From: an uncultured Planctomycetaceae bacterium
GTDB lineage: Bacteria > Planctomycetota > Planctomycetia > Isosphaerales > Isosphaeraceae
Direction of reading: 5' to 3'
Assembly: GCA_963833985.1 (NCBI GenBank)
Contig: CAWIAD010000002.1
Coordinates: 3,520,001-3,584,000, forward strand
Length of the DNA stretch: 64,000 bases
Shown: positions 1 through 64,000 of the stretch, piece after piece
How the letters are laid out: every line of letters begins with the position of its first letter
Position numbering within the stretch: position 1 is the stretch's first letter
Translations under genes and position numbers: made by a program
The notes under the pieces: model-generated
Databases searched by the model: none
The model's input: the letters and a program-made list of their open reading frames with translations, nothing else
What the model was told of the DNA's origin: nothing

Positions 1-657
1 CGTGAACTCGTTGTGGCCCGAGAAGATGATCACGAGATGCGGCTTGCGAGTGTAGCCGCCGAGCTTCTGGTACATCCATTCCAGGTGCACTCCCGGCTCG
101 GCCAGGACGTCCAGCCGGAACCGGCGATCAGGGATGGCATCGCCCAGCGCGGCCGCGACGATGCGGCCCGTGGAGAGCCATTTCTCGAACGGCAGGCCGT
201 AAGCAGCCGATCCGCCCAGGACCACGACATTCACCTCGCGCTCGTCCTGCTTCTCGAACCGCGTGCGCAAGGGGAGCAATGGCAGCTCGCGCCCCACGCG
301 CGCTCTCCAGACCGCGGCCCCACCTTCCGCGATGAAAATCGCGAACAACCCGGCGGCGCAGAGCACGAGCAGCCGCGAGGCGAGCATGGCGCGGCGTCCT
401 CGCCTGCGGGACCGCAGCACCAGCAAGGCCGTGACCGGCAAGACGGCCAGGAGAACCGCCAGCGCCACTCCGTAGGCTGGCTGTGCCGCCAGCAGGAACG
501 CTTGCGCCACGTGCCGAAGCTGCCGCTCGGGGACCGTGGCACGCACCCAGAGGGGAACAACCAGGCCCCCTGTCACGAGCGCCGTGAGCAAAAGAGCAAT
601 CATCGCCAGCCGGGCCCATCGCACGGTAACCAGCGCCTCTCCTCTGTCCGACGCCAC
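1..657 (-). CDS. Membrane-anchored SGNH/GDSL hydrolase-like protein, N-terminal part (runs off window start)
   Basis: Hand translation, not in the ORF track. GTG at 657 follows GGGGAGG, then hydrophobic TM segments, then VVVLGGSAAYG (SGNH block I) and VIIFSGHNEF (block III). The frame is open to position 1. Confidence 0.7.
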   Translation of the reverse strand, partial: MASDRGEALVTVRWARLAMIALLLTALVTGGLVVPLWVRATVPERQLRHVAQAFLLAAQPAYGVALAVLLAVLPVTALLVLRSRRRGRRAMLASRLLVLCAAGLFAIFIAEGGAAVWRARVGRELPLLPLRTRFEKQDEREVNVVVLGGSAAYGLPFEKWLSTGRIVAAALGDAIPDRRFRLDVLAEPGVHLEWMYQKLGGYTRKPHLVIIFSGHNEFT

Positions 658-679
658 CGCCTCCCCCCGAGCGCCCGCG

Positions 680-1000
680 TCACGCATTGTGGAATCGCGG
701 GTCTTCGAGGGTCGAGGTCTCCACAGCGGCCGGACTGCCGGACACCGATACCGGCATTGAAGGATCGGGTTCCCGGGACGTCGTCGCGTCGTTGCTGCTT
801 GTTCGGACATTCAGTTCGGACCGATGGCGATACAGGATCGCGAGCAGTTCATCGTCGTCGATCTCCCCAAGGCCCCGACCAAGATGAGCTTCTCCCAGAA
901 AGCCCAGGTGAGCGAGCAACTGGCCGAGCCGCACATCCGGTGACAGGGCCCAGATCTCGGCCAGAACGGCGAGCGGTTCTCTCTGCGTGGTCGGGGTCAT
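680..1000 (-). CDS. Small hypothetical protein (putative antitoxin-like partner)
   Basis: 106 aa with helical core PDVRLGQLLAHL...DDDELL. Its start overlaps the upstream stop (ATGA). Confidence 0.65.
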   Translation of the reverse strand: MTPTTQREPLAVLAEIWALSPDVRLGQLLAHLGFLGEAHLGRGLGEIDDDELLAILYRHRSELNVRTSSNDATTSREPDPSMPVSVSGSPAAVETSTLEDPRFHNA

Positions 1001-1293
1001 CGAAGCAGATCTCCAATCCTGGGCTCGGCAGCAAAAGCCCTGGGAAGCTTGCCGATCACCTCGACGCGGAGGAGAACCCCTGGCGCGAGCTTGGCAATGC
1101 GGGTCGCACGAGTCACTCCAGTATACCGGACGAGCACGCCGTCTGACGCCTCGTCAACCCAGGGCGGTGGCATCCCGATCGATGATCTGCCGAAGAGCGA
1201 GATCTGCCTGGCCAACCGCGCCGGATCGGCTCCCTGCCGCCTCGAGGGAGGAACTCGCAGCTCCCGAGGGTCCACATCACGGAAGTCCTGCAT
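997..1293 (-). CDS. Small ParB/sulfiredoxin-like protein
   Basis: Start MQDFRDVDP at 1293. MPPPWV...GVLVRYTGVTRATR resembles the ParB/Srx PixV...xDGxxR core. Confidence 0.55.
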   Translation of the reverse strand: MQDFRDVDPRELRVPPSRRQGADPARLARQISLFGRSSIGMPPPWVDEASDGVLVRYTGVTRATRIAKLAPGVLLRVEVIGKLPRAFAAEPRIGDLLR

Positions 1294-1344
1294 CGAGTCG
1301 AAACCTGGCATGAACCCAGCGATACGCAAGAGCTGCTTGCGATC

Positions 1345-1443
1345 TGGCGGGAGCGTATGGGAATCGAACCCACCAGGAGCCTGTTTCCAGACCCCTCACC
1401 GGTTTTGAAGACCGGGCCCGGCACCAGCCATGGACACGCTCCC
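1345..1443 (-). tRNA. selC: tRNA-Sec (UCA)
   Basis: 8-bp acceptor GGGAGCGT/ACGCTCCC, G discriminator and encoded CCA. Anticodon arm CCGGT-CTTCAAA-ACCGG, long variable arm AGGGGTCTG-GAAA-CAGGCTCCT, T arm GTGGG-TTCGATT-CCCAT; 99 nt. Confidence 0.96.
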
Positions 1444-1712
1444 CGCGCGAGGCTTTATTCTGACCGAGCCCGAACCGTCCCGTCCAGTGCCCGGAAGGGG
1501 CCTCTTTTTCAGGGTCTGGGGCATGGCCGGCGTGTGAGGCTGAACTCGGACGATGCCGCCGTCGGTTCCCGTCCGATACACCGGCAATGAGAATCATGGG
1601 CCTGTCCCTCGAGAGTCTTGTTCCAATGAGGTGCGACCCGGACATCACGCCCGTCCGGGTTCCGCTGGACCAGAACGCATACGCACGCGTTGAATTGAAA
1701 ACGACCCAGGAA

Positions 1713-4097
1713 TCAGGGTTCGTAGCAGCCGGGGATCAGTATCGAGGGGACGCGACCGGCGGCGTGCAGGCGAAGCAGCGCGTGGCCCGTGCCCGCCAGG
1801 CCGAGCATGAGCGAGGGGTTCACGGCCGTGGACACCAGGCCGGAGGGGTAATCACAGGCTGTGCCGTGACGCTCGATGAGCACCCGCGCGATCTCGCCGG
1901 CCTGGTCGAGACACGCAGGGTCCTGGAGCTGAATTCCGGCGCAGAGCAGCACTTCAAGCAGTCCGGCCAGTCCGTGGCAAAGCGACGCGTCATGCCCGCG
2001 CCGTGGAAGGTTTTCCTGGACCGCGGCCAGGGTCGTCGCCAGGGCAGCCTGCGCCATCGCGCGGTGCCCTTCCCCTTGCTCCGGGTCCAGGGCCATGGCG
2101 CGCAGGCGGGCGAGTGCGATCCCGGGCGCGCCATGGCACCAGGCCCGGCCATGACCGGGAGGACGGGGCGGTCCCAGGGCATCCACGGTGAACCTCAGAT
2201 CCGGCCAGTTGCCGGCGGCCTCGTCGAAGAGGGAATCCTCGTAAGCGAAGGCGCCGCGGGCAGCTTCCTGGTAACCGGGGCGTCCCGTTGCCGCATGCAG
2301 CTCCAGCAGGGCCAGGGCAATGCCCGAGGCGCCGTGGCTCATGCCCGTGAGCGGTAGCGTCGCGGCGGACCCATCGCCGACGGCACCGGAGGACCACATC
2401 CAGATCGGGCCGGCACGGTCGGCCTGGCGGCAAAGCTGGTCACCGAGAGCCCGCGCCCATGCAAGGTGACGCTCGCTCCGGACAGGCGGGGCCAGCTCCC
2501 GGTGCAGGGCCAGCAGCGCGAGGATCGCCCCGGCGCTGCCGCCGATCAGGTCGATGGCATGCGGTTCGTCGACGGCCTCGTCGAGATGATCGAGCAGGAT
2601 CTCCGCCCGTGCGTGCAGTTCGTCGGCGCGGGTGAGGACGGCCACGCGATGCGCTGCGTACGCCACGCCGAGCTGGCCCGCGAACAGTGAAATGGGCGCC
2701 AGAGCGGAGACCGGGTCCTGCCAGTCGGTGACGGCCCGGAGCGAGCGGTTCATGGCGGCCATGGCGGTGCGGCGCAGCCCATGGTCCCCGGTGAGCCCGT
2801 GAACCTCGGCCAGGAAGAGGGCAACGCCCGCTGATCCGCCGTAGAGCTCCGGCCCGAGCGCCGCGGACGCGGGAACGATCGCACCACCGGGCTTCAGTTC
2901 GTCGGGAGAACGGCCCATCCAGTTGCAGAGAAGACCCGACGTGTCCCAGAAGGCCGCACGGCACAGGCTCTCAGCAATGCGGACTGCCGCGTCCAGCGGC
3001 GAAAGGGTCCGCTGTACAGCAGGCGCCGGGCCGCCCGCACTTGCGATCGACGGACGACGCTCCGCACAGGGCCTCCAGCCGGATAACGGCTCGAACGACG
3101 CGAACGTCGAGCCGGGCGCGAGATACGGGTACGCGGGGTCGAGTTGATTCTGGCGGAACGACTCGATGACCACCTGCAAACGGTCATCACCGATGCGGCC
3201 CCTGGCAAAAGCGTCCCAGAGCGCCCCTGCAATCAGCCGGCAGCGATGCTCGCCGTAGCTTGGTGAAGCCGGCGAGACCTCGACCATGGCCAGGCCGTCC
3301 GCCAGGCGATGCGTGAGCAGGGGCGTTTCAGGCCGCAGCTCCGCGGCGACGGACTCATAGATCGGCCCCATGGCACCGGCCAGGGCAGGGGCGTGGCGGC
3401 GGCCCACGTACAGGACTCCGGCGTCGGCGCGATGGTAGGCATCCGGATCTCTCAGGACCTTGAGCCGGAACGGGATGGCGCGCGCGTTCAGAGCGGAGCT
3501 TGCCACGGCGACGAAGCGTGTTGCGGCCTGGCGCGTGAGGTGCCAGTAGAACCGCCATTGTCGATCGCCGCCGTTTACCACGTCATCCAGCGCATCCTCG
3601 TCGGCATCGCCGTGAACGTAGAAGAACCCGGGCATGAGATGCCGCAGTTCCCTGGGAACGCGAAGCCGGCAGTGCTCTCCGGGAATCAGGCGGCCGCTGC
3701 CGGTGCGGACGTCCCGCGCGCTGGCCCGGACCTCGAGGTCCCCGCGGCCGACGACGACCTGACCGTCGTCTTCGACCACACGGACGGTCCAGTCCGGGCT
3801 CCAGGCGCCTTGCCCCGCATTCGCCGCCGACAGCGCGGCCAGGAAGTCGCGGCGGTCGCTCCAGCCCGAGCCGCAGGGAATTCCGGCTGGCGCGCTTCGG
3901 GTGTAGAGCCGGCGGTAGAGCTCACCGGCGAGCGAGTTCAACAGCGGCGCTGGACCTGGTTGTGGATCGTCCGACGCATCCCCCTCGCATTCTTCGAATT
4001 GCCGCGTGTCGTCCAGGATCCGGTAGCCCGCGGGCGAGAGGATCTGGACAGCCTGCACCATGGTTTCCAGGTCGGGATGGAAATGGACTTGCGGCAT
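1713..4097 (-). CDS. HopA1-like (LanY lyase) + LanC cyclase fusion protein
   Basis: True start is probably MPQVHF at 4097, overlapping the kinase stop. N-half has HopA1-type motifs RFYWHL, PFRLKVL, RADAGVLY, SYGEHRC. C-half has LanC motifs LYGGSAG, GMSHGASG, AWCHGAPG, SLCHGLAG, LMLGLAG. Confidence 0.88.
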   Translation of the reverse strand: MPQVHFHPDLETMVQAVQILSPAGYRILDDTRQFEECEGDASDDPQPGPAPLLNSLAGELYRRLYTRSAPAGIPCGSGWSDRRDFLAALSAANAGQGAWSPDWTVRVVEDDGQVVVGRGDLEVRASARDVRTGSGRLIPGEHCRLRVPRELRHLMPGFFYVHGDADEDALDDVVNGGDRQWRFYWHLTRQAATRFVAVASSALNARAIPFRLKVLRDPDAYHRADAGVLYVGRRHAPALAGAMGPIYESVAAELRPETPLLTHRLADGLAMVEVSPASPSYGEHRCRLIAGALWDAFARGRIGDDRLQVVIESFRQNQLDPAYPYLAPGSTFASFEPLSGWRPCAERRPSIASAGGPAPAVQRTLSPLDAAVRIAESLCRAAFWDTSGLLCNWMGRSPDELKPGGAIVPASAALGPELYGGSAGVALFLAEVHGLTGDHGLRRTAMAAMNRSLRAVTDWQDPVSALAPISLFAGQLGVAYAAHRVAVLTRADELHARAEILLDHLDEAVDEPHAIDLIGGSAGAILALLALHRELAPPVRSERHLAWARALGDQLCRQADRAGPIWMWSSGAVGDGSAATLPLTGMSHGASGIALALLELHAATGRPGYQEAARGAFAYEDSLFDEAAGNWPDLRFTVDALGPPRPPGHGRAWCHGAPGIALARLRAMALDPEQGEGHRAMAQAALATTLAAVQENLPRRGHDASLCHGLAGLLEVLLCAGIQLQDPACLDQAGEIARVLIERHGTACDYPSGLVSTAVNPSLMLGLAGTGHALLRLHAAGRVPSILIPGCYEP

Positions 4098-5240
4098 CAC
4101 GCGGACGACCCGGTGGAAAGGCCGTAGAAACCAAGCCGGCCGCGACACGTATCGGCCAGCAGGTTGGCGCCAAGCTGGAGCAGGAGCACGGCCTGTGTGG
4201 GCAGGACTTCCCGCTCCAGCGACAGCTCGTGCGCCGCCTGGATGAGACGTGCCGCCGAGAAGGCGACCGCGCGCTCGAGCAATTCCAGGGCGCTTGAGCC
4301 ACCGGCGCCGGCGTGGCATGACGCCGTCTGGGAGTACCCTTCCCAGAGCGCTCGGATGGCGGGTCGCAGCGCGCTCAGGGGATACTTCGCCCGACCGATC
4401 ATCTCTTCCACGGCGAGTTCCGGCTTCAGGGGCATGGACCCGATCCAGAGCATGACAAAATCGTGCAGGGCCGAGGCCAGGTCCCAGGCGGGGTCGCCGC
4501 GGTGCACGAATTCCCAGTCGACGAGCCAGATGGAAGCACTCGCGACCGATTGCCCCTCGTGTGTGCTGGCGACAAGGATGTTGTCGGCCTTGATATCGCC
4601 GTGAATGACCGTCTCTTCCCGCCACATCGCACCGAGACGCTCGACGCGGCTCCCAGGCCGGCTGCGCTGCGAAGGAGCCGGAACACGTCGGCCCCGGCAG
4701 GGCTAAGGTCGATGAGCATGCCCGGAGTCGGTTTCCGATGGGCCGCGAAGACCCAGGGCACCGGCCGCCCCAGCCAGCCTAGGCTGTCGTGGGCTGCCAG
4801 TTCCGGCCCGCGGAACACCCCGTGCAACGTGCCCAGCGCCCGGCCCAGGGCGTGGCTGGGCGCGACCGGGAACGCATCGGCCGGGTGTCCAAGATGGTGG
4901 GCGAGCAGAGTCCGGCGCCGGGAATCAGTTCCAGGGCGTGGGCCCCGTCCTCGCGGTCGAGCCAGCGGAGGCCTGGCAAGTACCTTGCCAGTTCCGCGGC
5001 TGCCGGTTCGTTGTGGCAAAAGTCGTAGAAGTGCGCTTCGTTCCTGAGCGTGTGGGAACTGGCCGGCGAGAGCGCATCGGGCTGCTTCACGAGCAGGCCG
5101 GCGCCGCCGGGTCCCTCCACCCTGAGGTTGCGGTTGCGCCGCGCCGCGCTGCGGACGGTCAGGCGGCCTTGAACGATCCAGTCTCGGTCCACGAGATTCT
5201 GTTCGAGCAAGAACGGGATCACGGTGTCGACGTCCAGCAT
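4097..5240 (-). CDS. APH/phosphotransferase-family kinase (LanK-like), two apparent frameshifts (~4910, ~4640)
   Basis: Pieces in three frames: RRNRN...LLVKQP (N-lobe), LGRALGTLH (middle), IHGDIKADNILV and LVDWEF..RGDPAWDL (catalytic and Mg-binding motifs). Confidence 0.82.
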
Positions 5241-5339
5241 CGAGCGGCTCGCGGGTAAGGTCAGCCGGCAAAACAGGGCGGCTTGAGACGTCGGGTAACG
5301 GGTCGCATGGGCCTGCGGCGTCCGAACCGCGGCACGACA

Positions 5340-5867
5340 TCAAGGGTAAGGGTGAGGGTAGATTGGATCCGACACGCACACGCCGGTCAGGTGGCAATTG
5401 GAGGTCCCGCCAGTGCCGCCTGTGCCGCCGGTGCCACTGGGTGTCTCAACGCCTGACAGTGGCCTGCACGGCGTGGTGTGCACGAGGTTCTTGTCCTCGT
5501 TCTCGACCAGGATGTTCACGGTGAGGCCGGCCGCGGACGTGGACAGGCTTTTTGAGGAGATCGCGCCTTTCAGATACCCGGCCTCGACCTGCTGCGACGA
5601 GACCACTCGATTGATACTGGCGGTGGCGCTGACCACCAGCTTCGTGGGACTCGATTGCTGCCCGGGGACCGATCGCTCGGCCCAGACAATCTCGCCCCTG
5701 GGGATCTCCAGGTAGCAGCGCAGGTCCAGGTCCGGATAGATGGTCACGGTCTGTTCGGTGACCGTGTCGATGTAGCCGTGAAGGATGATGAACTGGCGCT
5801 GGTCGTCGGGCCTGGGCTTGAGGGCCTGGAGAAGCGGATTGGTGAAGAGTTCCAGGGAGTTGCTCAC
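5340..5867 (-). CDS. Putative RiPP precursor with large N-terminal domain and Ser/Thr/Cys-rich C-terminal core
   Basis: GTG start with AGGAG RBS; 175 aa. Tail HTTPCRPLSGVETPSGTGGTGGTGGTSNCHLTGVCVSDPIYPHPYP. First gene of the kinase/lyase-cyclase run. Confidence 0.7.
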   Translation of the reverse strand: MSNSLELFTNPLLQALKPRPDDQRQFIILHGYIDTVTEQTVTIYPDLDLRCYLEIPRGEIVWAERSVPGQQSSPTKLVVSATASINRVVSSQQVEAGYLKGAISSKSLSTSAAGLTVNILVENEDKNLVHTTPCRPLSGVETPSGTGGTGGTGGTSNCHLTGVCVSDPIYPHPYP

Positions 5868-5962
5868 AGGACCTGCTCCTTCGACGTAGTAGAAAAGTGC
5901 TGGATGGTTCAGAGTCTAACGAAGCCGGATTCTTGACGGTGAGCCGTCTTCGGGCGGCCGGA

Positions 5963-8900
5963 TCAGCGGACTCGGTTCCCCGCGAGGGAACGGCGTGCCG
6001 TCCAGGCGCTGGAGTCAAGTACGTGGATCACGCCATCGTCGCCAAGGCCAAGCCCGGTGAGGCTCTCGAGTTCGGCGGCGACATTGGCTGCATCCGCCAC
6101 ATCGGCGGCCTCCGCGGCGGACGGGGCGGCAGCCACGCTCCAGAGGCGCGCCGTGAGGTCTTCACAGCGCGTCAGGACCGCGCGATCGTCCGGCGAGAGG
6201 GCAACGCTGAAGACCTCAAAAGGGTCTCCGCCCGGTTTGCGAGGATGCGCAAGGGCCGGGCCGATGGGCCGTCCCGTGCCGGCATCCCAGAGGCTGGCCG
6301 TCCCGTCCTGGCTGCCTGTCAGGGCCAGCCGTCCGTCCCGGCTGAAGGCCACGGTCGTCACCGCGGCCTGATGCAGCAAGGGCTGACCGCGCGGCGTGCG
6401 GGACGCGGCATCCCACAATCTGGCACGCCCGTCGATGCAGCCTGTGAGGACGGTCTGGCCGTCTGGACTGACGGCCACGGCGGCCACGCCGGCCGGGTGG
6501 ATCAGGGGGGCTCCGCGCTGCACCCCGGTTGTGATGCTCCAGAACCGGGCCTGGTTGTCGAGGCAGCCGCTGACCAGGGTCTCTCCATCCGGGCAGAGCG
6601 CCAGCGCCACGACCGGCCCGGTATGCGGCAGCGGAGGCAGCTTCGCGGCCCCGGTGTCCGGGTCCCAGAGTCGCACGGTCGTATCGACGCTGGCGGTGAT
6701 GGCCGTGCGTCCGTCCCGACTGAACCGGCCCTCGAAGATCACCGTCTCGTGCCTCAGCACCGCGCCGCGCGGGACTCCGCTCTGCACGTCGCAGAGGCGG
6801 GCCGTGCCGTCCAGGCTGCTGAAGAGCACCGTTCTCCCATCCGGGCTGAACGCGGCCGACTTGACCCGCTTCGCGAACCGCAATGCCTGGCCCACTGGCC
6901 GGAGAGCCGCCAGGTCCCAGAGCTGGGCCCCGCCGTTTTGTCCGCCCACCGCGACGCACTGTTCGTCCGGGCTCGACGCCAGAACGCTGACCGGCTCGCC
7001 CGTGGCAAGAGGAGCGGCTTGCGGCTGCCCGGACGTCGCGGAGCAAAGCAGCACCGTGCCGTCACCTGTCCCCAGCAGGAGGCGCTTGCCGGCGGACCCG
7101 TAGGCCGCGTACTGCACCGCGCCGGCATGCGGCAGCTCGCGGACCGCGTTCCTGTCCGGCCGCGCGTCCCAGAGCCGGCTGGTCCGGTCGGCCCCGGCGG
7201 TGAGGAGCTTGAGACCGTCGGGACTGAATGCCACGCTGTTGACCCTGCTCTCGTGGCGAAAATCGCGGCCCAGCGGCCGGCCGGTGCGTGCGTCCCAGAG
7301 CCGTGCCGAGTGGTCCCAGCTGCCCGTTGCCAGGGTCTGGCCGTCCGGGCTGAACGCGAGGGACCAGACCCGGTCATCGTGCCGCAGAATATCCCCCCGG
7401 CGCAGTCCCGTGGCAACCTCCCAGAGCCGCGCCGTATGGTCGGCTCCCGCGGTTGCCAGGGTCTGCCCGACCGGGCTGAAGACGGCCACCCAGACCTCGC
7501 CGTCGTGCGCCAGCTTGTGCAGCAGACGGCCGCTGGAGACGTCCCAGAGCCGAGCGAAGTGATCCGCGCTGGCGGTGGCCGCGACCTTGCCGTCGGGGCT
7601 GAGATCGACCCACTTGACCTGGTTCTCGTGTCGCCAGGGTTCTCCCAGAGGCCGCCCCGTGGCAACCTCCCAGAGCCGCGCCGTGCCGTCGTCGCCACCG
7701 GTGAGAAGCGTCTCTCCGCCGGCTGCCAGCGCCACCGAGACGATCCGGTCCGGATGGCCGGGTAGCTCACGCAGCAGCCGGCCGTCGGCCACGCTCCAGA
7801 GGCGCGGCTTACCGTCGGCGCCAGCCGTCACGAGCCGCGTTCCGTCGGAGCTGAAGACCCCCTGAGACACCTCGCCGCGGTGTCCCACGAGGTCGTGCCG
7901 CAGTGCCCCGCTGCCGGCATCCCAGAGCCGCGCCTCGCCGCTCAGGCTGGTGGTGAGCACCGTCTTGCCGTCAGGGCTGAACGCCCCGGTCCAGACCACG
8001 CCCCGGTGCGGCAAGGGCGGTCCCACGGGCATGCCGCTCGTGGTATCCCAGAGCCGTGCGGCCTGGTCGGCGCCGGCGGTGAGCACCGCCTTGCCGTCGG
8101 GGCTGAAGGTGGCGAACTTCACCTCGCCGGCGTGCGAGAACACCGCCTCCAGGTTCGGGTAGGAACGTTGCCAGGCCGCCAGGTTCTCCCGGGCGATGCG
8201 CGCAGCGCGGGGTCGCCGGCAGCACGAGCGGCATGCAGACTGCGGGCCAGCCAGTGGAGACCGGGGCCAACATCGCCGCGCTCGCAGGCGGCGCGGCCGA
8301 GCCCGAAATCGAGCACTGCAAGCTCACGGGTGGACTGGTTCAGCAGGCGAGCGCGGTTCAGGGAATAGAGGGTCGAGAGGATGGTCACGGCCACCAGGGA
8401 GGCCGACATGCCTCCCAGGGCGGATGCCAGCGCGGGGTTGCGCAGGCACCAACGCCAGGCGCGCTCCGCCGAGCTGACCGGCCGGGCCTTGATCGGTTTG
8501 TTCTCGAGGAACCGCCGCAGGTCCTCGCTCAGCTCCGCGGCCGTCTGGTAACGGCTGGCAGGGGTCTTGTGCATGGCTTTCAGGCAGATCGTCTCCAGGT
8601 CCCGCGGAACCCGGTCGTTGAGCTTACGGGGGGGCCGTGGATCATCATGGATCACCTGGTCCAGCAGCATCCGCGCTGTCCCGTGAAACGGCAGCTCGCC
8701 ACTGATCATCTGGTAGAGCACGACGCCGAGGCTGTAGACGTCGCTGCGCCGATCCACCTTGCTCTGCTCGCCGCGCGCCTGTTCGGGAGGCATGTACGCC
8801 GGGGTGCCGAGGATCTGGCCGTCCACCGTGATCGAGATCTCGCCGGCCTCGCGCTTGGCCAGCCCGAAATCCATGAGGATTGGCTGGCCCTCGTTGTCGA

Positions 8901-9676
8901 TCATGATGTTCTGCGCCTTCACGTCGCGATGCACCACGTTCCCCTGGTGGGCGGCGTGCAAGGCGTCGGCCAGCTCGGCCGCCGTCCAGGCCGCCTCCCG
9001 AAACGTGGGCCGGCGGGTCTTGAGCGACTCGGCGAGCGTCACCCCGGTGATGAAGTGGCTGACGATGTACGGGATGCCCTCGAACTCGTCAGCCTCGATC
9101 ACGCGGACGATGGCTCGATGGTTGAGCCGGGCAACGGTGCGCGCCTCCTCCCAGAACCGCTCGCGCGAGCCGTTCTCACCCAGCGAGCCGGCGCAGCAGC
9201 TTCACGGCGACATCACGCTGGAGCTTCGAGTCGTAGGCCCTGTAGACCGTGCCGAACGCGCCGGTGCCGACCGGCTCGACCAGCTCGTACGAGGAAATCC
9301 GGTTCGTGCCCAGGGAAACCGTCCGGGGCAGCCTCACGGAGCTGCCAAGGGCAATTCGCGAGTGGCACGTGGGACATTCCAGGTGGTCGGCGGGCGCCTG
9401 GTCGACCAGCTCGATGCCCGCCCCACAGTTGGGGCAGTGCAGCTTGAGCGACCGCAAGGGTTCCAGCACGACCCCGTCGCGCGTGGTCTCGTGCGGCGGC
9501 GCCAGGAAGTCCTCGCGCTCGGCCTGGGCGTCGCGGGCCAGCAGCCGCTCGACCTCGGCGCGCAGGTCCGGTTCCTCACCGCAACGGCTCTGGAGCAGCG
9601 CCTGCCGCTCTTCCGCGGAGAGCGGCAACGCTTCGTGGAACAGCTCGTAGACGCGCTGCCACACACCTTCGGTCAT
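5963..9676 (-). CDS. Ser/Thr protein kinase with C-terminal WD40 repeats (frameshifts ~9185 and ~8170)
   Basis: CPNC/CPTC zinc ribbon, GTGAFGTVY, VAVK, HRDVKAQN, DFGLAK, GTPAYMPPE, a TM segment, then many H...AFSPDG...ARLWD repeats. Confidence 0.88.
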
Positions 9677-10245
9677 TGCTTGCCTCCCTCGAGCTGGTCG
9701 CGCAGCCAGGCACGAGCGAACCGCCAGTCCAGCTCCACGGTTCCCACCGAGACCTCCAGCGCGTCGGCGACCTCGGACACGGAGAGCCCCGCAAAGAACC
9801 GCAAGGCGACGACCAGACCCTGCCGCTCGTTGATCTCGGCCAGCCTGTCGAGGGCTGCATTGAGGGCCTCGATGTCCAAGTTCTGCTCCTCGAAAAACGC
9901 CAGGGCCTCGTCCAGGGGCACCCGTTTCAGGTCCCCGCCATGGTTTTTTCGCTTGCGGTGATGGTCCACCAGCACGTGGCGCATGGCCCGCATCGCGGCG
10001 CCGAAGAGGTAACGGCGGTTCGGGGCCTTCTCGATCGCGTGCCCGTTGATCAGCCGGACGAACGCTTCCCCCACCAGGGCCGTGGGCTGGAGCGTGTGTC
10101 CCGGCCGTTCCTTGCTCATGAGAGACACGGCGATGCGATGAAACTCCTCGTAGATGGCGCGGAGCAGTTGATCCCGGGCGGGTCCCTCCCCGTTCCGGGC
10201 CGCCTTGATCAGCTCGGTCACGTTCTGCGTCTGGTTCACATTCAT
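9673..10245 (-). CDS. ECF RNA polymerase sigma factor (planctomycete/TIGR02999-like)
   Basis: HTLQPTALVGEAF, AMRHVLVDH, LRFFAGLS, DWRFARAWL; translationally coupled to the kinase. Confidence 0.92.
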   Translation of the reverse strand: MNVNQTQNVTELIKAARNGEGPARDQLLRAIYEEFHRIAVSLMSKERPGHTLQPTALVGEAFVRLINGHAIEKAPNRRYLFGAAMRAMRHVLVDHHRKRKNHGGDLKRVPLDEALAFFEEQNLDIEALNAALDRLAEINERQGLVVALRFFAGLSVSEVADALEVSVGTVELDWRFARAWLRDQLEGGKQ

Positions 10246-10443
10246 CGTCTGACCCTGAAGCCTCCCAGGGCAGGGAAGATCGGTCGCTCTCCCCGCATGG
10301 TCATGCGTCACGCCGCTCGACAACCTTAACGCTCACCCGACTTTTTTCTTTCCGTGAATTCTTTCGGGTACCCCAGGCCGGCTTACGTATATGCCTTCTA
10401 GAAGGATGATCAGCGAGATGGCAACGAGGCGAAAGGATCGGTC

Positions 10444-10959
10444 ATGGGGAACCCGATGAACACCCGCACCGACTGGCGGCCCGGACCGGCGATCCGGGGA
10501 CCGCACCAGGCTGAGTGCGACACGCGGAGGCTGATCGTGCCTGATCATCAGGAGAGCCGAGCCCGGCTGCTGGTTCGCCCCGTCGGCGATCTCATCGTCG
10601 TCAGGTGTTTCAGCACCCAGGTGGAATGGGACGATCCGGAAACAGGAGACCTGGGCACAAGCCTGCTTGGACTGAGCAAATTGGGCTATGTGCGCATTCT
10701 GGTCAATCTCGAGGGTATCAACTACGCGTCGGGATCGCTGCTGGGTAGTCTTGCCCATTTACATCAGGCCACCGTTCGCGCCGGGGGCTTCCTGAAGCTC
10801 TTCGGCCTGGAGGCGATCCTGCGGGACGCGCTTGTCATTTGCCGGCTCGATTCCAGGCTGGCGATTTACGCCAGCGAGTCGGAAGCCCTTGAGGGCAGCG
10901 TACCGGCCGCGGATCATGCCGGCTTGTGGATTCCGGGGGGACTGTCCCCTCGTTTCTGA
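10444..10959 (+). CDS. STAS domain protein (anti-sigma factor antagonist)
   Basis: ILVNLEGINYASGSLLGSL...GGFLKLFGL...ICRLD, a STAS pattern. Confidence 0.75.
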   Translation: MGNPMNTRTDWRPGPAIRGPHQAECDTRRLIVPDHQESRARLLVRPVGDLIVVRCFSTQVEWDDPETGDLGTSLLGLSKLGYVRILVNLEGINYASGSLLGSLAHLHQATVRAGGFLKLFGLEAILRDALVICRLDSRLAIYASESEALEGSVPAADHAGLWIPGGLSPRF

Positions 10960-10969
10960 GCCCCGTCCG

Positions 10970-12158
10970 TCAGGGCTCCGATTGCACGGGCGCCAGCCGG
11001 ATGTCGGCCACCCCGGCGGCTTTCGCACACTCGACCGCGCAGAACCCGCTCGTAGGGAGCCGATTCCGGCGCCACGATCAGCACCTTGACGACCGGTGCA
11101 CCCTTGACAGCGCGGGCCAGCCACTCGGTCAGCTCGGCGCCTGTTTTTCGCGTTGTCCCGAGCGAGTACCGGTCCGGTTCCGTCTCGACCCGCACGCGCA
11201 GCCAGGTGCTGAGGGGCTTGCCGGGTGCGACGGTGGCCATTGCTTCCGGATCTTCGCCCAGGTTCAGACGGCTCCCCTCGCGCACCGCGACAAAGCTGGA
11301 CTCCTGGTTCTGCATGGTCAGCGTGCCGGCGATCACCTGCTTTCCCGAGGTCCAGAGGATGCCCTGGTAATCCTGCCGGGCCCGCGGAAACTGGATCGTG
11401 AACTGGATCTTCTGGTGGAGCTGGTCGTCCACCTTGCCGCTCACGGCATACGAGGAGCCGCTGGCGTCAGACAGGAAGCTTCCGGACACCGAGCCGGCGG
11501 CGTCCACGGCCAGTTCCAGAAGCCCGGACCACTGCCCGCCGGCCGCGAGCCGAAAGCGGCCGTTGAAATCCTCGGGCCGCGCGATCTTGCCGTCCGACGG
11601 CGTGCCGGCCGCGGGCGCCGGCAGTTCCGGCGCCTTTTCCAGGGTGAAGATTGTCGCCCGCCCCACCGCGCTGACCGCGCCGTCCTCTTCTCCGCGCTGT
11701 GCGAAGAGCAGGTCTCCGCCCAGGCCGGCCGGCACCACCTGGCCGCTATCCAGGTCCACCTGGAATCCGGCAAAGAGGACCATGTTCTTCCCCCGTGCCA
11801 GGCGGCCCGCGTCGTTGCCGCCGTCGAACACGTCGAACCGTTCCAGCACCAGGATTGGTCGCAACGGCTGGCCGGGCGCTGTCGGTTTGCGAAAACCGGG
11901 CGAGACCAGCAGCCGCGCCAGGTTGCCCTGATCGGTCCGCACGATCAGTAACGCCGAACGGGAGTCGCGAAGCACCTGCGGCAGCGCCTCCAGGTCGCGG
12001 AAGCCCAGCCCCGCACGCTCTCGAGCCTGGCCGTGGCGCAGCAGGCCAGCCAGCACACCGGGTTGCAGGCGGTCGAATTCGTCACTCTGCGCCGGCGGAG
12101 ACGCCATGGCCCCACACCACCACAGGATGGCCGCAGCAACCGTCCAGCGCCGGACCAT
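10970..12158 (-). CDS. Secreted hypothetical protein with C-terminal ExbD-like segment (probable frameshift ~11035)
   Basis: Signal peptide. VLIVAPESAPYERVLR continues in another frame as VECAKAAGVADIRLA to a stop at 10970. Confidence 0.6.
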
Positions 12159-12218
12159 GATCGGCTCCCTCGAGCGAACGTGTTCGCTCGATGTCTGGCC
12201 ATTCGCAACGTCTCTCGC

Positions 12219-14935
12219 TCACGGCATCTGCAAAATGTACCCTTTGCCGTCCGCCGCTGCCACCGCCATCCGTTTGCCGTCAGGGCTCCAGGCCAGCCCG
12301 TACGTGACCAGCCCATCTCCCATCTTCTGATGCCAGAGCACTTTGGCGGCCTCGGCATCCCAGACGAACAGGCTGCCGCCATACCCCAGCGAGGCCAGCC
12401 GCTTGCCGTCGTGGCTGTAGGCGACCACGTAGACGTCGTCGGGATGGCCTTCCAGCTTGTGCCACTCCTTGCCGTCGGCGACATTCCAGAGCCGGATGGA
12501 GCGGTCCACGCCACCCGAAGCCAGGCGCGCGCCGTCGGGGTGAAACGACAGGGCGTACACCGCCGCGCCATGCCCCTCGCTCTTCCGCAGCTCCTTGCCA
12601 TCGGCGGGGTTCCAGTACTTGACGAGCTTGTCGTCGCCGCCGGTCGCCAGCATGTCGCCCCTGGGAGCAAACGCCAGGGCATAGACGACATTGGCGTGCG
12701 CGTTCCACTGGCGGAGCTGTTTCCCTCCGGCCGCGTCCCAGAGCCGCACCGTCTTGTCGGCGCCCGAGGTCGCCACGGTCCTCCCGTCCGGCGTCCAGGC
12801 GACCGCGTAGACCTGGCCGGCGTGGCCGGTCAACCCGACCGGCTGCAAGGAGCTAACCTTCCAGATCCGGACCTTGCCGTCGCCGTGACCGGTCAGGAGC
12901 GACGGCGGATCGGAGCCGAAAGCGAGTGCTTTCACCGGCCCCGATCCGCGGGCGGCGAACGGCTCGGACTCCGCGCTGGCCGAGCCTTCGCCTCCCAGCT
13001 CAAAGAGCCGGGCGGAGCCGTCATCCAGGCCGGCCACCACCAGCTTGCCGTCGCGGCTGATTGCCAGGGAACCGATCGGCGCCGGCATTTTTGATTGGAC
13101 CTGCACGGCCGTGCCGCTGACCGCGTTCCAGACCCGGACGGTGCGATCCTCACCGGCGGAAAGGATCCTCGTACCGTCGGTCGAGATCGCCACCCCGCGC
13201 ACCGGCGCCGTGTGCCCGGCGAGCGAGCGGATCAGCCCGCCGGTGTTCAGATCGAAGACCAGGAGGGACCCGTCCCCCGCTCCCGCGACCACCTGGCTGC
13301 CGTTGGGGTGAACGGCGACCGCGCGCAGGGGTCCGGCATGGCCGATCATGAGCCGTACCGCGGCTGGCTTCCAGATCCGGATCGGCCCCTGCTCGGTCGC
13401 CAGGACCACCGAAGCATGATCGGCCAGGAAATCCGCGGAGCCGATGATGCCACTCAGACCGGTGAACCGCTGAAGCTCGCGGCCGCTGGCAGTCTCCCAG
13501 AACCGTAAGGGATGATCGTTCACGGCCGTGGCCAGGAACTTGCCATCACTCGAGATCGTCGCCGAGACCACGGGTCCGCCATGGTTGCCGAGCGCGGCCA
13601 TGACCTTGCCGTCGCCGACGTTCCAGAGCCTGGCCGTCCCGTCTTCGGAGCCCGTCACCAGCTTCGAGCCATCCCCGCAGATGCGCATCTTCAGGATGGC
13701 GGCGCCGTGGCCGGCAAACTCGCGGATCACCTTGCCTTCGTTCACGTTCCAGAGCCGCGCCGTCGCGTCTGCCGACGCCGAGAAGAGCTGGTTTCCATCC
13801 CGAGGTGCGTACTCCAGCGCGGTGATGCGCTGGCGGTGCCCCTTCAGCTCCTTGACCGTCTTGCCATCCGCGACCGCGATGACCCGCAGCTTGGCATCGT
13901 CTCCGCCCAGGACAAGCTGTGCCCCATCACCCCGGAGGGCAAGCGCCCTGATCGAGAACGGGACCGGCCCGATCTTCTTGACCTCCTTGCCGTCATCAAC
14001 CGAGCAGAGCCGCACCACCCGGTTCGCCAGCACGATCGCAACCCGGCGTCCATCGCCATCGAGTCCGAGCCCCTCCACGGGCTGGTCATTGCCGCCGATC
14101 TCCTTCATGAGCTTGCCGTCAGTGAGGTTCCAGACGCGGATGATCCGGTCCCCCCCGCACCCCGCAAGCCGCTTTCGATCGGCGCTCACCGCGAACTGCA
14201 CGGGCTTCCCGGCGCATCGATCGGTCTGGGCTCGCTCGCCGGCAATTGCCAGAGCCGGGCGACGCCCTCCGGGCCGGACGAGACGAGCAGGGGCTTCCCC
14301 GGGACGTAGGCCAGGGCAAGAACTGCGCTCGCGGAGGTCTCGATCTGCCCGTCCGGGTTCAGCGCGTCGTTCCAGAGCCGGATCGTGCCCGAGCCATCGC
14401 CTGCGGCAAGCTGCGCTCCATCGTGCCGCCAGGCCAGGCAAGCGACGTCGCCGGAGAAGCCTTCCAGCGTCTTGATCGCGGCTCTCCTGGCCAGGTCCCA
14501 GACCTGCACCGACCTTCCCGACGCCGTGGCCGCACGCTTGCCATCCGGAGTCACCGCCAGGGCCGTGATTGCCGGGCCTGGCCCCGGCAGGCTGCCGATC
14601 GGTCCACCCCCCGGCACATCCCAGATCCTGGCTGTGCCGTCCAGGCTGGCCGAAGCCAGCCGCCGGCCGTCGGGTGAGAATGCCACGCTCAGGACGATCC
14701 TGGAATGACCCTCGAAGCGCTTCACCTCCTTGAACGTCGCGGCATCCCAGAGACGCACCGTGTTGTCGAAGCCGGCTGTCGCCAGCAGCGCCCCGTCCGG
14801 GCTCCAGGCCACGGCGTAGACTGGGTCGGTGTGCCCCTCGAGTGTTCCCACAATTCGCGCTCGCGGAGCATCCGCCGCCCCGGCCGTCATGCTGGTGAGG
14901 AAGGCGGCAGCCATCAGGTGAAGCAGGTCCGGCAT
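12219..14935 (-). CDS. Secreted WD40-repeat protein (frameshift ~14200)
   Basis: Signal peptide [13 protein letters not shown]; many GH...VAWSPDG...VRLWD repeats across ORFs 14186-14959 and 12219-14441. Confidence 0.85.
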
Positions 14936-15158
14936 GGTGCGTCTCCCCGACGTCCCCAAGTTCTCAATCTCGTGTTTGACAGATGCTTAACATAATCGTG
15001 CCCCCTCCGTCCCGCAATCTGTGGGGCATTGTCGCTCAGCACTGCCGCGCCGGTTCAACGGACATGACTTCCCAGGGTAGGCCTCGATTCGCTAAGATCC
15101 GCGAGCGCACTTCTTCTCGTCCCGGCCGACGAACGGAACGGGGTCCTCTCCAGGAGCC

Positions 15159-15698
15159 ATGTCCATGAGATCTTCCTCGACACGGAACCGATCGCGGTGC
15201 GTTCTTGTGCTGGGTTGCTGCGCCGTGGTTGCGGTATCGGGCATCCCAGCCGCGGGCCAGCAGAGGTTGACTGCCAAGATGAAAAAAGTCGCGCCGGCGA
15301 ACTCCCTGGTCTCAGCCGGCGATGCCGCTCGTCCGCTCGACGGGGCGTGGAGGCTGGTCAGAGCGCTCGATCCCCGGAGCGGCCAGTTGCGAGAGATTCC
15401 GGCGGGAATCGAGATGACCAAGCTGGTCGTGGGAGGGCGTTTCGCCTGGGTCGTCGCGCAGAACGGCAGAGCCATCGCTGGAGCGGGGGGTACCTATGCC
15501 GTGAACGGCGACAGCTACTCGGAGACCGTCTCGTACGCCGTGGGGCAGAATCAGCAGGGACTGATCGGAACCACAACAACGTTCACATGGAAACTCGAAG
15601 GCGGCAAGTGGCACCACAAGGGGACGCTGCGCGCTGGCCAGGCCAAGCAGGAGATCGAGGAAATGTGGGAGCGTGTTCCGGAAGAGAAACGCCCGTAG
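15159..15698 (+). CDS. Secreted beta-barrel/lipocalin-like hypothetical protein
   Basis: AGGAG RBS, signal peptide, LDGAWRLV...GGTY...YSETV...EEMWERV. Confidence 0.7.
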   Translation: MSMRSSSTRNRSRCVLVLGCCAVVAVSGIPAAGQQRLTAKMKKVAPANSLVSAGDAARPLDGAWRLVRALDPRSGQLREIPAGIEMTKLVVGGRFAWVVAQNGRAIAGAGGTYAVNGDSYSETVSYAVGQNQQGLIGTTTTFTWKLEGGKWHHKGTLRAGQAKQEIEEMWERVPEEKRP

Positions 15699-15922
15699 CT
15701 GCCATCCACGAAGCGCCCATGAAGCGCGAAACATGACCACTGCCGGCCCTCGGAACATGCCCCTTCCCGATTGCGACGCTCGCCGGTTTCTTGTTATGGT
15801 GGGCGCATCAAGGTGGGTGGACGCCGACAACGCCAGCCGCCGGCACAAGCCAACGTAGTCCCTGAGATGCGGCTGATCCGTTCGGCTTGCTTCGCCCTGC
15901 CTCTTTGCCGAGGTTCCAGCGC

Positions 15923-16831
15923 ATGTTTCCGATAGTCGCGGCCGAGTTCCTCGCTCCCGATGTGAAGCGGTTCCAGATCGAGGCGCCGCGCGTTGCCCGG
16001 AAGCGCAAGGCGGGGCAGTTCGTGATCGTCAGGCTCCATTCCCACGGCGAGCGGATTCCACTCACGATCGCTGATTCCGACCCGGAAAAGGGGACCGTCA
16101 CCCTCATCGTGCAGGGCATCGGCAAGACGACCAAGCTGCTGAACATGCTCGGCGCGGGCGATATGATTCTGGACCTGGTCGGCCCGCTGGGCAAACCGTC
16201 CGAGATCGAACGTTACGGAACCGTCGTGGTGATCGGCGGCGGGGTGGGCGCGGCCATCGCCTATCCCACGGCGAAGGCCATGAAAGAGGCCGGCAACCAC
16301 GTGATCTCGATCGTCGGTGCGCGCAACAAGGAGCTGGTGATCCTGGAGCCGGAGATCGGCGCGATCAGCGACGAGCTGCTGATCACCACCGACGACGGCA
16401 GCTACGGCCTGAAGGGCTTCGTCACCGATCAGCTCAAGGGGCTCATCACCTCGGGCCGGCAGCTCGATTTCGTGCTGGCCATCGGCCCGCCGCGGATGAT
16501 GCAGGCAGTCGCCGAGACGACCCGGCCGCACACAATCAAGACCGTCGTGAGCCTGAACTCGCTCATGGTCGACGGCACGGGCATGTGCGGCGGTTGCCGC
16601 GTGCTCACCACCGAGGGAGCCCAGTTTGCCTGCGTCGACGGTCCCGAGTTCGACGCCCACCACGTCGATTTCGACCTCTTGATCCAGCGCAACAGGAAGT
16701 ATCTCAAGCAGGAGAGCGAGGCGCTCCAGCGGTTCCTGGAGCATCCTGAACGCGACCTCGAGCTGGTTCATGAGTCGTGCCGGCTGGAACAAAAGCATCC
16801 CGAAGTTCGTTGCGAGGTCCGATCCTCATGA
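15923..16831 (+). CDS. nfnA: NADH-dependent ferredoxin:NADP+ oxidoreductase small subunit (NfnA/SudB-like)
   Basis: AGQFVIVR, ERIPLTI, GPLG, GGGVG, and the 2Fe-2S motif MVDGTGMCGGCRV...CVDGPEF. Confidence 0.9.
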   Translation: MFPIVAAEFLAPDVKRFQIEAPRVARKRKAGQFVIVRLHSHGERIPLTIADSDPEKGTVTLIVQGIGKTTKLLNMLGAGDMILDLVGPLGKPSEIERYGTVVVIGGGVGAAIAYPTAKAMKEAGNHVISIVGARNKELVILEPEIGAISDELLITTDDGSYGLKGFVTDQLKGLITSGRQLDFVLAIGPPRMMQAVAETTRPHTIKTVVSLNSLMVDGTGMCGGCRVLTTEGAQFACVDGPEFDAHHVDFDLLIQRNRKYLKQESEALQRFLEHPERDLELVHESCRLEQKHPEVRCEVRSS

Positions 16832-18291
16832 GTGCCAATACCCCCACGCCCCCGCTGTCGAACAAGGAGCGCATGAAGATTCCCCGCCAGCACATGCCGG
16901 AACAAGATCCCGGCCGGCGGCGGACGAACTTCGAGGAAGTGAACCAGGGACTGACCGTCCTGGGTGCCACCACCGAGGCGCTCCGCTGTCTCCAGTGCAC
17001 CACTCCCAAGTGCATGGTGGGCTGCCCGGTGGGCGTCAAGGTGAAAGACTTTGTCTCCCTCATCATCGCGGGCGACTACCTCAAGGCCGCGGCCAAGATC
17101 CGTGAAGACAACATCCTGCCGGCCATCACCGGACGCGTCTGCCCGCAGGAAACCCAGTGCGAGGGCTGCTGCATCGTGGGCAACAAGTTCGAGCCCGTGG
17201 GCATCGGCTACCTCGAGCGGTTCGTGGCCGACTACGAACGCGCATCCGGCCAGATCGGCCTGCCGGAGAGAGCGGCTCCCACCGGCAAGAAGGTCGCCAT
17301 CGTGGGCAGCGGACCCGCCGGCCTGAGCGCGGCCGGCGACCTGGTCCAGATGGGGCACGAGGTCACGGTCTTCGAGGCCCTGCACGAGATCGGCGGCGTC
17401 CTGGTGTACGGCATTCCCGAATTCCGCCTGCCCAAGGAGATCGTCCGGCGCGAGGTGGACGTGATGCGCTCCATGGGCGTGGACTTCCAGACGAACGTCG
17501 TCATCGGCAAGACCGTGACGATCGACGAGCTCATGAACGAGGAAGGTTACGACGTCGTGTTCGTGGCCACCGGCGCGGGCTTTCCCAAGTTCCTGGGCGT
17601 CCCCGGCGAACACCTCAACGGCGTGTACTCGGCCAACGAGTTCCTCACCCGCGTGAACCTGATGCGGGCCAACGATTTCCCCGACTTCGACGAACCGGTC
17701 TACGATTGCCGCGGCAAGGACATCGCGGTCATCGGCGGGGGCAACACGGCGATGGACGCGGTACGCACGGCCGCCCGGCTCGGTGCGAAGACCAGCTATC
17801 TCATCTACCGCCGCTCCGAAGCCGAGATGCCCGCGCGGGCTGAAGAGGCCAAGCACGCGAAGGAAGAAGGCATCACGTTCTTGTGCCTGACCAATCCCGT
17901 CGCGTTCCTGGGCAGCAAGGAAGGCTTCGTCGAGACCGTCCGCTGCATCAAGATGGAACTGGGCGAGCCGGACGCCTCGGGCAGGCGCTCTCCGGCTCCT
18001 GTCGCCGGCTCGGAGTTCGATCTGCCCATCGACGTGGCCATCATCGCCCTGGGAACCGAGGCCAATCCCCTGGTGCAGTCCACCACCCCGGACCTGAAGA
18101 CGACCCGCAAGGGCTACATCGCCGCGGATCCCGAAACGATGAAAACCTCGAAGCGCGGGGTCTTCGCCGGCGGCGACATCGTCACCGGGGGCGCCACCGT
18201 CATCCTGGCGATGGGTGCCGGACGCAAGGCGGCCGCGTCCATCAACGAATACCTGAAGACCGAAGACCGGGATGCGTCCGCATCCTCATGA
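16828..18291 (+). CDS. nfnB: NfnB / GltD-like large subunit (often annotated NADPH-dependent glutamate synthase)
   Basis: RCLQC...CMVGCP, GRVCPQETQCEGCC, GSGPAG, GIPEFRLP, GGGNTAMD, FAGGDIVTG; coupled to nfnA. Confidence 0.9.
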   Translation: MSANTPTPPLSNKERMKIPRQHMPEQDPGRRRTNFEEVNQGLTVLGATTEALRCLQCTTPKCMVGCPVGVKVKDFVSLIIAGDYLKAAAKIREDNILPAITGRVCPQETQCEGCCIVGNKFEPVGIGYLERFVADYERASGQIGLPERAAPTGKKVAIVGSGPAGLSAAGDLVQMGHEVTVFEALHEIGGVLVYGIPEFRLPKEIVRREVDVMRSMGVDFQTNVVIGKTVTIDELMNEEGYDVVFVATGAGFPKFLGVPGEHLNGVYSANEFLTRVNLMRANDFPDFDEPVYDCRGKDIAVIGGGNTAMDAVRTAARLGAKTSYLIYRRSEAEMPARAEEAKHAKEEGITFLCLTNPVAFLGSKEGFVETVRCIKMELGEPDASGRRSPAPVAGSEFDLPIDVAIIALGTEANPLVQSTTPDLKTTRKGYIAADPETMKTSKRGVFAGGDIVTGGATVILAMGAGRKAAASINEYLKTEDRDASASS

Positions 18292-18360
18292 GGCCCGAAG
18301 CGAAGGCCGGAGCGGCGTCCCTGGTCTCGTCACGGTCTCGTGCGTGCCGCCGTCGGGCAC

Positions 18361-18654
18361 TCACCGCATCACGTAGCCGCACTCGCGGAAGAGCTCAACC
18401 TTCAGGCGCTGCATGATCGCCACGAAGGTCTCGCGCTCCTGTTCCGTACGCAGGCAAGCAGCCCCGCGCTCGATGGACTGCCCGAGCTGACTCCAGGCAA
18501 CGGCAAGCGGTACGCCCGCCGCGGTGGCGGCTCGGGCCAGCTTGCGGCAGCTTGTCACAAGGTGCCGTTCGCTCTGACACGTCATCCCGGGAAGCTTCAC
18601 CACGAACACCCGGGAACGGATCCGGTCGGTCAGCAACAGGTCTTTCATCTTCAC
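18361..18654 (-). CDS. Hypothetical protein
   Basis: About 97-aa ORF with protein-like composition (MKDLLLTDRIRSRVFVVKL...); start uncertain. Confidence 0.5.
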   Translation of the reverse strand: MKMKDLLLTDRIRSRVFVVKLPGMTCQSERHLVTSCRKLARAATAAGVPLAVAWSQLGQSIERGAACLRTEQERETFVAIMQRLKVELFRECGYVMR

Positions 18655-19183
18655 TGCTCCACCATCGCGCGTCGTCGTCGCAAGCGTCTGGTCGCGGGCT
18701 CTGGGGCACACCCGCCTTCTCCGGCCAAGCGTAGAGTCCGTGTAGGTAGGCCCTTGGCTCGACTTGCGACCGGACGAGGTCCACGGTCACACCCCGCCAG
18801 CCACGCGAGACGCGGCAAGATTGCAGGTCTTCCTGGGGATGGAACTTCACGAAGCCGCGGCGTCCGGGGGAGGAAGCGTTGCGCCGCCGCGGTTCTCGTT
18901 CGGTGAGCCGATCGTCAGTGCCTTCAACTGCACCGCCACGATGCAAAGTCGAGCTGAATATGAATCCTACCCCGAGTCGGCCGACGCGTCCACGGCAATG
19001 CGCAGGGCGATATCATTTTCAGGCCGGACGGTCCAGCCATGCCGTGCCGCCTCGCACGCTACGCCCGCATGGCCCCAGTCGCCTGTGGCTGTTGCTGAAT
19101 ACGCCCCCGAGCCCCGAGTCCATGGTGGGCAGCACCCCTATGCGGTGCCCAGTGCGCGCCAGCTGCGCGTTCGACGGACGCGC

Positions 19184-20080
19184 TCAATCCTCGAAGTAGC
19201 TCATGTGATCGAGATCTTCGATCATTCCGGCCTTTTGTGTCGGCCGCCATCCCAGCCGTTGCTGCGTCAGCGCGCTGGACGCCGGCAGGTCCAGTCCGGC
19301 GAAGAATCCAAGCCAGCCGAAGTGACCGGCTGCCTCGTCTGGAGAAATGGAGATCACCGGAATCTTCAGGCCCCGGCCGATCGCCTCCGCGATCTCCCGA
19401 ACCGGCACCCCCTCTTCGGCGACCGCGTGATACCTCGCCCGGTTCACTCCCTTCTCGAGCACCAGCCTGTAGACGGGTGCGGCATCGAGACGATGCACCG
19501 CGGGCCAGCGGTTGCGCCCGTCGCCCACGTAAGCCGAGACGCCCTTTTCGCGGGCGACGGCGATCGTGGGGGTGATGAGTCCCTGCTTCTCCGTGTTATG
19601 CACCTGCGGCAGTCGCACCACTGACACGCTCACGCCACGCGCGGCGACCGCCTCTGCCGCGAGTTCCGAGGCTGCACGGGGATTCGGGTGGTCGCGATTG
19701 AAATGGTCCTCAGTCGCGGGTTGGCCCGGCACCGCGTTGCCCATCCCCGTCCCGGAGGTGACAACGAGGTGCCGGCCGGAGCCCGCGAGTGCGTCGCCGA
19801 GCGCCTCGATGGCCCGCCTGTCTGCCTCGCAGACCTCCTGGAATCTCGAGAAGTCGTGGATGAAAGCGGTGTGAATCACCCCGTCCGATGACGCCGCCCC
19901 GCTCCGCAGGCTGTCCAGGTCTTCCAGATCCCCTCGGTGCACCTCGGCCCCGGCCGAGGCGAGCGCCGCGGCGCCCGCGTCCGAACGAGCCAGGCCAAGC
20001 ACCTTGTGCCCCGCGGCGATGAGATCCTGGACGACGGCGGAGCCCACGAAACCCGTCGCACCCGTAACAAAAACACGCAT
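19184..20080 (-). CDS. Atypical SDR / NAD-dependent epimerase-dehydratase
   Basis: MRVFVTGATGFVG, VIHTAFIHDF, RWPAVHRLDAA. Confidence 0.92.
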   Translation of the reverse strand: MRVFVTGATGFVGSAVVQDLIAAGHKVLGLARSDAGAAALASAGAEVHRGDLEDLDSLRSGAASSDGVIHTAFIHDFSRFQEVCEADRRAIEALGDALAGSGRHLVVTSGTGMGNAVPGQPATEDHFNRDHPNPRAASELAAEAVAARGVSVSVVRLPQVHNTEKQGLITPTIAVAREKGVSAYVGDGRNRWPAVHRLDAAPVYRLVLEKGVNRARYHAVAEEGVPVREIAEAIGRGLKIPVISISPDEAAGHFGWLGFFAGLDLPASSALTQQRLGWRPTQKAGMIEDLDHMSYFED

Positions 20081-20208
20081 CACAGCTTCTCCTTGATCGA
20101 CCTTCCAGACCCTGATTTCAGTCCCTTGGTCCACACAGTAGGCAATCGACCTGATACGATCTATGCTCTGGAGTCCAAAATACCTTCGCGATCGTCCAGG
20201 AGAGCCGA

Positions 20209-21135
20209 ATGGATCCCCTTTCAGGCGTGCTGTCGCTCCTGAAGCCACGCAACACCATGTGCGGTGGCTTCGATGTCGGCGGAGCATGGTCGTTCCAGTT
20301 CCCCGAACATGAAGGCATCAAATGCTATGCAATGGTTTCCGGCCAGTGCTGGCTGGCCGTGGAGAGGGTCCCCGAGGCGGTGCATCTGAAGACCGGAGAC
20401 TGCTTCCTGCTGCCGCTGGGACGGTCCTTCCGCCTCGCGAGCGACCTGAGCTTGCCGCCTGTCGACTTCAGGACGATGCATTCCAGGCCGCTGAACGGCG
20501 GCGTCGCCTCCTGGAACGGGGGAGGAGACGTCTCCGGCGTTGGCGGCTACTTCGGCCTGGCCGGCAATCATGCCGGTATCCTGCTGGGAGTGCTCCCGCC
20601 GATTGTTCATATCAAGAACGAATCGGATAAGCTGGCGTTGCGCTGGTCCATCGAGCGCATGATGCAGGAGCTGCGCGAGCCGCAGCCGGGCAGCTTTCTG
20701 GTCCTCCAGCACCTCTCTCACATGATGCTGGTGCAGGCCCTGCGGGCGCATCTTGGGGAAGGCCTGTGCGGACGTGTGGGATGGCTCTTCGCGCTGGCGG
20801 ACCGGCAAATGAGCGTGGCCATCCGCGCGATGCACGACGACCCTGCGCATCCCTGGACCCTGCAAGAGCTGGCGGATCGAGCCGGGATGTCGCGCTCGAG
20901 CTTCGCACAGAAATTCAAGCAGACCGTGGGTGCGACCCCCATGGACTACCTGACGCGCTGGCGGATGCTGCTCGCCGGTGACCGGCTGACAAATTCCAGC
21001 GATCCCGTTTCGGTCATCTCTCTCTCGCTCGGCTACGAATCCGAGAGCGCCTTCAGCACCGCGTTCAAACGGGTCATGGGCTGCTCACCGCGGCAATATG
21101 GCCGCAGCCGGGACCTGGTTTCCGTGTCTCAGTAA
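20209..21135 (+). CDS. AraC family regulator (cupin + HTH)
   Basis: MDPLSGVL start, WTLQELADRAGMSRSSF, GYESESAFSTAFKR; divergent from the SDR. Confidence 0.93.
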   Translation: MDPLSGVLSLLKPRNTMCGGFDVGGAWSFQFPEHEGIKCYAMVSGQCWLAVERVPEAVHLKTGDCFLLPLGRSFRLASDLSLPPVDFRTMHSRPLNGGVASWNGGGDVSGVGGYFGLAGNHAGILLGVLPPIVHIKNESDKLALRWSIERMMQELREPQPGSFLVLQHLSHMMLVQALRAHLGEGLCGRVGWLFALADRQMSVAIRAMHDDPAHPWTLQELADRAGMSRSSFAQKFKQTVGATPMDYLTRWRMLLAGDRLTNSSDPVSVISLSLGYESESAFSTAFKRVMGCSPRQYGRSRDLVSVSQ

Positions 21136-21136
21136 G

Positions 21137-21197
21137 AAGGCTCAAAGGAAGGCACAAAGGGAAGGCACAAAGGGAAGGCACAAAGGGGACGTTACTG
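21137..21197. repeat. Tandem 13-bp repeat (GAAGGCACAAAGG x3 plus a degenerate copy) ending in the left arm of a palindrome
   Basis: Directly visible. Mirrored by CCCCTTTGGGCTT x2 at ~22684-22709. Confidence 0.8.
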
Positions 21198-22674
21198 AAT
21201 GCCGCGAAGTTAATTTTAACTAATTGTGCCATTTGATCTTGCGCCATGGGTGAGGCTCCGGGCATCCTGTGGGAAGTACCAGGACCCACAGTTGCTGGAG
21301 GGAGCCCCACCCATGCCGCCTCGCATCATCCCTATTCTCGATCGACTGCGCCAAGATATCGCCGCGGGATTGTCCCGGGAGACGATCGAAGAAGCCTGCC
21401 GCCAGGCGAAACACCGCTGGCGGAATCGCGTTCTCGACCCCGCGACGACCATTTATCTGTTCCTTCTCCAGGTCCTTCATGGCAACACGGCCTGTCGCCA
21501 CGTGGTGCACTTCGGCGGTTGGACCTTCACCGACAGCGCCTACTGCCTGGCGCGAAAGCGGCTTCCGCTGGCCGTCTTCGACTAGCTCGTGGAGCGGACC
21601 GCTGCCGCCGTGCGGACTGCTTCGGATGCGCGCGGTGGCTCGGGCACCGAATCTGGGTCGTCGACAGCTCCAGCTTCTCCATGCCGGACCAACCAGAACT
21701 GCAACGTCACTTCGGCCAACCCAGCGGTCAACGCAAGGGCTGTGGCTTCCCGGTGGCGAAATGGCTGGCCCTCTTCGATGTCGCCACGGGCATGCTGCTG
21801 CGTTCGAGGACGGCCCCTTTGCGGACCCACGACATGTCCCAGGTCGGCCCGATCTCCGACGGCCTGGAGCCGGGAGACATCGTGCTCGGTGACCGCGGAT
21901 TTTGCTCGTATGCTCATCTGGCAATGTTACTGCAACGCGGTCTGCATGCGGTTTTCCGCGTGCACCAGCAGCAGATCGTCGATTTCACGCCGGGTCGTCC
22001 GATGGCCAGGAGGAAGGGTCCGTACCCCAGGCCGCAGGGTCTGCCGAGTTCGCGGTGGGTGTTGGCGCAGGGAACCGCAGATCAGATTGTCACATGGTTT
22101 AAATCGAAATCCCATCCGAAGTGGATGTCGGCGGATGAGTTCGAGGTGCTGCCCTCCGAGATCACCGTGCGCGAGCTGAGGTACCGGGTCGAGACACCCG
22201 GGTATCGGGTGCGCGAAATCACGCTGGTCACGACTCTGTTAGACGCATCGACCTACCCGGCGACAGAGCTGGCCGAACTCTACTACAAGAGGTGGAGAGT
22301 CGAACTCAATTTTCGTCATATAAAGATTAGCATGAAGATGGATGTTCTGCGTTGCGAGACAGTCGAAGGGGTTCTCAAAGAGCTGGCGATTTTCAGCCTG
22401 GCGTATAACCTGGTAAGATCGGTCATGCTGGAGTCGGCACGCATGCGCGGCGTTGATCCGGATCGGATCGGCTTGATCGACGCGGTGCGCTGGCTGATCG
22501 GGTCCGAAGGGGGTTCTGAGCCCGCGCGGATCGTCATCAACCCATTGCGCCGCGGACGCGTCGAGCCCCGAGTCGTAAAGCGACGACCAAAACAGTACAT
22601 GCGGATGACCAGGCCCAGATCCGAACTCCGCAAGCAATTGCCAATGAAGCACTTCTGACTAACTTCGCGGCATT
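21198..22674 (+). mobile_element. IS4-family insertion sequence
   Basis: Inverted ends AATGCCGCGAAGTTA / TAACTTCGCGGCATT enclose the transposase. Confidence 0.85.
21313..22658 (+). pseudogene. IS4-family transposase, nonsense codon (TAG 21583) plus frameshift (~21630)
   Basis: SAYCLARKRLPL, VVDSSSFSMPD, LGDRGFCSY, Y..RWRVELNFRHIK (YREK-like), EPRVVKRRPK. Confidence 0.88.
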
Positions 22675-22709
22675 CAGCAACGTCCCCTTTGGGCTTCCCC
22701 TTTGGGCTT

Positions 22710-22873
22710 TCTGGTTCGCAGGTGGACACTCGTTCCGTACGATTGGTCCGCCTGCATACTGTGCAGGTTGACCAAATCGGATCCCAACTTGTCCATAGCC
22801 CCTCCTCGTCATGTGTATAGGAGGGGGTCAGTTTTAGTGTCGTCAGGGGGGTCAGTTTTAGTGTCGCGTGACA
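22710..22873 (-). mobile_element. Truncated IS21-family left end with start of istA
   Basis: Minus strand TGTCA start, two CGACACTAAAACTGACCCC repeats, then RBS GAGGAGG and ATG (MDKLGSDLVNLHSMQADQ) cut off at the repeat flank. Confidence 0.65.
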
Positions 22874-23154
22874 AGCGCTGGCGGCTGCGTACCTGGCCAC
22901 TGGCCCTGTACTGGTGGGAGGAGAAATCCGCGGCGGGTACGCGGCATCGCCGGTGTTTCCGCCGTAGACTGAATAGGACGGTGCAGTGCGGAGGCTCCTT
23001 GACAATGCGGCGGATGGTAGGGACCAGCGCGCCGGCCCGGCGACGCGCTGGCTCCACTCTTTTGCAGACCAGATGGCCCGGTCCGCCGGACGGTTTGAAT
23101 GCAAAACTCAGGGAACGAAGCGCATCGTCCCACAATGGCCATGGCGCGCCGACC

Positions 23155-23184
23155 GTAGGGTGGGTCAGCGCAGCGCAACCCACC
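23155..23184 (+). repeat. GTAG-type REP-like palindrome
   Basis: GTAG-GGTGGGT-CAGCGCAGCGCA-ACCCACC hairpin. Confidence 0.65.
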
Positions 23185-23632
23185 GGCTGGCAGGGCCTTG
23201 CGTGCGCCGAACCGCCGAACCGCACACGCCGTACGACGTCCTGGGACGATGCCGAACGAAGCCAGTGAAAAAACGAAAAACCGATATATAACTCGCAGGC
23301 ACGTAAGGATTAGCGTCCGATGGCTTCGGTTGTATGGACCCGAGAACGAACCCATTTTTCCCCTGCCTGAGGGGAGACGAGCGACACGACCTCGTGGGCC
23401 AGAGGGAAGGGCGCGAACACCGGGGCCAGCCGCACCGGGCGAACCGGGGGCTTGAAGCCGCGAAAGCGCGCTTTTCACGCGGAGAACCCGCAACGAAGCC
23501 AACCGCTAATGGAACTGCAAGTCCATGACAAGCAAGGATTAATGGCCAGAAAGTATGATCGGTTTGGACCGAAATCGAACCCAATTCGCCAGTGATCCCA
23601 GGACGTGCGACTGACGGTCCCGATGGAGGTCA

Positions 23633-24953
23633 TCAAAGGGAAGACGGGGACGAAGACGCCGCTGCTGCTGGAGCCGGCATCGTCGCGGCTCCGAGCGGGG
23701 CCGACGACAGGGCGGCGTCCGGAAGGCGGTGGCCAGGGCCGAGCGTGTCCATGAGGGCCTGGATTTGAAGTTCCAGCACCTCGGTAAGATGCTCCGCGGC
23801 GTCACGAGACCTGCGGCCGCCGGGTCCAAGATAGGATCGCACGTCGATGGGCTCGCCCATCTTGACCACCGCCCGGCGCGGTCCGCGCGGGGCCGGGTAG
23901 GTCACGCCCAGGGCGTCCTGCTCGAACTTGGTCATGATCTCGGCAAGGCGCTCCAGCGTCGGGTTCTCGCGTACGTAATCTCCGGGGTAGCTGAAGAGCT
24001 GGATGGCCACGAACAGGCTGTTCAGGTCGCGCCGCAGGGTGCGCTTCTCTTCCGCGCTGATGCCCGGCACGGCCAGTGCCTTGAGGCACGCCCGGCGCAG
24101 CTCCTTGACGCGGAACGGCACCGGCTCATCGGAGCGACGGCCCAGCCGCCGGTCTTCCATCTCTTCCAGGATATGGAACTTGAGCCGGGCGATTCGGTCC
24201 TTGAGCGTCCCAGGCTGGGGAGCGTTCAGATACTCGAGCTCCTTGAGCGCCAGCATGCCCTCGGCGTAGCGATACAGCCGCTCGAGGATCGGCCGGCCGC
24301 ACGGGTCCCACCAGGTGAAGCGTGCTTCGAGCGTGTCCATCAAGCGGTGCAGCTCGGGAAGCGGGTCGTGATTGTCCAGGAACCTGTAGCGGATCGCCGT
24401 CGGGATGATCCAGACGGTCCGGCCGCTCTCACCGAGCTTCCGCGCGGCGGACAGCGCCAGTGCGGCCGCCCCCTCGCGCAGCGGTGTGAGCCGGTCGCCC
24501 AGGAAGTAGATCTCACCCTCGGGAAAGACGACCAGCGGGTTCTTGCCCTGGGTCAGGACATCCAGGCCTGCCTGGTAGGCCATGCGGTCGGCCCCTTCGC
24601 GGTCGACGGGAAAGACGCCCAGCCGGGGCAGGATGAACTTCCGCAGGCCGGCGTTGCCCGTGAAGATCTGGTAGGCCGCCATGTAGCAGAAGGGAACGCC
24701 GGTGCGCACGGCTGATCTCGAACATGACCGCGGGGTCGGCCAGATCCGGGTGATTGGGAGTGATCAGGATGCCGTCGCCCTTACCCTTCAATGCGCGAAG
24801 CTGATGCAGGCCGACGTCATCGATTTGCCGGACCACCTGGATGCGCCGCAACATGTATCCCACGTAGAGCCGGCTCGCACGCACCCAGAATGGGCTGAGC
24901 CTGGGCGGCTGGAACTGGTACGGCAGCTCATCGGGAAGTGGCAGCCGGTGCAT
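23633..24953 (-). CDS. PlsC-like glycerol-phosphate/lysophospholipid acyltransferase (frameshift ~24710)
   Basis: NHPDLAD (HX4D), GVFPVDR, VFPEGE, IIPTAIRY. Confidence 0.85.
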
Positions 24954-25315
24954 GAGCAGTCTCCGTCGCTTGCGCGTGGATGTGGCCTGGTGCATCGAAC
25001 TTCCGGCAGACAGGCGTATGCAAGGCACTCTACCGCGCCTCCGCGTCGCGGACCACCGGATCGACAGACGTGTGAACGCTGACCCTGGAGATATGCCGAT
25101 TTCCGATCGCCGTGTGCCACACCGGCGTCGCCGGGTGCCGGCGGCCCAGCCGGCGCTTTGAAGTGCACTGCTGAAGCTGGCGGGCGGAGGGTGGTCAGGC
25201 TAAACTAGCCCTGTGATCGAGCCAGGTCGGAGCGATGCCGCGCGGCGCGTGCGATGGCCGCACAACGCCCGCTGATCCGGGACCGACCGTCGAGCGGGAG
25301 TGCAAGGCGAGCACC

Positions 25316-27610
25316 ATGAACCTTCCAGAGGCACCGGCCGGAGAGACCGTGACCGGGCGTGTGCCGGAGCCGGTAGTCTCCAGCCGCCGGGACCTGCGGC
25401 TGCCTGAGATTTCCGCTGTCCCACACACCTTGAATCGGATGCTCCGCAGACCCATGACTAGCCTGGTGACCGTTGTACTCTGGGTCGTGGGATTGCTGGT
25501 AATCTGGACAGTCTGCGTTTTGCTCTATAGACTGACAGATTACCTGTGGAGGCCGGAGAAAACGGCGATCGGCGAGTTCGTGGTCGAGGGGCAGGCCAAC
25601 CCTTCCTACGCCGCCAAGTTTCAGGATCGGTGGCTCAGCTTTCGCTCGACAGGGCAGGCAGTCGGGCTGCTTCAGGGGTTGCCCTCGGCGGACGGTGCGG
25701 ATTTCATCCTGGCGGAGGTGGAGGAGCGTTCGACGTCCGATCTGGAGCGGACGATCGGCGATCTGGGCAAGGAGCTGGATCTCAAGGTGGCCGGGATCAG
25801 CTTGCCGAGCCTGGCGCGGTTCCTGGATAGTCTCTCGCGCCCCGCCGGCCGCATCATCGAGGGCCGGCTTGGTCGGTTCGGCAACGAGGTGAACCTGACC
25901 ATCACGCTGAAGCAGGACGGGCATCTGCCCAGGGCCTGGTCGAGCTACCGGAGCGTGGCCGCGGGCGCCGGGGCGGAAGGTCAGCAGGCGGCCGAGGAAG
26001 ACCTCATCGACGAGGCCATCTGCGAGGTCGCCCTGTACCTGCGGAGAGTCGACCGCCCGGCGGCCGCAAACGGAGACAATGGGATGGCCGACACGACAGA
26101 ATCCCTCTCGGCGCGAGCTTACGCGGAGCTCAAGAAAGGCCGTCGCAGTCTGGAACGCTACGCTCAGGACAATCACCAGGACGACCTGCTTGCCGCGCAG
26201 CAGCACTTCCGCTCGCTGGTGGCCAGCAGCCCGGCTTACACCGACGGTTACTTGCTGCTCAGCCAGACCCTTGCGGAGAACCGGCAGGAGAGGGAAGCCA
26301 TCGAAGTCTACGACCGGGCGATCCGCCTGCTGAGCCAGGCCGCCAGCACAGACCAGCGCCGGTCCATCGAAGCGCGCTTCCTGAAGGCGAGCTCGCTGCT
26401 GCGGTGCTATCGCTGGGCCGACGTCGTGCGGGCCACGGCAGAATTCCGGGCCCTCGCGCGCGACCTGGACGCGATGACGGCAAGGAAGCCCGGCGACCGG
26501 GGCAGGCTCACCGCGGCACAGAGATCGCAGCTCGACGCCTGGCGCGAGGACCGCTACATGCTGGCGCGGACGCACGCGGAGACCGCCCATTGCCTGGGGC
26601 ACATGCTGGTGCTCCTGCCCAAAGACCGGTCCATCCGCAAGGATTTCCTGGGGGACCTGGTCTCGCTCTTCGGCGCTGCCATGGCACAGGACATGAAAGA
26701 CCCGGACGACCTGGCGGACCGCCGCGCGCTGGCCGACCGGCTGTACGCGATCGCACAGGACGAACAGAAGCAGGCGAAAAAGACCGAGCCCATCTACAAG
26801 CAGGAATGGAAGGCCGACCTGTCCGCCCGCCTCAACGAGGTCACCGGCTACGCCCAGTTCCGTCACGCGGAGTGGCTGCCAGCCGGCGAGGACAAGAGAT
26901 TCCGGACCGAGTGCAACGAGGCGGTGCGCACCCTTCAGGACGCCGAGCTCCGCAAACCTCGGCACTATGCCCTGCTACAGAACATCGGCATGGTCTATCT
27001 GAGCCGCCGTTACGACCCGAAGGGCGACGATCTCGACCAGGCGGAACGCTACTACGCGCGGTCACTCGAGCTCAAGCCGTCGGACTACTTCGGCCACGCC
27101 CAGCTTGGCCTTGTGGGACTGCGCAGGGCTCTCATCGCAGCGGACGGCGCCGCCCGCGGCGAGATCATCAAGGCGGCCCAGGAGCAAGTCGCCCGGGCGC
27201 TCCAGCTGCGCTCCGAAAGCCAGCACACGCGGCTGCTGCGCTGTCACCTCCGGCTGGTTGAGCTGGGGCTGGGCCGCAAGGCTGCCAGGGTTGAAGACCT
27301 CGACGCCCTCCAGGCCGACATCGAGGAGCTGGACCCGGACGGGAGCGACGTCACTGCCCGGTTCCTCATGCTGGCCTGCGGCTGGCTGCGTCTCCAGGCC
27401 TGCCCGGACGAGGCCGCCTTCGACAGGGCCCGGCCCGTGCTCAAGAGTCGCCTGGAGGCGTTCTCGAGCGATCTGAAGGACCAGCAAGACGCAATCTGGC
27501 GCGTGGCCCAGATGCGTACCGCGTCCGAAGGGCTCGCCCGCGAGCTGGAGACCCTGACGTTCGCCAAGCGCCTCAAGCCCCGCTTCGCGTTCGACGCGGC
27601 CATCGACTGA
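25316..27610 (+). CDS. Membrane-anchored TPR-repeat protein
   Basis: One TM segment then helical repeats (AIEVYDRAIRL, AERYYARSLELKP); start uncertain (25235-25455). Confidence 0.7.
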   Translation: MNLPEAPAGETVTGRVPEPVVSSRRDLRLPEISAVPHTLNRMLRRPMTSLVTVVLWVVGLLVIWTVCVLLYRLTDYLWRPEKTAIGEFVVEGQANPSYAAKFQDRWLSFRSTGQAVGLLQGLPSADGADFILAEVEERSTSDLERTIGDLGKELDLKVAGISLPSLARFLDSLSRPAGRIIEGRLGRFGNEVNLTITLKQDGHLPRAWSSYRSVAAGAGAEGQQAAEEDLIDEAICEVALYLRRVDRPAAANGDNGMADTTESLSARAYAELKKGRRSLERYAQDNHQDDLLAAQQHFRSLVASSPAYTDGYLLLSQTLAENRQEREAIEVYDRAIRLLSQAASTDQRRSIEARFLKASSLLRCYRWADVVRATAEFRALARDLDAMTARKPGDRGRLTAAQRSQLDAWREDRYMLARTHAETAHCLGHMLVLLPKDRSIRKDFLGDLVSLFGAAMAQDMKDPDDLADRRALADRLYAIAQDEQKQAKKTEPIYKQEWKADLSARLNEVTGYAQFRHAEWLPAGEDKRFRTECNEAVRTLQDAELRKPRHYALLQNIGMVYLSRRYDPKGDDLDQAERYYARSLELKPSDYFGHAQLGLVGLRRALIAADGAARGEIIKAAQEQVARALQLRSESQHTRLLRCHLRLVELGLGRKAARVEDLDALQADIEELDPDGSDVTARFLMLACGWLRLQACPDEAAFDRARPVLKSRLEAFSSDLKDQQDAIWRVAQMRTASEGLARELETLTFAKRLKPRFAFDAAID

Positions 27611-27673
27611 CCGATCCGACCCGTTCTCATGTGATCCGATCTGAATCGAGCATCGCCTCGCCCGGAGTCCGCC

Positions 27674-28705
27674 GTGCAGACAAGCATCGTCGAGCGTTTC
27701 GGCCGCGACTACTTGCGGCTTTCGCGGCGTTCCCAGGGCCGCTGGCTGGATCGAGCTTTTGACTACTGGCGCGGCTGCGGCTTTCCGTACCCTCAGCTTT
27801 CTCTTCCTCAGATCGAGGCCGACGTCCTGGCACTGCGCAGGGTTCAGCCGGCCATGGTGCTGGTGGATGGCCGGGCCACCGTGAGCACCGTCGGCCTGCG
27901 CCTGGCGAATGCCTATCATCCCCAGATCTGGGAGATCCGCCGGCACGGCCGATCGGCCCTCGATTGCTTCCTGGATGACCAGCGGCTGCGCAGGGCTCTC
28001 GAGAAATCTGCCCGGCTCTATCCCAACCGGCGGTGCTGGAATGCCCAGTGCGTGCGCAGCATCTTGCGGATCCACCATCGCTCACGCGTCTCGAATTTCC
28101 GACCGGCGGTCGCGCGGGCCCTGTATCAGCGCTACTCTCCTGAGGGCGGGCGGCTGCTCGATTTCTCGGCCGGGTTCGGAGGCCGCCTGCTCGCTGCCCT
28201 GACATTGCGGCGCCATTACCTGGGAATTGACCCGGCCGCGCGGCAGGTCGACGGCCTGCGGCGGATGAACGCCGACCTGGCCGCCCTGGCGAACGGTACC
28301 GCCGAGATCGCCAGCGGCTGTGCCGAGGACCTCTTGCCGCTCCTTCCCGACAGGTCTTTCGACGCCATTCTCAGCAGTCCTCCTTACTTCGACACCGAGG
28401 AATACGAGCCCTCGGCGCAGCAGAGCTGCCATCGCTACACAAGCTACCCCGCCTGGCGCGAAGGCTTCCTCCGTCCGGCCATCGAGCACGGCTGCCGGCT
28501 GCTGCGTCCGGGAGGGGTCTTCCTGCTGAACGTGAAGGACCAGCCTGGCCGCTCGATCGCGACCGACGCCGCCACGATGTTTCCGCGCAGGTTCCGCCGG
28601 GAACTGGTGCTCAAGCTGCTGCTCCCCGCCCTGCCGCACCTCCGCGCCAGGGATTCCACGGCCTATCGCTGGGAACCGATCTTGATTGTGCGGAGGCCGA
28701 GATGA
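27674..28705 (+). CDS. Amino-type (N4C/N6A) DNA methyltransferase-like protein
   Basis: SNFRP, motif I LLDFSAGFGGRLL, YLGIDP, motif IV SSPPYF..E.Y, LRPGGVFLLNV. Confidence 0.8.
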   Translation: MQTSIVERFGRDYLRLSRRSQGRWLDRAFDYWRGCGFPYPQLSLPQIEADVLALRRVQPAMVLVDGRATVSTVGLRLANAYHPQIWEIRRHGRSALDCFLDDQRLRRALEKSARLYPNRRCWNAQCVRSILRIHHRSRVSNFRPAVARALYQRYSPEGGRLLDFSAGFGGRLLAALTLRRHYLGIDPAARQVDGLRRMNADLAALANGTAEIASGCAEDLLPLLPDRSFDAILSSPPYFDTEEYEPSAQQSCHRYTSYPAWREGFLRPAIEHGCRLLRPGGVFLLNVKDQPGRSIATDAATMFPRRFRRELVLKLLLPALPHLRARDSTAYRWEPILIVRRPR

Positions 28706-28894
28706 CGCGGTCCCGGATCGAGAGTCCGAGCAAGTGAACTCTGTGACTTGCGGCTGAGCTCAAAGGCCCGCGACCTTCCGATGACGTCTCGTCGAGGGCG
28801 AACCAACGTTTGCTGCTCCATAGAATATTGACGAGCCATCTCCAGGCCGCGACGATACAGTCCGGCGGCGATCACGACCGGAGAGGAGGTCTGG

Positions 28895-29311
28895 ATGTCC
28901 GAGCAGGTCGATCAATTCCGGCGGCGCGTTGAAAACCTCGTGGGCCGTTTTGAGGGAGACGTGGATCACAATGAATGGTTGACCCGGCGCTACCCCAAGA
29001 AGCTTCGGGATGACTCTGGACAGATCTATGAGGTTCCAGCTCTCCGCCTCCAGCGGGGCCCGATCAACCTTCTCCTGGACCCGGTCGGCTTCGACGTGCC
29101 GGGAGCCGAAGGCGCCGCGGACCTGTACCTGATGCCGGGATACGACCCCACGGCGAGTGTCTACTTCGAGGAGGGACGATGGGTGATCCACTACACTTTT
29201 CCGCCAGACCCTCTCGAGACCCACTCCGTGGTCGAACCGCTGATTCTGCCGCTCTCCTCCGAGAAGATTAACCAGGTACTCAACTCCATAGCCGAGCATG
29301 CGGAACCGTAG
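28895..29311 (+). CDS. Hypothetical protein (138 aa)
   Basis: GGAGG RBS; overlaps the start of the downstream HEPN-like gene. Confidence 0.75.
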   Translation: MSEQVDQFRRRVENLVGRFEGDVDHNEWLTRRYPKKLRDDSGQIYEVPALRLQRGPINLLLDPVGFDVPGAEGAADLYLMPGYDPTASVYFEEGRWVIHYTFPPDPLETHSVVEPLILPLSSEKINQVLNSIAEHAEP

Positions 29312-29608
29312 GTCCGACTGGCACGAACATATTGTGGAGGTCTGGGGCGAGTACCGGTCCATACGGGCGACCTCGATCACAACGACCCTACCCGCGAGAT
29401 CAGTGCTTCGGTGATGATCGACTCGGTTGGCGGGAAGCGCGGTCGGGGTATCCAGATGGGCATCCGCGAACGTGCCCATGCAGTACGCCGAGTCCGCAAC
29501 TTCTGGGCCCACGAATCGGATGAGGATCCTGGTCCGATGACCGTCGACGAGGCACGCAAACGGCTCCAGATCTATCTTGCCGAATTGCCCGATGAGTGGG
29601 GGTCGTAG
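29298..29608 (+). pseudogene. HEPN-like protein, frame-disrupted or internally deleted
   Basis: ATG 29298 gives MRNRRSDWHEHIVEVWGEYRSIRA; the frame then changes to HNDPTREISASVMID...VRRVRNFWAH (RX4H). Confidence 0.55.
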
Positions 29609-29634
29609 CCCCGAGCCCCTCCTCTTTCTCTGGT

Positions 29635-31572
29635 ATGGCATACTTCATGGGAAGCCTGAGCGACTCTCGATTGCCGGTCCAGAAATCGTCTGCCCAAAAT
29701 CGGCTCATCGCCGCATGCGTGGCAGTCTTCGGAGTCGCGATCGGGCTCATCCTCTGGCGTATCGGGCCTACTAGAACGTCTCATCGCCCGTCGCCGGCCG
29801 ACACAGGCTCGCCCTATCTGAATGCGCGCCGCGAGGTGAAGTATCTCGGGGATGCCGCCTGCAACCGCTGCCATGCGGAGATCAGCGAGTCTTACGCCCT
29901 GCATCCCATGGGTCGTTCTCTCGCGCCGATCACGCCGGAGAAGAATCCGGGGCTCGATGGCGCCGACGGCACATCGAGGTTTGAAGCCGGCGGATTCGAG
30001 TACTCCATCGAGAACAGGAATGGTCGACTTCTGCATGTCGAGACCCGGCGCACCGCCTCTGGCGAGAGGATCGCTCAGAATTCGGCCGAGGTCCAGTACA
30101 CGCTCGGTTCGGGCAGGCAGGCGGTGAGCTACTTGATCGAGCGCGATGGGTTTCTCTTCCAGTCGCCGATCACCCGGTACACGCAAGGAGGCCGATGGGA
30201 CCTCTCGCCCGGCTATGAGAAGAATAACGTCCACTTCGACAGGCCGGTCCTCGCCGGCTGCCTGTACTGTCATGTGAATCGCGTGGAGCCCGTGCCCGGC
30301 ACGGTCAATCGCTTCGTGCCGCCGACATTCCGTGGTCATGCAATCGGCTGCGAGCGCTGTCACGGTCCGGGCGAGCTGCACGTCCGGCAACCGGCCATGA
30401 GCGCGGGACGCGATCTCACGATCGTCAACCCCGCCGCCCTTGAGCCTTCCTTGCGGGATGCCGTCTGCGAGCAATGCCACCTGGTGGGCGCGCGGAGGAT
30501 CGAGCGGCTGGATCGGCAGCAGGATGACTTCCGGCCGGGGCTGCCATTCCAGCGGTTCTGGATTGTCCTTTCCGATGCCGGCACGACCGAGAAACGATTC
30601 GTGAGCCAGGCCGAGCAGATGAAGCAGAGCCGGTGCTACCGCGCCAGTGAGGGACGCCTCGGGTGTATCTCGTGCCACGATCCCCATCGCATGCCCGATC
30701 CCGGGCAGGCAGTGGCCTACTACCGCAAGCGGTGCCTGGAATGCCACGACCAGCGCGGCTGTAGCCTGCCCACGGCGGCCCGGCTGGCGCAAAGCAAGGA
30801 CGACAATTGCAGCCAGTGCCACCTGCCCCGTTCGCGCAGCTCCGATGTGTTCCACGGTGCCGTGAGCGATCATCGCATCCCGCGCCATGCGGCCCGGGAC
30901 GATCGTGCCCCGGCGCCGGCCGGGCAGCCGGCTGTCGGCTCCGGCCGCGTGGTTCTCTTCCACGGCAACCTCATGGATGAGCGAGAACGGGCAGCCGCCG
31001 GCCGCGAGATCGGCGTGGCGCTGGCGCGATCTTATGAATGGCCGGAGAGTGCGGCCGCGTCGTTACCCTTGCTGGAAGCCGCTCTGTCAGCGCGACCCGA
31101 TGACGTGACGGCCTGGGAGTGCAAGGCCGTCGCGCTGGGCCGGCTGCGGCGGTTCAAGGAGTCTCTCGCTGCCTTCCAGACGACCCTGTCCCGGGAACCG
31201 GACCGGGAGACCGCCCTGGCCGAGGCGGCGGAATACGCGGCCGGGGCAGGCAGGCGTGATGAGGCCATCGCGTATCTGCGGCACGCGATTGCGCTCAGCC
31301 CGTGGCGTGCGGTCTACCACGCGAACCTCGCAGAGGCCCTGTTCCAGGATCACCAGTGGCGCGAAGCCGCGGACCAAGGCCGCGCGGCGCTGCGGCTCAA
31401 CCCGTCCGATCTTGAAGCGCGTCGCCTGCTCGTCCGCTCCGAGCTGCGGCTGGGGAACCGTGAGGCCGCCCTCCAGGCATTTCAGACCCTCGTTGACTTC
31501 GACCCGCCCGACCGGACCGAGCTGCTGCGCTGGTTCGCCCCGCTGGCACGCGAGCTGAAGCCGAGGCCCTGA
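29635..31572 (+). CDS. Multiheme c-type cytochrome with C-terminal TPR repeats
   Basis: Seven CxxCH motifs (CNRCH, CLYCH, CERCH, CEQCH, CISCH, CLECH, CSQCH), an N-terminal TM segment and a TPR tail. Confidence 0.88.
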   Translation: MAYFMGSLSDSRLPVQKSSAQNRLIAACVAVFGVAIGLILWRIGPTRTSHRPSPADTGSPYLNARREVKYLGDAACNRCHAEISESYALHPMGRSLAPITPEKNPGLDGADGTSRFEAGGFEYSIENRNGRLLHVETRRTASGERIAQNSAEVQYTLGSGRQAVSYLIERDGFLFQSPITRYTQGGRWDLSPGYEKNNVHFDRPVLAGCLYCHVNRVEPVPGTVNRFVPPTFRGHAIGCERCHGPGELHVRQPAMSAGRDLTIVNPAALEPSLRDAVCEQCHLVGARRIERLDRQQDDFRPGLPFQRFWIVLSDAGTTEKRFVSQAEQMKQSRCYRASEGRLGCISCHDPHRMPDPGQAVAYYRKRCLECHDQRGCSLPTAARLAQSKDDNCSQCHLPRSRSSDVFHGAVSDHRIPRHAARDDRAPAPAGQPAVGSGRVVLFHGNLMDERERAAAGREIGVALARSYEWPESAAASLPLLEAALSARPDDVTAWECKAVALGRLRRFKESLAAFQTTLSREPDRETALAEAAEYAAGAGRRDEAIAYLRHAIALSPWRAVYHANLAEALFQDHQWREAADQGRAALRLNPSDLEARRLLVRSELRLGNREAALQAFQTLVDFDPPDRTELLRWFAPLARELKPRP

Positions 31573-31781
31573 GCAAGCAGACGGCGTGCGCGGCGAACCT
31601 CGCCAAGGTCCGCTGGACGGCCCTCCCTGGCCCGCTGCCGGTCGCGACCGAATGACGGTCCTCCCGAATGATGGTTCTCCCGGTCCGCAGACTTCCCGCA
31701 GCGCTGAGGCTGGAGTACACTCCGGTCCGGGTCGCTACGACATTCGCGATTGTGTGCCGTGTCAGGAAGGGAAGGCTCGCC

Positions 31782-33969
31782 ATGCCGCCGTGCCGGCCCA
31801 TCGGTCTTCTGCTTCTGCTGCTGCTCTCGCAGTTCGCCGCCCTGGCGTGCCCGGCGCGAGCAGAGGACGGCTATCGTCTCTGGCTGCGTCACGAACGGCT
31901 TCCCGAGCGCGCGATCGCCGTGGACCAGCCCCGGCTTGCCGCCGTGGTGGTGCCCGGTGACTCGCCCACTCTCGATATCCTACGCAGGGAGCTGGCCAGC
32001 GGTCTCTCGGGATCGCTCGGCCATCCCGTTCCGGTCGCGGCGGACGCGGATCGCGCTGGGGCCGTCGTTGTGGGCACGCCGCGCAGCTCACCGCGAATCG
32101 CCGGGCTGGGCTGGGACATGCGGCTGGCCGAGCTCGGCGACGAGGGGTTCCTGATCCGGTCGGTCAAGATCGGCGGACACCCCGCAACCGTGATCGCCTC
32201 GCAGACCGAGATCGGCTCGCTCTACGGCGCCTTTCACTTTCTGAGGCTCGTGCAGACCGGCCAGGACATCCAGAGGCTGGACGTGAGCGAGAAACCCCGC
32301 CTGTCCCTCCGCATGCTGGACCACTGGGACAACCTGAACGGCACCATCGAACGCGGTTACGCCGGCCGGTCCCTCTGGGACTGGAACTCCCTGCCCGATG
32401 CGCCCGGGCCGCGTCTGCGCGACTACGCCCGCGCCTGCGCCTCGGTGGGCATCAACGGATCCGTTCTTAACAACGTGAACGCGCGTTCGGAGGTCCTTGG
32501 CGCCGCATACCTGGGCAAGGTGGCGGCGATTGCCGGCGTGTTCCGCCCCTACGGCCTGAAGGTTTACCTCTCCGCGCGGTTCGCGGCGCCGATCGAGCTG
32601 GGAGGGCTGAAGACGGCTGATCCGCTGGATCCTTCCGTGATCGCCTGGTGGAAGGAGAAGGCCGACGAGATTTACCGGCTCATCCCGGACTTCGGCGGCT
32701 TCCTGGTGAAGGCCAGCAGCGAGGGTCAGCCGGGACCGCACGTCTACCATCGCAGCCACGCCGACGGGGCAAACCTGCTGGCTGCCGCGCTGGCTCCTCA
32801 CAAGGGGGTCGTGATCTGGCGCGCCTTTGTTTATGACCCGAAGCCCGGTACCGACCGCGCCGCGGCCGCCTACGATTCGCTCCAGCACCTCGACGGCCAG
32901 TTCGCGCCGAACGTCCTGCTCCAGGTGAAGAACGGGCCCATCGACTTTCAGCCGCGCGAGCCGTTCCACCCCCTCTTCGGCGCCATGCCGAAAACTAACC
33001 TCATGCTCGAGGTCCAGATCACCCAGGAGTACCTTGGCTCAGCGAACCACCTGGTTTTTCTGGCCCCGATGTGGCGCGAGTGCCTTGATGCGGACACCTT
33101 CGCCAGCGGGCCCGGCTCAACCGTGAGCCGGGTACTGGACGGCTCGCTTTCCGGCCGAGGTCTCACCGGCATGGCCGGCGTGGCGAACACCGGCTCGGAC
33201 CGCAACTGGACCGGCCACCCTTTCGCTCAAGCCAACTGGTATGCCTTCGGCCGTCTCGCCTGGAACCCCAGCCTGCCATCGCAGCAGATCGCGCGTGAGT
33301 GGATCGCGCTGACCCTCACTCACGACCGCGCCGCCGCGGACGCCATCGCAGGCATCATGCTCGGATCGCACGAGGCCGAGGTCGATTTCATGACGCCCCT
33401 CGGCTTGCACCACATCATGTGGCCCGGCCACCACTATGGCCCTGCCCCCTGGTGGGACCGGGACGTCCGCCCGGACTGGAACGCCGTGTATTACCACCGC
33501 GCCGACGCGACGGGCCTGGGCTTCGACCGTACCGCCGCCGGCAGCGGCGCGGTGAGCCAGTATAAGGCACCCGTGAACACCCGCTTCGCCGATCTGGCGA
33601 CCTGTCCCGAAGCTTTGCTCCTCTGGTTCCACCACGTCCCCTGGGATCACCGCATGCGCTCAGGCCGAACGCTCTGGGACGAACTGGCCTGGCATTATCA
33701 GCACGGGGTTGACTGGGTGCGGACCGCGCCGGCAATGGGATGCTCTCGCCGGCGCGATCGACCCGGAGCGGCACGCCGACGTCGCGCGCCGGCTGGCGAT
33801 CCAGGAGCGCGACGCTGTCTGGTGGAGGAACGCCGTGCTGCTCTACTTCCAGACCTTCTCCCATCGCCCGTTGCCCGCGGGAGTTGAACCACCGGATCGG
33901 ACGCTGGAAGACTACAGGTCCCGGAGCCTGTTGCGGGCGGAAACTCCCGGGCCGAAGAACACCCCCTGA
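31782..33969 (+). CDS. aguA: Alpha-glucuronidase GH67 (frameshift ~33730)
   Basis: Signal peptide, [46 protein letters not shown]-terminus [11 protein letters not shown] lies in ORF 33709-33969. Confidence 0.93.
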
Positions 33970-33976
33970 GCCTGAC

Positions 33977-35221
<1,245 letters not shown>

Positions 35222-35244
35222 TCGTCACCTCGGGGGAAGAGCCC

Positions 35245-36570
35245 ATGCCCGGACGTTCGCATGTGGTCGAGACGCCGCAGGCCGCGTCGCAGCCTGGCCC
35301 GAACGCGCCGGTCCGCGTCGGCCATTACCGGTGGATCATCTGTGGGTTGTTGTTCCTTGCGACGACGATCAACTACCTGGATCGCCAGGTACTCGGCATC
35401 CTGGCGGACCCGCTCCAGAAAGAGCTAGGCTGGTCCGAGTCTCAGTACGGCTGGATCGCGACGGCGTTCACGGGGGCCTACGCGGCCGGGCAGGTCTTCA
35501 TGGGCGGCCTCATGGACCTGCTGGGGACGCGCATGGGCTTCAGCCTTGCGGTGCTTTGCTGGAGCGTGGCCGCGATGGGGCATGCGCTCGCCCGTTCAGC
35601 GCTGGGCTTCAGCATGGCCAGGCTCGCGCTGGGCCTGAGCGAATCGGGCAACTTCCCGGCGGCCGTGAAGACGGTGGCCGAATGGTTTCCGAAGCGTGAG
35701 CGCGCCCTGGCGACAGGCATCTTCAACTCCGGCTCGAACCTCGGGGCGATCATCGCACCGCTGACCGTCCCCTGGATCGCGGTCCATTACGGGTGGCAAT
35801 GGGCCTTCGTGATCACCGGGGCAACGGGTTTCGTGTGGCTGGCCGCCTGGCTGGCCATCTACCGCAGGCCGGAGGAGCATCCGCGGCTCTCGCAGGCGGA
35901 GCTCGCTCATATCCGCAGCGACCCGGCCGAGCCGACGACCCGGATTGCCTGGGCAAGTCTGCTGCGCCATCGTCAGACCTGGGCCTTCGCGCTCGGCAAG
36001 TTTTGCACCGACCCGATCTGGTGGTTCTTCCTGTTCTGGCTGCCGAAGTTTCTTCATTCGACCTACGGCATCACGCTGCAAGGCCTGGGCGCTCCGCTGG
36101 TGGTGATCTACCTGGCCGCGGACCTGGGCAGCATCGGCGGCGGCTGGATCTCCTCGAGCCTGATCCACCGCGGCTGGTCTGTGAACGCCGGCCGGAAAAC
36201 GGCCATGCTCCTGTGTGCCCTCTGCGTGGTGCCCATCGTGCTGGCCGTGCGTGCGTCGAACCTGTGGACCGCCGTCGGGCTCATCAGCCTGGCGACCGCC
36301 GCACACCAGGGCTGGTCGGCGAATCTCTTCACCCTCGTCTCCGACACATTCCCGCGCCGGGCCGTGGGCTCGGTGGTCGGCATCGGCGGCCTGACCGGCT
36401 CGGCGGGCGGCATGCTCATCGCCACCGCGACAGGATACCTGCTGGAATGGACAGGAAGCTACGTGCCGATCTTCTGCATGGCCGCGTCGGCCTACCTCGT
36501 CGCGCTCGCCATCATTCACCTGCTGGTGCCCGACCTGCGCCCGGCGACATTGCAAGAGACCGAAACATGA
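35245..36570 (+). CDS. exuT: MFS hexuronate transporter (ExuT-like)
   Basis: TTINYLDRQV, AEWFPKRERALATGIFNSG, DPIWWFFLFWLP, AAHQGWSAN. Confidence 0.9.
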   Translation: MPGRSHVVETPQAASQPGPNAPVRVGHYRWIICGLLFLATTINYLDRQVLGILADPLQKELGWSESQYGWIATAFTGAYAAGQVFMGGLMDLLGTRMGFSLAVLCWSVAAMGHALARSALGFSMARLALGLSESGNFPAAVKTVAEWFPKRERALATGIFNSGSNLGAIIAPLTVPWIAVHYGWQWAFVITGATGFVWLAAWLAIYRRPEEHPRLSQAELAHIRSDPAEPTTRIAWASLLRHRQTWAFALGKFCTDPIWWFFLFWLPKFLHSTYGITLQGLGAPLVVIYLAADLGSIGGGWISSSLIHRGWSVNAGRKTAMLLCALCVVPIVLAVRASNLWTAVGLISLATAAHQGWSANLFTLVSDTFPRRAVGSVVGIGGLTGSAGGMLIATATGYLLEWTGSYVPIFCMAASAYLVALAIIHLLVPDLRPATLQETET

Positions 36571-36650
36571 CCCGGGCATGGTCCGCTCACCTGGCAAGTC
36601 GTTATACTGCCCACACAAGTCCAATTCGCGGATTCGACGGAGAACCTTCC

Positions 36651-36780
36651 ATGTCAAGCCCTCGGGTCTTCACCCACGGGCATGCCGTCGCCATTGGAGT
36701 CGGCAATGACCTGCCGATGACCGTGACCGACGCGACCGCCGTCGCACAGATCTTGACCGACCCCGCCTGTGAGTGCTCAA
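36651..36780 (+). pseudogene. N-terminal remnant of a caspase-family (peptidase C14) protein
   Basis: GGAG RBS then MSSPRVFTHGHAVAIGVGNDLPMTVTDATAVAQILTDP, matching metacaspase strand 1 and helix 1; similarity then ends. Confidence 0.5.
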
Positions 36781-37074
36781 GACAATCGATGCGGGCACGG
36801 GCAGTTTTGACCAGATTCCCTGATCTTCGGCCGCGGTATCGCCACAGAAACCAAGATCTGTAACGGGTCGCGAGGGAAGCGTCTTCCCCGTGGGCTGGCA
36901 TCGCATACACGTTGATAAACCTGTGTTATCAGAAATCTGCAGAGGACATGAAGCGTGTGATCGCAGATGGTGAAGCTCCTGCGCTTATTTTTCGCGGAAG
37001 GATGCATTTTCCCTTGCATCCCGTTAAGATTATCGGCCAGATCGACATTCCACGAACCGACTAGGCCACAGGCC

Positions 37075-37656
37075 GTGAACCCGACTTCCCTCAGCTTGCT
37101 CGACCGGCTCAAGGCGGCCCGGCCCGACGCCTCCGACTGGGGCCGGATGCAGGGGGTCTATCTGCCCCTGATCGAGCGCTGGCTCAGTCGCGTTCCCGGA
37201 CTCGGGGATGAGTCCGCCGACCTGGCCCAGGAGGTTCTCGTCGTGGTGTTCCGCGAGGCTCCCCGGTTCGACAGGCAGCGTCATGGGTCGTTCCGGGCCT
37301 GGCTTCGGCAGGTGACGGTGAACAAGATCCGGAACTATCGTCGGAAGCGGTACCACCGACCCGCCGTCGGGCTTGATTCAGCCGGCGAGTTTCTCGAACG
37401 GATCTCCGACCCGAACGACGACCTCGCTCGGGAGTGGGACCGAGATCACGACAAGCACGTCGTCGAAAAGCTCCTGGCCATCGTGCAACGCGATTTCACT
37501 CCGGTGACCTGGGAGGCGTTCCAGCGGTTCGGCCTCGAGGGTGTCCCGGCAGGGCGTGTGGCCGAGGAATTGGGCCTTACCGAGAACGCGGTCATACTGG
37601 CCAAATCTCGGGTACTCAAGCGGTTAAGGGAGGAAGCCGGCGAACTACTGCTGTAG
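37075..37656 (+). CDS. ECF RNA polymerase sigma factor
   Basis: TSLSLLDRL, DLAQEVL, GSFRAWLR, AKSRVLKRLRE. Confidence 0.9.
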   Translation: MNPTSLSLLDRLKAARPDASDWGRMQGVYLPLIERWLSRVPGLGDESADLAQEVLVVVFREAPRFDRQRHGSFRAWLRQVTVNKIRNYRRKRYHRPAVGLDSAGEFLERISDPNDDLAREWDRDHDKHVVEKLLAIVQRDFTPVTWEAFQRFGLEGVPAGRVAEELGLTENAVILAKSRVLKRLREEAGELLL

Positions 37657-37741
37657 GAGATTCTTTTCGCGACAGGTTCGAAGCGGAGCAGGCCTTTCAT
37701 CTTCTGAAAGAGTCACTCGACCCGGTTCCGGAGACCGACCG

Positions 37742-40700
37742 ATGAACGCCCATGTGGCCCTGCATCCGACCGAACAGACCCTGAGCTTCTTCGCCCTGGG
37801 CAAGCTTGACGACGCCTCGTCCGAGGCGGTCAGCAAGCACCTGGAGCAATGCCCGGATTGTCGGAAACGGGCTGGCGAGATGTCGGCCGACAGCTTCCTC
37901 AATCAGGTCCGCGGCGCTCAGGCGCGGTTGGACTCGCCCGCTGCGGCCGACTCGCCGGTCGTCGGAGTTTCGATGCCGGCCGGCGGCCCGACTTCCCCGG
38001 CACCACCTCCGAAGTGCACGCTGCCTCCGGGCCTGGCCGACCACCCTGATTACGAGATCCTTCGTGAGCTCGGCAGGGGCGGCATGGGGGTGGTCTACCT
38101 GGCCCAGAACAGGCTCATGGGGCGGACGGAAGTGCTCAAGGTCGTCGGCGGTCACCTGATCAACCGCCAAGGCGTTCTCGAACGTTTTCAGCGCGAGATC
38201 CGGTCCGCGGCAAACCTGCACCATACCAATATCGTCACGGCGTATGCGGCGTTCCGCGCTGGCGAGAGCCTCGTCTATGCCATGGAATACGTGGAGGGCT
38301 ACGACCTCGCCCAACTCGTCAGGGGAAAAGGCCCGCTCAAGGTGCCGCACGCGTGCAACTTCGTGCATCAGGCGGCCCTGGGTCTTCACTACGCTCACGC
38401 GAAGGGCATGGTGCACCGAGACATCAAGCCCAGCAACCTCATGGTGGCCCGCGAGGGAAAAAAGCCGGTCGTGAAGGTGCTCGACTTCGGCCTGGCCAAG
38501 GTCACCAGCGAGGGTGCGGTCGACGGCGGCCTGACCCACGAGGGGCAGATGCTCGGCACGCCCGACTACATCGCCCCTGAGCAGATCCGCAACGCCCGGC
38601 GCGCTGATATCCGCGCCGATATCTACAGTCTGGGCTGCACGCTGTATTACCTCCTGACCGGCAAGCCGCCGTTCCAGGGGGACAGCCTCTACGATATTCT
38701 CCAGGCGCAGCATTCGATGAATGCGACGCCGCTGAACCTGGTGCGGCCGGAGGTGCCGGTTGAAGTGGCCGCGATCGTGGCCAAGATGATGGCCAAGGAG
38801 CCGGGCCGGCGGTTCCAGCAGCCCAAGGAGGTCGCCCAGGCGCTCAAGCCCTTCTTCAAGTCGGTGCATCCGGCCGTCCATGGGCAGGAGTCGGAAGTCT
38901 CCCGGGCCGGCCAGACGGGATCGGATCGGCCGGTGGCTGGCCTCGTCTCCACGCCGACTCAACCAGCGACCCTCGATGAAGGGAAGGCCGTCCGACCTAA
39001 GAGTCCGGCGGAGCCGTCCTCACCCGCGGCGCCTTGGCAGAGCCTGATCGACCTCGGAGAGATGGAACGCACCCAAAACCAGACGCCTGCCCTCGCACCG
39101 ATGCGGTGGCGTCCCTGGTTCTGGCCGTCGGTCGCCTTCGGGGCCTTGATCCTCGGGCTTCTCATCGCGTGGGGGGTCGTTATCCGGGTCAGGACCACCG
39201 ATGGGATGATCGAGCTGGTGAACCTCCCGAGGGATGCCGAGGTTCTCGTGAACGGCAAGGTGGTCGCCGTGACCTGGCCGGGCGGTGGCAAGGCGGCGGT
39301 GATCACGGTCCCCACCGGCAAACGCAGGGTCGAGGTGAAGAAGGATGGATTCGAGGTTTCCGGTGACGAGGTGACCGTCCTGGCAGGAGTTAAGGAAACG
39401 TTCACCGTGCGGCTTGTTCCTCTCGCAGACTCTCGCCCCCAACCGGATACTGCCGCCGATCGCACGGTTCGCTCAGAAGACTCCAGGACGCCATCGGCAC
39501 CCGTCGAGCGAGGGGCCGCCACGCCGACTCCGACGTCTCCACCAGTCCTCGATGCCAGTTCCAGCACCAAGCCGGCGGTCGCCGGGGACGCCAAGGACCC
39601 GAAGCCCGATCCATCTCGGCGCGGCGCGAACGAGCCGGCACACGTTCAGGCGATCGACGCGGCTATCGCGCTGCGCGGGAAGGCGGAGATTGTCTCCGGG
39701 AGTTGGCTCGTCGAAGGGGGGGAGTTGATGCAGGCAGACGCGGGCAAGTTGGGCAAGTTGCTATTCGGCGACCTCCGCTGGACCGACTACGATTTCACGG
39801 TAGAGCTGATGCGAGACAAAGGACTCGGCGATACAGGTCTGTTTTTCCACCGAACCCTCCGGAACGATAACCAAATCTGGTTCGGGTTCGGGGGCGCCAT
39901 CGGTGAAGAAAGGGATGCCTGTGGGATCGTCGCCTTCAAGGATGGGAAGGAGAAGATGCTGCACGGCGGGGTTAAGTTCCACCTCGTCGACCGCAGGTGG
40001 TATCGGGCTCGCGTCAGCGTTCGCCGCAACCACATCGTCTGCACGCTCCACGACGATCAAGGTAACGAGCCTGTGCACCTTAATGCCGACTACGACCGCC
40101 TCCCGTGCGGGCAGGTTGGATTACATACCGGGAGGTCCTCCTATCGGTTCAGGAACATCAAGGTAACGGACCCCGACGGGAAAACCCTGTGGGAGATGCC
40201 GCCCGCGATCGGGGAGTCACCTCGGCAGCCGGGAGGCGAAAAGAACGTCGCAGCCGAACGAACGGCTTCCCGACCGACGGCGCCGGCCCCCGCGCAAACG
40301 ACGCCACCCGGGGAAAGGGCAAACTCGGCCAAGCCAAGTCGGATGGCGCAGATCCTCGATGGATCATGGGAAGTCCGAGGGGATGAATTGGTGTATACGG
40401 ACGAAGTCGAAGGGGACAACATGATCCTCCTAGGCGATTCTATATTAACACGTTATGACATGAAATTCAAGGCGAATATCGTCTCGGGAGATGACGGGTT
40501 TGCGGCAGTCTTTCATCATCAATTCGCAAAATCTGTGAAATCACATATATTCCGCGTCGGCGCTGAACATGGGAGCGTCAACCAGTTGTTAACTCGCGCA
40601 AATCGCACCCACGAAGAGAGCATGCGGACGGAAACCGGGCGCTGGTACGATGTTCGGCTCGAGGTCCGTGACGCTCAATATCAGTGCTATCTCAATGATC

Positions 40701-40996
40701 GGATGCTGTTTCAGGGAAGCGATGAGAATCTCAGCAAAGGCCGGGTGGGTCTGATCTCTTGGGGGGCGACAGTCACTCGTTTCAAGGACATCATCATCTC
40801 CACACCGGATGGGAAGACCATCTGGAGCGGCCCGCCGGACTGCCTGACAGACGGCGCGGGGAAGATCGTCTGGCAAGCCTCGGAGAAATCCGGCGGCGGC
40901 GTAAGGCGGACTCCGACCGATCCCGGCGGGCGAGGGCGGCGCAACCGTGTCCCGAAACCGAGACGCAACGAGCTCCCTGGCTCCCGCGACACATGA
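37742..40996 (+). CDS. Ser/Thr kinase with N-terminal zinc-finger anti-sigma motif, TM segment and two DUF1080-like domains
   Basis: HLEQCPDC, GRGGMGVVY, HRDIKPSN, DFGLAK, GTPDYIAPE; twice GxVGL...FRNIKV / FKDIII. Confidence 0.9.
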   Translation: MNAHVALHPTEQTLSFFALGKLDDASSEAVSKHLEQCPDCRKRAGEMSADSFLNQVRGAQARLDSPAAADSPVVGVSMPAGGPTSPAPPPKCTLPPGLADHPDYEILRELGRGGMGVVYLAQNRLMGRTEVLKVVGGHLINRQGVLERFQREIRSAANLHHTNIVTAYAAFRAGESLVYAMEYVEGYDLAQLVRGKGPLKVPHACNFVHQAALGLHYAHAKGMVHRDIKPSNLMVAREGKKPVVKVLDFGLAKVTSEGAVDGGLTHEGQMLGTPDYIAPEQIRNARRADIRADIYSLGCTLYYLLTGKPPFQGDSLYDILQAQHSMNATPLNLVRPEVPVEVAAIVAKMMAKEPGRRFQQPKEVAQALKPFFKSVHPAVHGQESEVSRAGQTGSDRPVAGLVSTPTQPATLDEGKAVRPKSPAEPSSPAAPWQSLIDLGEMERTQNQTPALAPMRWRPWFWPSVAFGALILGLLIAWGVVIRVRTTDGMIELVNLPRDAEVLVNGKVVAVTWPGGGKAAVITVPTGKRRVEVKKDGFEVSGDEVTVLAGVKETFTVRLVPLADSRPQPDTAADRTVRSEDSRTPSAPVERGAATPTPTSPPVLDASSSTKPAVAGDAKDPKPDPSRRGANEPAHVQAIDAAIALRGKAEIVSGSWLVEGGELMQADAGKLGKLLFGDLRWTDYDFTVELMRDKGLGDTGLFFHRTLRNDNQIWFGFGGAIGEERDACGIVAFKDGKEKMLHGGVKFHLVDRRWYRARVSVRRNHIVCTLHDDQGNEPVHLNADYDRLPCGQVGLHTGRSSYRFRNIKVTDPDGKTLWEMPPAIGESPRQPGGEKNVAAERTASRPTAPAPAQTTPPGERANSAKPSRMAQILDGSWEVRGDELVYTDEVEGDNMILLGDSILTRYDMKFKANIVSGDDGFAAVFHHQFAKSVKSHIFRVGAEHGSVNQLLTRANRTHEESMRTETGRWYDVRLEVRDAQYQCYLNDRMLFQGSDENLSKGRVGLISWGATVTRFKDIIISTPDGKTIWSGPPDCLTDGAGKIVWQASEKSGGGVRRTPTDPGGRGRRNRVPKPRRNELPGSRDT

Positions 40997-41376
40997 AGAA
41001 AACAGCCACCCCAGGCGCTATGGACAGGAGCCCGAATTCTACGAGGGTTGAAGCTCAGATCGCTTGCATGCCGTGTTCAAGCGGTCTCTCTGCTGATCCG
41101 ATGACATTCGATGAAGGGATCTCGTGACAAGATCCCGCAAAGCATCGACATGAAAAGCGTTGGCGATCGTCTGAAGTTATTACTGTTTCAAGAGTTGTAA
41201 CCGACAAGGGGACTTGAGCCCCTGACACATCGCCCCTTTCATGCAGGCACTGTGGCGCCGATTCTAACGCGGTCAAGGACTGAGTTTGGTGACGATTGGT
41301 GACGAAATACCGAAGAAAATCGAAATGGCTTCAGACGTCGATGTTTCTAACTGCCGAGTAAATTACGACTTATGAA

Positions 41377-41423
<47 letters not shown>

Positions 41424-41616
41424 AAGGTAATTGAGTTTCCCTGGAAAAATACTATACTTTGTGTGATAAACCATCCTGATTTATCACAGAATTTATCACA
41501 GATCCAGGGAGACTTATGCTATGCCAGTGAACTACGAAATGACTTGGGAACCGTCCACCAAGAGGTGGCGGAAGATGGTCCACGGGAGAGTTTTGATCAT
41601 CTCTTTCAGGCAACTA

Positions 41617-42789
41617 GTGTCCTGAGTTACAAATTCACCAAATAACCTTGACTTATCATGTATTCGTCATATAATCTCTCAAAGGAGATTTATGATGAAT
41701 AAAGGTGGTCGCCCCAAGGCTACTCTCACTTTGAATGATGTCGAGCGCCAGAAACTCGAAGCGTGGTCGCGCCGGCCCAAGACCAGCCAGCGTCTCGCCC
41801 TCCGTTCGCGGATCATCTTGGCTTGCGCTCAAGGTTTCGATAATCAGGAAGTCGCCGCACAGCTCCGGGTGAATGTCGTGACGGTCGGGAAATGGCGGAA
41901 ACGTTTCCTCCTCGATCGTCTCGACGGCCTGTCCGACGAGCCAAGGCCGGGGGCGCCCTGCAAAATCACGGACGCAATGGTCGAGGCCGTTGTGACCAAG
42001 ACTCTGGAGGAGAAACCCAAGGCCGCCACGCATTGGAGCACTCGGGGCATGGCGGAAGCCGTCGGCTTGTCTCAGACAGCGATCTCGCGTATCTGGCGAG
42101 CGTTCGAGTTGAAGCCTCACCGCAGCGAGACGTTCAAGCTTTCCACGGACCCCTTTTTCATCGAGAAGGTCCGCGACATCGTCGGGTTGTATATGAGCCC
42201 GCCGGAGCGCGCTATCGTCTTGAGCATCGACGAGAAGAGCCAGGTGCAAGCGTTGGACCGTACCCAGCCGTTGCTTCCCATGGGGCCTGGCCAGGCGGAG
42301 AGGCGAACTCCGGATTATGTACGCAATGGGACGACTTCGCTGTTCGCCGCCTTGGACGTCGCGACAGGTCGTGTGATTGGCAAATGCTACCGTCGCCATC
42401 GACAACAAGAATTCCTCAAATTCCTCAACGAGATCGATAGCCAGATCGCCAAAGCACCAGGCGTCGAGATTCACCTCGTCATGGACAACTACGGCACACA
42501 CAAAGCTCCAGCCGTGAAGCGGTGGTTCGCTCGCCATCCCGAGTATCATCTGCATTTCACTCCCACCAGCGGCTCTTGGCTGAACCAGGTTGAACGATTC
42601 TTCGCGGAGATTACCGAGAAGCGAATTCGCCGTGGAGTATTCCGGAGCGTGGCGGCGTTGGAACAGGCGATCCATGAATTCCTGGCAAAACACAACGTAA
42701 ATCCCAAGCCTTTCGTATGGACGGCAGATGCTGATATGATCTTAGATCGAGTGGCGAGGGTTTGTGAGCGAACTTCTAACTCAGGACAC
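41617..42789 (+). mobile_element. IS630-family insertion sequence
   Basis: Ends GTGTCCTGAGTT / AACTCAGGACAC flanked by TA within CTAG on both sides. Confidence 0.93.
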
Positions 42790-42792
42790 TAG
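41692..42792 (+). CDS. IS630 transposase (intact)
   Basis: [31 protein letters not shown]. Confidence 0.95.
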
Positions 42793-43492
42793 TGAAACTG
42801 GGCTACCTGCCCGGTCGCACACCAGAAACGAAAGAGCATTCTCGCGATGCCGCCAACTGCTGGCTCGCCGATCAGTTGGGTAAGAGAACACCCAGCCGAT
42901 ACGACCGCGTGCTCCAAGAACTGGAAGCCCGTAAGGCTTGGTCGCAACAGGAGGGACACGACGCCAGAGGGGTCGATCAGATGATCGCGTTCGTGAGCGG
43001 GCTTTCAGAGAATGATCCTGATGCCGCCGATGCCGACGCCTTCATCGACCCCTTCCTTGATGTGCGTGCGGGAGATCCCATGAACCTAGTCTGGCGGGAT
43101 CGGCTGGCACGGTCCAAGCCCACGCCGACCGACCGCACCGTTGGGTTCTGGATCGCCAAGTTCCTGGAACTGCGGGACGTGGACGTGAAGGCAGGTGAGT
43201 TGAGCCGTGACGGGTACGATCAGTGCCGATGGGCTATGGATGCCTTCAAGGAATGGCTCGCGCCGTCCCTGCCCATCGATAAGCTGGACTCCGATCGATG
43301 GGTCAGTTGGTACAAGCACGTGCAAAGCCTGGAAAACAAGGCGTGGACCAAGAAGAAGCTGTTCAGCTATCCTGAGAGTGGCCGCGATAATCGATGGCCA
43401 TCTGGGCAAGATAATCGGTGGTGTATTTCACTGCAGGAGGATCGTTCCGTTCCCCTCTCCGGAAGGGGAACGGAACGGTCCGCTCCGGATGA

Positions 43493-44446
43493 TCAGCGGA
43501 GACGTCGCCAGCCTCCAGTTGTGCGGCCGATCTTGCCGGTGCGCTCCAGTGACTCCAGTACCGTCCCTAAACGCTCGTTCTTCACCGCCAGCGAATCACG
43601 CAGGCTCGCTCGCGTAAGCACTCGGCCTTGAGCCAGAAGATTCAGCACTTGCCCTTCGAGGTCGCGCCCGTTCCGATCATCAGGCGCTGCGATGACCTCC
43701 AGGTGAGCTGTCCCCGCGTCGGTGGCGACCAGCTCCAGATAAACAGGCGCTACTGCCGGCGCCGACCGGTGCTCGCTGGAGAGGATCAGGTGCTCCTTCG
43801 TGCGCTGGAGATACAGGTTCGAGTCGCCGAAGGCATGTATGTCACCCGACCCACGCAGGCCCTGACCGGCGGCAACACCGTCCGCGGCGTTCTTCCGCGT
43901 GTGATGCACCAGCAGAACCGCCAGGCCAAGCTGACGCTGCAACGACCGCAGATACCCGAGTAATTCGGCGACGTCGCCAGCATGATTCTCGTCGATGCCG
44001 TGAAGTCGCACCAGGGGATCCAGCACCAGCAGCCGAGGCCGAAGCCCCCGCACTGTCTCCCACAGCCGCGTGCGGTCTCGATCGTGATCGAGCCGGAGCA
44101 CCGGGACCGTGATCACGTGGATCGACACCTCGTCGAGATCCAGACCGCGATGCCGGGCCATTCCCTCGATACGTTCGCGCACAGCCCGCAGCGCATCCTC
44201 AGCCAGGTAAACCAGAACCGGTCCCGGCTCCGGTACGGCATACTTGCCCAGGCATGGTGTGCCCGTGGCTACGGAGAGGGCCATGTCCAGCCCCAGCCAC
44301 GTCTTGGCGCACTTCGGAGCGCCGCCGATGACGCCCACCGCGTGGGCACACCAGAGCTGCTCCACCAGCCATCGCTCCGCGAGCTCATCGCTGGGAAGCT
44401 CGGCCACACGCACCACCGGAAGCACTTGCTCGCCACTGGTCGCCAT
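43493..44446 (-). CDS. RecA-superfamily AAA_25 / RepA-helicase-like ATPase
   Basis: WLVEQLW, Walker A GAPKCAKT, YLAED, Walker B LLVLDP, LVHHTRK, LRGSG. Confidence 0.85.
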   Translation of the reverse strand: MATSGEQVLPVVRVAELPSDELAERWLVEQLWCAHAVGVIGGAPKCAKTWLGLDMALSVATGTPCLGKYAVPEPGPVLVYLAEDALRAVRERIEGMARHRGLDLDEVSIHVITVPVLRLDHDRDRTRLWETVRGLRPRLLVLDPLVRLHGIDENHAGDVAELLGYLRSLQRQLGLAVLLVHHTRKNAADGVAAGQGLRGSGDIHAFGDSNLYLQRTKEHLILSSEHRSAPAVAPVYLELVATDAGTAHLEVIAAPDDRNGRDLEGQVLNLLAQGRVLTRASLRDSLAVKNERLGTVLESLERTGKIGRTTGGWRRLR

Positions 44447-44468
44447 CGTCACACCTTCGCTTTCTTCT

Positions 44469-45293
44469 TCAGCGCGGGCGCGGGCCTCGCGGCTGATAGA
44501 CCTCGAGGTAGCACTTCTCGTCAAGCTGCCCGATTTCGTGCGCCATGCCATGGGCCAAGAGCTCACCTCCCATAATCATGAGCAAACGGTAGTTCCCCGC
44601 GCTGTGGTCGACCAGTGTCTCTGCGAGCTGGGGCGTCATGAGCGCGGCATTGCCGGCCTTGGCCAGCGCGTGTTGAAGCAACTCCAGGAGCTCTTCGCGG
44701 GTGGCGGGCTCGGTGACCAGTCGCGTGCGAATCCGGGTGCCCAGGGGCACCAGATCTTCGTGCCGCAACAGTTCCAGCAGTCGTTCATCTCCCGAGAGGA
44801 TCACGGTCAAAAGCGACGTGGCATCGAAGTCGGCGCTGGAGAGAATACGCAGCTCGCAGAGGACCTCAGGGCTCATCTCCTGGGCTTCGTCGATCAGCAG
44901 CACCGGGCGGATCCGCGAGGAGGCCACGTGGGCTTTCCACCGCTCGCGGAGCGCCTTGAACCCGCACCAGCGATTGTGCGGTGCCAGCTTCACCGCGAAG
45001 ATGTCCCCCAGCTCCCGATAGAAGTCGGGGCTCTTCGACTGGGGTCGCTCGATCACACCGACGGTGACATCCCGCAGCGCCGCCAGCCGCCCGGCCACAA
45101 TCCGCAGCGCCACCGATTTGCCGGTGCCCGACTCACCCGTGATCAGCGCGAAGCCTCCTTCCTGGACCAGCTGTTCCACGCGCCAGGCAAATTGCTCGAT
45201 CCTGGGGGGCGCCAGCAGTGCTTCGGGAGGAAGCTCGGGTGAAAACGGGTTCCATTTCAGCCCATAGAGTGCCAGCAGTTTCTTGCTATTCAT
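44469..45293 (-). CDS. ExeA-like AAA ATPase (transposition helper)
   Basis: YGLKWNPF, GESGTGKS, LLIDEAQ. Confidence 0.9.
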   Translation of the reverse strand: MNSKKLLALYGLKWNPFSPELPPEALLAPPRIEQFAWRVEQLVQEGGFALITGESGTGKSVALRIVAGRLAALRDVTVGVIERPQSKSPDFYRELGDIFAVKLAPHNRWCGFKALRERWKAHVASSRIRPVLLIDEAQEMSPEVLCELRILSSADFDATSLLTVILSGDERLLELLRHEDLVPLGTRIRTRLVTEPATREELLELLQHALAKAGNAALMTPQLAETLVDHSAGNYRLLMIMGGELLAHGMAHEIGQLDEKCYLEVYQPRGPRPR

Positions 45294-46763
45294 GAGGGTT
45301 CTCCGTTGTCTTTCGGGGATGTCCTGGGCAAATAGGCCGGCGGCATGCCCGTGGCCGAGTACTCCTGGAGGATCCTTTTCAGGAGGGGTGGCAGTTCGCC
45401 GGCGTCGCGCCGCTGCTCTGGGGACGGCACCTCGGTGCCACCGGACCCGGTTACGGCCCGGCGGCCGTCGGCGTTGGCGGCTTTGTCGAGGGGATAAATG
45501 GGAGCCAGGACGGTTCCACTTTGCTCGTCGACCAGATCGATCCGGCCGAGGTCCCAGCGGGCGTAACGGACGGTCACTGCGCGGAAGTGACGGTACCTTG
45601 CCGGAATCTCGAAGCGCCTCCCCTCCAGTGAGATGGTGCCGTCGCTTTGACGCTGGCTCCTCTTGGTCTCCAGGCGGAATGCCGCACGCAGCGCTACACT
45701 CGAAGGGCTCGAGCGAAGCACATCGGGGGCCTTGGCGAAGCGGTCGACCGGCGAGCTGCCGGTCTCGCGGTGCACGGCGCGGTTGTACTCAATTTCCATC
45801 CAGGCCTGGGTTGCCTCATTGAGCAATTCCAGGGTCAATTCCCTGACACCATCGAGCATCTTCATGAGCCGCCCCTCGAGCGTGCCCCAGAACGCCTCCT
45901 GCTTGCCGTTTTGATACGGGCTATAAGGGAGCGTTCGCTCTGCGACGATGCCCAGACGCAAGAGCCCTTCGGTGACTTCCTCGGCCACCATCGCGGAGCC
46001 GTTATCGGTCAACAGCGCGCGCGGCAGGCCCCGTTTCTGGATCGCCTGGGAGAGTCCGTGCACCAGGTCCTCGGCGGTCTCCGAGAGATACCACTGAACG
46101 TGGCAGCACAGTCGTGAGTGGTCATCGAGGATGCCCAGCGCGATTGGCCGCAGCCACTGGCCGCCGGGAGTGAGCACCTTGAGCGATCCGTGGTGGAAAT
46201 CGAGATGCCAGAGCGCTCCGACATGGGTGGCTTCGTAGCTGCGGATTTCCCGTGTCTGACGCCTCTCTTGGGCGCGGACTTCGCCAGGGCGTCCGCCGGG
46301 CCGGAGCCTCGGTCTGCGCACCAGGCCGTGAGCCTGCATGAAACGCTTGATCGTGGAATAGGAGGGGAGCCGCCCCAGTGAGGGATCGGCCTTCAAGAGC
46401 GCGGCGAGGTTGTCGTAGTGCAGTTGATAGCTCCAGTCCGTGTGATCGCGATACTGGAGATGGAGTCGCTCGGCGAGGGTCGCCGCCAGCGAGATCTTTC
46501 CGCAGTCTTTCCGCACGGCACGACGCAAGGCGGCGACCGGGTCGTCAGGCTGGTGGAGCGCCGTGTAGTACCAGCGCGCGATGGTGGCGGCCGCGACGCG
46601 GACATCGCGCCCCGTCACAGGATGCGACCAGGTCTTTTCGGCAAGGGAGCAGATCGCTGTCTGAAGCGATCCGCGCAGGGGGAGAGCTCAGGAGCGAGCC
46701 CACCACGGAGAACCGAAACCGTGCCCACAAGGCAGCGGTTGAACAGGGGTGTCTTTGAGTCAT
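45290..46763 (-). CDS. DDE (rve) transposase, Mu/TnsB-like (frameshift ~46670)
   Basis: LWHLDFH, ILDDHSRL, TDNGSA, PYQNGKQE; N-terminus WARFRFSVVG lies in another frame. Confidence 0.88.
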
Positions 46764-46859
46764 CACATCTCCTCACAAGTCGGGTGAAGGGACCGTGACA
46801 ACCTCTATAAATCGGCGGATCAAAATCGGCGACGAGCATCTTCTGCGGGTGGAAAGCGA

Positions 46860-47444
46860 TCATCGCGAGACCTCGATTCGCAGGCCGCCGGGGATCGTGA
46901 TCGGTGCGAGAAACCGCAGCAGGAGCGTCCACCCTTTGCAGATGCGATGGCGGGAGAGGAAGGCGTCGACAAGTGAGTAGGGAAGGGAGAGGATCTCCAG
47001 GACCGGCACCAACCGGGCGCCTGCAACCTTCCAGAATGGTGTCTGAGGAAAGCGTTCGCGCCAGAAGACCTGCCAGCGGGCGATGGTCCGGCGGTCGGCG
47101 CCGAAGCGTGTGGAAAGCTCGCGGACGCGGCGTGGCGAGGGTCCCTGCCGCATGGCGCTGATGAGGATCACGATCGCGCCCAGGTAGACCTTGCGGCCCA
47201 GGAAGCGCACCGACGGCGGTGTGACTCTCTTCCTGCAGCCCTCACGATCGCAGCAGAAGCTCAGTCTGAGGCATTCTTGCTCGGGTAGCTGGACGGCAGT
47301 GCCGCGTGGCTTGCGGAGATAGTTGGCGGCGTGCAGGCGGCCGCCACATGAACATGCTTGCTTGCGGGTTTCCTCTGCGAGATGCTGGTCGACAGCCCAA
47401 AGAAACGACCAGAGCCTGGCGGTCCGGGGTAAATCATGATACAT
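46860..47444 (-). CDS. Cys-rich HTH protein associated with the transposase
   Basis: CSCGG...FCCDREGCRKR followed by an HTH-like segment ADRRTIARW; start MYHDL. Confidence 0.7.
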   Translation of the reverse strand: MYHDLPRTARLWSFLWAVDQHLAEETRKQACSCGGRLHAANYLRKPRGTAVQLPEQECLRLSFCCDREGCRKRVTPPSVRFLGRKVYLGAIVILISAMRQGPSPRRVRELSTRFGADRRTIARWQVFWRERFPQTPFWKVAGARLVPVLEILSLPYSLVDAFLSRHRICKGWTLLLRFLAPITIPGGLRIEVSR

Positions 47445-47949
47445 GGTCGAGTACTCCGCTGTTGTGGTAAACCACGGAGTACACCCCTCGGGAAGCTTGA
47501 TCAAGTGACCAGGCTCTTCGAGGGGAATTTTGTTGGTACCCTCAGCGATGTTGCTCAGGAATCGCTGATTTCGCGTCGCTTAGCCTGCTCACGCACACTT
47601 GTCCCCGTGAACGATTCTGCGACCCCTCTTGACTTGTGCTTCGCTCAGGGTAGCCTCGACGCCGCTTGGACATAACCTCGAAAGGAGATCTCGTCTTCTT
47701 GGAAGTCGAGTTGCATGATCCACCTCCTTTGGCAGAAATCGGATCGGGAAGCTGAGGGAACAAGTGCAGTATGCACCATCCCCAAGGTAGACAATGTGAA
47801 GAGCGTCAAGGTTCGGGGCGTGGGTTCGTCGCCGGAGTGCCGATCGGTTCAACGGCTCCACAGGCAAACTCTGCATTGTGCTCGGCTCTTTCTTTCGCCG
47901 ACCCCTTTCGACCCACATTACCATACAGAGGTTGGACTACCCCTTGAGC

Positions 47950-48354
47950 ATGCTTCGACGACGTAATCCACTGGTCCAGATGATCCTGATCGCCTTGGTT
48001 TCCGCTCTGGGTATCGGTTCCCGCCGTTACGCCCACAACTTGCCAGGATTCATCGCCATCTAAGCCGGGGACACACTCTGGGCACTGGCGGCGTTCCTCG
48101 GCTTCGGGCTGGTGTTGCCCAGGCAGTCAACCTGGAAGGTGGCTGCCTTTGCAATGACATTCTCTGTCTTGATTGAACTCAGCCAGTTGTACCATGCCCC
48201 CTGGATCGACTCGATCCGCCGCACGACGCTGGGTGGGTTGATCCTGGGGTTCGGATTCCTTTGGAGCGACCTTGCCTGCTACGCTCTTGGCGTGTTGCTC
48301 GGCATATTGATCGAACGACTCGCTCTGGGTGTTCGGATTCAATGGAGGTCGTGA
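47950..48354 (+). pseudogene. DUF2809-like membrane protein with premature TAA (48061)
   Basis: ...FIAI*AGDTLWA...IELSQLYHAPWIDSIRRTTLGGLILGFGFLWSDL read in one frame. Confidence 0.75.
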
Positions 48355-48359
48355 CCGTG

Positions 48360-49811
48360 ATGAACCCAATCCTCGCCGCCCTGGTCCTCCTGTCACTCCC
48401 CACCTCTTCCGACCCTGTGGTTGCGAGCCCCTTCACACAACGCGGCTACTACATCACGTTCATGCGGATGCCGACCTACGACTTGGCTGACTGGAAGAGG
48501 ATCGTGGATGGCATCCATGACGACAGCGGTAACACGCTGCTGCTTTGGGTCGCCGGGGCGTTTCGATCGAAGAAGTACCCGATCACGTGGAGGTACAATC
48601 AGGAGCATGAGAACCTCCGTCACGATTTCGTGCGGGACTTGATCGACCACGCCCATACCAGGGGTATCAAGGTGCTCCTGGGCTTCACTCCGTTCGGCTA
48701 CGACGGCGTGAATCAATACCCACTGGAGCACCCAGAGACGAGAGCCGTTGGCAAGGACGGCAAACCCATCGGCTTGGCAGGCATTGGCTGCTGGGGCTAC
48801 AACCTGTGCCCGTCAAAGCCCGAGTCGCAGCGATTCATGCTGGACTACGTTCGCGAGATGCTCCGCTTCTATCCCAACGCCGATGGGCTGATGATCGAAT
48901 CATCCGACTACGCCATCTGCCACTGCAAAGACTGTGGACCCCACTTCTTCGACAAGGAGTTCGCCTTCGTAAAGCAGATGTCCGAGGACGTGTGGTCCAA
49001 GAAGCTAGACGCCATGATCGTCGTCTACCCCCACTACTTCTCAGGGACCGACGTGCCTGGCTTCGGCGTCAAAGCGGCGAAGCAGGAATTCGACCCTCGT
49101 TGGACATTGTTCTTCACCCCGCACAGCGCCCACCTTGACCCCGTGTTGATCAAGCAAGCCAGACGCAGCCTGTGGTGGGACGACTCACCGGCTCTGAGGA
49201 GTCCGAAGGATATCCAGCAGGGTGCCACGCGAGCCAGGGACGCAGGTGTGACTGGCTATGTCCCGTCTTTGGAGGCTTACAGTTTCGTCGCCACCGTTGC
49301 CGAGGAGGGTCAGGCGTGGCTCAAGGGAAGGAGGCAGATACCTCTCGGGTTCGGCTGGCTTGCCCCCGGAGACCCGCCCTACGATGAGCTTCCCATGCGG
49401 GTCAACCGTATCGCCTACCGGGAGTTCAGCCGCAACCCCGATCTGCCGTTTGAGCGATTCAAGGAGATCCTGCGTCGGGAGACTTTTGGCGAGGCATCTA
49501 CCCCTCAATTGGTCGATGACCTTTTGACGCTCCAGGCGGTCTTCGCCACGGAGCGGACTTGGTGCCAGCCCTCACCCCTGGTTTGCCCTGAGCGGGTGCG
49601 AGCGATGAAGGACAAAGGGGAACTCACTGGGGTGAAGCTCGACGGGTACCGCAGGGCGCTGGATCAACTCCGTGCCATCGAAGGAAGACACCGAGCGCCG
49701 AGGTCGGAGGGTGAGAAAGAGCTACATCGGATTTCCCGCTGGGTGCTCGATCGGTGGACCGAGGAGAATCAGAAGCTCCTGGTCTCACCCACCGACCAAA
49801 GGAAGGACTGA
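48360..49811 (+). CDS. Secreted hypothetical protein, glycoside-hydrolase-like TIM barrel
   Basis: Signal peptide; DLIDHAHTRGIKVLLGF, LCPSKPES, DGLMIESSD, CHCKDC. Confidence 0.65.
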   Translation: MNPILAALVLLSLPTSSDPVVASPFTQRGYYITFMRMPTYDLADWKRIVDGIHDDSGNTLLLWVAGAFRSKKYPITWRYNQEHENLRHDFVRDLIDHAHTRGIKVLLGFTPFGYDGVNQYPLEHPETRAVGKDGKPIGLAGIGCWGYNLCPSKPESQRFMLDYVREMLRFYPNADGLMIESSDYAICHCKDCGPHFFDKEFAFVKQMSEDVWSKKLDAMIVVYPHYFSGTDVPGFGVKAAKQEFDPRWTLFFTPHSAHLDPVLIKQARRSLWWDDSPALRSPKDIQQGATRARDAGVTGYVPSLEAYSFVATVAEEGQAWLKGRRQIPLGFGWLAPGDPPYDELPMRVNRIAYREFSRNPDLPFERFKEILRRETFGEASTPQLVDDLLTLQAVFATERTWCQPSPLVCPERVRAMKDKGELTGVKLDGYRRALDQLRAIEGRHRAPRSEGEKELHRISRWVLDRWTEENQKLLVSPTDQRKD

Positions 49812-49820
49812 GCCTCACCG

Positions 49821-50459
49821 ATGCCCAGGCAAAACCGTGTTACACCACTCGGAGAGATCATCGCCTGCCGTGAACGCGGGACGATGTTGGGTAACCGGGG
49901 CATCCTCCACGACGAGAGTGGGAACATACGGCGATCCTGGAGCGGGAGGCGATGGCTGATATGTCAGTTGGAATTCAGGGGGCGGCGTAGGACAATCATG
50001 GCACCTCACCGCTACACGGAACTCTTCTTCCTCGACGAAGCCACGGGGCTCGCTGCTGGTCATCGTCCCTGCTTCGAGTGCCAACGACGAAGGTACTACG
50101 AATTCCGTGCTGTCTGGGCAGCGGGCAACCTTTACGATCAATCAATCAGCCCTCTCAGTGCGGGCGAGATTGATATGCGGCTGCATGCCGACCGACTCGA
50201 CGCGAGCCGCTCCAAACGAGTCTTCCAGGCGAACCTCGATGATTTGCCCAGTGGGGTCTTCATTAGTAAGGACGGAAGAACAGACCAAGCTCTACTCATC
50301 CAAGGCGATTCCCTGCTCGTGTGGTCTCCAGGAGGGTATCGGGACCGTCTACGCCGAAGGAAGCATGAAGTTGTTTCGGTGCTCACGCCAAGGTCCACAG
50401 TGGCAGCGATCCGAGCGGGGTTCATCCCCGAGATTCATCCGTCAGCGGCTCTGGCTTGA
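49821..50459 (+). CDS. Conserved hypothetical protein with Cys motif (AAGHRPCFEC)
   Basis: QNRVTP, GNRG, YTELFFLDEAT, GHRPCFEC. Confidence 0.75.
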   Translation: MPRQNRVTPLGEIIACRERGTMLGNRGILHDESGNIRRSWSGRRWLICQLEFRGRRRTIMAPHRYTELFFLDEATGLAAGHRPCFECQRRRYYEFRAVWAAGNLYDQSISPLSAGEIDMRLHADRLDASRSKRVFQANLDDLPSGVFISKDGRTDQALLIQGDSLLVWSPGGYRDRLRRRKHEVVSVLTPRSTVAAIRAGFIPEIHPSAALA

Positions 50460-50494
50460 TGACTCATATTCGCTTACCGAGTATGGTACTTTCG

Positions 50495-51247
50495 TCACAG
50501 CTTGAAGAAGAGCCCCATGAAGATCGCCACTCCGAGCCAGCAACCGACTGGGACGAAGATCGCCGCCAGATAAGCTCGAACTCGTCCCCGGCGATCGATT
50601 GGAGGTTGTGGCAAGTATTTGCCGACGACCGCGATGCCCGGCAGGATGAGCAGCAGGTAAGAGACGATCGAGAGTGGGATGATCCAGATCAGCAGCAGCG
50701 GGGCATGGGCGAATCTTGGGATGACGAAAGCTTCAGCCAGCCACCCGGAGAACCCGCAGAGAATCAGCGACTCCCGGACCTCAAGACCGGCGAACCTCAA
50801 GACCAGAGCACTGCCGAGCGACCAGCCCATTAGTACCGCCACTCCAACAAAGAACTCTGGGAAGAAACGTGTTCGGCTCTCCCACATCCCCGTCCGTGTC
50901 AAGTAGCAAAGAGCTTCTTCGAGGATGCACATCGCCAGGCTGAGCACACGGAAGAATTGCCAACTGTGTGGTTTCTTTATCGGCAGCCTTGCGACGGCAG
51001 GAACCAAGCTGACAACTACCACGCCTCCACCGACGCACCAGAGGCTCCAGTACGCCCAGCCTGGTGGTGGTCGGAACTCTGGGAGATGGATCGAGGTGAC
51101 GAGACCACCGACGATCCAGCCGAGGTTTCCGACGAACCACACGGTCAACCATCGAACAGCGGGAACAACCCAGCCGTGTTGTTCTGGCAAGCGGATGGCG
51201 TCCGAGAGACGGGTAATGAGATCGTGCCGGGGGCTCGGCTCAGTCAT
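50495..51247 (-). CDS. Hypothetical membrane protein
   Basis: Several hydrophobic TM segments. Confidence 0.65.
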   Translation of the reverse strand: MTEPSPRHDLITRLSDAIRLPEQHGWVVPAVRWLTVWFVGNLGWIVGGLVTSIHLPEFRPPPGWAYWSLWCVGGGVVVVSLVPAVARLPIKKPHSWQFFRVLSLAMCILEEALCYLTRTGMWESRTRFFPEFFVGVAVLMGWSLGSALVLRFAGLEVRESLILCGFSGWLAEAFVIPRFAHAPLLLIWIIPLSIVSYLLLILPGIAVVGKYLPQPPIDRRGRVRAYLAAIFVPVGCWLGVAIFMGLFFKL

Positions 51248-51314
51248 GGGTCTCAAACTTGAGTGGGCAGTGGGTAGACCAGTCAAGGGCGTTTCGTTGC
51301 CCCAGTAAGGGATT

Positions 51315-51929
51315 CTACTTCACAGCTATTCCCCGGTACATCGATCCCACGATCCTGGGCGTACGGTCAAGCAGGAACCTCTCAACTTGGACATCACGGA
51401 ATGCCCCCGATTTGACGAGGGCTTCGATATCCACATCCAGGCGACAGCCACCTGCGATCCGCTTCTGAAGGGGCGTGAGGCGACGTTGCCAGTGCTGAAT
51501 GCGGGGTTCTTCGCTCAGCCCGTGCTCCACGTACAAGAACCGTCCTCCAGCCCTGAGCACGCGACTGATCTCGGCGACCGCCCGCCTGGCATCCGGGATG
51601 CTGCACAGCGTCCAGGTGCTCACCACGTAGTCGAAGCTCCCGTCCTCGAATGGAAGTTCCTCGGCGGATTGGACGCTAAGGTCCACGTTGATGTCGCACC
51701 GCTCGATCCTACGCCGGGCGATGCGTGCCATCCCCTCCCCAGGATCAATCGCCGCAAGGTGACGGACGTGCTCCGGGTAATGCTCCAGGTTGAGCCCCGT
51801 CCCGAAGCCGATCTCCAGGATCTCCCCGTCCACCTCGGTGAGCGTCTCGCTGCGGAGCCGCTCGATGCGGGGATTACGCATGCTCCAGTCGCAGAGCCGG
51901 GGGAGGAGCAGGCGGGAGTAGATGCCCAT
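51315..51929 (-). CDS. Class I SAM-dependent methyltransferase
   Basis: ILEIGFGTG, FDYVVSTWTLCSI, VLRAGGRF, EHG. Confidence 0.88.
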   Translation of the reverse strand: MGIYSRLLLPRLCDWSMRNPRIERLRSETLTEVDGEILEIGFGTGLNLEHYPEHVRHLAAIDPGEGMARIARRRIERCDINVDLSVQSAEELPFEDGSFDYVVSTWTLCSIPDARRAVAEISRVLRAGGRFLYVEHGLSEEPRIQHWQRRLTPLQKRIAGGCRLDVDIEALVKSGAFRDVQVERFLLDRTPRIVGSMYRGIAVK

Positions 51930-51991
51930 CGCATTATGCCTCATGCACCTCGACCGGCAGAGCAAAGAGGTCTGTCTCGATCAGCATGATC

Positions 51992-52729
51992 TCAACGTGA
52001 GCACTCGATCCCCACAACCGGGGGATGATCCAGGAAGTCCCGCCAATAATCGGGTTCATGCCCCACGTCGGCAATGGGTGAGATCCGGGGGCGGTGCCAT
52101 CGCACATCCACGAAGCCCGCCGACCGCAACGCCTCTTCGTAAGCCGTGGCGGGTAGCCAGTAGTTCTCGACCTCAACCGGACCCTCGTCGAGATGAAACA
52201 CCAAGGTGAAGGGCTGCCCCTCATGCGGTTCAGACGATCCACGGACCTCGAACCCGTACTTCAGATATGTCCCTCCTCTCTCGAATTCGATACTAGGGTT
52301 GGAGTTCATGGTCACGAACCGCCCGCCCGGCTTGAGGCACCTGACAATGCTTTGGACCATCGCTTCCAGGTCTTCTCTGCTCTGTGAGTAGTTCAGCAGA
52401 TAAGCTGCTGTTGCCACGTCGAATTCAACCGGCAAAGAGAGCGAGCGACAGTCCTGGACAAGATACTCAAGCCCGAGCGGGTGCTCTGCCTCTTGGGCTC
52501 GTGCCAGGGCGATCATCCCCTCCGACCGATCGACTCCCACAACCTTCGCCGCCCCCAAGCTCGGGAGCATCCTAGTATCGCGCCCTTCGCCGCATGCTAG
52601 ATCGACCACTGCTTTCCCCGTGAGATCTCCCAGCATGCCGAAGAACGTGAACGCCTCGATGTGCCCCCGCCAGGTCTGGCGCGTCACCCCCTGATACTGC
52701 CCCGCGATTACGTCGTAGTCGGTTGGCAT
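51992..52729 (-). CDS. Class I SAM-dependent methyltransferase (ToxA-like)
   Basis: VVDLACGEG, YLLNY, LKPGGRF. Confidence 0.82.
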   Translation of the reverse strand: MPTDYDVIAGQYQGVTRQTWRGHIEAFTFFGMLGDLTGKAVVDLACGEGRDTRMLPSLGAAKVVGVDRSEGMIALARAQEAEHPLGLEYLVQDCRSLSLPVEFDVATAAYLLNYSQSREDLEAMVQSIVRCLKPGGRFVTMNSNPSIEFERGGTYLKYGFEVRGSSEPHEGQPFTLVFHLDEGPVEVENYWLPATAYEEALRSAGFVDVRWHRPRISPIADVGHEPDYWRDFLDHPPVVGIECSR

Positions 52730-52853
52730 TTTCAGCACTCTCCCACGCACTCGGTAGAGTTGGTCGTCCCCAGGGCATCTTACCCAAGGACAATGAGGTT
52801 AGGGGGGGCATTGATTCCTCTAGGCGATCACGTCGTTGAGAGATTGCAGATGA

Positions 52854-53438
52854 TCAGCGACTTTGTTTAGGCAAGACTCGGAAGACGAGTTCTGAAGATC
52901 GGAAACCAGCGCCCTTCCAGGAAACGCGGTAGATTGCGGGCTCTTTGAACTGGTCCCCGAGAGGGCAATCGAATTGAAGGCTCTCTCCAGGCGGCAACGC
53001 TCTGAAACGAGCGCCCTTCTGGACGCTGCCGAGGATCACCCCAGAGTCGCTGAGTTCCTTCCCGTTGATGACGATCTGGGACTCCAGGATCTTCGGGTCG
53101 ATCACCTGGTCGCCGTCGTTGACCAAGGTGAACTCGATTCTCAGGTCTTGTGATTGACCTGCTTTGAAGATGGGATGGTTGACGCTCAATCCCGCCCAGA
53201 GGCTTCCCGCGTTCTTCTGGTCGGCGGTGCCGGGCTTGGCGGCAGCCTGGGCTAAAGACGCAGCCCTCTCGTCAGCCAGAGCCCTGGCAAGCTCAGCGTG
53301 AGCTACCGCCAGATTCATAGCCACCGCCTGACGGAACGTCCATACGACGAGGGCGAGCGGGAGGGAGCACAACGCCACAGCGACCATGAGCGTCCTGGTT
53401 GAGACTCGGAATCGGCGTTGACCGGCAGGTTCAACCAT
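52854..53438 (-). CDS. Membrane-anchored hypothetical protein with Ig-like C-terminus
   Basis: RFRVSTRTLMVAVA N-terminus, TM segment, beta-rich tail. Confidence 0.65.
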   Translation of the reverse strand: MVEPAGQRRFRVSTRTLMVAVALCSLPLALVVWTFRQAVAMNLAVAHAELARALADERAASLAQAAAKPGTADQKNAGSLWAGLSVNHPIFKAGQSQDLRIEFTLVNDGDQVIDPKILESQIVINGKELSDSGVILGSVQKGARFRALPPGESLQFDCPLGDQFKEPAIYRVSWKGAGFRSSELVFRVLPKQSR

Positions 53439-53662
53439 GAATGCCCCCTTATCGCAGCAGGCGACGAAATCACGCTCAATTACAACGTCGGCGTTCGCAT
53501 CGTTCTACCGACCTCCGGGAGCGAAGAGAGGATTAGCCGCTCCATTCAGTCGTCATCAGTATTCTGAGCATGGGGTTGAAGGATGTCAGCCGCCGATGCT
53601 GGCAAGTTGTCAAAGTAGATCGCCATTCCCGCCAAACAGTCCCAGGTTCGATTGCACTTCGA

Positions 53663-54559
53663 TCATTGACCGGGCAACGATTGCATCAGCGGGCGGATCG
53701 CAGACCACAACTGGTCCTTGATCTGGACTGGGACGGGGTTCTCCAGCCGATCCGGCGACCTCTCCCGAGACTGATCCTTGACGAGCATGCCAATGGTCAG
53801 TTCCCCGTCCGTGAAGTATCGGTCGCCGCCGCCGTTGCGACCCAAGAGAGTCGCCCCGACGCCCGTGACCTGGAACTCTTCTTTCAGCCATCCCTCCTTC
53901 CTCAGATCGGCGAACAGTCCGTCCCGCTCGGCGTCTATGTCTGCTCCGATGTGGTGGGTGATCTGTCCGGTTCGGTGGCTCAAACCAACGCTTCGGTCAT
54001 ACGTCACCGCACCGATCCACAGGGGCAACTCGCCTCGTCCATACTCCGTGGACTTCCAGAACCGGACGTGGTGGCGATGGCTGGCGTTCTCGCCGACCGG
54101 TTTCTCGAAGGCAAGGTCTTGCTTGCGTCCGAACAGGAACAGGCTGCTGACGGGCGCATCCACATAGGGTCGGTCCCGCAGCACGCTGCGGGCGATGCCG
54201 ATGCTGGACTTCAGGGTAACCGGATCGGCGGCGTCCCAGCCCGAGCCGAGCAAGGCACGGACAAGTTCCTGCTCGGTCCCGATCAATCCAACGTTGAGCG
54301 GGTCGCCAGGGATGCCCTGGGTCGTCCGTGCGGTCTTGGGGGCACTCTCCAGTGCAGGCTGGTGCTCGTAGTGCCGCCAGAGCGCCGGAAGTACCAGATA
54401 AGCCAGCAGCAGCCAGGTGACGACGAGGGCGACCACGACCTTCAGTGTTCGGACCAAGAGCCGCCGTGGTCTCGGAGCGGGTTTCGTGGCGTCAACTCCT
54501 GCCCCAGATTCGGTCGCTGAGGGCGTCGTCTGACTTTCATCACCGTGATCGTCTGGCAT
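53663..54559 (-). CDS. LssY C-terminal-like domain protein
   Basis: GDPLNVGLIG, APVSSLFLFGRKQDLAFE, RHHVRFW, THHI..DIDAERD. Confidence 0.8.
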   Translation of the reverse strand: MPDDHGDESQTTPSATESGAGVDATKPAPRPRRLLVRTLKVVVALVVTWLLLAYLVLPALWRHYEHQPALESAPKTARTTQGIPGDPLNVGLIGTEQELVRALLGSGWDAADPVTLKSSIGIARSVLRDRPYVDAPVSSLFLFGRKQDLAFEKPVGENASHRHHVRFWKSTEYGRGELPLWIGAVTYDRSVGLSHRTGQITHHIGADIDAERDGLFADLRKEGWLKEEFQVTGVGATLLGRNGGGDRYFTDGELTIGMLVKDQSRERSPDRLENPVPVQIKDQLWSAIRPLMQSLPGQ

Positions 54560-54620
54560 ACCGACCTACCTTCTTTCCTCCGATCAATTCCATCATGTCC
54601 CAGCAATACAAAACGACCAG

Positions 54621-54812
54621 TCACAGAAGGAGCCAGAACGCCCAGAAGCACAATCCGGCAGCGGCAACCAAGCCAATGCCCGACAGCCACATGGGGATCT
54701 CTTGCGAGCGAAGATCGACCCGCCAGCGGAGGACAAGACGCAACGCATGAAACAGGGCGACCAGCCCGAAGATGATCCCTGAGATGAGGAAGAATACCTG
54801 CTGATCAGCCAT
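54621..54812 (-). CDS. Small membrane protein
   Basis: 63 aa with two TM segments; GAGGAG RBS. Confidence 0.65.
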   Translation of the reverse strand: MADQQVFFLISGIIFGLVALFHALRLVLRWRVDLRSQEIPMWLSGIGLVAAAGLCFWAFWLLL

Positions 54813-54924
54813 TGGGACAACTCCTCGCTCCTGGTATAGCCCACCGGACCTGCACAGGTTTTCGAGCCAACGAGATCAGTTCGTCGAGGACGACCACCGT
54901 CAATCGAGGCACTGCTCTCGCTGG

Positions 54925-55416
54925 TCACCACCCGTAGTCTTCAAGGAACCGCTTCTCCAAGACCGCCCTGAACTTGTCCCGCATCTTGGGGCTGAACAAC
55001 TTATCCTCAGCAAGCGCCTCAAACCCCTCCTCGACCAGTTCCGAGGGCATGGTGGATAGCGCCTTGATGACCGCTCCCAGGTAACGCCGAGTGGTGTTTG
55101 AACTCTTGACTCGCTTCAACTCGCCGAACAGCAGGTTGGCACAAGGCTTGGTCTCGATGCCCCTCATTGCCTCAACGATGCTGATTCGCTTCTCCCAGTT
55201 GTCGTCACTGTTCACGAGCAGACCCATAAGGAAGATCCCGGCTTCCGTCCGACCATGACCGTACATTGAAGCCAGCAGGTTCAGACCCGACCGGAACTCC
55301 TGATGATCATCGGAGAGTGCCTGTTTCAGAGCACCGTCGATGGGAAACTTACCTGGATCGAAGTAACCCTCCTTCGTGATCCAGGGGAACTTCCCGTGAA
55401 GCTCTTTGGGGTTCAT
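54925..55416 (-). CDS. Hypothetical helical (HEAT-like) protein
   Basis: 163-aa clean ORF with GGAG RBS. Confidence 0.65.
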   Translation of the reverse strand: MNPKELHGKFPWITKEGYFDPGKFPIDGALKQALSDDHQEFRSGLNLLASMYGHGRTEAGIFLMGLLVNSDDNWEKRISIVEAMRGIETKPCANLLFGELKRVKSSNTTRRYLGAVIKALSTMPSELVEEGFEALAEDKLFSPKMRDKFRAVLEKRFLEDYGW

Positions 55417-55453
55417 TGACCATTCTCCGCGAACCTAATCCTGATCAAGAACG

Positions 55454-56356
55454 TCAGGAGTCATCTTCGTTACATTGGGACTCCCACGCCAGCTTCCGCC
55501 AATCAGGCAGTCCCCGCCTCATCCTCTTGGTCGCTTTCTCCGAATCGAAGATATCGGGATCAAACGATCCCCCTATCCACGTCACAAATTGTTCATGCTG
55601 ATCGTCGCTGGGATCGGTGAGGACGTGCAGGAACTCCTCGTAACTCGAGGTTCCACCCACGTCTTCAGGCGGGCAGGCTCGTTCGCCCTCCACGCAGAGA
55701 GGATACCGCTGACCCGGCTCAACCCGCAGGCAGCCCTCGAAGAGCACCTCGTGCCACCAGGAATCTCCGAAGTCGTATTCATACTCGAAAGAAAAACGCT
55801 CGCCACTCTTCGGGAGGATCTTGCTTACAGTCGCTTCTCTGGAATTGTCGTAGTTCATCTCCACGAAGTTCTCATCCAGAAGCCAGGGGTCTCCGTAAAG
55901 GCTTCCATTGATCTGGAATTGGTGTAGATGGGAGTTGGTCCATCCCATTGCTGTCTGAATACGTTCGTGAAGCTTGTCGAGGGTGCAGTCTCTCACCTGG
56001 ATTCGACGCCAGATTGGAAGCTTGATATCCCTGAGCGTGATCTTGAACTGGTAGATTCGTTCCTTGGCTGGGATCACGCCTATCCCCTGGAAGGTCTCGA
56101 TGGACCTCTCCGTGATGTCGAGGACGTGTCTCAAGGAGGTTCGTTTCATGCCTGAGTCAGCCTGACAGATGGCTGGTGCAACCGTCTTGCAGATCAACTT
56201 CAGTTCGTCAAGCGTCAGTGAAACCATTCTCTGGTTAGGCTCATCGAGTCTCAGGCGTTGAGACAGTGCCGGGAAGATCTCGGCAACGACGATGCGTTGA
56301 GCAAGCGTGAACCTCACGGGGAATTGCCGGTGGTATCCGTTCTTCTCAAACATCAT
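55454..56356 (-). CDS. Plasmid pRiA4b ORF-3 family protein
   Basis: IYQFKITL, IWRRIQV, MGWTNSHLHQF, YEYDFGDSW, GERACPPEDVGG. Confidence 0.9.
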   Translation of the reverse strand: MMFEKNGYHRQFPVRFTLAQRIVVAEIFPALSQRLRLDEPNQRMVSLTLDELKLICKTVAPAICQADSGMKRTSLRHVLDITERSIETFQGIGVIPAKERIYQFKITLRDIKLPIWRRIQVRDCTLDKLHERIQTAMGWTNSHLHQFQINGSLYGDPWLLDENFVEMNYDNSREATVSKILPKSGERFSFEYEYDFGDSWWHEVLFEGCLRVEPGQRYPLCVEGERACPPEDVGGTSSYEEFLHVLTDPSDDQHEQFVTWIGGSFDPDIFDSEKATKRMRRGLPDWRKLAWESQCNEDDS

Positions 56357-56431
56357 GATGCTCCGTGATCGAGCTACGGGAGTTCCCCATTACCGATTCG
56401 ACTGGCGGGCAACCAGCCGTGGCTCCAGCCC

Positions 56432-56896
56432 TCAATCCCTTCGATTGCTCCCCTGCTTGCCCGCCCAGAACGGGCAAAAGGGACAGTCCTCGCCGTCAGG
56501 GAAGTCCTCCCCTTCTTCGTGGGGGCAGCCCATGTTGCCTTCACTCATGGCGATCGATTTGACCCCATGCCTCTCGAAGAACTCATTGATCTCCCGCTGA
56601 ACCTTTGGGCTAGTCGTCACGTCGGTTGCTACCCATCGCTCCAGGAGTGGCTCGGCATTTGGCGACTTGATCACGGCGGCAGCGATCTTGGTCGTAATCG
56701 TGTCGTTGGGACCATAAAGTGCCACGGTACCAATGGGGTATTCTGGGCGCTTTTTCGGCTTGCCATCCAGGTCCGTGAGCTTGGGCGACGGTCGCGGCGA
56801 GTGGTCTTCGACATCCGTCCTTCGACAGCAATTCTTGTACTTCTTTCCACTGCCACAGGGGCAGGGATCATTACGGGAAACTCGCTGATTGTCCAC
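56432..56896 (-). CDS. SEC-C motif protein with C-terminal Cys cluster
   Basis: RNDPCPCGSGKKYKNCC; YGP; GCPHEEGEDFPDGEDCPFCPFW. Confidence 0.75.
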   Translation of the reverse strand: MDNQRVSRNDPCPCGSGKKYKNCCRRTDVEDHSPRPSPKLTDLDGKPKKRPEYPIGTVALYGPNDTITTKIAAAVIKSPNAEPLLERWVATDVTTSPKVQREINEFFERHGVKSIAMSEGNMGCPHEEGEDFPDGEDCPFCPFWAGKQGSNRRD

Positions 56897-56957
56897 GAGA
56901 TTGCTCCGACCACTGCTTGATGTTCTTGTTCGAGGCAGCGTTATCGAACCAGGCAGT

Positions 56958-57737
56958 CTAACGTCTTCCGCAGCACATCTTGAACTTCTTGCCGCTCCCA
57001 CAGGGGCAGGGATCGTTTCTTCCGGGGCGTGCAGCTTCCGATCTCCCTGTCGGTGAGGGGATTTGACCACCTGGTTCTGAATAAGCGACATTTGATGACA
57101 TCCCCGAGGAAAGACAGATTCGGATCACGAGTGCGGCAAGCTCCGCCTCCTTGAACGGGGAGATTTGCTTGAAGTCGAAGGTCTCCGGTGTCTGATTCAT
57201 CCGCCTCAGTTCGTCGAGGATTCTCCTCGCCGCCGCTGGATTGACGGGTAGAGCCGCTCCACCGGTTGTCAAGAAGCCCTCCATCGGGATGATCCGGGAC
57301 GCCAAGATCAAGTGTCGCTGAGCGGTGTTCCCGAATCCAACGTCCACAACGAATCCGGTCTCTTTCCGCAGGAGATCCTGAACGCTGATGCCGACCCCTC
57401 TCTCCACGTCCGTGATCTGGAAAAGAGAGTAGTATGCCCCGGTCATCGCCCGCAGAACAGACATCTCAACTGAATCGGCGGGCGGTGGCGACTTCTCCAG
57501 ATGCCGTGCCACCAGGTTGCACCCATCAGGATCGGGGTTGTAGAGGCAATAATCCATGAGAATGGACATTTCAGCCTCGGAACCAAAGACCAGAGTCCCC
57601 TTACGGAAGATTCCGAGCTTACGCCCGCAGTCCTCCAGAGTCTTCTTCGGAATCGTGCCGACGAGGAGATTGTTGAGTCGGAAACGAACGTCCCGGATTT
57701 GCCTGTATCTGTCGAGTAGATCTGAGTGAGTCGTCAT
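56958..57737 (-). CDS. SEC-C motif domain protein
   Basis: C-terminal GRNDPCPCGSGKKFKMCCG. Confidence 0.85.
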   Translation of the reverse strand: MTTHSDLLDRYRQIRDVRFRLNNLLVGTIPKKTLEDCGRKLGIFRKGTLVFGSEAEMSILMDYCLYNPDPDGCNLVARHLEKSPPPADSVEMSVLRAMTGAYYSLFQITDVERGVGISVQDLLRKETGFVVDVGFGNTAQRHLILASRIIPMEGFLTTGGAALPVNPAAARRILDELRRMNQTPETFDFKQISPFKEAELAALVIRICLSSGMSSNVAYSEPGGQIPSPTGRSEAARPGRNDPCPCGSGKKFKMCCGRR

Positions 57738-58349
57738 CTCGCGAGACCTCTCAGTGATCCTCCCCGAGTTTCCTGTTCACCTCGTCCACCGAGAACTTCT
57801 CCGGGTCAAACTTGCCACCTACCCATTCCAGCATGTCCTCGTGGCTCTCGTGATTTGGGTCAGCAATCGCCTCAAGGAACTCGGCATAACTCCAGACTCC
57901 TCCACAGTCCTCGGGTGGACACGCTCGTTCACCCTCAATGCAGCGGGGATACTTGACCTGCGGCTCTGGCTCCAGGGTTTTCTCCAGAACGATCTCGTGC
58001 TGCCAGGAATCCCCGAAGTCGTACTCGTATGTGAATCGTGTTTTCCGCCCCATCCTGACAACCTGGCTAATTGAAGTCCCTTCCTCGTCATGCATTTCCT
58101 CGTCCCACAGCATGTCCTCGGGACCGAGGGTTCCATAGTAATCGCCCCTGATGATGAACTGGTGCAGATGGCAATCCTCCCAGCCCATGACCACCTGAAG
58201 GACTTGATGAAGTTCGCCCAGTGTGCAATCCCGCACTTGACTCCGTCGCCATATTGGCGGATTGCTATCCTTGAGCACGACCTTGAATTGATAGATGGCA
58301 CCGGGCTTGGTAACCGCTTGGCGTTTCTCTTTCAGTTCCTTCTCTTCAA

Positions 58350-60593
58350 CCTACTTTCCGCACATCTCGCCTTGACTATCTCCTAATTTCCGTGTGCCGT
58401 CTTTCGGCCTGTCAGGCTCAAATCTCGTAGGCTTTGGGTATCCCCAGCAGGCGCAGGATCCTCTTCTGGAGCCGAGTTAACTCTGTGCTGAACACCTCAA
58501 GAGGGCGTTTCCCAGCCTTCAGGGAATGCTCTTGAACGTCCTCGTACAGGTCGATCACTTTTCGAGCCGTCGGGCGTCGGCAGGCCCGACCTTCGGAATA
58601 CAGTGGCAGGCTCTCGATTCCCGCTCGTTCCATCGCGCGGCGGAGTTCTCGCTCCAACAGCGCCTCGACCAGCAACACGAAGAAGTACACGCAGAGCAAG
58701 GCCTGAATCCGACTCACCTCCTTCAGGTACATAGGCGCTACCACGAAGTCAGTCTTCAGGTGCTCGAACCGTCGTTCGATGGCCGGTTGCTGTTTGTAGG
58801 CCAAGAGCAGATCCTGCTCCGTCATCTTCGATTCGTTGCTCACCAGCGGGAAAATGCCATCACAGCGGGCCTCCTCATCCAGTCGCTCCAACTCAATCCG
58901 ATGCTTCAACGAGTAACGGAGCTTCTCCTCTCGGACGTACCGCGTGTCCTGTCCAGGCCGGCCGCGTCGCTCCTGGCGGAACTTTTCGGTGACCTGCTCC
59001 TCGATCTCGACCGAGATCCACTCGGTGACCTCACAGTCTCGGAGCAGCTCCTCGACCGCCTCGGCGACCTTGGCTCGACTGCGGTACCGGGTTCGGGACG
59101 AGGCGAGCTTGGCACGCAGTTCGTCCAGTCGTTTCAACGCCTTCTCCAGCCGGGTCAGCCGTACCTCCGCATCCAACTCGGCCTTGCGTGTGCTGTGATA
59201 CCAGATCAGCCGGTAACCCTCGGTGGTCTGGCTCGCAGGTTTGCAGATCGAGAAGCGGTCGGTCAACTGTCCCTTGTCGTCGTACTTGTCGTGGGTCCAT
59301 CGCCACTGGATCTCTCCCCGGAGTACGGCGCCGCGGAAGGCACCGTCCTCACTGCGAGTTCGCGGCAGCACGCTGAGGAACCGACCGCCGCGCTGATGCA
59401 GATAGGCCATGTTCTCGGTGGTGGCCAGCTTGCAGTCGGCGATGTAGAGAAAGTCTCGGCGTCCGGTCAGTTGACAGAGCAACTCCCAGGTCTCCTGGTG
59501 AGAGCGGTCGTCGGTGGCGTTGCCGCTCTCGACGCGAAAGTGCACCGGGACGGCACCGTCGCCGGTCACGGTGAGGATGTAGAGTAGCTGCTTGAGGTCG
59601 GGGCGGTGGTCTTTGTTATGACCCCAGGTCACCGCCAACCGCAATTGTCCCCGCAGGGTTCGCTCCGCCTCCGCCGACTCGTAGTCACCGTGGAAAGTGA
59701 TGGTGGTCGAGTCGTTGTGTAACTGGTCGAGGCTGACGTCGAATTCGCGTACGGCATGGGCCGCGACCTTCAGGGCCAACCCCGAGAGATTGGCGTCGAA
59801 GAGACGGTCGAGGGCCCGGCCAACTCGATCGTCGTTCATTGCGGCGACTTGGACATCGGACAACCCGAACAGTTTCGGCTCATGGCGGGCCACCCACTCA
59901 CCGACACCATAGAGTGGCTCACGCGAGATCAGCAGGTTGCGCAGCAGGACGAGCAAGGCCGTGGCCGTGGGGACCCGAGTGCGGCCGTCCTCATGGGGCA
60001 GGTGGTCGCAGAGAAACTCGCGAAGGCGGAGCCGACTCAGGAAGTGTTCCAGGATGGGCACGGCGGCAATCCGCCGCGTGTTGAGCGTGCGCTTGCGTCC
60101 CTTCGAGCGTGCCGTCTCGCCGGGTTGGCGCGGTCGTTGAGGTTCGTTCATGCGGATCATCTCCGGAGGGTTTGCAGCGAGTTGGCCGGTGTCCGCCGCC
60201 GGGCCTTCCAGGGCCGTGAGGGGAGCAGGCCGACCGCCGCAGGGCTTGCCGCAATGATGGCGGAGGAGATCGGGACGTCAAGGACAAAAAATCTTGTGAT
60301 TCACTTATGACAATTTGCCTTGACGTAAGTTGTGAGCCGCTCAACTTACGCTCATAGCCCGTGTCACAAGTCGTCGCGGCGAGAATCGCGGCGCGCGGCT
60401 GGACATTGCCAAGTCATAAGACAAGGCGAAGAATGGCTCGAGTTCAGGAACGGTCCGGTTGGCGAACCATCTGAACCGAACAAGGTCCCCGTGCCGATCG
60501 ACTTGTAGATGTTTACCGACCCTGGGGCCGCGTCTGAGAAGATGGCCTCAGGTCGAATTCGGGGAAATCAAAGGGAGATGTGCGGAAAGTAGG
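58350..60593 (-). mobile_element. IS1634-family insertion sequence
   Basis: Perfect 19-bp IR CCTACTTTCCGCACATCTC; 6-bp TSD CTTCAA at 58344-58349 and 60594-60599. Confidence 0.95.
58418..60160 (-). CDS. IS1634 transposase (intact)
   Basis: NDDRVGRALD, HNDSTT, GHNKDHRPDLKQ, YIADCKL, YKQQPAIERRF. Confidence 0.93.
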   Translation of the reverse strand: MIRMNEPQRPRQPGETARSKGRKRTLNTRRIAAVPILEHFLSRLRLREFLCDHLPHEDGRTRVPTATALLVLLRNLLISREPLYGVGEWVARHEPKLFGLSDVQVAAMNDDRVGRALDRLFDANLSGLALKVAAHAVREFDVSLDQLHNDSTTITFHGDYESAEAERTLRGQLRLAVTWGHNKDHRPDLKQLLYILTVTGDGAVPVHFRVESGNATDDRSHQETWELLCQLTGRRDFLYIADCKLATTENMAYLHQRGGRFLSVLPRTRSEDGAFRGAVLRGEIQWRWTHDKYDDKGQLTDRFSICKPASQTTEGYRLIWYHSTRKAELDAEVRLTRLEKALKRLDELRAKLASSRTRYRSRAKVAEAVEELLRDCEVTEWISVEIEEQVTEKFRQERRGRPGQDTRYVREEKLRYSLKHRIELERLDEEARCDGIFPLVSNESKMTEQDLLLAYKQQPAIERRFEHLKTDFVVAPMYLKEVSRIQALLCVYFFVLLVEALLERELRRAMERAGIESLPLYSEGRACRRPTARKVIDLYEDVQEHSLKAGKRPLEVFSTELTRLQKRILRLLGIPKAYEI

Positions 60594-60894
60594 CTTCAAT
60601 GTCAGCCAAGAGGTCGAATATTTTGTCAACGACAGCGTTCAGCCGCTTCCGGTCAGAAGGTGTGGCGAAGTCAAGCGAAAGGTCGATCTCGCCGAGCATC
60701 TGATCCAGTTCTTTTTTGGTGAACTCGACGAATCGCTGGTCCTTGGATGACTTCTTGATCCTGGTCTTCAGCACCATCGCAAGCCGAGTTGCACCGATCA
60801 GCGAGTCCCTCTGCTTCACGGTCAACTTGAGCGGGTACATCTCGTCTGGTTGCTTCCCCTTCTTGGCTGGCATGAGTGGTTCTCCATCAGCCGA

Positions 60895-61368
60895 TCACGA
60901 GGGCGGCATCCTTATCTCAATCCCGTAGCTCGGAGCCGTCTCAAGGAGCTTTTGGATGTCCTCGGGCGTCGGAGTCACGGGTTCGGTTTCCCCTTCAATC
61001 GCCTCCCGACCCACTTCCAGGAAGAAGTCCTCAAGTCCCGCAGGCGTCACCACGATCAACATCCTTGCGGGGTTCGCTCCGGTGTTCTTGAAGAAGTGCA
61101 GAGAGCCCCTGGCGAGCGTCACCCAGGCTCCAGGAGTCGCGGTGAAACTGCGATCCTCGGCATGGAACTGGAGTTCCCCCTCAAGAACGTAGAATGCCTC
61201 ATCCTCCCGGCTGTGGATATGCGGCGGGGGACCACCGCCAGGCGGCACGATTGCTTCCATCATGGCGAATGCCCCGCTCGTGTCATTCCCGCTGCACTTT
61301 ATGGTGTAACGGTCGCCGACAACCCAGATCGACCGACCCTCACCCGCAACCATGACTCCGTTGTTCAT
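60895..61368 (-). CDS. Cupin protein (quercetin dioxygenase-like)
   Basis: PPPHIHSREDEAFYVLEG...GSLHFF. Confidence 0.88.
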   Translation of the reverse strand: MNNGVMVAGEGRSIWVVGDRYTIKCSGNDTSGAFAMMEAIVPPGGGPPPHIHSREDEAFYVLEGELQFHAEDRSFTATPGAWVTLARGSLHFFKNTGANPARMLIVVTPAGLEDFFLEVGREAIEGETEPVTPTPEDIQKLLETAPSYGIEIRMPPS

Positions 61369-61516
61369 CGAGGCGATCCCCCTGATCAATTTGCCTGCTC
61401 GTGTAACCTGAAGAAATCCGTGTGCGAGCCAGGCTGCGATTGTCTCCTTCCCTGTCCTCTGGGTCAAATGAGGGGTATCCTTGGGAGAGACCTGCATCCT
61501 GATCTGAGCCAAGACC

Positions 61517-62242
61517 ATGCCCACTCAATCCCAACAACCTGAGAATCTGCGTGACTCAGTGATCGACCGCTTCCGCAAGGTTGCCACGGCACCGGAGCAA
61601 GAGAGGAAGTTCCCGGTCGGTCCCGAGAGTGCCAAGAAGCTGGGTTACGAGCCTGCTGAGGTCGATGCCCTCCCATCCGCCGCGATCGAATCCTTCTGTG
61701 GAGTCGGCAATCCGTTCTCAATGGGCGATCCTCAGCCCGGTCAGACCGTCCTCGATCTTGGCTGCGGGGCGGGCTTTGACACCCTCTTGGCAGCACGGCG
61801 AGTTGGCTTTACAGGGAAGGTTATCGGCGTAAATATGACTCCCGATATGATCACCAAAGCCAGGCACAATGCCTCTCTGCTCGGGATGTCGAACGTGTGT
61901 TTCATCGAGGGAGAAATTGAAAACCTACCGCTACCTGATGTCTCAGTTGATCTCGTGATCTCCAACGGCGTCTTAAACCTCTGCCCGAACAAACCGAGGG
62001 TACTGAGTGAGGTCTTCCGGGTGCTCAAGTCGGGTGGTCGGCTCCAGATGGCAGATATCCTTCTGGAGCCACACGTCACGCCCGAGGAGGTGGCATCCAA
62101 GGGCTCGTGGTCCGACTGAATCGCCGGGGCGGTGTGGGAGCGGTCGCTCCTGGGAATGTTGGGTGAAGTGGGATTCGCGGACGGGAAGATTCACGGCTGG
62201 ACCGAGTATCGAACCTCGTCATGTACTCAGGGGCGCTGCTGA
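61517..62242 (+). CDS. arsM: Arsenite methyltransferase-like selenoprotein (UGA at 62117 read as Sec)
   Basis: SFCGVGNP, LDLGCGAGFD, ISNGVLNL, then WSD-UGA-IAGA with the frame open for 40 more codons; SECIS-like hairpin at 62137-62150. Confidence 0.8.
62137..62150 (+). promoter_or_regulatory. Putative bacterial SECIS hairpin
   Basis: GGAGC-GGTC-GCTCC; G-initiated loop starts 22 nt after the UGA. Confidence 0.65.
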
Positions 62243-62302
62243 CGGCGTGCCGGATAAAGCATGCATAAACGATCGTGTCTCTGAGAACCGAGAGATAAGC
62301 GA

Positions 62303-62812
62303 ATGACCGAACGCAACTTCACCCTCTCTCACTATTTCCAGACGACGAGGCTGCTTTGCGCAGAAGACGATTTGGATCTAAAGTGCGGAGCGAAAATCCG
62401 GCTCATCAGTGAGAAAGAATCGAGAGACTTGGCGGAAAAGGTGCGGAAGAGGAACGTGTTTGCCCGCCATTCTTGGGAGAATAGTTTCTACTTGGAGAGG
62501 ATCTCCGCGCTATCAAACCGTACGGTCATCGAAGTCGCCAGACCGGGCGATCCTGATGAGATGATCAAGGCTGCACAGCTTGTCGCCGACGCCGCAGAGA
62601 GAGTTGCTCTGCTTTGTGCCTCACTCGTGACACCCAGGAAGAACCTTCATCGTCTTCTCTCGATCGGACCCTACAGACATGCCGAGCTAGACATCACCAT
62701 AGGTCGAGAATGCTACTACCTGAGATCAAAATCACGCCAGAAGGGTGAGATTAGGGGAATTCCTCTGGACTCAGCATTCCGCAAGCGATTCCATCGGTGT
62801 AACTTCCCGGTC
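62303..62812 (+). pseudogene. Hypothetical protein truncated by IS701
   Basis: The ORF runs into the IS701 end; the last ~20 codons are IS sequence. Confidence 0.55.
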
Positions 62813-62821
62813 TTACTATTT

Positions 62822-64000
62822 CTACTGTATCTCTACGTTCGTAGTTGGTTCTTCAAAGGGGGTAAGAGTTTGCGTGAGTAATGCTGGAAGAATCGGGCGA
62901 GCTCGTTGCGTTCCAACCAACGTGTGGTGCACCGGGAGAGCTTCTCGGGGCTGTTGACGTTGAGACGTTCCTCGATGATCCCTGCGATCAGTTGCCGCAA
63001 CCGCGGTGACGTCAATGCCGGTGTCTGTATTTTTTCCCCGCCGCGTCTCCTGATTCAGGAACCACGCGGCCACGAGCGACAAGGTTTGATGGTGATGCCA
63101 GGCGATCCAGTTCCGCACCTGGTAATCGGCCAGGCCCGCCTCCCCTTTGCCCCGCTCCAGGCACTCCTCGATCCGATGCGCCAGTTTGGCCACCCGGCCA
63201 AATTCGATCAACGGAGTTTCGGCTTTACTATTTGATAAATAATAATCATGTTTAACAGTTCCATCGGCCTGTTGCTCACGCGTGATGAAGAGGACCTCCT
63301 CGAAACCTGCACGATTGCCCGGTCCTCGAGATTGGACTGCGCCGCTTGATCGCGTCGACCACCAAAGGTCCCTTCTCGCCATCACGGACGTCGAGCCTCG
63401 TCCACGCCGATTCCGGCAGGGCCGCACGCCAATGATCCACACGCATGAAAGGAGCCTTGGGGGGTTGACCCCGCCCCCCATATTCCGGTGGCGGTGCCTC
63501 CAGATCGCGGATCGTCGTGTTCGACGGAACCGCCAACAGATACTGCTCCCCCCGCTCCCTCAACGCCTGGCGAAAACTCGCGGGACGGCCCATTTCATCG
63601 TCCCCCGCCACCCACGCGTGTGGCAGCAACCCACCTTGCTCATCCAGCATCGCCAGGGCCAATTGATGGCGCGTCTGGAACTTGATGGACTTGGGGACGC
63701 CAGCCTTGTTCCGGCGGTCGCGATCCTTGGCCCATTCCTTGGGCAAGTAAAGCCTTACATTGGTAATCGTATGCTCTTTTTTAGACGCATAAGCCATGTA
63801 GACGCCAACCTGACAGTTCTCAACCTTCCCCAGCCGGCCGCACCACTGCCGCGCGACGCCCACCGACATAGTCCCTTTCTTGGGGAAGCCCGAAGGGTCG
63901 AAGATAATCACCCCATCCTTCTCGCCCAGTTGCTCGCCGACCTGCTGCGCCAGGATCGTGAGCAGGGGTTGATGATCCCATGGCACGTGCCCGATGAACT
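62822..64000 (-). mobile_element. IS701-family transposase (partial at window end; frame break ~63340)
   Basis: FDPSGFPKKG..SVGVARQWCGRLGKVENCQVGV, WVAGDDEMG, HRIEECLERGKGEAGLADYQVR. Confidence 0.9.

Follow-up and report, generated by a model that had tools for sequence, protein, structure and literature searches.

The window analysed here (the whole stretch of DNA, 64,000 nucleotides) carries on its minus strand three co-oriented genes, which encode a 175-aa ORF (A), an APH-family kinase (K) and a HopA1-like lyase fused to a LanC cyclase (YC). Here it is proposed, with a probability of about 0.7 as judged from the sequence, that these genes form an operon for the installation of (methyl)lanthionine bridges in the tail of A. 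In this pathway, K would phosphorylate Ser and Thr residues of the A tail, the Y domain would remove the phosphate to leave dehydroamino acids, and the zinc C domain would add tail Cys to these, giving (methyl)lanthionine bridges; small TxxC rings would be expected for this particular copy. The FLxGxI helix of A may serve as a grip for the enzymes, K binding it, likely in a pair with the Y domain, as in LxmKY (PMC12141560). The substrate role of A is suggested by the conserved gene order and by the ring-like spacing in the tails. An earlier note on this DNA had already read the locus as a dehydrate-and-cyclise system with A as its precursor, and both points are well supported by the domains, catalytic residues, gene order and tail spacing. 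Counting against the proposal are the kinase gene, which is broken as assembled, the lack of an (S/T)x4C motif in this A, the loss of tail cysteines in the G010 copy, the few family tails with 0-1 Cys, the absence of a conserved protease or exporter, and the presence of an A-like barrel in two genomes (G042 and G084) that gave no HopA1 or LanC match. The features of the locus are as follows.

5340..5867, minus strand: precursor-like protein A, 175 aa, with a GTG start and AGGAG 8 nt upstream of the start
5598..5795, minus strand: small all-beta domain of A, predicted (residues 25-90)
5559..5576, minus strand: FLxGxI-type motif of A, here YLKGAI (residues 98-103), a putative enzyme-recognition helix
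4097..5240, minus strand: LanK-like APH-family kinase K, interrupted by single-base deletions at two places, near 4912 and near 4650; VKQ, HGDIKADN and DWE motifs present
1713..4097, minus strand: YC, 794-aa HopA1/LanY-like pSer/pThr lyase and zinc LanC cyclase (R182, K213, R223, Y230; H588, C654, C707, H708)
5963..9676, minus strand: Ser/Thr kinase-WD40 gene, candidate regulator and not biosynthetic, in three frames with two breaks, ending 96 bp upstream of A
9673..10323, minus strand: ECF sigma factor (PF07638), candidate regulator, overlapping the start of the kinase-WD40 gene
1345..1443, minus strand: tRNA-Sec gene, flanking landmark, 270 bp downstream of the fusion

The co-orientation and coordinates of the three genes agree with the earlier note, as do the 175-aa ORF with its Ser/Thr/Cys tail (tail Cys at 134, 158 and 164) and the overlap of the kinase TGA with the fusion ATG, which amounts to one base (TGATG at 4099-4095). 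A, K and YC are each present in a single copy in this genome. The planctomycete-like host that had been guessed fits the named close homologues, which are from Isosphaerales or Isosphaeraceae, and the nearest tree rows, which are Planctomycetota. The lack of an adjacent decarboxylase, protease or exporter was likewise seen in the domain scan of the flanking ORFs, and neither a peptidase nor a decarboxylase was found among 25 further window ORFs selected for scanning, roughly one per gene. An MFS transporter is located 30 kb off, among sugar genes. The tRNA-Sec gene is also close to the locus in a genome of the same genus (G010).

The fusion enzyme has HopA1 (PF17914, E 8e-29) at residues 154-326 and LANC_like (PF05147, E 3e-49) at residues 414-787 in the domain search, which places HopA1 in the N-half, where the earlier note had wanted it checked with HMMs. 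Together with the WCHG (C654) and CHG (C707, H708) motifs, these matches bear out the HopA1-LanC fusion with intact zinc ligands. With family profiles searched against the PDB, the N-half scored best with LxmY (lexapeptide lyase, 9dk1; E 2e-29) and the C-half with class II LicM2 (E 3e-42); NisC and LanCL proteins, including LanCL1/2, come lower among the structural matches. Of 76 fusions, R182 is kept in 76, K213 in 75, R223 in 73 and Y230 in 67; these lyase residues are spaced 31/10/7 versus 32/10/7 in CaoY, whose catalytic residues are R187/K219/R229/Y236 (PMC9486802). Similarly, H588, C654, C707 and H708 of the cyclase are kept in 72, 74, 73 and 71 of the 76. These four we take to be the LanC acid and zinc ligands, equivalent to His212, Cys284, Cys330 and His331 of NisC. 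The LanM model TIGR03897 covers residues 365-778 only, with 255 bits, below its 304-bit cut-off, and the PF13575 dehydratase had no match in YC in the domain search. Both the lyase and the cyclase look competent.

K is divided over three frames, and alignments with intact homologues run the full length of the three pieces. The C-terminal piece matches APH (PF01636, E 1.8e-8) and, weakly, LxmK (NF038156, 43 bits with a cut-off of 315); K52, HxD, N and DWE, which are invariant in 51 homologues, are all present. The APH-type kinase of the earlier note stands as to PF01636 and the catalytic motifs; that the gene is frameshifted twice had been conveyed only by the words 'repaired kinase'. Because of these two deletions, the system as assembled cannot work. 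The breaks are probably sequencing or assembly errors rather than decay, judging from the frameshifts found elsewhere in the genome: in comparison with the proteins of G001, it has 31 frameshifts in 183.5 kb, affecting 27 of 157 genes, whereas the reverse control on G001 gave 2 in 170 kb (2 of 156 genes), that is, 0.17 versus 0.012 per kb, a 14-fold higher rate. The essential gene rpoB is whole.

It is also possible, if somewhat doubtful, that the breaks are real and this copy is a decaying relic giving no modified product here, even if its relatives make one. The two breaks of K and the two of the kinase-WD40 gene amount to four in 5.6 kb, more than the mean for the genome would give, in a genome where only 3 of 157 genes have two or more; the locus is also patchy, being found in 3 of 13 other genomes of the genus, and in one of the relatives (G011) A and K-YC are on different contigs. 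However, besides the genome-wide frameshift rate, a relic is disfavored by the intact A gene and 2.4-kb fusion, by the aligned kinase pieces, which are free of in-frame stops and have a GC3 of 0.82-0.84 like their neighbours, and by the break positions, which differ between relatives, the G010 copy having a whole kinase and a broken fusion start. Decay of this one copy would not conflict with the reading proposed for the family. Unbroken versions of the system are present in named cultured strains, and examples of intact natural sets are the loci L062 (Catellatospora), L048 (Pseudovibrio) and L182.

The A protein consists of a predicted beta-barrel (residues 25-90), the YLKGAI helix (residues 98-103), a linker and a tail with three TxxC motifs (T131-C134, T155-C158 and T161-C164), and its C-terminus is YPHPYP. 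Its head is confidently predicted to be folded, the barrel having only a weak resemblance to Hfq/Sm/SH3-like folds. The family includes ~2,600 clusters at 50% identity, with an anatomy of predicted beta-barrel, FLxGxI helix and hypervariable tail, and none of 53 members had a meaningful match in Pfam or NCBIfam. The FLxGxI motif was found in 143 of 150 representatives, and short ORFs that precede K-Y-C and have no barrel carry it as well; modification in some relatives would not need the barrel that precedes the helix. The tails range from 0 to 527 aa among representatives, reaching ~1,060 aa at one locus (L138), and are hypervariable in sequence too. Such variation in length and sequence, as in RiPP cores, counts against A as a non-precursor protein. 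This family, large and with a folded leader, was missed by the earlier note and is the less expected and more interesting part of the locus. A published account of a barrel-leader precursor family was not found in a search that stopped short of figures S26-S32 of Eyles 2021, and the family, the FLxGxI motif and the spacing rule described below appear to be undescribed.

Cys makes up 10.5% of the tails versus 0.1% of the leader, and Cys with Ser/Thr is present in 147 of 150 representative tails, counts that the few tail Cys columns held by the search profile may inflate for these top 150. Both are also present in 56 of 62 locus tails, a few tails having 0-1 Cys. For the spacing test, 205 tails were collapsed to 152 groups, and the first 60 residues were used. 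Ser/Thr at -5 from Cys was observed 308 times versus 122 in shuffles (152 tails, z 17, ~2.5-fold), and the (S/T)x4C motif was found in 130 of the 152 tails versus 84 +/- 5.5 in shuffles. Additionally, Ser/Thr was enriched at -3, -4 and +2 and depleted at -1 and -2, with background long ORFs flat (ratios 0.97-1.2). The bias read from these tails is such as thioether rings would require, and class Va cores have been described as carrying an (S/T)X4C motif too (PMC11186320). The tail of A itself has no (S/T)x4C motif; its last two TxxC motifs are kept as (T/P)SNCxx(T/S)GxCVSD in three of the five closest homologues, and tail cysteines have been lost from the G010 copy.

An A homologue was found in 50 of the 76 K-Y-C loci having at least 1.5 kb upstream, where 'fused' was loosely called: 31 of 48 split and 19 of 28 fused, the latter answering the neighbourhood comparison that the earlier note had proposed for a precursor-like gene beside the fusions. 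In the reverse direction, 23 of 26 whole-genome A matches adjoin a K-Y-C hit among 121 genomes of the family. The three A homologues without adjacent enzymes are all directly behind an ECF sigma factor and kinase-WD40 gene, as in the window, and one of these genomes (G011) has K-YC on another contig. G042 (93% complete) and G084 (80%) both have an A-like barrel with a Cys tail and gave no HopA1 or LanC match; these A-like proteins are devoid of FLxGxI, and its absence where the enzymes gave no match fits the motif as an enzyme handle. The two incomplete genomes hint that the barrel and Cys tail may have a job of their own.

Along these lines, A could be a working intracellular protein that keeps its barrel and is neither cleaved nor exported, with tail stapling or reversible phosphorylation tuning a role linked to the ECF sigma factor and Ser/Thr kinase. 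This is unlikely, although the confidently predicted fold of the head, the FLxGxI-free proteins of G042 and G084 and the ECF and kinase-WD40 genes preceding all three enzyme-less homologues are in its favor. No conserved protease or exporter was found either, the commonest peptidase clusters being in 4, 3 and 3 of 111 loci and an ABC-permease cluster in 4, and no neighbour cluster of any kind in more than 7; nevertheless, many RiPPs rely on proteases encoded elsewhere. Of 24 family loci, 19 have a same-strand Ser/Thr kinase gene no more than 4 kb upstream, a count from kin that are not independent and to be read beside the 119 kinase-like loci of this genome, and the upstream gene differs outside planctomycetes. 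The core-like hypervariability of the tails and the short barrel-less precursors that serve related K-Y-C loci further argue against this role. Improbable to a like degree is that the A family comprises lanthionine-stapled proteins, in which a small Sm/SH3-like barrel would stay attached, maybe oligomerise, and display tails of up to ~1,000 residues with dozens of rings inside the cell, in planctomycetes with the ECF sigma and Ser/Thr kinase module; if true, lanthipeptide chemistry would extend to whole proteins, thousands of sequences and at least ten phyla. It is very improbable that the enzymes act on another substrate (a short peptide encoded elsewhere, or a small thiol added by LanC as LanCL proteins do) with A as an accessory or chaperone, since, despite LanCL1/2 among the structural matches and two loci (L185 and L195) with K-YC and no detectable adjacent A, the A tails have the (S/T)x4C bias, short motif-bearing Ser/Thr/Cys peptides replace A at other loci, and the cyclase is matched best by LicM2, of class II.

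Both the HopA1 and LanC domains were present in 96 of 112 YC homologues. The 79 genome loci include 20 fused, 46 with adjacent separate Y and C genes and 8 LanM, the other 5, unclear or without a full cyclase, being left out of the labels. They come from ten or more bacterial phyla and also from a single archaeal record; within the host family a match was found in 24 of 121 genomes. In a quick cyclase-domain tree, the LanM cyclases form a separate branch, the labels fused, split and LanM need 9 changes in all, at least 4 changes of the fused label are forced by well-supported branches, and split forms are among the nearest rows to the YC of the window. As fused and split forms are interspersed, the fusion is no marker of a new class; it is real, common and labile.

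Among known systems, class Vb has LanK, LanY and LanC with no decarboxylase (PMC11186320, PMC12291118, PMC12328550), as in SmoK, SmoY and SmoC, which make mSmoA (Pei et al. JACS 2022, as summarised in the same three sources). The locus shares this set: a kinase of PF01636, in a gene frameshifted twice, a PF17914 lyase with the catalytic Arg/Lys/Arg/Tyr and a zinc-binding LanC in the cluster, again with no decarboxylase. In contrast to the stand-alone LanY and LanC in the wording of PMC12291118, lyase and cyclase here are one polypeptide of 794 aa; the 175-aa precursor with a predicted folded leader and the planctomycete host also differ. In class Vb products the cross-links are (methyl)lanthionine alone, and what the family of A offers in this respect is the spacing bias of its tails. 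As proposed, the system would act as class Vb systems do, yet the fusion of Y and C keeps it outside that class as defined. Class Va lanthipeptides and thioamitides (CaoK/CaoY, LxmK/LxmY, TsaC/TsaD) share the split kinase-lyase dehydration, with LxmY as the solved structure that matches the N-half best; however, they need LanD/LanX (AviCys) or YcaO/TfuA and are without LanC. The cluster here has LanC and no LanD/LanX, the genome having two PF02441 matches, one ~194 kb away and one on the other contig; A ends in YPHPYP and not in the C-terminal Cys of class Va, and no YcaO/TfuA pair was found among the flanking ORFs scanned. The cyclase half is similar to class II LanM enzymes (LicM2, CylM) through LicM2 and the sub-cut-off TIGR03897 match; unlike these, YC gave no PF13575 match. 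Proteusins (NHLP) and Nif11-type precursors also have a protein-sized conserved leader and a hypervariable core; A has no sequence match to those models, and its leader is predicted to be all-beta.

Fusions of this kind were reported by Eyles 2021, where 20% of HopA1-like proteins were near or fused to LanC and the fusions, possibly a new uncharacterised synthetase, were found beside a phosphotransferase, with a LanM-like synthetase proposed and family 11 peptides carrying FL(R/Q)G(D/E)I (PMC8153245). The networks of that study list short peptides (families 11/20 and 22), and a motif search of its dataset 2 found no barrel-type precursors. Distant kinase-lyase pairs in Planctomycetes have also been noted (PMC7794033). 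The features by which the earlier note set this locus apart from actinobacterial class V clusters are present, but their novelty was overstated, since class Vb is published, the fusion was proposed in 2021, and fused and split forms alternate. The chemistry itself is known and the fusion was predicted in print; the precursor family is apparently undescribed. If active, such enzymes would close rings in unrelated tails, from a dozen to ~1,000 residues long, that follow one short helix; this would be of use in the stapling of peptides and proteins, and the ~2,600 precursor clusters would form a pool missed by short-peptide mining. Compared with the 2021 prediction, the fusion is now accompanied by a putative family of substrates, a motif that may serve recognition and a rule for ring spacing, by which that prediction becomes testable.

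Giant homologues of the precursor-like protein A were found at four loci, with tails of 380-1,060 aa that contain 36-124 Cys residues and consist of repeated cassettes. At four Bacteroidota loci with the kinase, the HopA1 lyase and the LanC cyclase, the protein starts with a conserved N-terminal domain of ~150 aa, which differs from that of A and is followed by Cys/Thr repeats. This domain, for which no Pfam match was found in L050, is a second leader family, as yet without a name.

Giant A homologues: L138, 3035-6826; L078, 4411-6702; L074, 3712-5334; L149, 3903-5462
Bacteroidota proteins with the other N-terminal domain: L017, 5250-6629; L026, 5285-6736; L050, 5288-6376; L111, 2838-4226
Kinase and fused HopA1-LanC, archaeal record: L059, 583-4007

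The archaeal record is assigned to Nitrososphaeraceae, a binning that is uncertain because the contig is only 5 kb long. In the Undibacterium-type loci (L052, L061, L064 and L071), A is separated from the kinase gene by another long Cys/Thr ORF, the second at these loci. Their opposite strand carries a radical SAM/SPASM gene together with DUF1843 genes.

Directly downstream of the operon in the window is a tRNA-Sec gene, which likewise adjoins the locus in G010, a genome of the same genus (L181, near 4327), and possibly represents an insertion landmark. It is followed by two overlapping short ORFs, neither of which had a family match.

1345-1443, minus strand: tRNA-Sec gene
997-1329 and 680-1000, minus strand: ORFs of 110 and 106 aa, respectively
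5963-10959: ECF sigma factor, Ser/Thr kinase-WD40 and divergent STAS genes
21246-22658, 41656-42792, 45290-46618 and 58418-60160: transposase/integrase genes (DDE_Tnp_1, DDE_3, rve, DUF4277)

The Ser/Thr kinase-WD40 gene has two frame breaks. In the window's genome, 27 of the 157 genes tested (~17%) have an apparent frameshift; claims of split or fused ORFs there need caution.

In G010 and G011, A is likewise flanked by the ECF sigma/kinase-WD40/STAS trio. Directly after ECF and kinase-WD40 genes, L202 (5233-5835) and L203 (6958-7443) encode barrel proteins that resemble A and have a Cys-rich tail but lack the FLxGxI motif; the genomes carrying them had no HopA1 or LanC match. At eight mostly Chloroflexota loci (L018, L020, L025, L037, L087; L012, L013, L056), the position taken by the ECF and kinase genes in planctomycetes is occupied by an upstream gene for a regulator of the BTAD-AAA-TPR or LuxR-TPR type.
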